Notes under the pieces: generated by a model
Databases searched by the model: none
Seen by the model: only the letters and a program-made list of their open reading frames with translations
What the model was told of the DNA's origin: nothing
Shown here: positions 1 through 34,406 of the stretch, piece after piece
Layout of the letters: each line of letters starts with the position of its first letter
How positions within the stretch are numbered: the stretch's first letter is position 1
DNA from: a virus
Taxonomy: Duplodnaviria; Caudoviricetes
Reading direction: 5' to 3' (one strand)
Virus record (IMG/VR): IMGVR_UViG_3300044513_000108
Span: 1-34,406 of that record
DNA: 34,406 nt
Made by a program: the position numbers and the translations under genes

Positions 1-367
1 ATAACTCCAGATACGATCCACCAGCCTCATGCTTAACGTCAACCTGCTGCCTATCGCCATAAACCTTAGGCACAAGCTTAGACGACCGCCACTTGATGTT
101 ATCGCAGATAGTTCTGTGTGCGCTCTCTGTGATCTGGCCTGACAGCAGCAAGCGATCCATCTCATCCAGCTTGTCAGCGTAGATCATGCCACGGCTTTGC
201 ATCGCCACACGATAGTTCTCAGCGAACTCTGTGTCCGAACAAACGCGCCGCCAGACGCTAGACCAACCCGGCATATCTTTGTCCTTACAAACATCGCGCC
301 CTGATCTGCCCTCAGTAACACGCTCCAAGAACTCTATCATTACGCTGTCTGGCGTTTTAGCTGACAT
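1..367 (-). CDS. terS: Terminase small subunit-like protein (3' truncated by window edge)
   Basis: Not in the ORF track. Manual translation from ATG at 367 gives MSAKTPDSVMIEFLERVTEGRSGRDVCKDKDMPGWSSVWRR...DNIKWRSSKLVPKVYGDRQQVDVKHEAGGSYLEL, open to the edge. The N-terminal HTH-like segment and KW..SKL.PK.YGD motif are typical of Sf6-like small terminases. Confidence 0.8.
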   Translation of the reverse strand, partial: MSAKTPDSVMIEFLERVTEGRSGRDVCKDKDMPGWSSVWRRVCSDTEFAENYRVAMQSRGMIYADKLDEMDRLLLSGQITESAHRTICDNIKWRSSKLVPKVYGDRQQVDVKHEAGGSYLEL

Positions 368-575
368 CGTCGTAATCCTCATCATCGAAATCTACGGTCA
401 AAACGTAACTGGTATTTTCGTCAATCAACAGCAACGCCTCATCGCAGTTACTACACACTATCGACTGCATCTTCTCAAACACTTTTCCTCGCGTCTGCGA
501 CAGGCAATAGTCACACGTCACCGGCTCGTCAAAGAACCAGACCCAGTGACGCTTGAACTCTAACACCTCACCCAT
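357..575 (-). CDS. Small zinc-ribbon-like hypothetical protein with acidic tail
   Basis: CDYC...CSNC Cys pairs and C-terminal DFDDEDYDD. Start placed at ATG 575 (MGEVLEF). Overlaps both neighbours in operon fashion. Confidence 0.65.
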   Translation of the reverse strand: MGEVLEFKRHWVWFFDEPVTCDYCLSQTRGKVFEKMQSIVCSNCDEALLLIDENTSYVLTVDFDDEDYDDVS

Positions 576-840
576 CTGTATCCACCAGCTCACCCGCGCA
601 GGCTAGATAGCCACAACCGTCAACATAATTGTCCTGATGATACGGATTGCCCTTCGCTCTTGCCATTTTAAGCAGCGTCATCATAACGCCAACATCAATA
701 GCCGTGACCTTGTGGTCTAAATGCTCAGACCAATACACCGCAATAGTGTTAAAATTTTTCTCCATATCACCGTGATCCGCCGCACGGTCGACCGTCACTT
801 TCTGTTTCGCGTCGTCTAAAACCTCAGCCCTTTTCATCAT
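568..840 (-). CDS. DUF6378-like phage protein
   Basis: DRAADHGD..NF..IA..WS...DV..MM.LLK.AR...H.DNYVD.CGY pattern is characteristic of this common phage family. Confidence 0.75.
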   Translation of the reverse strand: MMKRAEVLDDAKQKVTVDRAADHGDMEKNFNTIAVYWSEHLDHKVTAIDVGVMMTLLKMARAKGNPYHQDNYVDGCGYLACAGELVDTDG

Positions 841-994
841 CTCTACTCATTTCGTTAATCGTTAAATTACATACCAAGCACTCACGCTTGACCATCATTT
901 GCTCATTTACCAGCTTTGTCATTAGGCTCCGACACTTTGGGCATCTGTCCTGATCGAGCATACGCTGCCAGCTACCATCCCCCGCCTGAATCAT
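824..994 (-). CDS. Small zinc-finger hypothetical protein
   Basis: CPKC...CLVC. ATG at 994 is preceded by AAGGGAGG. Confidence 0.6.
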   Translation of the reverse strand: MIQAGDGSWQRMLDQDRCPKCRSLMTKLVNEQMMVKRECLVCNLTINEMSRDDEKG

Positions 995-1220
995 TATCCC
1001 TCCCCTTACTGAACGGCACCTCAACGCTTGCTATAGGCTCGTAGCCCCGCATAAGCTCCTTTGGCCATATATCTACCCTAACGCCATTGCCAACGCGCTG
1101 CACGTTCACTGTGAGCGTCCTAACGTCAACCCAAGTGGACGTGCCGAGAAGCATGTATTCCCTATCCTTCAGCACGTCGTCACGCTCGTTGTCGATATCT
1201 TCCATCCGAACCCCACTCAA
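972..1220 (-). CDS. Hypothetical protein
   Basis: 82-aa ORF tiled between neighbours. Start overlaps the upstream stop. Confidence 0.55.
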   Translation of the reverse strand: MSGVRMEDIDNERDDVLKDREYMLLGTSTWVDVRTLTVNVQRVGNGVRVDIWPKELMRGYEPIASVEVPFSKGRDNDSGGGW

Positions 1221-1792
1221 AACGGTATCTCGTCGTCTAGGTTAGCCGGAACCGGCTTTACGCTCACAACCTCAGCTCCGGCAAACGCATTCTTTATAGC
1301 ATCAACCACAGGTGCCTCTTTATTCAACCCCTCAATGATACGCCCTACCTCATCGACAGAATACACGACCATCTCACGATTGTCGCGCTTTACCTTGCCC
1401 GCCTCATATCCTGTCGCCGTAATAGCTATCACCCTACCGTCAGGCATCCTGCCCTCGATGTAGTCGCCTGTCAGCGGCTTCGCGCCAGCAGCTGTGGCGG
1501 CAGCCTCTAACGCCGCCACACCACGCAACGTCACTTCAACCTCATGCTCAATCGACGGATCGCATTTATCTATCGCCGCATTGAGCCTATCCATCTGCTG
1601 TTCAAACCTGTCACGCAGGTCACCACCAACCAACCACACCAGCCGATCTACACCCCATCGCCCCTCAACCTCCGACACGACATCATCATACCTATGCAAC
1701 GCGTCCTGCATCCGACGCATTGCTGGCTGAGTAGGCTGATAGTAAACCTTACTAGGTTTTGGCCTCGGCCTCGTTGTCTTTTTAGTCGCCAT
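1217..1792 (-). CDS. Conserved phage replication-region protein with SSB-like acidic C-terminus (LDDEIPF)
   Basis: ATG 1792 follows GGAGG. Contains a WGVDRL helical region and ends in DDEIPF. Confidence 0.75.
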   Translation of the reverse strand: MATKKTTRPRPKPSKVYYQPTQPAMRRMQDALHRYDDVVSEVEGRWGVDRLVWLVGGDLRDRFEQQMDRLNAAIDKCDPSIEHEVEVTLRGVAALEAAATAAGAKPLTGDYIEGRMPDGRVIAITATGYEAGKVKRDNREMVVYSVDEVGRIIEGLNKEAPVVDAIKNAFAGAEVVSVKPVPANLDDEIPF

Positions 1793-1810
1793 TACACCCT
1801 CCATTTTTAC

Positions 1811-1912
1811 CTTCCGTTTCCGCTTTCCGAATATCCGTCCGGTTCCTAAAGGAAACCGGATCGGACGGACATTCCGAAGTGATCCGACGGACGTTCCGAT
1901 CGGAATCGGATA
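1811..1912. repeat. Putative replication origin: dense TCCG/CGGA iterons with inverted repeat
   Basis: 14 copies of TCCG or CGGA in about 100 bp, with imperfect palindrome TCCGGTTCCT-AA-AGGAAACCGGA. Non-coding and immediately downstream of the primase-helicase. Confidence 0.6.
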
Positions 1913-1914
1913 TG

Positions 1915-3774
1915 CTATGTTAACTCTTTGTTTTCGTTAATTAGCCACACTGTCCACTTGTCTGCACCTACCAATCCCTTCTTGATTAGTGCCGTCCGGT
2001 CATCTCCGCGCCTTTTTGGGTCTTTATCGGGCAATTTTCCGCCGTGTGCATCCGCCCATTCACGCGACGGAACGCGGTCTCTGCCGGTGTCTATAATGAC
2101 ATTTCTGAGCGCCTCAAGGGCTATCTTCTGATCCGCATTGAGTGGCTTCGACCGCTTTATCCGCGCCGCCTCATCGCCATCCAGCCTCGTCAGCACCACA
2201 GATGATCCTGATATAGATGCAATCGGCGTCATCTCCAGCGTGATATCGGCCATAGGCTCGGCATCCTTTTGCTTCTCAACGCGCATCGTTATGTAGCTTT
2301 CGTCCTTAGACACCACCACAGACGTGTCTACAGCGCCAAGGATGGCCGACGACCCCCTTGCCCCGCGCTCCGCCGCCTTACCGCTGTGATGCACAAACAC
2401 GACCGCACACTGCACATGATTGCGAATAGCGTCAGCCGCAGATATAACTAACCCGCTTTCGGTCGAGCTATTCTCGTCAGCCCCCAGCATTGCCCGCGCC
2501 AATGTGTCGATATATACCGCCGTCCACTTCCTATCCAGCCTGTCGATTGACCGGATTAGTTTCTCAACCTCAGCCTGATCGCGCATGTTTACGGCCAGAG
2601 GCAACATGTGAAAGTGACCGCTTGTGCCTAATCCGTGCGTTGACTTCCACGCCTTAACGCGCTTACCAAGCCCGCCCACGCCCTCACCGGCTATGTAAAG
2701 CACGTCGCCCTGCTTGGTCTCAATGCCCTGCCATTCGATGCCGTGCGCCTGACACAGCGCCATATCCAGACTGATAAAACTCTTGCCGCTTCCCGGCGGG
2801 CCGTAGATCATACTCAAGCCGTGCGCCGTGATTAGCCCATCGTCACCCTCACCGACCGCCCACTCGATTGGCGGCATGTTCATCAGGTAGTCCTCGTCAA
2901 CGAAATCGAAGTAATCGCCGTCATTATTATCGTTGTTATAATCCTCCGCCTCAACCTCAACCACCGGAGCCTCAGCCACAACCACGGCAGCCTTCACCGC
3001 TGCCGTCAAATCTTCTAAGCCCTTGCCGCTGTCGAGCCAGTCAACGACATCGCCCTTGGCCGGTAGGCCGTCCAGCTCCACCCGCTTTACCCGACCGGCG
3101 ACGCCAAACAGGTTGCCGATCACGATATCCGCATGTTCGCGGCCCGCGTCGTCATTGTCAGCAAGCACCACGACATTGCGTCCAGCGAAATACTGGTTCA
3201 ATACCGGCTGCCACTTCTTGGCACCACCGTGAGACGTTGTGGCGACTAGCCCCAGCTTAGTCAGCCGCTGTGCCGCCTTCTCGCCTTCCACAATAAATAT
3301 TGGCGCGTCAGGGTTGGTGATTATGTGGTGCAGGTTATACGGTAACGCCTCGACGCCATCCATATTAAAGAGCCAGCCACCCTTACCATCTGGCCGACAC
3401 TGCCTAAACGTCTTCGGCTCAAACCGCCTGACCTGATAGCGCACCTCGCCCTGATCGTCGATATAGTCGTACACCGCTGACATAAACCGCGCTGGCTGTA
3501 ACGACTGCTGCGCCTGACGCTGTATGCCGAACTTTCGCTCCAATATCTCAGGTATGTTGCTGGCGATTGTGGCGCCCTCGTTCATCCGCACCAAATCCAC
3601 ACAGCCACCGCCCTCGTTTGTCTCAAAGTCAAACCAAGTGCCTTTGCCCAGATGCACCTCGCGTGAGCCTCTGTTGCCAAAACGGAGCGTCCGGCCTTTT
3701 TGCGACAGCTTCATATTGGGTTCACCCCAATAGTGCCGCGCTATTTGCTCAATGTGAGCTGATATATTTGTCAT
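1915..3774 (-). CDS. Primase-helicase: TOPRIM domain fused to RecA-like/AAA_25 (RepA-type) helicase
   Basis: TOPRIM motifs IVEGEKAA and LADNDDAG, Walker A GPPGSGKS, Walker B VYIDTLAR, and VHHSGK...RGSSA. Start at 3774 overlaps the upstream TGA (ATGA). Confidence 0.9.
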   Translation of the reverse strand: MTNISAHIEQIARHYWGEPNMKLSQKGRTLRFGNRGSREVHLGKGTWFDFETNEGGGCVDLVRMNEGATIASNIPEILERKFGIQRQAQQSLQPARFMSAVYDYIDDQGEVRYQVRRFEPKTFRQCRPDGKGGWLFNMDGVEALPYNLHHIITNPDAPIFIVEGEKAAQRLTKLGLVATTSHGGAKKWQPVLNQYFAGRNVVVLADNDDAGREHADIVIGNLFGVAGRVKRVELDGLPAKGDVVDWLDSGKGLEDLTAAVKAAVVVAEAPVVEVEAEDYNNDNNDGDYFDFVDEDYLMNMPPIEWAVGEGDDGLITAHGLSMIYGPPGSGKSFISLDMALCQAHGIEWQGIETKQGDVLYIAGEGVGGLGKRVKAWKSTHGLGTSGHFHMLPLAVNMRDQAEVEKLIRSIDRLDRKWTAVYIDTLARAMLGADENSSTESGLVISAADAIRNHVQCAVVFVHHSGKAAERGARGSSAILGAVDTSVVVSKDESYITMRVEKQKDAEPMADITLEMTPIASISGSSVVLTRLDGDEAARIKRSKPLNADQKIALEALRNVIIDTGRDRVPSREWADAHGGKLPDKDPKRRGDDRTALIKKGLVGADKWTVWLINENKELT

Positions 3775-4592
3775 TCGATACACTCCCCTTCATCTCCTTG
3801 GCAGAAATAGCCCTCCTCATCAAAGACCCAATCTTGTTGCCTTTGGGCAAAATCCACAAACTCAGCCAAGTTCCTACCCTTACGAAATGTTGATCCAACC
3901 TCTTTTTCCATACGCACCCACCAGTCAACTCTATCTGGATGCTGCTTCGCCATTGACGCTAATATTGATTCACTTTTTAAGAAACAAAAGTCGCAATTGC
4001 CTTTCGGCGTCTTGTTGTCGGCATTGCCAAGTCTCAAATCAAAATTCTGCTTGCGCCAAAACTCACCAATATCTTTTTTGCTTACACCGGAATCAAGTAA
4101 TGGATACCAATAAGACCAACGATCCTTGCTGTCTGTCTTCGCTCGGTGATGCTCGTCTGCCCTTATACCAACGGCGGCTGACCAGTTCTTCCAACCAAGC
4201 TCTTTAACTAAATACCTTTTCATTGGCAGAATCTTTAACTCTGTGGTGCAAAACCTAGCAGCAATATTGGGCAGGTATTTCTTTGCCCTGATAAGCACCT
4301 CAAATGGCTCACCTGTTTTGTTAGCGCCCTGATGATCTGTGACGCGATAGCCAGCCTTTCCGTCAGGTCTGTCGTACTCAATCCAAGTGATTGGCACTCC
4401 CCATTTTTCTTCGCACTCATGCACAAAGTCTAAAGTCTCCGGCATCTCTCTGCCAGTGTTCGCAAACATAACTTGGCAGCGATCTGGCAAATCACCATTC
4501 GCTTGCAGTATGCTATGCAACATGAAGGCGCTAGTTCTACCGCCGCTGAAGCTGATCTGCACGTTGCCCTGCGGCAACTCGTAATTGTTCAT
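3771..4592 (-). CDS. PAPS reductase family (PP-loop adenine nucleotide alpha-hydrolase) protein
   Basis: SFSGGRTS PP-loop, FANTGRE..ETLDF, RFCTTELKI.P, GIRADE..R, GNCDFCFLK. Confidence 0.85.
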   Translation of the reverse strand: MNNYELPQGNVQISFSGGRTSAFMLHSILQANGDLPDRCQVMFANTGREMPETLDFVHECEEKWGVPITWIEYDRPDGKAGYRVTDHQGANKTGEPFEVLIRAKKYLPNIAARFCTTELKILPMKRYLVKELGWKNWSAAVGIRADEHHRAKTDSKDRWSYWYPLLDSGVSKKDIGEFWRKQNFDLRLGNADNKTPKGNCDFCFLKSESILASMAKQHPDRVDWWVRMEKEVGSTFRKGRNLAEFVDFAQRQQDWVFDEEGYFCQGDEGECIE

Positions 4593-4599
4593 AACTAAA

Positions 4600-4679
4600 C
4601 CCTTTCCTGCCCCTTTGTCCCTTTGTTAAAGCGGCCACGACGGCTAGGGAAAGGGAGGGAAACCCTAACCGCCGTGACC
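4600..4679 (-). promoter_or_regulatory. Structured mRNA leader: 17-bp hairpin with pyrimidine loop, followed by AAAGGG repeats/RBS
   Basis: Minus strand GGTCACGGCGGTTAGGG-TTTCCCTCCCTTT-CCCTAGCCGTCGTGGCC pairs fully with G-U wobbles. Followed by AAAGGGACAAAGGGGCAGGAAAGGG. Confidence 0.6.
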
Positions 4680-4686
4680 TCCCGCG

Positions 4687-5328
4687 CTAAAACAGGTCGC
4701 TGCCCGCCACTGGAGCTGCCGAGGTGGCAACAGCTTCCATTGCAGGCGCAGACACTGTCGGCGCAGGTTCTTGCGGTGCTGCTGCACCGTCTAAGGTTGC
4801 CGGACGGTCAACCCAACCGGAGATAACCATCACCGGCTTCTTAAAAGTCAATTCACCATTTGGCGTGTTAACCTTGTAACGCTCAGAGCCGGTAAACTCA
4901 ACGACCGGCACCTTGCCCGCATTGTCGGCCTTCTGAGCCTCGTATGCGTTGTGTAAGTCGTTCATTGGAATAGTCATAGTCTTTGCACCGCTGCTCAACT
5001 CACGCAGCCCCAGCTCCTTGTTGCATAGCTTGACCTGAAACCCCTGATTGTGGTCAGGGCTTGGACGTGCTGGCATTGGCTCACCAATGTTGACCAGATG
5101 AAAGTCTGGCGCACCACCAACAAAGCCGAGCCAGCCGACTTTGATGTTCTCAAGATCCATCGCAACCTTGACCGGATACTCCAGCTCGGATTCATCCTTC
5201 ACCCAAGTGCCGCCCTCATCTTGGTGCCTATCCACCTTAATGATGTAACCGCCACGCGTGTCATATTTCAAAATCGGCACGATTGTTGAACCGTCACCGC
5301 CATTTTCATTTACAAAACCTAAAGCCAT
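4687..5328 (-). CDS. Putative single-stranded DNA-binding protein
   Basis: Beta-rich core ending FKKPVMVISGWVDRP, Pro/Ala linker and terminal DLF. Located in the replication operon. Confidence 0.55.
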   Translation of the reverse strand: MALGFVNENGGDGSTIVPILKYDTRGGYIIKVDRHQDEGGTWVKDESELEYPVKVAMDLENIKVGWLGFVGGAPDFHLVNIGEPMPARPSPDHNQGFQVKLCNKELGLRELSSGAKTMTIPMNDLHNAYEAQKADNAGKVPVVEFTGSERYKVNTPNGELTFKKPVMVISGWVDRPATLDGAAAPQEPAPTVSAPAMEAVATSAAPVAGSDLF

Positions 5329-5357
5329 TTTACGTTTCCTTTTTCGTTTTCAGCTTT

Positions 5358-5786
5358 TCAAAATTGGCTCACAACCGTGAACCCCTCAATTGGATAGTAG
5401 GCACAAACGTCACGATCTTGCGGATCGCCTCGGTCTGACCTACCACCAATATTGACAGAGAACTCGCTGGCAAAGTTTATCCTCACCAATGCGTCCTTGT
5501 ACAATACGATAAAATACGACGGCAAATTCGTGCAAGCGCTAATATCATGCGCCTTGACCACCTTGGCCAAGGATATCATTGCCGTAGGGTACTTATTCAT
5601 CTCAACCGTTCTGGCTTTCAACTCAGCAAAGCCCACAACCTTGTCTAACTCATCCTCAATAATGGCGAAGTCGAGCTTGTATTGCAGCGGCAACTTCACC
5701 AGCGTGTAGCCCTTTTCCGCCAGTAAGTCAGCCACACGCTGTTCGTTGTTGCGGTCGGCTTGTGTCTCATACATTGGCCTAGCCAT
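5358..5786 (-). CDS. PD-(D/E)xK-fold nuclease-like protein
   Basis: NEQRVA...YKLDFAII...FAELKAR fits the E..D..ExK catalytic pattern. Start overlaps the MTase stop region. Confidence 0.6.
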   Translation of the reverse strand: MARPMYETQADRNNEQRVADLLAEKGYTLVKLPLQYKLDFAIIEDELDKVVGFAELKARTVEMNKYPTAMISLAKVVKAHDISACTNLPSYFIVLYKDALVRINFASEFSVNIGGRSDRGDPQDRDVCAYYPIEGFTVVSQF

Positions 5787-6786
5787 TGTGCGCCTCCTTG
5801 ATAGCCCACAATATCCGCGCCGCCACCGGAGGCACGATGCTATTCCCTAACTGTCTAAGTCTGTGTATCCGACCGGGTACCCCATTAGCCACTCGACCCA
5901 CTGCGGGTTCAGGCTCCCACCAACGGCATTGGGCAGGGTATCCTTCGGGTTGCCCTTGCGCTCCTGCCTGCCCTTCCCCGACATTCCCTTGTAATCCCTC
6001 GCCGCTGGCGTTGGATACATCTTCACTTGCGTCGGTAGCTCTATGCCCCTCTTTTGCCCACTCCCTCGGCGACGCACCGTCGAATTGTTCTCCACTAAAT
6101 CCAGCGCCCTGTTTCGCCTCTGTACCGCTGTCGGCGTTGCCCATAGCTTCGGCTCCTGCGCCTCCTGCCACTTCCTGACCGTCTCTGGGTCTACCTGTTC
6201 CCGCAGATTGCTCGGCAAAGCCCTGCCCTTCCGGTGGCCTTCCGCCATCTTCTTGAGGCTCTCCTCTGACCTCTGCGGCAGATGATCCATCGCGTTTGGC
6301 GTAGCCCACAATCCAGCATCTGTCTCTGCGGTGGTAGGCATCCGCACCGACAGCCGGAATAACAAAGCACCTTGTTTGGTATCCTTCGGCTTCCAAGTCA
6401 GATAGCACCTCGTCGAGGCCCATAGAGATGTGGCCAGCAACGTTTTCTCCACAAACCCAAGTCGGCCTGACAGCTTGGATAATTCTAAGCATTTCCGGCC
6501 AGAGGTGTCGGTCATCCTTATCGCCTCGTCTGACCCCGGCGAGCGAGAAGGGCTGGCAAGGATATCCGCCACAAATAATGTCAACTGATCCTCTGAATCT
6601 TTCTGCGTCATTAGCTAACTCCCTCACGTCATCAATTATCTCTGTGTCAGGCCAATGCTTACGCAAGACCTTCTGTGCGTGTTTATCATACTCGCAAAAC
6701 GCGACTGTCTCATAGCCACCCACCAGCTTTTCGCCAGCGTAGCTAAAGCCGCCAATGCCACTAAATAGGTCAAGCATCCTGAGCAT
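5779..6786 (-). CDS. dcm: DNA (cytosine-5)-methyltransferase, alpha-like polypeptide (motifs I-VIII and X)
   Basis: LDLFSGIGG (I), CE.D (II), GGYPCQPFS (IV), ENV (VI), HRRDRCWIVG (VIII), RLRQLGNSIV (X). The VIII-X interval is low-complexity G/E/A with no motif IX. Confidence 0.92.
   Translation of the reverse strand: MLRMLDLFSGIGGFSYAGEKLVGGYETVAFCEYDKHAQKVLRKHWPDTEIIDDVRELANDAERFRGSVDIICGGYPCQPFSLAGVRRGDKDDRHLWPEMLRIIQAVRPTWVCGENVAGHISMGLDEVLSDLEAEGYQTRCFVIPAVGADAYHRRDRCWIVGYAKRDGSSAAEVRGEPQEDGGRPPEGQGFAEQSAGTGRPRDGQEVAGGAGAEAMGNADSGTEAKQGAGFSGEQFDGASPREWAKEGHRATDASEDVSNASGEGLQGNVGEGQAGAQGQPEGYPAQCRWWEPEPAVGRVANGVPGRIHRLRQLGNSIVPPVAARILWAIKEAHNG
5847..6611 (-). CDS. Nested +1-frame ORF: putative MTase beta polypeptide (TRD-like repeats plus motif IX)
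   Basis: 254-aa ORF entirely inside dcm with its own GGGAG SD 7 nt before the ATG. Contains LWATP/LWATP/MYPTP..RDYKG repeats and C-terminal LNPQWVEWLMGYP resembling motif IX. Confidence 0.75.
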   Translation of the reverse strand: MTQKDSEDQLTLFVADILASPSRSPGSDEAIRMTDTSGRKCLELSKLSGRLGFVEKTLLATSLWASTRCYLTWKPKDTKQGALLFRLSVRMPTTAETDAGLWATPNAMDHLPQRSEESLKKMAEGHRKGRALPSNLREQVDPETVRKWQEAQEPKLWATPTAVQRRNRALDLVENNSTVRRRGSGQKRGIELPTQVKMYPTPAARDYKGMSGKGRQERKGNPKDTLPNAVGGSLNPQWVEWLMGYPVGYTDLDS

Positions 6787-6789
6787 ATC

Positions 6790-7233
6790 TCATTTCCTCG
6801 CCATCAAGTCGCGGCACACCATAATGAAGTCAGGCCAAGACAGTGTCGCCGTATAACGCCAGTCGTATGCCTCAGCCACGTCCTGAGCCAGTGGCCGCCC
6901 TAACCGCGCCAGTGCCTCGATGGGTATCCGCACGCTTATGTCCTGCCGGTCTAGCTTCCAGATCAGGCACGGCAGGCAGTCGTTAGGATTTCCTTCTGAC
7001 GTGCGGGCGGCGGTCATTATCTGATCCCACCAAGAAGATGACACGGCATTTTTATATCTTTTCAGTTCCAATAAAAACGGAAACGATGCGTCTGATGACG
7101 TCAGGTCTGCCAGATTTTTCATCTGATACTGCTCAAGGTTGCGCTTAAACTTTATGCCCAACTCATCGAACAACATGCCCGCGATCTGCCTTTCAAACGC
7201 TGCCCCTTTTGCACGCCCTCCACCGGCACGCAT
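6790..7233 (-). CDS. Holliday junction resolvase-like PD-(D/E)xK nuclease
   Basis: GRAKGAAFERQIA...ADL...LELKRYK is an Hjc-like pattern. TGATG coupling with the upstream gene. Confidence 0.75.
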   Translation of the reverse strand: MRAGGGRAKGAAFERQIAGMLFDELGIKFKRNLEQYQMKNLADLTSSDASFPFLLELKRYKNAVSSSWWDQIMTAARTSEGNPNDCLPCLIWKLDRQDISVRIPIEALARLGRPLAQDVAEAYDWRYTATLSWPDFIMVCRDLMARK

Positions 7234-7424
7234 CAACCCCGCCCCGCTTGGTGATCCATTGTCGTCTGGATGTGGCGCTGGCGGATATTGCTCTCAAGCT
7301 GTCTGACCAGCAGCTCATCGGCAAGCGACGACTGACTACGGTGAGCCGACACAGCCAGCTCGGCCTTTAGCATTTCGATGGTCGAGGCTCTGAGCCTCAA
7401 CAAAACTGGTTTAACTTCGCTCAT
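7233..7424 (-). CDS. Ribbon-helix-helix (Arc/CopG-like) regulator
   Basis: KPVLLRL beta strand followed by two helices (STIEMLKAEL; SQSSLADELLVRQL). First gene of the leftward operon, start placed at ATG 7424. Confidence 0.55.
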   Translation of the reverse strand: MSEVKPVLLRLRASTIEMLKAELAVSAHRSQSSLADELLVRQLESNIRQRHIQTTMDHQAGRG

Positions 7425-7487
7425 TTTATGACCCTTCTGTGATCGTTGCTGGAAGCAAAAAACGCTTCTGGCTTCTTTTTGGTACAC

Positions 7488-7664
7488 TTATGCCCCAAAA
7501 CGCCTACATGCCGTCAGCGGGCAAATTTGGGCGATTAAAGGCATAGTGATATTTTTCTGCAATTAATCTAATAATAATGCAATATCGGTCTTGTCATATG
7601 TAAATAGCATCCCTATATATAATAGGTAAGAGGGACAAACACGGGAAATCAGGGAGATTACCAA
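7488..7664. promoter_or_regulatory. Divergent promoter region
   Basis: AT-rich gap between divergent operons. Rightward TTGTCA (7591) then TATATATAAT (7614-7623); weaker leftward TTGCAG-N17-TTTAAT (7562-7534). Confidence 0.6.
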
Positions 7665-7997
7665 ATGGATTTGATAGCAAAAAGAGTTAAAGCGGGCGTT
7701 CCAATATGGACACTTTATAAAGATGAAATTTTTGATATTGGTTGCATGACAATTTTTGTTGGGGAAGGCGTTGTTGCTACGGTTGAGCTTGCTATGTCAG
7801 ACGCTACTGAGTTTCGTGGCTCAGATGTCTCTGAGGTTTTATCAAAGTGTCGTGCAGCTCTTGAGGAAGATTATGCAGAGGTAAAAGCCGAAAGTCGTGC
7901 TGAAGCATTTGCCGAAGCTGGATCAGCGGCTATGTTTTCGGGGATGTCTAAGGAAGACGCTTATGATGTCGCATATTTAGCAATGGCGGTGGCTTAA
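7665..7997 (+). CDS. Acidic early hypothetical protein
   Basis: 110-aa ORF with AGGGAG SD, first gene after the promoter. Confidence 0.7.
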   Translation: MDLIAKRVKAGVPIWTLYKDEIFDIGCMTIFVGEGVVATVELAMSDATEFRGSDVSEVLSKCRAALEEDYAEVKAESRAEAFAEAGSAAMFSGMSKEDAYDVAYLAMAVA

Positions 7998-8027
7998 CAG
8001 CCCCGCCTCAACTAAGGGAGATTACCA

Positions 8028-8699
8028 ATGCACTATATTACTGAACTTCTGAATGACGTTAATTCTGCAACACAAGACGATGGCTTTGAGTTTGATGGCG
8101 TTTGGGTTACTGACCCTACTGTCAGTGAGTGTGGGCGTTTTGATTACACAAAAGAGGAAAGCCTTAATGCTTACGGCATTTCCAGCGAAAAGTATGACGC
8201 CTTAATCGCTAAGTCTAAAATCAAATGGACTGACTTTTCTTATAGCAATGACGCTTGCAACAGCATTGGCTTTGACTTGGATGGGTCAGGCGAAAACTAT
8301 GTTCAGTTGTTTGCCTTTGCATCTCAAGAAGATGCCGACGCTGAAGGGCTTGATGTGTATGGCATTACCGTTTGCGTTAATGGTGACACTTCTTATGACG
8401 AATGGTCAGGCAATGACCGTGATGAGGCTATCGCTAAGGCTTCAAGTAAGGCTCTTGAAATCAGTATCAGTAAACTTGTTATGAGCAAATCTTTTGATGA
8501 TTTGGATGCTCTGTGTCTGTTTGTGCAAAACTCAATTGGGCTTACTGATGGTGGCAACGCAGCAATGTTTTGGAGTGGTCTTGAAGATGGCGTCCAAGAG
8601 TTGTTAAGCGAAACCAAATCCAAGAATGTTTTGGATGCTATTCCAGAAGGCATTTTGCTGGAGTATGTGCAAAGCGAAATTTTATTTGCTCAATTATAA
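8028..8699 (+). CDS. Highly acidic early hypothetical protein
   Basis: 223-aa ORF with AGGGAG SD. About 42 D/E versus about 13 K/R by manual count. Confidence 0.75.
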   Translation: MHYITELLNDVNSATQDDGFEFDGVWVTDPTVSECGRFDYTKEESLNAYGISSEKYDALIAKSKIKWTDFSYSNDACNSIGFDLDGSGENYVQLFAFASQEDADAEGLDVYGITVCVNGDTSYDEWSGNDRDEAIAKASSKALEISISKLVMSKSFDDLDALCLFVQNSIGLTDGGNAAMFWSGLEDGVQELLSETKSKNVLDAIPEGILLEYVQSEILFAQL

Positions 8700-8713
8700 A
8701 ATGGGAGATCAGC

Positions 8714-9004
8714 ATGAAACAGATCAGAACAGACCGCGAAAAACTCTGGTACGTCGTGAGCCGTCCGTTCACTGCGCCGGTTGTCACTGGACCTTTGTAC
8801 GACAGGCACGACGCAATCGCGTTGGCTTGCAAGCGCACCGACCACAAGAGCCTCATCACGCACATATCGCGTGGTGAATCTTGGGTCGGCGGTGAGGTTG
8901 TGTGTAGCGCGTATCGGCTACACGTTAACGGCTGGACGGCGTTGGCACCGAAGAAGGCTGACGGACGATTAAAGAAGCCGTCCAAGTGGGGGAGAGCGAC
9001 ATGA
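8714..9004 (+). CDS. Hypothetical protein
   Basis: 96-aa ORF with GGGAG SD. ATGA overlap with the next gene. Confidence 0.65.
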   Translation: MKQIRTDREKLWYVVSRPFTAPVVTGPLYDRHDAIALACKRTDHKSLITHISRGESWVGGEVVCSAYRLHVNGWTALAPKKADGRLKKPSKWGRAT

Positions 9005-9123
9005 TTAAAGACACAATTTGTATGCTGTTGCTGATGGCATTTGGCTTGGCGTTTTTTACTAGTGCGGTGACCACTGAATATAACGTGTGGGCGCTGATGG
9101 TTCGCTTTGGGGGTGCGGGATGA
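9001..9123 (+). CDS. Small single-TM protein (40 aa)
   Basis: Not in the track. MIKDTICMLLLMAFGLAFFTSAVTTEYNVWALMVRFGGAG; GGGGAG SD; ATGA overlaps at both ends. Confidence 0.65.
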   Translation: MIKDTICMLLLMAFGLAFFTSAVTTEYNVWALMVRFGGAG

Positions 9124-10118
9124 TCGTTTATCTTGCGACCAATACGGTTAATGGTATGCAGTATGTTGGGCTTACGCGCAGAAAAACCTTAGAGCCGCGC
9201 GTCACGGAGCATTTTGCTAAAGCTAGAAATTCTAAAAAAGGAAGCGCCAAAACCATAGCCCACGCTATCAGGGTTTATGGTCAAGACGCCTTCAAGTTTG
9301 AAATTTTGGACAAGACTGAAAACCTAAAAACATTAAGCCGCGCAGAAAGGTATTGGATAAAAAAACTAAACACCAAATACCCAAATGGGTACAACGTAAA
9401 ATCAGGTGGTTGCCCAACTTTTAAATTGGCCTCAGGTGATTTGTATGAAATTGACGGCAAAAAATATTATGGGTGCGGCGATTTGGCAGAGCATTTCACT
9501 GTCAGCGTTCACAATATCAGACACAGGATTTTGAGGGCTGGCTGGACGCCAAGGCAAGCAGTTGAGATTGACGCGCCCCCTGCAAATATTAAAAAGTACA
9601 ATGGAAAACATCACGCCACACTTTCTGTTGGCAAACCCATATTTGTAATGGGCAAAAAATTTACCTCAATAAAAGAGGCTTGCGAGCATTACGGCATATC
9701 GGACAATTTGTATCATTCTCGAAAAAAAATGGGCTGGTCACTTGAAGAAGCATTTGAGATTAAAAAAAGAGACCGCCCAACAAGTCGTGGCAGTGAGATT
9801 ATTGTTGGTGATTTGCTTTTCCCCAGCATATCAAAAGCATCAAAGCATTTTGGGATTAGGGCTGGGTGCGTAACGCAGCGACTATCTAATGGTTGGACAA
9901 TCGCTGAGGCGTTCGGGCTTGAACCAAGGCGCTCTTGGTCTAATTCAACAAAAATAAAAGGGTTTAGCTCAATATCAGAAGCCGCAAGAAAAACCGGCAT
10001 AAACCCACAAACAGTGTCTTGGCGTGTCAGAAATGGCTGGACGCCAGAACAGGCCGTCGGCATTGAGCCAATACACGGCAACAACCAAAACCTTAGAAAA
10101 GAACAAGGAGTAAACTAA
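9120..10118 (+). CDS. Free-standing GIY-YIG endonuclease with four C-terminal HTH-like repeats
   Basis: IVYLATN..NGMQYVG, R..EH, AERYWI and GYN. Repeats of SI.EA..H.GI....R...GW(T/S).E.A. Lower GC than the flanks. Confidence 0.85.
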   Translation: MIVYLATNTVNGMQYVGLTRRKTLEPRVTEHFAKARNSKKGSAKTIAHAIRVYGQDAFKFEILDKTENLKTLSRAERYWIKKLNTKYPNGYNVKSGGCPTFKLASGDLYEIDGKKYYGCGDLAEHFTVSVHNIRHRILRAGWTPRQAVEIDAPPANIKKYNGKHHATLSVGKPIFVMGKKFTSIKEACEHYGISDNLYHSRKKMGWSLEEAFEIKKRDRPTSRGSEIIVGDLLFPSISKASKHFGIRAGCVTQRLSNGWTIAEAFGLEPRRSWSNSTKIKGFSSISEAARKTGINPQTVSWRVRNGWTPEQAVGIEPIHGNNQNLRKEQGVN

Positions 10119-10432
10119 TGAAAAACGTAGTTATAAATATCGCAAAAGAGTATCACCCAGTTCCGAGCAAGGACACAAGCACCGGCGCATTCACTAATGC
10201 AGTTTTGATTATTGAAGTTGAAAGCGATGAAATGCCTTGGCTCGTCATAGCGATTACTGACGATGGAGAAGTTGGCAGATGGTATCACGCAAGCAAAACT
10301 ACTGCCCTCAGTACAGCCGCATACCAAGCTATATCTCGTGATTTACCGATATTGATCGAATTAAGTCCGTCTGATGCTTGCCCCGAAACTTATGAGGCCT
10401 TGTCAAACAGGAGAAATAAAAATGGTCGGTAA
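10118..10432 (+). CDS. Hypothetical protein
   Basis: AAGGAG SD and TAATG coupling with the GIY-YIG gene. Confidence 0.6.
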   Translation: MKNVVINIAKEYHPVPSKDTSTGAFTNAVLIIEVESDEMPWLVIAITDDGEVGRWYHASKTTALSTAAYQAISRDLPILIELSPSDACPETYEALSNRRNKNGR

Positions 10433-11384
10433 AAAGACACCAGACGACATCGTCACCGCATCACGCATACCGTTGCTGATGAACGCGTCGCCATACGGCA
10501 CGCCAAACGACTTGCTGGCTGAGGCACTAGCCTCAATCGAAGGCAAGCCAAACCCAAATCCATTCAACGGCAACGAAGCCTGCGATTGGGGTGACGCCTT
10601 AGAGGGCGTCATCCTCACCACCGCCGCTGAAAGGCTAAACCTGACTGACCTGAAGCTGGAACACGACGCCGTTTTTCACGACACGTTGCCATTCGCCGTG
10701 TCGCTTGACGGCACCGCTGACGGCGGGCTGGGGCATGAAGTCACCACAGACCCAGCCAAGGGCATCTATTGCGTTGACGGCCCTGTCTGGGTGGACGGCG
10801 TCGGCGTCTTGGAGAGCAAGCTCACTAGCAGCAAACCAGAAGACCGCCCAGCGCCTCACAGGGGGCCGCTACAGTTGCAGGGGCAATTGATGGCCACCAA
10901 GTTAACGTGGGGCGCCGTGTGCGTCTTATACGGCGGTGTGGAGCTACGCATCTTCTTGTATCAAGCCAACGCCGCAACTCAGTCGCGCATCACGGACGAA
11001 ATCGAGGAGTTTGAGCGCCGCAAGTTTGACGTTGACTGGTATCCGATCCAGTCCAGCTCCGACGGCAATACAGCGTATCCTCGTGTCGATGACGGCGCGC
11101 CGCCAATCACGCTTGAGGGCGAAGACAACGACTGGCTGGCGCAACTTGTCAACGCCAAGGACGCCAAGCGGGCGGCTGAGGGCGACATCGACGAAGCTGA
11201 GGCTATGCTGAAAGAGCGTATGGGCAGCCACGATGAGGCGGTCGGGATGGTCGGCAATCGCTCTTACTATGTTAAATGGCCAATGCGTAATTTTAAGGCG
11301 CAACCGGCAAAGACGACACCGGCCAAGCCCGCACGGATTGTCCGGCAGTCAACCTTAACCATTAAGGAGTCAAAAGATGATTGA
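10422..11384 (+). CDS. YqaJ-like viral recombinase / lambda-exonuclease-family nuclease
   Basis: TAS....L..SPY.TP, WG..LE, SLDG, LESK and QLQGQL motifs. AGGAG SD before ATG 10422. Confidence 0.85.
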   Translation: MVGKKTPDDIVTASRIPLLMNASPYGTPNDLLAEALASIEGKPNPNPFNGNEACDWGDALEGVILTTAAERLNLTDLKLEHDAVFHDTLPFAVSLDGTADGGLGHEVTTDPAKGIYCVDGPVWVDGVGVLESKLTSSKPEDRPAPHRGPLQLQGQLMATKLTWGAVCVLYGGVELRIFLYQANAATQSRITDEIEEFERRKFDVDWYPIQSSSDGNTAYPRVDDGAPPITLEGEDNDWLAQLVNAKDAKRAAEGDIDEAEAMLKERMGSHDEAVGMVGNRSYYVKWPMRNFKAQPAKTTPAKPARIVRQSTLTIKESKDD

Positions 11385-11589
11385 TGTGCCGCTGACAAAG
11401 GCTCAGACGGAGCTGCGGATTCTGATTGACCGCATGACCCGCCGTTACGGCTACACGCCGACCATCAGTGAGCTGTCACAAAAGACCGGCAAGAGCTTCA
11501 GCCAAGTACACCGGCTGATGGCCGGACTGGTTGAGCGTGGCGCGGCTGAGAAGGTGGCCGGTAAAGCCAGAGCGTTTAAGTTACTATAG
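11377..11589 (+). CDS. LexA-type winged-HTH DNA-binding domain protein (no peptidase domain)
   Basis: LTKAQ...I......GYTPTISEL....G..S..VHRL...LVERG.......KARAFKLL matches the LexA N-terminal domain. Only 70 aa. Confidence 0.8.
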   Translation: MIDVPLTKAQTELRILIDRMTRRYGYTPTISELSQKTGKSFSQVHRLMAGLVERGAAEKVAGKARAFKLL

Positions 11590-11598
11590 GGGGATGAC

Positions 11599-11772
11599 AT
11601 GCAGACAGAACACCTAAAGCCAGATGACCTAGTCAGCGTGACTGGCCCCAAGGGCAGGCTGGTGACAGCCTTGGTCAGGCGGGTCGAGCGCATTGACGAT
11701 GAAAGCTACAATGTGGTTTTCGAGGATATGCAGACCGCCGACAGGTTTGACTATCAATATCTATACAAGTGA
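11599..11772 (+). CDS. Small hypothetical protein (57 aa)
   Basis: Not in the track. MQTEHLKPDDLVSVTGPKGRLVTALVRRVERIDDESYNVVFEDMQTADRFDYQYLYK, preceded by AGGGGG. Confidence 0.6.
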   Translation: MQTEHLKPDDLVSVTGPKGRLVTALVRRVERIDDESYNVVFEDMQTADRFDYQYLYK

Positions 11773-11776
11773 GGTG

Positions 11777-11802
11777 AGGGGGCGGAAGCCCCCTTATTTT
11801 TT
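11777..11802 (+). terminator. Rho-independent terminator at the convergence of early and late operons
   Basis: AGGGGGC-GGAA-GCCCCCT followed by TATTTTTT. Confidence 0.8.
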
Positions 11803-12180
11803 GCCAAAAAACTTGGCGGCAGAACGCGTCGCAAAGCTGGCTGAGACGATAACGCCAAGGGTATATTGATAATACTCCGGCATAGCCTCAAGCGCCGCAA
11901 AGCCCTCAGATACTATATGCCTACCCCAATCGCCGCAGAAGGCTAGGATCAGGGGGATGCTAAACAAAATTGTAAGCCACTCGTCTTTCCAGCTTGCCGC
12001 GCTGGCATCGGCCATCTTCAAGTCCCAATCAATCTCGCCAGTGGCCTTTTTTTCCATTATGGTGGCCTCTGCCTTGGCCTTGGCTACCTTTGCGCCTGTC
12101 TCCGCCTTAGCGGTCTCCACGCGGCCTTCTAGCCACGTTCCCGCAAGGCTGGAGATTGGGCCTAATAGTGCTTGGATCAT
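11794..12180 (-). CDS. Putative holin (3TM-holin-like)
   Basis: SWKDEW followed by hydrophobic segments, MPEYYQY.LG..V.ASF and a basic C-terminus. Last gene of the lysis cassette. Confidence 0.65.
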   Translation of the reverse strand: MIQALLGPISSLAGTWLEGRVETAKAETGAKVAKAKAEATIMEKKATGEIDWDLKMADASAASWKDEWLTILFSIPLILAFCGDWGRHIVSEGFAALEAMPEYYQYTLGVIVSASFATRSAAKFFGKK

Positions 12181-12374
12181 TTCTTCGCCTCCGAGTTTAA
12201 AAACACGGCTAGGCTACCAGTCATAGCCCCGGTAACCACGCTAATCAGGCTGGCCTGTTGTGTCGACAAGTCTGGCATCGCCAGCGCCCACTCAATGCAA
12301 CGCACATAAACCACGGTCATAGTAAAAATCATCAGCCGGGGGATGATCTTATATTCCAGCAGCACCTTACTCAT
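12177..12374 (-). CDS. Small two-TM membrane protein (lysis cassette)
   Basis: MSKVLLEYKIIPRLMIF...ASLISVVTGAMTG. Overlaps the endolysin stop. Confidence 0.6.
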   Translation of the reverse strand: MSKVLLEYKIIPRLMIFTMTVVYVRCIEWALAMPDLSTQQASLISVVTGAMTGSLAVFLNSEAKK

Positions 12375-12852
12375 CAGCCAGCGCCCTAAAGCGTGCCGTG
12401 AGCCTCTTGGCTCTGTTAGGCACCTGATCAAACCAGCGGCTGTCCTCAGCCTCTGCGGCCACGGTCAGCCACGCCTTGGGGTCTTCCATAGCCTCAGCCA
12501 CGGCAGCCCACATCTTCTTGAATTTCGAGTGGCGGGGGTAGCCGAGGTTAAACGTCATATTGCATAACGCCAACGCGCCGTCTGGATATTTCAGGTCAAG
12601 CTCGTTGAAATCGACGCCGACGTTGTCACACAGGCGGCGGCAGTCCTCAATCGTCACGGCAATGTCGAGATTAAAGGCCTTGCGCACGCGGTCTTCCGAC
12701 ACCTCAGTGCCGACCGGCAGGCCGTATTCTGGGTCATGCTCTTTGATTAGGTGACCAATTCCGAAAGTGGGGAGATGGAGATGATCCAAATAAATCGAAT
12801 ACTTACAGCCCTCGTCTTCGGCCAGCTCCTCGCGCAGCGCGTCCTTATTCAT
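12367..12852 (-). CDS. Endolysin, T4-lysozyme-like (GH24)
   Basis: DEG....YLD....PTFGIGHL gives the catalytic E/D/T arrangement, plus NMTFNLG and SRWFDQVPNRAKRL. Confidence 0.9.
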   Translation of the reverse strand: MNKDALREELAEDEGCKYSIYLDHLHLPTFGIGHLIKEHDPEYGLPVGTEVSEDRVRKAFNLDIAVTIEDCRRLCDNVGVDFNELDLKYPDGALALCNMTFNLGYPRHSKFKKMWAAVAEAMEDPKAWLTVAAEAEDSRWFDQVPNRAKRLTARFRALADE

Positions 12853-13262
12853 CGCCTCATCTCCAAAACGTGATCAACCGCCTTATCCCAGCTATCGTTT
12901 TCCGCAGCCTCAGTGAAGCGCGACGCTGGCAGGCGCATACTATATTGCCGTACTGACGTAACCGGCATGAACAAGACCCTTCGCGCATTGGGGGAAACAA
13001 GGCAGAGAACATCGTAATCATCCTTTGTTGGCAGATGTTTTGCTTTACAGCCGTGACCAAGTTGGAAGTGGTGACGCGGAGATCGACCATCTTGATTGCC
13101 AAGTAAACTCGCAGTCTTTGCCTGCACTCGAAGAAACTCTTGCCCATTCCACGCCACCATATCTACCCGGTCTTGTTGAGCCATAGAGACGCGCCACCCT
13201 TGTGCAAGAATAGCGGCGGCAGCAATGTACTCGCCAATAAGTCCGGTTGTTGTTTCACTCAT
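12849..13262 (-). CDS. PD-(D/E)xK endonuclease-like protein
   Basis: GLIGEYIAAA...GW.V...DMVA...LRVQAKT...YDVL.LV. Confidence 0.7.
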   Translation of the reverse strand: MSETTTGLIGEYIAAAAILAQGWRVSMAQQDRVDMVAWNGQEFLRVQAKTASLLGNQDGRSPRHHFQLGHGCKAKHLPTKDDYDVLCLVSPNARRVLFMPVTSVRQYSMRLPASRFTEAAENDSWDKAVDHVLEMRR

Positions 13263-13759
13263 TTAAGCCCAATGGCTCCAGCAGTTGACACCATCACAAC
13301 GACAAATAAACCTACCACAACGACCGACAACAAGAAAATACCTATTCCGATTTTGAAGTTTTCCATTATTTCGTCTTGCCGCAATTGAGCCTGACGCCGA
13401 GCCTCTAGCTGGGCGGCCTTGGCCTCCCTGATCCGCTTGGCTCTCTCATCCAAAATTGATTGCCACGTCCCTGCCCCAAACCGGTGGTCTGTCAGGCGGC
13501 GAACTTCGGCGACGTGTTCTGCGGCGATCTTCGCGTCGATCATTTCCTTGGCTACAGACTGAACACCGAATTGGTCGGCTAGTCCGACCCCAGCCTTTTT
13601 GTTGCTGGCGGCCTGAACCTGAGCCTGCCCATTGAGAAGCGCGTCGATGTCATTGGCAATAGCGCCTATATCCTTTGCAGTGCCGAGCGCGGATTTGATC
13701 CCATCCACGCTCGCCTTTACCAGAGCAATCCCAGCCAATGCGGTTGATATAGGCTCCAT
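13259..13759 (-). CDS. Conserved phage protein with coiled coil and C-terminal TM segment
   Basis: MEPISTALAGIALVK...RFG.GTW..I..ER, then a hydrophobic tail. TAATG coupling fixes the start at 13759. Confidence 0.75.
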   Translation of the reverse strand: MEPISTALAGIALVKASVDGIKSALGTAKDIGAIANDIDALLNGQAQVQAASNKKAGVGLADQFGVQSVAKEMIDAKIAAEHVAEVRRLTDHRFGAGTWQSILDERAKRIREAKAAQLEARRQAQLRQDEIMENFKIGIGIFLLSVVVVGLFVVVMVSTAGAIGLK

Positions 13760-13959
13760 TATGACAGCATCCCTTTCCTCAGAACGTCGCAACGCCATTT
13801 TATCGGCATCAGGTTAGCTATCTCGCCAACAGCTCTGGACATCTCCATAGCGCGGCTGCGGCACTCTCTTTCAGTGTAATAGGGGCCACGGATATCGTGG
13901 AACTCAACGCAGTCAGTCGGCGACCCTATAACGCAAGCTAATACGACAGCCTTGAACAC
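13759..13959 (-). CDS. Small Cys-containing hypothetical protein
   Basis: MFKAVVLAC....C....RGPY.TE.EC..R. Tiled within the operon. Confidence 0.6.
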   Translation of the reverse strand: MFKAVVLACVIGSPTDCVEFHDIRGPYYTERECRSRAMEMSRAVGEIANLMPIKWRCDVLRKGMLS

Positions 13960-14181
13960 CTACCTGCTCAGGACTTTGTCAAGCTTATCCTCGACGCGGT
14001 GCAGGGCATCCATTACGTTACGCATGTCGTTACGCACATCGTCCTTTGAGGCGTATTCTTCCCGCGTCTTGTTCAGCAAGATGTTGATGCGCTTTTGCTC
14101 TTTGCTAGTCTCGCTCATCCACCAAGCTCCAGCGGCAGCCACTAAGCCAAGCAGCATATCTACAAGGCTGGTCATCTGCAT
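13960..14181 (-). CDS. Small membrane-anchored coiled-coil protein
   Basis: N-terminal TM, then LLNKTREEYASKDD...LHRVEDKLDK. Confidence 0.7.
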   Translation of the reverse strand: MQMTSLVDMLLGLVAAAGAWWMSETSKEQKRINILLNKTREEYASKDDVRNDMRNVMDALHRVEDKLDKVLSR

Positions 14182-14729
14182 TAGATTGCATCCGGCCAGT
14201 CATTGATAGGTGCGTTGCCAGTAGGATTGCCGTCAGCGTCCACAGGGGCGTCATACAACGCCATAAAGGCGTCCAAGGTAGTGACAGCAGTGATAGCTGC
14301 CTCAATCGTGCCTGACGCGGCTCTAACGGCTGCGCGGTAGGCTAGAACATCGGCAGGGATGTCTGTGCCGTTCTCGGCAGACCGCACGACCATCCAGTCA
14401 GTCGGTGCAAGCAAGCCACCAGCCTGTACCTTAACTGTGGCAATGGCGTTTGACTTGAGGCCAAGCGTTACTATCTGGTTGCCATCAGCATCGTTGATAG
14501 CGTTGCCATCTTCATCGACAGCGTTCACATCATCCAGCGACTTAGCCACACCGGCTGACCAATAGAACCGACCATCAAAGCTGTTGTCTGGGTCATCTTC
14601 CCAGACTAGCCCCTTGGCTGCTTTGGTTGCGTCATCCCACAACATCCAGTTAGCTGGGTGCTGTATTCCGTCATTGTCTGTCCACGCCTTGCCAGCGCGG
14701 ATAATACGACCTGAGTATTTGTATGCCAT
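14181..14729 (-). CDS. Tail fibre-associated / assembly protein
   Basis: HPANW, LLAPTDWMVVR..E and YRAAVR motifs. Directly downstream of the fibre gene. Confidence 0.6.
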   Translation of the reverse strand: MAYKYSGRIIRAGKAWTDNDGIQHPANWMLWDDATKAAKGLVWEDDPDNSFDGRFYWSAGVAKSLDDVNAVDEDGNAINDADGNQIVTLGLKSNAIATVKVQAGGLLAPTDWMVVRSAENGTDIPADVLAYRAAVRAASGTIEAAITAVTTLDAFMALYDAPVDADGNPTGNAPINDWPDAI

Positions 14730-14741
14730 CGGTATATCTCC

Positions 14742-17123
14742 TTATCTGGCGTTTGCAAATTTTAGTGGCGATGATGCGAAAGATAAGTAAATATAAGTCA
14801 ATCCGCTGTCATTAAGGTTTGACGTTAGAGAACGTATCTTGAAACCGTTGGACAAGAAATCTATTGCATAGGATGTAGCTTCAGCCGCAGATGTGTTTGC
14901 AAATAAATTCCTAGTGACCGCATTATATGTGTCACGTTCTCCATCGTACATAACCCAAGAAGTACCTGCACCACTGGAACATTTTATCATAACGAAAGCG
15001 GGTTTGTGTCCGGTGAAAACCATAGGCCCATCTGTGCTATTATTGCCGACATAGCTGCCTGCCTTGAGGTAGCCTTCGGTGTTTGCGAATGAGTAAGCCA
15101 CATAAGTTCCACCAGATGTGTTTGTACCGCCGTGGGTTCCAATATTTACAACTGAAGATGTTGGAGCCGTATTATTCCAAACAGAAGTTGTTGAGCCAGC
15201 AGCACTAGTGTTATCTAACTCTATAGATTTACCACCACCTAAAGCTGTGTGGAAAACTTGCCAAGAAGGTGTGCTATCCCTTCTTTTGACTATAACCATA
15301 GAAGGCTGAACACCCAAGCCGTGTCCAAAACTGGCTGCGCTACCTGTGCCGCTATAACTGGCTATTGAAAACCCAGCGGCAACATTCGCAGAAACTTGCG
15401 AGGTGATGGAGCCATCAGTATTGCTGACCGCAGTGCCGCCAGCTTTCCAGTTCCAAGCTGCGTAGGTTGAACCGCTGTTGTTTGTGTCAGAACCATTGCC
15501 AACAGAAAAACCATCAGCATCAAAACTGGTTAAGTTTGTTGTGCCTAAATATGTTGAACTTTCTTCAGCGTTTGTTGCGTTTGAGTAAAGTCGTTTGTGG
15601 TCTCCACCAACAATTCTAAGTCTGTCGTAAAGATTGTGAAAAGCTGCACCGCTTCTTTGCTTTATCCAAACAAAATCTGGTGCGCTGCCAAACCCAACAC
15701 CAGTGATGCTTTGCGTTGCACCAGTGCCAGTATAAAGCACCGTATTGAAATGCTCAGACCCATCAATAATCGTAGGCGTTGGCAACGATGCGGAACACAA
15801 CGAAAGAAACCCAGCCGGTGGCGCATACTTAAAATCACCCACGCCGTTGGCATCTTGGTTGCCGCCAGCGGTGGTTGTGCCAGAGAAGGTGCTGTCTTGA
15901 CCGAAGTTGGCTGTAAACTTTGGTTCAGTGCCGCCTGTTCCTTTAACTCCAGCACAATAAGGCAAATAACCAGTTCCTGTGGCTGCCGTTCCATCTGACG
16001 GATTTGTAGGGTCTTCACCAGCCCCAAACGTGCCATCCTTGCCAAAATACATTCTTTGATTGTCTGCATCAAATGCAAGATTTATTATGTCGCCTGTTGC
16101 AAATGTAAAAGTATTTGACGCAACTTTTACAACATTTGTATCTTCATCAATAATGCCAAGCCAAGAAATTGAAGTTGAAGGTTCTGATGTTGCTTCACAT
16201 TCCCAATACCATTTTCCTGTTGTTGGAAGCTGAAAAGTAGCGGCAATACCAGATTGAACCTCATTGCCAGTATTTCCATTCCAACGTAAATTTCCCTCTG
16301 ATGTGGTTCCTGTTTGACCCCAACTTTCAGTGCTTTGGTATTTCCAAATTGAATTCCAAGTAGCAAAGTTATTCGTTGGACTGTCCGGCACATAATCGTG
16401 CGCCGAAATATTATTGGCAGTCCAATCATTGCCGTTGCCGCTGCTATCAGTTACCGCGCCATCGAACTCAAGATGGAAACCGTTATCGCCGTAGCTGCCG
16501 GAGTAAGTTGACGGAATCCACACGCCGTCTTTGAACTCACCAAAGCTGGTAGGGTCTAGGGCTTGACCGTCAATGAAGTGGATGTCTGCCATATAGCCGT
16601 CATAATAAATATCTGATAAACTTTGTCTACGACCTATTGCGTGAGCAATTGAATTGTTAAATCCAACTTCTCTGTTTAGTGATGGGTATGTAGAAGCAAC
16701 AAAATCTGTTTCTTGTTGACCATTAACGTATATTTTAATTCTATCCGTGGATGTTGCTTGAGTGCTATCGTAAGCTACAACAATGTGATACCAAGCAGAT
16801 ACATCCCTATATTTTGCGCTTGTTTGTATATTAAAAAGGCCAGAACCTCCATAAAACAATATAGTTTCGTTACTGCTAAACCTAAGGTCATCATAAGCGG
16901 TAGCAGTTGAAAATAAACTTTGATTTGTTCCTAATATGTTGCTGCCACGCTTGACCCAGCCACTCCACGTCCAAGTCCTGCGGTCGCCAGCACTAGCCGG
17001 TGTGCGGCTTAGGTATGCGCTGCTGCCATCTTCAAAGCGCAAGCTGTCATCAATCGTCACAGGATAAAACGAATCGCTGGCACCTACGTTGCCGCCACCG
17101 CCAATACCAAATAAGCTGCTCAT
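14742..17123 (-). CDS. Tail fibre / receptor-binding protein with concanavalin-A/LamG-like and SPRY-like domains
   Basis: TWTWSGWVKR, RDVSAWYHIVV, DSPTNNF, GKWYWE, NFGQD, FNTVLYTG, PDFVWIKQR, IDFLSNGFKIR. Confidence 0.8.
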   Translation of the reverse strand: MSSLFGIGGGGNVGASDSFYPVTIDDSLRFEDGSSAYLSRTPASAGDRRTWTWSGWVKRGSNILGTNQSLFSTATAYDDLRFSSNETILFYGGSGLFNIQTSAKYRDVSAWYHIVVAYDSTQATSTDRIKIYVNGQQETDFVASTYPSLNREVGFNNSIAHAIGRRQSLSDIYYDGYMADIHFIDGQALDPTSFGEFKDGVWIPSTYSGSYGDNGFHLEFDGAVTDSSGNGNDWTANNISAHDYVPDSPTNNFATWNSIWKYQSTESWGQTGTTSEGNLRWNGNTGNEVQSGIAATFQLPTTGKWYWECEATSEPSTSISWLGIIDEDTNVVKVASNTFTFATGDIINLAFDADNQRMYFGKDGTFGAGEDPTNPSDGTAATGTGYLPYCAGVKGTGGTEPKFTANFGQDSTFSGTTTAGGNQDANGVGDFKYAPPAGFLSLCSASLPTPTIIDGSEHFNTVLYTGTGATQSITGVGFGSAPDFVWIKQRSGAAFHNLYDRLRIVGGDHKRLYSNATNAEESSTYLGTTNLTSFDADGFSVGNGSDTNNSGSTYAAWNWKAGGTAVSNTDGSITSQVSANVAAGFSIASYSGTGSAASFGHGLGVQPSMVIVKRRDSTPSWQVFHTALGGGKSIELDNTSAAGSTTSVWNNTAPTSSVVNIGTHGGTNTSGGTYVAYSFANTEGYLKAGSYVGNNSTDGPMVFTGHKPAFVMIKCSSGAGTSWVMYDGERDTYNAVTRNLFANTSAAEATSYAIDFLSNGFKIRSLTSNLNDSGLTYIYLSFASSPLKFANAR

Positions 17124-17133
17124 AATACCGCCT

Positions 17134-17772
17134 TTAAGCTATGTTCTGGCTACGACCGATTTCGTACATATTTGTGCCGTCAGACACAAATACAAAGATG
17201 TCTCTTGCATCCGCTGTTGCAGTGACCACTGGCGCGGTTGCTCCTGCAAACTTAAACACGCTGTCCCAAGACATAGTGTATCCACCTGTGCTGTCTTGAA
17301 TTACCGTGATGACGTAACACGCACCGTCAACCATATTGGTAGGCGCAGCCATTGTGCGGCTGTCAGCAATCGTCACGCTAGTCACTTGGTTTGCCGAGGC
17401 ATCCCAGCTAATGCTTGCGGCGTCTGTGAGCGTTGTCGCATCGAAGTTCTGCGTCTTGGTGAACTCCTGCGCCAATGACAGACCAGCAACAGTGATGTCA
17501 GCGTCTGGTGCGGTTAGGACGCGGGTGGTGGCAGTTGTGATGTTGCCAGCGTCAATGCGTACCTGCTTGGTATCGTCAGCCGGATCAGACAGCGTGAAGG
17601 TGTCTTGAATGGCAGCAGTTCCAGCGTTCATATCAGCTAGGTGAGCCATAACCTCGCGCAGAGCGTTGTTAACGTCACTTGGCACCATTGTACCTTCGCC
17701 AAGGTCGATACTGTCGATGTCAGTATTCGAGCTTGAGCTTGAGTCGTATTCGCTGATCTTGGTCTTAGCCAT
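17134..17772 (-). CDS. Tail protein (fibre N-terminal/adaptor-like)
   Basis: EG...PSDVNNALREVMA virion-anchor-like N-terminus and LTDAASISWD...IQD.TG module. AGGAG SD. Confidence 0.65.
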   Translation of the reverse strand: MAKTKISEYDSSSSSNTDIDSIDLGEGTMVPSDVNNALREVMAHLADMNAGTAAIQDTFTLSDPADDTKQVRIDAGNITTATTRVLTAPDADITVAGLSLAQEFTKTQNFDATTLTDAASISWDASANQVTSVTIADSRTMAAPTNMVDGACYVITVIQDSTGGYTMSWDSVFKFAGATAPVVTATADARDIFVFVSDGTNMYEIGRSQNIA

Positions 17773-17834
17773 TTCTTTCTCCTAAAGGCGACAGCCTTAT
17801 TTATAACACACAACGCCAGCCGCGTCAGGGGTGG

Positions 17835-19997
17835 TTAGCGCACGCGCACCGCACGGCCATCAGATGTCTTGGCAAACGTCACAGGGTTGCCCTGCCTATC
17901 CGTCACAGTCTCATAGCCAACAATGTTGCCGCCGACCGCCATATCTTCGAGGCTGGAGGCTTGGGCGGAGCTGATGGGGTTTAAAGCGTCGGCAATCTGC
18001 GGCCCAACTTGCTGGCCTGTTGAGTAAAGCAGGCCACGCGGAATTGCGCCACTTATGCCTCTGCCAACTCCGCCAGCCACCCTAGACGCAAGCGAAGGCA
18101 CCCTTGGCTGCTGAGGCAAAACCGGCCCGCGAGCCAACGCGCGACCGCCAAGCCCTCTTGCCTGCTGCACCCTGCTAATCGCAGCAGCGCGGCTTGCTGG
18201 GTCTGTTGCGAATAGCAGATCGCCAAGTTGTTTGCTTGTGCGTGGGCCGATACCCATCGCGGCAGATTCCAGCATTGGGCCGACGCTTTGAGCGACGCCA
18301 CCAACTAAGCCACCTTGCTTTGCCCCCTCAACAGCCCTTCTTGCCATTGTCAGGTCTTCAGCGGCAGCCTTGGCTGATTCCGCCGATGTTTGAAATGTCT
18401 GAGACCCGCCTAATGTGCGATTGCGTGTGGCGGCCATTTGGCTCTCTTTTGCCAAAGCCTCCTCAAGAGGCGCAATGTTTTCGGCTGGGAAAGCCTCTTT
18501 AAGTTGCCTCAATTGGCGTTGATTTCCCGCAATGCGAGACGCAAAGTCAGCGCCACTCTTGGCACCCTCAATGTCGTCTCTTATTGACTGAGCCATTCCG
18601 ACACGGAAGTTGTGCATTTCGTCTGCGCCAAATCCCTTTGTTGCGTCGGCAATTTCGCCTTCACTTCTCATTGTCTTGAATTTACGGCCAAGGGCTAAAG
18701 CCTCTTGGCGAGACATAGCGTCTGAGTACAAGCCGCGTGCCTGCCTAAAGTCGTCGTTAGCCTTATCAAGGATGCTAACAATTTCTTCTCTTGTCTTAGC
18801 TATAGCGCCGCCCATCATGCCATCACCAGAGTTATAGGCGGCAGATGTTCTGGCGCGAAGCCTGCGCTGAACATAATCCAGCCCCTTCATGTCTATGTTC
18901 TGAAGGGTTGTGCCAGAAAATTTTTCGCCGTTTTCTGCTGCCAAAGCCTTAGCCTCGGCAATAATTCCCTTCATAGATGGGCGAGAAAACACTGGCTTTA
19001 ATTGGTTTCTAAGCGCCTCAGTAACCTCAAAGGCGTTTGATTTATTGTATGCCTGAGTTGCGCCAGCGCTCTTGATCTGGTCTATGCCAGCCTTTGCCTC
19101 AAGTGCGTTTTGCTTAGGCACGCCTGCGCTAACTAAGTCCTGCTCAATGCGTTTTGCAGCGCCCTCTACAGCGTCGTTGCCAAACTGGCGCACATTAAGG
19201 CTCTCGGCAAGCTCTGCACCTTTGCCCGGTGATTGTGCCACCAGACGCGCCAGTGACTGCACGCCCTTGCTGCTAATGTCTGCAAGAGCCATTGGTTTTG
19301 GGTCTCTCTTGAGAGCCTCTAGGGCGTCTCCAGTTATGCCTGCATCCTTGAGCCGTCTGGCAACCATTCGGGCAGCGCGAACACTAGGCTCCGCAATGCC
19401 AGCCTCAGTCAGGCGTCCGGCGGTTCTAACTATTGGCGCTGCAATCTTTCCAGCTACCGGCACGGCAGCAGCGACAACAGGCGCTAAAACAGCGCCAGCG
19501 GTTCCGTATTCTCCAGCCTTTTGAACCCTGCTATCTGCGTCCGTGCCTGCACCTGCACCTGCAATTGCGCCCATACCAGCGCCAGCTCCAGATGTTCTCA
19601 TTAGTTTTGACAGAAGGCTTGCACCTCTCGCTGCCTGACCTATGGCCGCACCCGGTACTAGGACGCCACCTGCTATTTCAGATGCAATAGCGGCGGCAGG
19701 GTTTTTGCGGCGGAAAGCCTCCTCAAGCAGACGTTGCCTTGAAAGCTCTTTGCGGTAATCTTTGCCTGCTGCGTCGTCAGTGAAGCTGCCAATAAACGAC
19801 TTTGGCTCAGACAGTGCGGCAACAATTTCATCGCGAAAGTTAAACAACATGCCCGTCATAAAGGCCCGACCGCTACCGTCAATAGCGTCTTGAATGACAG
19901 CCTGATCGACAAACTCATTTTGCTCTTTTGGGGAGAGCTTGAAAAAGTTGTCGTCCACCTCAATTTTGCCGAGGTCTTTGATCTCAATCATCGCCAT
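17835..19997 (-). CDS. Large internal virion / DNA ejection protein (putative)
   Basis: Ala/Gly-rich helical protein with a hydrophobic GAGAG stretch and GGSQT motif, in the ejection-gene position. TGATG coupling at 19997. Confidence 0.6.
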   Translation of the reverse strand: MAMIEIKDLGKIEVDDNFFKLSPKEQNEFVDQAVIQDAIDGSGRAFMTGMLFNFRDEIVAALSEPKSFIGSFTDDAAGKDYRKELSRQRLLEEAFRRKNPAAAIASEIAGGVLVPGAAIGQAARGASLLSKLMRTSGAGAGMGAIAGAGAGTDADSRVQKAGEYGTAGAVLAPVVAAAVPVAGKIAAPIVRTAGRLTEAGIAEPSVRAARMVARRLKDAGITGDALEALKRDPKPMALADISSKGVQSLARLVAQSPGKGAELAESLNVRQFGNDAVEGAAKRIEQDLVSAGVPKQNALEAKAGIDQIKSAGATQAYNKSNAFEVTEALRNQLKPVFSRPSMKGIIAEAKALAAENGEKFSGTTLQNIDMKGLDYVQRRLRARTSAAYNSGDGMMGGAIAKTREEIVSILDKANDDFRQARGLYSDAMSRQEALALGRKFKTMRSEGEIADATKGFGADEMHNFRVGMAQSIRDDIEGAKSGADFASRIAGNQRQLRQLKEAFPAENIAPLEEALAKESQMAATRNRTLGGSQTFQTSAESAKAAAEDLTMARRAVEGAKQGGLVGGVAQSVGPMLESAAMGIGPRTSKQLGDLLFATDPASRAAAISRVQQARGLGGRALARGPVLPQQPRVPSLASRVAGGVGRGISGAIPRGLLYSTGQQVGPQIADALNPISSAQASSLEDMAVGGNIVGYETVTDRQGNPVTFAKTSDGRAVRVR

Positions 19998-21310
19998 CAG
20001 TTTATAACACTCCAAGTATTTCCACCGGTTGTGGTGTTACCGCTTGCCGCCGGGGCGCCAGAACCTGCTTGACCGCCGTCTAGCTTACTCCAGTCAAAGC
20101 CGCTGTATGGGGTTACCTTGCGCTTGTCACGTTTAGCCATAGGCTGACGGTTATATGTATCTATCGCGTCTAAATACGTTGGAATAAAGCTTTCTCTAAA
20201 TTGATTTAGACGCCTAAGAGCTACGTCCTTCTTCATGTTATCAAAGTTTCCAGCAAGCACCTCTCTTGCCATAGCTTGCTCAAACTCGGTCATCACGCCG
20301 GGGCCAAATAACTCAAGCCGAGCTGCGCCAACTAGCTGGGTCAATGTCCCCTTCTGCAAAGCCAACATAAGCTCGCTTTCATCATACTCTGTATTTTGCG
20401 ACAAATTTTTAATAGCAGAAGAAATTGTCGCTTTTTGCCTTTGAACAAAACCTTCTGGCCCAGCCTCAATTTGCTGGGCAAACCTGTCGATTAGTTTCAA
20501 GGTTCTTTCAGGAGCAATGATGTTATCTTTTTTGTATTTTTCAAGAGCGTCGTAATTCATTGACGTGAATTGATCTACAATTTCTATTTTGCTCGGATCA
20601 AGCTCTTTGCCGGGGGCAACATTGCCCGCCTCGTACAACTTTCCGTCTTTTGCCAAAACAGCCTGAATAATTCTTCCATCATCAGTGATATATCTTCCAG
20701 CCTCAGATTTTATTTCAATAGACGAAGCGCCAGCGCCACTATTTAACCTCTCAACGCGGCCATCAGGATAAACACGATAAATGTCTTTTCCGGCGACTTG
20801 TATCTTTGGCGCTTGAGCAGCCTTCTGCTCGGCAATGCGATCCTCAGCGGCTGTAAACGCCTTAGTTCCGGCAATACCCATACGCCCCAAAACCTGACCC
20901 AGAGACACCGGACGGTCTTGGTAGCCTGAAGCCTCAAATCCAGCGGCGGCGGCGCCTAACATGCCCTGCGTGCGTGGCTGCATTAGCTTTTGGCCAAATG
21001 TCATCTCCGCTGGTGCGCCGCCGCCCTGAGGCATTGTAGGCGCACTAGGCTGGGGCGCTGCGCCTGCACCAGTTGGCAAACCAACTTGACCGGCACCCGG
21101 TGTTAATTTTGACATAGCGACGCGATTGGCTAATGCCTGCATTTGCGGTGACAGCTTAGGCACAGTCGGCATAGCGCTAGGCGGTTGAGGGCGGAGCAAA
21201 GCCATTGGCGGGGTTATCCCCCCCGGTGCCTGATATTGACGCATAATGTTTGCCTGCGGCACAGGCGCTCTGCCTTGAAGCAGTCGGCTGAATTTGTCGA
21301 AATCGCTCAT
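19997..21310 (-). CDS. Internal virion / ejection protein (putative)
   Basis: Pro/Gln-rich N-terminus, PVSLGQVLG and a helical C-terminus with GPGVMTEFE. Confidence 0.55.
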   Translation of the reverse strand: MSDFDKFSRLLQGRAPVPQANIMRQYQAPGGITPPMALLRPQPPSAMPTVPKLSPQMQALANRVAMSKLTPGAGQVGLPTGAGAAPQPSAPTMPQGGGAPAEMTFGQKLMQPRTQGMLGAAAAGFEASGYQDRPVSLGQVLGRMGIAGTKAFTAAEDRIAEQKAAQAPKIQVAGKDIYRVYPDGRVERLNSGAGASSIEIKSEAGRYITDDGRIIQAVLAKDGKLYEAGNVAPGKELDPSKIEIVDQFTSMNYDALEKYKKDNIIAPERTLKLIDRFAQQIEAGPEGFVQRQKATISSAIKNLSQNTEYDESELMLALQKGTLTQLVGAARLELFGPGVMTEFEQAMAREVLAGNFDNMKKDVALRRLNQFRESFIPTYLDAIDTYNRQPMAKRDKRKVTPYSGFDWSKLDGGQAGSGAPAASGNTTTGGNTWSVIN

Positions 21311-21319
21311 CTAAGCCCC

Positions 21320-22069
21320 CTAACCTAAAAGCCCAGCCAAGGCACCAAGTCCAGCGCCCATACCACCGCCCATACCCGGTATCATTCCGGCAAGCTCTGC
21401 TCCGCCTAGTGCGCCACTGAGGACGTTGCCTGCGGTATTTTTGAAGACCGGCTTGGTTGATTGCCCGCCAACAGTACCACCCTGAACGGTTGCCATATAA
21501 TTGGCCAAGGATGTGAGAGGCTGCTGCTGCTCCATATTGAAGCGCTCGATGTCAGCTTGCAACTCAGCCGCAGACTGTGCCTCACGCGCCCCGCCAACAC
21601 CTGCAAGGGTGTTAAGGTCAGCGAACCCAAACTCACGCGCCTGAGGAGCCTGAGCAATAGCCGCTTGCTGCGCTTGTAGCGCCATAGGCGCTAACGCACC
21701 AGCCAATGCAGCCTGCTCGTACCCTGAGCCATACCGGCCAGCCTTAGAGGCTCTAGCATCCATCTGCTCGACGACAGGGCGGAAGGCTGCACTCATCAGC
21801 GGGTTAGTACCCATCAGGTTTTGCATCACAACGTCTTGCGTTGCACCAATAAACGGCGATCCGTTAATTGCCATCTGGCGGGTGCCTGACAAGGCCATTT
21901 CGGATTCAGGCGAAAATCCTATAGTGGTCTGACCGGGGTAATAAGTTGGCTGATCTTGGTATAGGTTTTTAGCCTCAGATAAACCAAACTCCAAAAACGG
22001 TTGCGCGTATGCTGGTGCGCTAGTTGTCTGTGTGATTTGTCTGGTGTCGCCACCGCCGCCTTTACTCAT
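21320..22069 (-). CDS. DNA ejection/pilot protein (putative)
   Basis: MSKGGGG start, Gln/Ala-rich body, Gly-rich hydrophobic C-terminus (GAGLGALAGLLG). Confidence 0.6.
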   Translation of the reverse strand: MSKGGGGDTRQITQTTSAPAYAQPFLEFGLSEAKNLYQDQPTYYPGQTTIGFSPESEMALSGTRQMAINGSPFIGATQDVVMQNLMGTNPLMSAAFRPVVEQMDARASKAGRYGSGYEQAALAGALAPMALQAQQAAIAQAPQAREFGFADLNTLAGVGGAREAQSAAELQADIERFNMEQQQPLTSLANYMATVQGGTVGGQSTKPVFKNTAGNVLSGALGGAELAGMIPGMGGGMGAGLGALAGLLG

Positions 22070-22481
22070 TTCTCAAATCCTTTGTCAAAACCACCGACGT
22101 TGCGGTGTAATCTTTCAGTTGTCTTTGCCAGCCCTTGCGGCCATTGATCTCCATCGCGTCGCAGCCCTGAGACTTAGCCCAAACTGCGATAGACTTCTCA
22201 GCCTCAACCAGCTCATCCAAGTCACCGCCTGCAAGCCATATTCGGCACACGGTTAGGCTGGGGTAGTCAACAACTTCGGTTATAATACACGACTTTTCCA
22301 GTGGATGTAACTGTGCCTCACCAGTGGCGCAGGCAAGGTACACGTCTTCTATTGAGTGCGTGCCGCCAGAATACTCAAGCGCATCCGCAATAAATTTTCT
22401 GTTTTCCTCAAACTTCGCTTTGATCCTGTCCTTACCCAATAATAAGGTAGGCGAAGTCTGCGTCGTGTCCTTGGTTGTCAT
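22062..22481 (-). CDS. GNAT-like virion-associated protein (putative; start uncertain)
   Basis: ITEVVDYP...IWLAGGDL...WAK..GC....GRKGW.R.L pattern, commonly seen between hub and ejection genes. Confidence 0.6.
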   Translation of the reverse strand: MTTKDTTQTSPTLLLGKDRIKAKFEENRKFIADALEYSGGTHSIEDVYLACATGEAQLHPLEKSCIITEVVDYPSLTVCRIWLAGGDLDELVEAEKSIAVWAKSQGCDAMEINGRKGWQRQLKDYTATSVVLTKDLRNE

Positions 22482-22755
22482 GATTTATAACCATAGTTCC
22501 GTTTACACTTGTGGAATCAATATATGGATTGTGATGCCAAGGGTCGTGGTCAACACCAGTAAAAAATACTAAGCTAGATGTCGAATAGCGCGGCTCTTGA
22601 ACTGTTGTCTGCGTTGAGTTTGAAGGGAAAGTCACATAACCAACGCTGTTTAGACCACCGTTAATCGTGCGGTTTAGCACCTCTGCGATTTCTCTTGTTG
22701 TCGCAGTAACAGGATTGAGTATCCGAAAGTTTGTGGTGCGCTGCTCAATAGTCAT
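22432..22755 (-). CDS. Small tail-associated protein
   Basis: 107-aa beta-rich ORF ending F.Y.IIG, with ATGA coupling to the hub gene. Confidence 0.6.
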   Translation of the reverse strand: MTIEQRTTNFRILNPVTATTREIAEVLNRTINGGLNSVGYVTFPSNSTQTTVQEPRYSTSSLVFFTGVDHDPWHHNPYIDSTSVNGTMVINHDNQGHDADFAYLIIG

Positions 22756-24212
22756 CGACGGCCAACCTCTCTAGCCTCAACGTCAATGCCGTGGGCAAAA
22801 GACCAATTGCCACTAAGCAACATTTTGACACGCTGATACCTATCCGCAGCCCTAAACGGCACAAACCCACTGGCGTTTGTTGTCCCGCCAGCTTGGAACA
22901 CGACTGTGTCTGTGGGCGTCCCACGCAAGCCGACAGACAATTCCACAGTGCCGTCCTCATGATATGGGTACACACGCGTTACAATACTGTGCTTGCCCAC
23001 ACTGAGCGTGGCCTCACCAGTTGTGATTGTCGCCTGAAGCGGGTCGCCAGTGAATGTGAACAATTTGTCTCCGACTGCACCGCCAAAGAAGAACTCGCCA
23101 CCTCTAAACAACTGGCTGTCTAGGACAGTGCTTAGGCCATCTAGCGTGGCGGATAGATTGTCTAAGTCCTCGACCGTGTAACCGGCGCTAAAGAATGGCG
23201 CGATAAAATCAGCCTCCACGTTTCCAATAGACCAACGACCCAAGGCGTAGTTAAAAATCAACAAACGGTCTGGACGGCCAGTCGTGCTTGAAACGCTAGT
23301 GTAAGACCAAACTGCAATCTGGTTGAGAGGGTCAACCGCCGCAGTCATATTGTTTTTATATGCTGAGTTAAAGTCTTTCGCAAAAAACTTATCTATCTTT
23401 TCATTACCTATAGGTGTGCTTTTCTGGCCATCAAACATATGGAAGCCGTTGTTTGAATAGTAGAAGACAGTCGATCCATAGTTGCACACAGAGCCGGGTA
23501 TGCTACAGCCACGCTGGCTTTCAACCTTATCAAACTGCCAGATTAGCGGTGGGCCAGTGTATGTGGCGCGGAAGATAGCCTTCTCGCACAAGATGGTGCA
23601 ATATTCACCGCCTACCATTCCGGTGATTGCACCAGCGTCGGGCAGCTCCTGAAAATCGCTTTGGTCAACTCCGGCAGTCCAGCTTTCAATATCGTTGAAC
23701 CCAGACCACTGGCATCGGTACGGTATCCGGCCTGACCCATTGTCAACATTGGCTGTCCATACGAAATCACGCACAACAGCAAGAAAATCAGCCTTTGGCG
23801 GGGTGCCGCCAAGATTAGAAAATGCAGTGTCCGTTCCTAGCTGCCATTTTTGCAGTTCTTCGCCAACGCCGCCTGAGGCGATAACATACTCGCCAAACTG
23901 CACAAACTTCCACTTTTCTGCGCCAATTAAATCATATGCCGGGGTACCAGCCTTGCTAACGTCATCAAGATCGTTTGTTGAGGCATTAAATGAGTATAGC
24001 TTTGCTTCATCACCAGCAAACAGCTTTACGTTTCCAGAGTTGTCCTTTGCAGCATAAACGCCTCGTATCGTGCCACTGGCCGCATTGCTGAAGCTGATAA
24101 ACTGGTTCAGTGGACGATAGCCATTAAACGCAGGAATAACATTCTCTGCGGTCAAGACGCCTGCGTTCATAAATGCTGGCTGGTCTGGCAGCCATTCGCC
24201 AAATTTTATCAT
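22752..24212 (-). CDS. Tail hub / DNA stabilization protein (P22 gp10-like, beta-propeller)
   Basis: MIKFGEWLPDQP start and repeated beta-propeller-like blades (QWSG.ND, RGC, IGNEKID). Position in the tail operon. Confidence 0.7.
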   Translation of the reverse strand: MIKFGEWLPDQPAFMNAGVLTAENVIPAFNGYRPLNQFISFSNAASGTIRGVYAAKDNSGNVKLFAGDEAKLYSFNASTNDLDDVSKAGTPAYDLIGAEKWKFVQFGEYVIASGGVGEELQKWQLGTDTAFSNLGGTPPKADFLAVVRDFVWTANVDNGSGRIPYRCQWSGFNDIESWTAGVDQSDFQELPDAGAITGMVGGEYCTILCEKAIFRATYTGPPLIWQFDKVESQRGCSIPGSVCNYGSTVFYYSNNGFHMFDGQKSTPIGNEKIDKFFAKDFNSAYKNNMTAAVDPLNQIAVWSYTSVSSTTGRPDRLLIFNYALGRWSIGNVEADFIAPFFSAGYTVEDLDNLSATLDGLSTVLDSQLFRGGEFFFGGAVGDKLFTFTGDPLQATITTGEATLSVGKHSIVTRVYPYHEDGTVELSVGLRGTPTDTVVFQAGGTTNASGFVPFRAADRYQRVKMLLSGNWSFAHGIDVEAREVGRR

Positions 24213-24925
24213 TGTCCTAACCAGTTCCCACTTGCGCCTGCTGGCGGCGTTGACCAAATACTCGGTGCGCCTGCTGCCGCTGACGCCCAAGAAGGTGTAG
24301 TCGGAGTAACCACCGACCATTCCTCGCCGAGTATAGTCATTTTTAAGCTGCCAGTCACTTCCACTTGCTCATTGCCAACGCCAGCAAATTCAGCCACTAC
24401 GCTTGTTGCCTGCGTCACCGCTATGCTGGCCGTTCCTGCGCCTAACGTCACAAAATTGGAGCTTGATGTCGCGCTTGCTGAGATGGCTACGGAGGCAGCC
24501 ATAGGACGCACGCGGTTGAGGTCAGAGGTTGCCGTGCCGACAGCGTTCACCAAAGCCTCAAACGGCCTGACGCGGGCAAACGCGCTTGAGGCTGTATTCA
24601 CGGCGGTCACGCTTGCTGCGGCTGGCCTTACTCGCTCGACAGCGGCAGACACCGCCACTGAGGCAGAAACAGACGCTGAGATGCCTTTTAGTTTTGATGC
24701 TGACGCGGATGCGGCGGCTGAGGTTGCGGCGCTACCGGCTGCAACCTTTACCTCAAGGCTCAGGGCTTCCAGCGTTCCGTAGTTCCAACTATCCAGATTG
24801 CCCCAACTATCCATATGATCTAAGGCAACGGCAGTCCAAGCAATCTTATCGCCTACCGTGTCAACGGTAAACGGTAGGGCGTCTACGGTGCCGGTAATCC
24901 TGTCTAGTGGTGCAACGGTTGTCAT
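24209..24925 (-). CDS. Ala/Ser/Val-rich structural protein
   Basis: Low-complexity beta-rich repeats (ERVRP, ARVRP, NRVRP) and a Trp-rich C-terminus. Confidence 0.6.
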   Translation of the reverse strand: MTTVAPLDRITGTVDALPFTVDTVGDKIAWTAVALDHMDSWGNLDSWNYGTLEALSLEVKVAAGSAATSAAASASASKLKGISASVSASVAVSAAVERVRPAAASVTAVNTASSAFARVRPFEALVNAVGTATSDLNRVRPMAASVAISASATSSSNFVTLGAGTASIAVTQATSVVAEFAGVGNEQVEVTGSLKMTILGEEWSVVTPTTPSWASAAAGAPSIWSTPPAGASGNWLGQ

Positions 24926-24935
24926 CTATCCGCCT

Positions 24936-25322
24936 TTAAGCTGCGGTGATGTCCATATCACCAATTGCGATTTTCAAGATGTCGCCAGTCTCAATGACTT
25001 TGCTTGCAGTCAATGCGCCGTGGATCAGCAGATTGCCTGAAGTCGAAGCATCAAAAATGCCAAAGTGGCTAACCGTACCCCAAGAGCCTGTGGCCGCATT
25101 GAACTCAACAGCCGCGTCGTTTGATGCGGTGCCAGAGGCGGCAGCGCCAAAGCTGATGCTCTCGCGGGCATAGTTGTTGCCGGTCAGTTCAGTGCCGCTG
25201 TTATCGTCATTAAACGATCCGGTTGATAGACCAACGTAAACTGTGGTCGGCATTGTATATGCGCCGGTTCCAAGGATGTGGTCGAGAATTTCGTTTTCGA
25301 GATAGTCACTCATTGCAGACAT
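24936..25322 (-). CDS. Virion structural (tail/decoration) protein
   Basis: MSAMSDYLENEILDH...YVGL.T...E..G..YAR...WGTVSHFGIFDA...GNLL pattern is a widespread phage structural family. Confidence 0.7.
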   Translation of the reverse strand: MSAMSDYLENEILDHILGTGAYTMPTTVYVGLSTGSFNDDNSGTELTGNNYARESISFGAAASGTASNDAAVEFNAATGSWGTVSHFGIFDASTSGNLLIHGALTASKVIETGDILKIAIGDMDITAA

Positions 25323-25325
25323 AAT

Positions 25326-25970
25326 TTAAGTCCCCGCTGCTTGCGATTGCCGTTGATAAATGCTGCTGATTTGCAGCGAGCCTGTGCCGTAGTGGGCGCG
25401 TTGATTGTCAACCTTGATCTGCGCCAAAGCCTTATCGAAGCGAGCCATATACTGAGACGCCCTAGCCTCATCGAGCAGGTAGGCATAAGCCTCAGCTAGT
25501 GCGCCGTAAAGGTAGGCGTCTGGCGACCGGCTCAGAATTGTGTTTGTGAGGTTTGCCGCAGACAGCGCCTCAATTGACCCAATGTAAATAATTTCCACTT
25601 CATAGGTTGCATCAGGCACAGGGCGCAACTTCATCTCATCGCCCACAATGCTGTAGCCCTTTGGCTTGCCGCCACCCTCTGATGCGTATTGCTCATCCAG
25701 CGCGACAGGGCTGTAGTATCTCAGAACGGTCAGCGGTGCGGTATTTAGCTTTATCTCGCGAACCTCACGCAGATCGGTCGGCAGCGCAAGGTACTCATTA
25801 CCCGACACAGTGTTTGCAGTTACTCGCTTTTCCTGACTGCGTGTCTCCAGCTCTCGGCTCATAGTGGCCTCAGCCAGCGCAATAAAGTCAGGGATTTGCG
25901 CGGTAAGATCGTCACGCGCCAAGAAGTTGGCTATGGATGTCTGCAAATCTGTGTAAGTCGCAATCGCCAT
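25326..25970 (-). CDS. Head-tail adaptor protein
   Basis: TY.DLQ..IA.FL.R.DLT..IPDFI.LAE, P.PD..Y and PD.YLYG.L.EA motifs. Confidence 0.75.
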   Translation of the reverse strand: MAIATYTDLQTSIANFLARDDLTAQIPDFIALAEATMSRELETRSQEKRVTANTVSGNEYLALPTDLREVREIKLNTAPLTVLRYYSPVALDEQYASEGGGKPKGYSIVGDEMKLRPVPDATYEVEIIYIGSIEALSAANLTNTILSRSPDAYLYGALAEAYAYLLDEARASQYMARFDKALAQIKVDNQRAHYGTGSLQISSIYQRQSQAAGT

Positions 25971-26290
25971 TATAGGTTCCCGCCGCCTGTCCTGAAGTCT
26001 CTGTTCTCGCTACTGTTCAGCCAAGCCTTCCAAGCCTTAGGGTTTTGTGCTGGCGGGCCTAGTGTCTCTAGCAGGTGATTATACACGACATTTGGGATTT
26101 CCGCCACATGCTGTACATGACGCTGCGTATTGACGGTCATGTTTGGGCGGTAGTCGTTATTCATCTGCTTGTTAATCTTAATCAGATCGTCGAACCGCTG
26201 CGTCGTCTCAATGACAGTGGAGCCGTCATTGTTCTGGTTCATGTACACATCTTTTTTGGTGTATGGGTCTGTGTATAAAACGCGCTTCAT
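25970..26290 (-). CDS. Conserved hypothetical protein downstream of capsid gene
   Basis: HVAEIP..V...WLN..ENR.FRT..G motif. Confidence 0.7.
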   Translation of the reverse strand: MKRVLYTDPYTKKDVYMNQNNDGSTVIETTQRFDDLIKINKQMNNDYRPNMTVNTQRHVQHVAEIPNVVYNHLLETLGPPAQNPKAWKAWLNSSENRDFRTGGGNL

Positions 26291-26304
26291 ATTTCTTCCC
26301 TTGT

Positions 26305-26334
26305 AAAATAGAGGGGGCAGTCGCCCGCCCCCTC
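26305..26334 (-). terminator. Rho-independent terminator after major capsid gene
   Basis: Minus strand GAGGGGGCGG-GCGA-CTGCCCCCTC followed by TATTTT. Confidence 0.75.
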
Positions 26335-26341
26335 AGTTTTA

Positions 26342-27289
26342 TTACAATCCGTTAAGATCGAAGATTGCAGCGTGCGCCTTAGGGGCGGTCGGCTTCAATG
26401 CCCACTCCGAAATCAGGTGGCTAGTTTTTGCGTCGCCGTCCTGACTTAACTCCTGCTCAAGGAAGTTACGTCCGTTGAGTGTAGCGATTGACACAAAGTT
26501 TGGATCAATCAAGAACACACGGTCGTTACTCATAAAGCGAGATGGTACAGCCTGCACAGTGCCGAAATCTGTCAAGAAAACACTGGTAGACCCGACGTAT
26601 GTGACTTCCTTAGCGGCAGTCATGTTTACGTCGTTAGACACAAGGTTGCCAGAGGCTGACAGGTCTGAGAAGTTTGCACGGTTTGTGGCCGATGCAATCA
26701 TTAGCTCAGGCTTGCCGCCCTCTGTCCACGCATCCTGCATCCCATCCTCAATCAAGGCGAGGGTCAATGGGCGAGCAGTACCAGCGCTGATGGCGTCTGT
26801 TCCGTCACCTGTGGCAAACGCACCAGACGCACCGACTGAACCGTTTGTGATCCAGCAAGACAGTGACGCTGACTTGCGTGGGTCTGAACCGTCGCGTGCA
26901 ACGTCTGTGTCACCGATTGACTTTTCGATATCACGACGCAGCTCAAGTGCCTTCAGCACCTTCTGGTAGTTATGCTCACGCTCACGCCCGGCTGAATCAA
27001 CAGCATCGAGTGTGCCTGATGTGGCAAAAACCTTCTTACTGATCTGGTGGTAGTTACCGATCCGTGAAGTTGGTGTAGCCGCAGCAGTCGCGGTGGTTGC
27101 ACCTTCATTGTGGTAGTTAGTGGCGCTGGCGCTTGCCAAGTCCTGAACTTGCCATTCAACGAAGATTCCGTTTGAAGTTTCTTTTTTCACATTGGAAAAA
27201 ATTGGAGTTTCTGCCGGATCAATCCGGTAGATGATGTCAGCGAGCTGCTCTTTTTCGCCCACTGCGTTTTGTGTTGTGAACACGGCCAT
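26342..27289 (-). CDS. Major capsid protein (DUF5309/SU10-like, HK97 fold)
   Basis: E.L.D.IY.I.P.ETP, EWQ..DL, NY.QI..K, ELRRDIE, TDFG and E..L motifs. Follows the scaffold gene and precedes a terminator. Confidence 0.85.
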   Translation of the reverse strand: MAVFTTQNAVGEKEQLADIIYRIDPAETPIFSNVKKETSNGIFVEWQVQDLASASATNYHNEGATTATAAATPTSRIGNYHQISKKVFATSGTLDAVDSAGREREHNYQKVLKALELRRDIEKSIGDTDVARDGSDPRKSASLSCWITNGSVGASGAFATGDGTDAISAGTARPLTLALIEDGMQDAWTEGGKPELMIASATNRANFSDLSASGNLVSNDVNMTAAKEVTYVGSTSVFLTDFGTVQAVPSRFMSNDRVFLIDPNFVSIATLNGRNFLEQELSQDGDAKTSHLISEWALKPTAPKAHAAIFDLNGL

Positions 27290-27306
27290 TGTTTTGTTCC
27301 TTCGGG

Positions 27307-28332
27307 TTATCTACCCATTAAAAGTTGTACAGCAGCGTCAACGGTGCCAGCCTTTTCAAACTGTTCACGCGCCTTCCGCTTAGAACGATTAGCAACTTCG
27401 CGCTTGGTTGCCGGTTGCCCTGCCTTGGCCATCTTCGGTGCTTGGCGAGTGCGCTTTTTGGTTGTGGGTTTCTTTTCCATTAGATTGTCCCACTTCCACG
27501 CTTTATAGAGAAGCTCAATCGCGCGTGCATCTGACGCCGATGAGATTTCTTCCTCGCTAAACCCGACACGCCTCTGCGCGTACTTAATGACTTCTTTGCG
27601 TTCAAACTCGCGGGTCTCGTCATTTTTCCACTCAGGTATGCGCTCAAGCATTTCGACACGTTGGTTAGTGAGGTGCTGCTTTAATTGCGCCTCATGCTCC
27701 TGTGCCTGCTGTTGGGCAATTCTCTGACGCTCTGCTGCAACTTCGTGGGCTTGCTTTTGTTGCTTATCCCACTCTGTCTTGGCAAAGAAAATGTCGTCAG
27801 TCGAATAGCCCTCATTCTTCAAGGCTGCCCAGTCAGGTTCCTCAGTGAGGCTTGTCTGCTGGAGTTGGGCTTGCAGTAACTCAAGTTGCTGCGCGTAAGC
27901 GTCTCGGAGCTGTTTTGTCTCTGCCGCCTCAGCAGCAAATGCCTTGCGTTGCTCGGCCAGTTCCATTGATCGCTTAGTAAATGCCTCCTGACGCTGATAA
28001 CCCTTGAGGGCTTCTTCAAGGTTAACTTCCACTTCCCTGCCATCCACCTTTACGGTGTAGAGCTTTTCGGCGGGTTCCTCGTTGTAGTCCTCATCGTCAT
28101 CATCGTCTTCGTAGGCATCTTCGCCGTCATCAGCCTCATCATCATAGTCGTCATCCTCGGGGGCGTCCTGCGCCTGATCTTCGGATGAGACTTGCGCCTC
28201 GGCTTCGGGCTGTTGAGGCTGATCTTCAGCCTCATTTCGCTCATCTGTAACGGTGTCCTCGATGGGAGTGTTCAGAAGGCTAATTGCATCATTCATTGAA
28301 ATTGCGTCGGTTCCATTAGGAGTATCGACCAT
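27307..28332 (-). CDS. Capsid scaffolding protein
   Basis: Very acidic N-terminus, YTVKVDG.E.EV.LEE..KGYQRQ..FT and coiled coil. Confidence 0.8.
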   Translation of the reverse strand: MVDTPNGTDAISMNDAISLLNTPIEDTVTDERNEAEDQPQQPEAEAQVSSEDQAQDAPEDDDYDDEADDGEDAYEDDDDDEDYNEEPAEKLYTVKVDGREVEVNLEEALKGYQRQEAFTKRSMELAEQRKAFAAEAAETKQLRDAYAQQLELLQAQLQQTSLTEEPDWAALKNEGYSTDDIFFAKTEWDKQQKQAHEVAAERQRIAQQQAQEHEAQLKQHLTNQRVEMLERIPEWKNDETREFERKEVIKYAQRRVGFSEEEISSASDARAIELLYKAWKWDNLMEKKPTTKKRTRQAPKMAKAGQPATKREVANRSKRKAREQFEKAGTVDAAVQLLMGR

Positions 28333-28344
28333 AATATGTCTACC

Positions 28345-28629
28345 TTATCTCTTGTTAAAAGTGGCTCGCCGCTTGAACTCATCAAGCTGAGATTGAGCCA
28401 TCTTACCATCCGATATCACCGTTTGAAAATACCCCTTTAGGGCATCAAGGTTTTGGCTTAATTGATAAATTCTCTCACGGTCTTCGACCTCACTGATGCC
28501 GCTAGACCGCCACGCTTGTATAAATTGACGCTCCAGATAATCAAACGCCTCAGTTAATAATTCATTCCGCAGCAGCGCCTCTGCCTTTTCAGCGCGTGCA
28601 ACGGCCTCCCTTGCCTTGCCTTCGTTCAT
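28345..28629 (-). CDS. Small conserved head-region protein
   Basis: 94-aa helical ORF (A..LL.N.LL.EAF...W......RE). Confidence 0.7.
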   Translation of the reverse strand: MNEGKAREAVARAEKAEALLRNELLTEAFDYLERQFIQAWRSSGISEVEDRERIYQLSQNLDALKGYFQTVISDGKMAQSQLDEFKRRATFNKR

Positions 28630-28636
28630 GTTTTTC

Positions 28637-29788
28637 CTAACTTAGTAACGTGTAGCCTGTCGTCGGATATGGCTGGTCAAAATATTCTGGGCGATATGCG
28701 CCTTGGCGTCTAAACGCGGTATTGGCCGCAGCAAAGTCTGCTGGCGAACCAAAGCCAGTGCCGTATTGCTGCTGGAACTGTGGAAGCCCTGTCGGGGCAA
28801 CGTCTAGCAGACCCATACGCGCATACGCGTCACCGGGCTGGCCAAATGCGCCTCCGCCTGCTGCCGCTGACGCCTGATAGCCTGTGTCTAGGCGACAAGC
28901 CTGCAAGTCCTCGTCGAACATATAGCCCTCATCGCATTGGCCGGTCTCTGGGTTTACTGGCTTGATTTCTGGGCCGCCATCATCTCTGCCGCCGTCTGGG
29001 CGACTGCCCTCACCAAAACCTGTGTAGACTGAGCGCAAAGCCAAATCTTCTTCAGTCATAGGTGGGCCAAGCAGCATATCAGTCAAGCCAACAATTCCTG
29101 CGCCTAACATATTTAAACCGGGGAATGGAGACCCGCCCGGTGGGCCGTAAAACCCTGTCACGCGACCCTTTGGCCCAAACTCAAAGTTATATGCGCCAGC
29201 CTTGTTGTACGCGTCTCGCATATAGCCGGGCATAGAATTGAATTGCGCCCTTGTTAAACCGGCTAGGCTTCTAGGGCCACCCCTAGCGACACCGAGATTA
29301 TTTATAGCTTGTGACGTTAGGTCGTATGATATTGGGCTAAACGCGAAGTCAGCGGCGGTCATAGATGAGTTTGTGAAAGGGTTGTCCATAGTGCCGCCGC
29401 CATATTGCGCTATGCTATCGGCAAGTGCTTGTTGTGCGCTTGCTCTAGCTTCAGCTAAGTCAGATGCGCTAACACTTACTGAAGAAAACGCCTCATCATC
29501 ACTACCACCGCCTTGGCCAGCGTCATTGTTGTCATCATTACCTCCGCTATTCGCGCCACTAGCGCTGCCAGCGCCACCACTATGATCGCCAGAGCCAGAA
29601 GCACCGCCAGACCCACCCGGGCCGCCGCCGCCTCTATCAAAAGCAGGAATACCCATAGGGCCAGCATTACCGCTACCGCCGTTATCCATAAGCATCTGCG
29701 CTTCTTCGGGGGTAATGTAGGCTAGTAGGTGATCTTGGCCGCGAATAGTTGTGTTACGCGGCGGCATGATTTTGTTCATCTTGGCCAT
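28637..29788 (-). CDS. Gly/Ser-rich putative internal virion protein
   Basis: HLLAYITPEEA..L...GGSG..GP.GIPAF N-terminus, low-complexity linker and a Cys pair motif. Confidence 0.65.
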   Translation of the reverse strand: MAKMNKIMPPRNTTIRGQDHLLAYITPEEAQMLMDNGGSGNAGPMGIPAFDRGGGGPGGSGGASGSGDHSGGAGSASGANSGGNDDNNDAGQGGGSDDEAFSSVSVSASDLAEARASAQQALADSIAQYGGGTMDNPFTNSSMTAADFAFSPISYDLTSQAINNLGVARGGPRSLAGLTRAQFNSMPGYMRDAYNKAGAYNFEFGPKGRVTGFYGPPGGSPFPGLNMLGAGIVGLTDMLLGPPMTEEDLALRSVYTGFGEGSRPDGGRDDGGPEIKPVNPETGQCDEGYMFDEDLQACRLDTGYQASAAAGGGAFGQPGDAYARMGLLDVAPTGLPQFQQQYGTGFGSPADFAAANTAFRRQGAYRPEYFDQPYPTTGYTLLS

Positions 29789-29790
29789 CT

Positions 29791-31875
29791 CTATGCCCTC
29801 GGTAGGTTGGTTGATATTTCGGCGTCAGTGACTGCCTTGGCGACACGCAGTTCAGCCTCAGCTTGCAGCTCCTGCTGGCGCATCTGCAATTCCATCTGCA
29901 TCTTCTCGCGCTCCATCTGAAGCTCGGCCTGCATCTTTTCACGCTTCAGCGCAATGTCAGCCTCAGCCTTTTGCTGCGCGATCTGGATGTCAGCCTGCGC
30001 CTTCTGCTGTTCTAGCTGCAAAAGCTGCTGCATCTGCTGCTGCTCAGGCGTGGCCTGCTGCTGTTGACCGGCTGCCTGCTGTTGCTTGACCGCCATAAAC
30101 TGCGTGACTTGCTCAGGCGAGTTAAAGAACAGGTTGCTATCCTTAAAGCCGCCAACCTCAGTGATTGAGCGCAGGGTGTTAACGTACTGCTGCGCCGTCA
30201 CAAGTGGGTTGTCCTGACCTAGCTGCATCAGGATTTGCTCTTGCTTTGATGCGATCTGCGTCAGGAAGGCAATTTTTGTCTCATCGTCAGTCGTGCCTAA
30301 GCCAACCTGCACGACAGTGTCAAACTGAGATGACCATTCGGCTGGGTTGATCGGCACAAACTGATTGCGAAGGCGCACGATCTTTTCTTTGTTATCGTGC
30401 TTTAGAACCAAGTGCAGGATGCCCTTAAACAGCGCCTTGACGCCTGTCTCCGCCATTGTCCTTGCATATGACTCCAACTTGACCTGAGCGCCGCGCACGG
30501 TCGCTGAGACTGCGCTGGCGGTGCTTGACTGTAGGCTGTTAGCGTCAAGCCCCTGAGATGCACGGCTCATCCCGGTTCTCTGCTCTTTTACTGTATCCAG
30601 ATAATCCATCAGCGGGCGGATTTCTCCGCCTACGGATGCGCCGGTCAGGGCTTGTATCATGCCCGGTTGGCGTGTACGGATTACGCCGCCGGGTGAGCCG
30701 TCCAATAAATCATCAAGATTCACCTGTCCCTCGACCGCAGCAATGCGTGGCAGGGTAGATGAGTAGACGCTGTCGAGGTACTGACGCATCAGCGTTGACT
30801 TAATGACCTGCAAGTCCTCGGTCATGTCAAATATGCTGCGGCCAATCAGGCGGTGCGGCATCATAATAGGCGACACGCACGCAAACGGAATATGGTCAAA
30901 CGGCTCATTGTGCAAAATGTGCTTGCCCTCAGCGCCAATAGCGCAGACGCGGCGACGCTCGGCAATGCCGTCGCCGTCGTAGTCCATTTTGATAATGCAC
31001 TCATAGTAAGGCACAGACCGCAGTGTCGGGTCTGCCGCATCGACCGGCATTGACGATTCAAGGTCTTGAAATCTGTTGCTGACCTCGCGGTCGGTGTCCA
31101 GCTCATTCTCGCCAGCGTACTGCTCGACTTCCTCGCGGTCATAGCCCATAGCCACAAGGTCTGAGACGGTCATGTTGGTGCGGTGCGCTATGAAGTTTGC
31201 GTCGTCAAGCGAAGTCGCGTGGCGAGAAACCAAAAACTCCTCAGGCGGGATGTTGATGACCTTGATCTCACCTTCTTCGCGCTTGATGCGTACAGTCAAA
31301 TCATATTCAGAGCGCAGGTCTTCGGTCTCGCCGGTCTCGTCGTCATACATGCTCTCAACGACGGTCTCTGTCTGAGACACAAGCTCGACAGTTGGATCGT
31401 TCAAAAGCATTGTCAGTTCTTCTTCTGACAGGCCGCTATATTCTTCCTCGTCAACTTCCTCGCGTGTCTCGTAAAAGAACTTCACGACACCCAAACGGAA
31501 TAACAGCGCATCCTTGAAAAACGTGTGCAGGATTTGATAGCCGGGGTTCTGGGTGTTAAGCACATAATTGACGTAATCCGAGGCTTGCTCGGCGGATTCC
31601 ATATCCTCGGCAGTACGCGGGCTGAAGCGAACATATTTGTCGTTGGTCGTAAACACCCGCATCAAATTAGGCATGATGGCCTCGACGGTGTCGGCAACCT
31701 CAGTGGCAATCACTGTCGAGCGACCGTCTACCTCGTTTCCGAGTGGCTCGCCCAAGTACATGTCCAAGGCGCGGAGGCGGTCGGTCGTGTACTCGTTGTC
31801 GAAGTGATTGAGCGCGTCGGTGATCTCACCAGACACGATGCTGCCCAATTGTTCGTCGTCCATCTTTTTAGCCAT
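29791..31875 (-). CDS. Portal protein (P22-like, with C-terminal Gln-rich barrel)
   Basis: YLGEP.GNE..GRS, EQASDYVNY, FKDALL, PPEEFL and TGMS..SQG motifs with a C-terminal coiled coil. Start placed at MAKKMDDEQL. Confidence 0.88.
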   Translation of the reverse strand: MAKKMDDEQLGSIVSGEITDALNHFDNEYTTDRLRALDMYLGEPLGNEVDGRSTVIATEVADTVEAIMPNLMRVFTTNDKYVRFSPRTAEDMESAEQASDYVNYVLNTQNPGYQILHTFFKDALLFRLGVVKFFYETREEVDEEEYSGLSEEELTMLLNDPTVELVSQTETVVESMYDDETGETEDLRSEYDLTVRIKREEGEIKVINIPPEEFLVSRHATSLDDANFIAHRTNMTVSDLVAMGYDREEVEQYAGENELDTDREVSNRFQDLESSMPVDAADPTLRSVPYYECIIKMDYDGDGIAERRRVCAIGAEGKHILHNEPFDHIPFACVSPIMMPHRLIGRSIFDMTEDLQVIKSTLMRQYLDSVYSSTLPRIAAVEGQVNLDDLLDGSPGGVIRTRQPGMIQALTGASVGGEIRPLMDYLDTVKEQRTGMSRASQGLDANSLQSSTASAVSATVRGAQVKLESYARTMAETGVKALFKGILHLVLKHDNKEKIVRLRNQFVPINPAEWSSQFDTVVQVGLGTTDDETKIAFLTQIASKQEQILMQLGQDNPLVTAQQYVNTLRSITEVGGFKDSNLFFNSPEQVTQFMAVKQQQAAGQQQQATPEQQQMQQLLQLEQQKAQADIQIAQQKAEADIALKREKMQAELQMEREKMQMELQMRQQELQAEAELRVAKAVTDAEISTNLPRA

Positions 31876-32026
31876 TTTTTCTTGCACCTTTTGCCGCGCG
31901 TTTTGGCGCACGCTTAACCTTGGTCGCCGTCTCTGGCGTGTCGCCATTATCGCACACTTCCGCCTTTGGTTCTAGCGGGGGCTGCGGGCGTCTTATCCGG
32001 CCAATAATCGGGCGTCTGATGTTCAA
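31868..32026 (-). CDS. Small basic protein (52 aa, TTG start)
   Basis: Not in the track. MNIRRPIIGRIRRPQPPLEPKAEVCDNGDTPETATKVKRAPKRAAKGARKNG. TTGA overlap with the upstream stop; its own stop overlaps the portal start. Confidence 0.5.
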   Translation of the reverse strand: MNIRRPIIGRIRRPQPPLEPKAEVCDNGDTPETATKVKRAPKRAAKGARKNG

Positions 32027-32235
32027 TGCATCTTTGCCTTTTTGATGATCTTCTTGACCGCAGTCTTGATTGGAGCGCCACGCTTGCCAGCAGTCTCGAC
32101 TGTACCCTTGCTGGTTTGCACAAATTTCGACGGAGCTGGCTCAGGCGTCATGTCCGGCATTGCGTTCTTTCCCTGAATACAACGCTGCTTGATTTCGCAG
32201 CGGCCACGATATGGGCAGTTATCACAAACGATCAT
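32023..32235 (-). CDS. Small Cys-cluster/basic protein
   Basis: CDNCPY..RC....RC followed by a Lys-rich tail. ATGA coupling. Confidence 0.6.
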   Translation of the reverse strand: MIVCDNCPYRGRCEIKQRCIQGKNAMPDMTPEPAPSKFVQTSKGTVETAGKRGAPIKTAVKKIIKKAKMH

Positions 32236-32387
32236 GCTTTGGCCTTCTTTCTCTTTTTTGCGGTTTTCGCCGCAGCCTTAAAGGCCGCAGCCGTGGGCGC
32301 ACCCTTGGCTCCGACTTTCCTCATTTTCTCACCGCTACCCGCCTTAATGCGTGCGCGTTTCTTGGCGATATTTCCGTAAAGCGACAT
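32232..32387 (-). CDS. Small highly basic protein (51 aa)
   Basis: Not in the track. MSLYGNIAKKRARIKAGSGEKMRKVGAKGAPTAAAFKAAAKTAKKRKKAKA, coupled at both ends. Confidence 0.75.
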   Translation of the reverse strand: MSLYGNIAKKRARIKAGSGEKMRKVGAKGAPTAAAFKAAAKTAKKRKKAKA

Positions 32388-32458
32388 CAGCAGTATTTAC
32401 CGAGAACCTGCTTTGCGCCGCCCGACTTCTTGCCGCCGTTTTTCTTACCGTATCCCAT
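32387..32458 (-). CDS. 23-aa basic micro-protein
   Basis: Not in the track. MGYGKKNGGKKSGGAKQVLGKYC with AGGAG SD and TGATG coupling to the next gene. Confidence 0.6.
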   Translation of the reverse strand: MGYGKKNGGKKSGGAKQVLGKYC

Positions 32459-32467
32459 AGCTAACTC

Positions 32468-32722
32468 CTAACATTTCCATCTTGCCCTAGCTGCCTTGCC
32501 GCGTGGGCCAGTCCAGCTCTTTGATCTGGCGCAAAAACTCTTGCGCCGCTTTGCGTCTGCGCTACCGGCTTTGACTTTGCCGGTCACAGGTGCCTTTAAT
32601 TTTGAGCCTGTTGCTCGGTTGTATTTTGCACGACCCTTCGCAGTAAGTCCACCACCAGCCTTGACCGACTGCTTTTCACCACGTCCGACTGATAGGTTGA
32701 CGCTTTTCTTGCGTGGGGGCAT
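32468..32722 (-). CDS. DUF6321-like small basic protein
   Basis: GGLTAKGRAKYNRATGSKLKAPV...RRKSFCAR...RWKC. Confidence 0.75.
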   Translation of the reverse strand: MPPRKKSVNLSVGRGEKQSVKAGGGLTAKGRAKYNRATGSKLKAPVTGKVKAGSADAKRRKSFCARSKSWTGPRGKAARARWKC

Positions 32723-34302
32723 TAGAAACCTCTCCCTAATAGACCGCGATTAAAATAATCTTGGAACACGTCAACGTCGTCTGCAATTTCTGGGACTATA
32801 TCTTCTAGCACGACGCCAACTTCGCCCGCCCGGCGTATCGAGTTTGCCCCAACCCCCTCAATCCTTTTAGGGTCAAATCTTGTCGGGAACATAAGGTTAC
32901 GCGGCACTGGTGTTAGCAAACCTCCAAGATCGAAGCCGCCGATGCCTTGTCTGTATGTTTTGTGAAATTTTGGTGCGTTACCTTCTCCGCCTGTGATCCT
33001 TAAATTGGGGTCAAACTCAAAAACTCTGGCTCCTGTGGGGGCAACTAAATCAGATGGGTCATTTACACGACTTGACATAACTGGATCAGAAACAACCATA
33101 CGGACAGCGCTAACGTCAGGGAACCCAGCGTCTCTAAACGAACCTTTCTCCATTACATCAGCGATAGCTTTCCGAGATGCACCCTTGCCTGCTGAATACA
33201 TATATTCTTCAATGTCAGGACTTGTTATGCCGGGGAAATCTTTTAGCGGGTATGTGACAATTTTTTTGCCGTCCCTTTTCCCTTCAGCCTTTGTTTCTCT
33301 AACTGCTTTGTTAAAACTTTCTATTTGATCCTTGGACAGCCACTCAGCTTGCTTAGTCATATCGACAAGCACGTCAGCCACATGATGAGAAAAATCACCA
33401 CCTCGGCCACCCATTGCACTATAAACGCCAACAAGACCGGGGTTTCTTTTAGCCGCATTAACGTATCTTGAAATAATTGGTATATCAGATGCCCACACAA
33501 GCCCAAGCTCGCGTGACAACTCCTCAGCGGGAAAATCTTTACCCCCCTGCATACGCACAGGATTTTTTAACTTTATGCCTTTGACGTGCGTAATCTCTTT
33601 GCCAGCCATAGTCATATCACCCGGCACCAACAGAGCTGTGCGACCAATCAACTTCTGAAAATCGACAACAGGACTTTTTGCTAAAGTGTCGAGATCACGC
33701 ACAACGCTTCCGCTAATATCTGGGATGTCCCGACCTAAGTTCTGAAAGCCGGGGTCTACAAGCAGCCCTTGGTTTCCGACCTCTGCTGTTCTCGCCCCAT
33801 ACTCATAGGCGCGGTGCGGCAGAAGGACGCTCTCGCCAACTTCACGCGGTAACTGAAACGCGGCGGCGGCCTCATACAAGTCTTGTTCAGCTTTTGGCAT
33901 TTGACGTATTTTCGGGCGCTTTGGGGGCTGTTTCGCTAAAAATGTGCCGCTAACGTCCTCACCCATACGCCCCGCAACCCTGCCAGCCCTTGGCAGCTTC
34001 ATAGCAGCGCCAACAGGGATAAGCGGTGGCACAACCGTACCAGCGGCCATAAAGGCGTCACCGAGTAAGCCTAGCCCCTGCAAGCCAGCGTCCATATATT
34101 GACCGCTGCCAATGTTAGCCATCATGCTTGGCTCGTATTCGCCAGCGTTTGTCATGCTTGGCGCATAGCCCGCAACATCAGCAACGCCGGAGCCGGGCGC
34201 AAACATCAGGCCAGCGGCTAACGGTGCATATGGGTTGAACGACGCCATATCCATAGGTTCAGCCAGCAGCCCCTGCTGATATGCGCCTCTAAATTGATCC
34301 AC
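32722..34302 (-). CDS. Large hypothetical protein between TerL and portal (putative ejected cargo)
   Basis: About 526 aa. Probable GTG start overlapping the TerL TAG. Gly/Ala-rich N-terminus with GLL motifs and a globular C-terminus. Confidence 0.75.
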   Translation of the reverse strand: MDQFRGAYQQGLLAEPMDMASFNPYAPLAAGLMFAPGSGVADVAGYAPSMTNAGEYEPSMMANIGSGQYMDAGLQGLGLLGDAFMAAGTVVPPLIPVGAAMKLPRAGRVAGRMGEDVSGTFLAKQPPKRPKIRQMPKAEQDLYEAAAAFQLPREVGESVLLPHRAYEYGARTAEVGNQGLLVDPGFQNLGRDIPDISGSVVRDLDTLAKSPVVDFQKLIGRTALLVPGDMTMAGKEITHVKGIKLKNPVRMQGGKDFPAEELSRELGLVWASDIPIISRYVNAAKRNPGLVGVYSAMGGRGGDFSHHVADVLVDMTKQAEWLSKDQIESFNKAVRETKAEGKRDGKKIVTYPLKDFPGITSPDIEEYMYSAGKGASRKAIADVMEKGSFRDAGFPDVSAVRMVVSDPVMSSRVNDPSDLVAPTGARVFEFDPNLRITGGEGNAPKFHKTYRQGIGGFDLGGLLTPVPRNLMFPTRFDPKRIEGVGANSIRRAGEVGVVLEDIVPEIADDVDVFQDYFNRGLLGRGF

Positions 34303-34406
34303 TAAACCACCCAATTCGTTTTTGGTTTCAAACTGCGATTTGAATTATACCCTCTTGAGTAGCCGCCAGCAACCGCACCCTGACCCGCGAAGGTCAGCAC
34401 AAATGC
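34302..34406 (-). CDS. terL: Terminase large subunit, C-terminal end (5' truncated)
   Basis: Manual translation AFVLTFAGQGAVAGGYSRGYNSNRSLKPKTNWVV*. AFVLTFA matches the end of the D.ADA..LTFA nuclease-domain motif, and the position upstream of the portal cluster fits. Confidence 0.65.
   Translation of the reverse strand, partial: AFVLTFAGQGAVAGGYSRGYNSNRSLKPKTNWVV

Follow-up and report, generated by a model that had tools for sequence, protein, structure and literature searches.

The methylase locus described here lies on the minus strand of a virus record of 34,406 bases with a completeness of 96%, the whole of which is referred to as the window. The top DNA matches of this record are estuary metagenomes, and the phage is described as marine. 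RNA runs shared only 0.05-0.11 of its sequence words. The window encodes an SU10-type portal and a capsid, as well as a replication cluster in which the methylase lies together with primase/helicase, a PAPS reductase-like gene and two PD-(D/E)XK nucleases. The methylase itself consists of a long frame, termed alpha (5779..6786), and a second frame nested within it, termed beta (5847..6611), both on the minus strand (coordinates written with two dots below likewise refer to the minus strand), and there is one beta-like locus in the genome. Downstream, a gene encoding a PD-(D/E)XK nuclease (5358..5786, PF24579) overlaps the alpha stop codon, and upstream lies a gene encoding a RusA-like resolvase (6790..7236, phrog_244). 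The repeated part of the locus is spanned gap-free by contigs of four DNA runs, including X1 (5955-6335), which may be the source sample, and X3 (5997-6335), and an assembly artefact is therefore unlikely. The PAPS reductase-like gene (3771-4592) is possibly a second DNA-modification gene; only 4 of the 32 related loci have it close to the methylase, a count limited by the available flanks. A GIY-YIG homing endonuclease with NUMOD/HTH domains is located in the early region at 9087-10118.

The alpha frame encodes 335 amino acids and contains motifs I-VIII and X of the C5 DNA methyltransferases, in agreement with the original prediction. Its match to PF00145 is confined to residues 3-166 (E 3.6e-38), it aligns to M.HhaI over residues 2-161, and it matches phrog_363 with an E value of 2.2e-75. 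The structural model of alpha superimposed on M.HhaI (10mh) with a Z score of 19.9 and an rmsd of 2.7 over 196 residues of M.HhaI's 327. The motif numbers are those that we take to apply from the consensus together with the M.HhaI alignment: motif I (DLFSGIGG, SAM binding) is located at 6748..6771, motif IV (GGYPCQPFS), which contains the catalytic Cys77, at 6544..6570, motif VIII (YHRRDR) at 6319..6336, and motif X (LGNSIVP) at 5830..5850. Residues P76 and C77 are invariant in all 58 aligned rows. Thus, motifs I-VIII, the catalytic Pro-Cys and the SAM-binding fold expected of the PF00145 family are all found in alpha, and motifs IX and X are both present at the locus, X in alpha and a IX-like block in beta. 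The interval between motifs VIII and X had been described as low-complexity filler, and this is what we found: residues 166-288 (5923..6291) are composed of 22% G, 15% A, 12% E and 9% Q, residues 168-314 of the model are unconfident, and the filler has a pLDDT below 50. Only 10% of the changes in this region are alpha-synonymous, with 22% possible. The patterns of selection, the low pLDDT and the absence of this segment from variants described below point to a passive read-through of the beta frame.

The beta frame encodes 254 amino acids in the +1 frame; the coordinates proposed for it (6611-5847) and its end, LNPQWVEWLMGYPVGYTDLDS, were both verified. It matches PHROG 1008, annotated as 'DNA methyltransferase', with an E value of 6e-31, and it has 1,417 homologues of similar length. 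The ATG is preceded by a Shine-Dalgarno sequence, AGGGAG (6619..6624), which is built from an Arg-Glu codon pair of alpha, with the GGGAG reported earlier at 6623-6619, 7 nt from the ATG. A +1-frame TAG at 6617-6615 lies two codons 5' of the ATG. Of 33 close loci, 30 share the beta start; the Arg codon that forms the Shine-Dalgarno sequence is AGG in 28 of these, and the junction that forms the ATG is retained in all 30. When codons 59-313 of alpha were recoded synonymously in 2000 draws, the +1 frame contained on average 4.1 stops and was free of stops in 0.8% of the draws; conservation in relatives is far stronger evidence for beta than this recoding test. The original prediction also held that the 11-mer GGAGTTAGCTA at this site is identical to the translation-initiation region of another gene. 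A second copy of the 11-mer is indeed present at 32468-32458, where its final A doubles as the first base of the ATG of a 23-amino-acid open reading frame (32458-32387), so that it lies one base closer to the start and not in the same initiation register. Furthermore, the exact 14-mer at the beta start is kept in only 5 of 33 loci, the upstream sequence differs in two relatives that carry the 23-amino-acid frame, and 570 11-mers are repeated in the window. The match, being out of register, unconserved at both sites and one of 570, is therefore real but weightless, and we rejected it as evidence for the beta start. The second copy and its small frame (32387..32468) lie outside the methylase system; the frame encodes a basic peptide, has a Shine-Dalgarno site, is conserved in L387 and L389, and probably represents a genuine small gene in a group of short Lys-rich ones.

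Both frames were then examined in relatives. A first set of 54 loci was picked by the alpha protein alone, of which 39 were complete, 10 were cut before motif X and 5 had no start. In 38 of the 39 complete loci, the +1 frame had no stops from motif IV to motif X, compared with 5-18 stops in the +2 frame in all 39; the exception, L050, has a later beta start. This locus (L050:3001-3747) and L051:1521-2267 are mosaic alleles with window-like ends and a different middle, in which beta starts after motif IV and contains a single module. Profile scans of viral and bacterial contigs supplied a further 160 loci, which widened the set to a total of 214 loci, 166 of them unique and complete; each contig scan contributed the best 80 of about 590 loci, and the set is therefore biased toward the clade of the window. 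Across these 166 loci, which are related and thus do not provide independent counts, 2 of the 14,940 codons under motifs IV-VIII and 24 of the 20,884 under the filler were stops in the +1 frame, compared with 731 and 1,308, respectively, in the +2 frame. Outside beta, the +1 frame is closed, with 3-7% stops upstream of the start region and 7% past motif X. It is stop-free until ten codons before motif X in 152 of the 166 loci. Among the other 14, the stop is the beta end past the motif IX block in 10 and occurs before a recognisable block in 4 loci from Streptomyces (L267, L286, L288 and L298), where the motif IX-like block that follows is degenerate. By comparison, seven single-chain C5 methyltransferases showed 9-29 stops each in the +1 frame. 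An in-frame ATG near motif IV was found in 158 of the 166 loci, and a Shine-Dalgarno-like word preceded it in 127 of the 158, compared with a background of 15%, although this count is inflated by the several ATGs tried per locus.

The substitution patterns show that the dominant selection switches between frames along the gene. In the 5' part that codes for alpha alone, the alpha-synonymous fraction was 0.84; it fell to 0.46 where the core overlaps beta and to 0.21 before motif IX, and stood at 0.63 past the beta end, and the beta-synonymous fraction reached 0.46 before motif IX. Within the repeated units of beta, 540 of 875 distinct changes (62%) were beta-synonymous and 84 (10%) were alpha-synonymous, and the alpha frame contained no stop in 2,013 codons, where about 125 would be expected. 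The absence of stops together with the small number of alpha-synonymous changes indicates that the alpha frame must stay readable here while its sequence is free. Frequent +1 stops in homologues, which would have spoken against the proposed gene, were thus not seen, and the open frames and suppressed synonymous variation anticipated by the original prediction are present in relatives. These results confirm that beta is a real gene, with both frames conserved and under selection.

The end of beta had been likened to motif IX, and three lines of evidence agree with this assignment, namely its position before motif X, its predicted contacts with alpha and a weak match to DRM-type methyltransferases. 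The block in question, LNPQWVEWLMGYP (5874..5912), is part of the segment (beta residues 231-253) that is predicted to contact motif X and the motif I-III region of alpha. In addition, an N-terminal arm of beta (residues 45-89, 6345..6479) is predicted to pack on residues 137-153 and on the C-terminal helix of alpha; in 104 aligned rows of this arm, S66 and L87 are invariant and W64, L71 and W73 nearly so. The complex that the original prediction proposed to model received a score of 0.91, compared with 0.39 for the best of three controls, with a contact agreement between runs of at least 69% and a partner pLDDT of at least 63. The mark applied to this score was passed by 116 of 157 solved complexes and by 2 of 215 mismatches, counts that apply approximately here because own alignments were used for the prediction, and halves of a split enzyme may pass it because they resemble single-chain structures already solved. 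A profile built from beta ends that continue into motif X gave six hits in the PDB, all of them to C5 methyltransferases of the DRM type and weak (E 0.034-0.061), and the alignment places the LNP..EWLMG block on the segment preceding motif X. Against seven single-chain methyltransferases, the IX-X profile aligned mostly motif X. Beta as a whole had no significant match in Pfam, NCBIfam or PDB sequences, and when folded alone it gave a poor model (pLDDT 56) with no Foldseek match at E 0.001 and a best VIA Z score of 3.9.

The earlier reading overlooked an exchangeable module array in beta. Past the first approximately 100 conserved residues, beta consists of tandem units anchored by W(P/A)TP, three of which are present in the window: module 1 (WATPNAMD..., type M1, 55 amino acids, 6144..6308), module 2 (WATPTAVQ..., type M4, 42 amino acids, 6018..6143) and module 3 (YPTPAARD..., type M5, a type found in the last position, 35 amino acids, 5913..6017). 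Typing at 50% identity of 188 modules from 69 unique loci gave 52 types in 52 arrangements, with 1-5 modules per locus, and 460 distinct module sequences were collected across loci. Natural arrays of the types in the window include M4-M5 in L005 and, with M3 in the middle, M1-M3-M5 in L004. The median module length is 41 amino acids with a range of 16-69, and some modules are clearly truncated (11-16 amino acids). When pairs with at least 90% identity of core DNA were compared among 32 loci, the arrays differed in 140 of 142 pairs, and 51 pairs had no module in common, which shows that modules are swapped whole among close relatives. The target-recognition domain (TRD) of C5 methylases sits just before motif IX, and this slot is occupied here by the array. 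The modules showed no significant likeness to Pfam families and none to solved folds, the beta model being poor, and the module profile matched neither the variable region of an MtbP-like methylase of SPbeta (E 0.28) nor a second methylase of the SPbeta group significantly. The modules (residues 102-230) also lie outside the confident interface of the complex model. The suggestion that beta carries target recognition draws support from position and selection, although not from likeness to any known TRD, and the array is likely the DNA-reading part of the methylase.

Variants of the enzyme provide further information on how the motifs are divided. In five distinct sequences among all loci collected (L140, L142, L160, L241 and L374), a single frame contains both the LNP..EWLMG block and motif X, and in four of these five alpha ends 10-15 residues past motif VIII. 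The block is thus motif IX by position, and the alpha filler is probably dispensable. In the loci L140:2302-3904, L143:2299-4003, L160:2278-4099 and L374:2498-3677 and in the proteins P0090 and P0202-P0211, alpha ends shortly past motif VIII, and beta starts inside alpha, in these relatives ahead of motif IV, and contains the modules, motif IX and motif X. An apparent three-piece form was seen at L159:1716-3272, where the alpha core stops and motif X is found in a later same-frame open reading frame overlapping beta; the copy at this locus is possibly broken. Some modules of the array in L140, L150 and L160 contain an HTH-like block (..TTIEHWFRKDK..) of roughly 100 amino acids with weak HTH matches in Pfam; the block is also found at the beta C-terminus, past motif IX, in L193 and L197, and it may be an extra DNA-binding unit. 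No natural single chain with modules between motifs VIII and IX was found in 217 homologues or 240 classified loci, which is weak evidence of absence. The family could have originated by a compensating pair of frameshifts around the TRD-motif IX segment of a single-chain ancestor, with the beta start and arm overprinted later.

Similar arrangements have been described for other enzymes. In M.EcoHK31I of E. coli, which recognizes YGGCCR, two reports place beta wholly in an alternative frame within alpha, assign motifs I-VIII and X as well as the predicted TRD to alpha and motif IX to beta, and state that an N-terminal deletion of beta abolishes association (PMC2836561, PMC3404938). Internal Met codons are reported to have rescued M.EcoHK31I, and the window beta has a downstream Met at residue 33. 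The window enzyme is alike in layout, its beta having a start of its own in a different frame within alpha, and in the division of the motifs, and its predicted arm matches the N-terminal part required for association in M.EcoHK31I. It differs from M.EcoHK31I in that alpha residues 166-288, where a TRD would be assigned to alpha by analogy, show no sign of selection, are disordered in the model and are missing from variants, and in that its beta contains a tandem exchangeable array, M.EcoHK31I being monospecific. In M.AquI (PMC3404938), one chain contains motifs I-VIII along with a portion of the variable region, and the other contains the distal variable region and motifs IX-X. The relatives L140, L142/L143, L160 and L374, with modules, IX and X in beta, resemble this arrangement, although their beta starts inside alpha, and the window enzyme, unlike M.AquI, keeps motif X in alpha. 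Multispecific C5 methyltransferases of temperate Bacillus phages have several TRDs per chain (PMC12707154), and the window enzyme shares with them tandem exchangeable units before motif IX in a phage, plausibly directed at more than one restriction system; it uses two frames, whereas the Bacillus phage enzymes are single chains in a single frame, the MtbP-like gene containing 29 stops in the +1 frame. An arrangement with both genes annotated is that of Paenibacillus phage Bloom (MH454077), in which BLOOM_56 and BLOOM_57 form the same nested pair, PHROG 363 and PHROG 1008, both annotated as DNA cytosine methyltransferase, with a beta of three modules that is 38.6% identical to the window beta. 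PMC6070908, in its accessible part, lists two methyltransferases and does not discuss nesting. Six more distant phage records contain the same kind of +1 open reading frame with one full frame annotated only, and most other records annotate one of the two frames. The expectation that standard annotation would miss beta therefore does not hold throughout, as Bloom and the match of beta to PHROG 1008 show. In a literature search of limited coverage, and hence of weak weight, no paper describing the phage family or the modules was found, and the available parts of PMC11855218, on out-of-frame HNH genes in phage methylases, and of PMC5009743, a review of frameshifting, do not cover the nested layout. 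The nested layout is already known from M.EcoHK31I and from the Bloom annotation.

Taken together, conservation, codon-position selection and the predicted complex argue for an alpha/beta methyltransferase made from dual-coding DNA, and we consider it very probable that two chains, read in two frames from one mRNA, form one C5 DNA methyltransferase. In such an enzyme, ribosomes would initiate at 6786 and internally at 6611 on the single mRNA, alpha would perform SAM binding and catalysis, and the N-terminal arm and motif IX of beta are predicted to dock on the alpha catalytic domain and motif X, with the alpha filler serving only to connect the core, in frame, with motif X. Alternatively, the same DNA could yield one fused enzyme, with no separate beta, through two programmed frameshifts, from alpha into beta past motif VIII and back past motif IX. 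Such an A-B-A order would produce the canonical order of motifs I-X, a single shift would complete the enzyme where alpha ends past motif VIII, and the database proteins P0079 and P0193 do join both frames. However, each of these two proteins, out of 217, is without the catalytic core or without motif X; the open stretch of the +1 frame reaches about 100 codons upstream of motif VIII, and a conserved ATG and Shine-Dalgarno sequence follow directly on its closed part; and no run of at least 5 identical bases occurs at the locus. The conserved beta arm, within the predicted interface, also favours a separate start over frameshifting, and we regard the fused product as very improbable. It is equally hard to believe that beta is a separate DNA-binding or regulatory protein overlapping by chance, with alpha working alone or inactive. 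The lack of homology of beta to solved proteins and the HTH-like insert in some betas would fit such a role, but alpha has neither a TRD nor motif IX, only the part noted above aligns to M.HhaI, the catalytic residues of alpha are invariant, the beta end runs straight into motif X in the five variant sequences, and the two chains are predicted to form a complex. The gene of the neighbouring PD-(D/E)XK nuclease overlaps the alpha stop, and 28 of 32 loci have it, which raises the further possibility that nuclease and methylase form a restriction-modification pair in which the methylase confers protection. This is highly unlikely, considering that nuclease identity is 99% in L006, whose array differs, and 79% in L001, where all three modules are shared, that the nuclease is missing in L015 and L048 despite sufficient flank, and that the upstream gene is RusA-like. 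Because changes in the array are not matched by the flanking nuclease, the methylase more likely protects on its own than within a restriction-modification pair, and the phage would employ the enzyme as a solitary anti-restriction methylase.

Within the two-chain enzyme, it remains to consider how many modules read DNA. The modules would serve as target-recognition units, the last one at least, and all three if the enzyme is multispecific, to which we give somewhat less than an even chance. The last module alone might read DNA, the upstream modules being recombination remnants, spacers or accessory binders; for this single-specificity form of the two-chain enzyme speak the nearly separate pools of last-position and internal types, with 1 of 52 types (M1, in 1 of 37 copies) found in both, the existence of 5 single-module loci among 69, and the occurrence of truncated internal modules. 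In contrast, purifying selection in the beta frame acts on internal modules, as pooled with last modules, internal types recur in distant loci (M1 in 37 copies), and long homologues have arrays of up to 8-9 anchors. We look on a single specificity as possible but rather doubtful. A broader proposal, which we put forward tentatively and would not quite back against its contrary, is that in a very large family of phage methylases the modules are minimal target-recognition cassettes in a hidden frame, recombined at their conserved anchors to match host restriction enzymes, with the passive alpha frame allowing the array to change without touching the catalytic chain; the family would toggle between nested and M.AquI-like splits, which would link both oddities.

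In a common clade of phage and prophage methylases, the layout familiar from one bacterial enzyme is thus the usual one, and annotations or methylome assignments that see alpha alone miss the chain that likely sets specificity. The locus also offers a clear example of extended dual coding on one strand, with dominance passing from one frame to the other along the gene. Should the modules be recognition units, they would constitute a natural library of hundreds of DNA readers of about 40 residues on one scaffold, the anti-restriction specificity of phages would be directly testable, and parts for targeted methylation would be at hand. In this way, the modules may decide which DNA sites the phage shields from host restriction enzymes. 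When module types were compared with site avoidance in 30 loci of at least 6.5 kb, no consistent pairing was seen; for instance, TGCGCA is tolerated in two loci with type M11 and avoided in three others. The window is strongly depleted of restriction-type sites, with 0 CCWGG (131 expected), 2 GGWCC (60 expected) and 0 GCCGGC (31 expected), and this fits a restriction-rich host, although avoidance does not name the target of the methylase. Over the whole window (1-34406), avoidance is nearly complete for CCWGG, CCATG, GGWCC, GASTC, CCCGT and many 6-base palindromes, and most relatives are alike in this respect, with several of the avoidances relaxed in L393 and L422.
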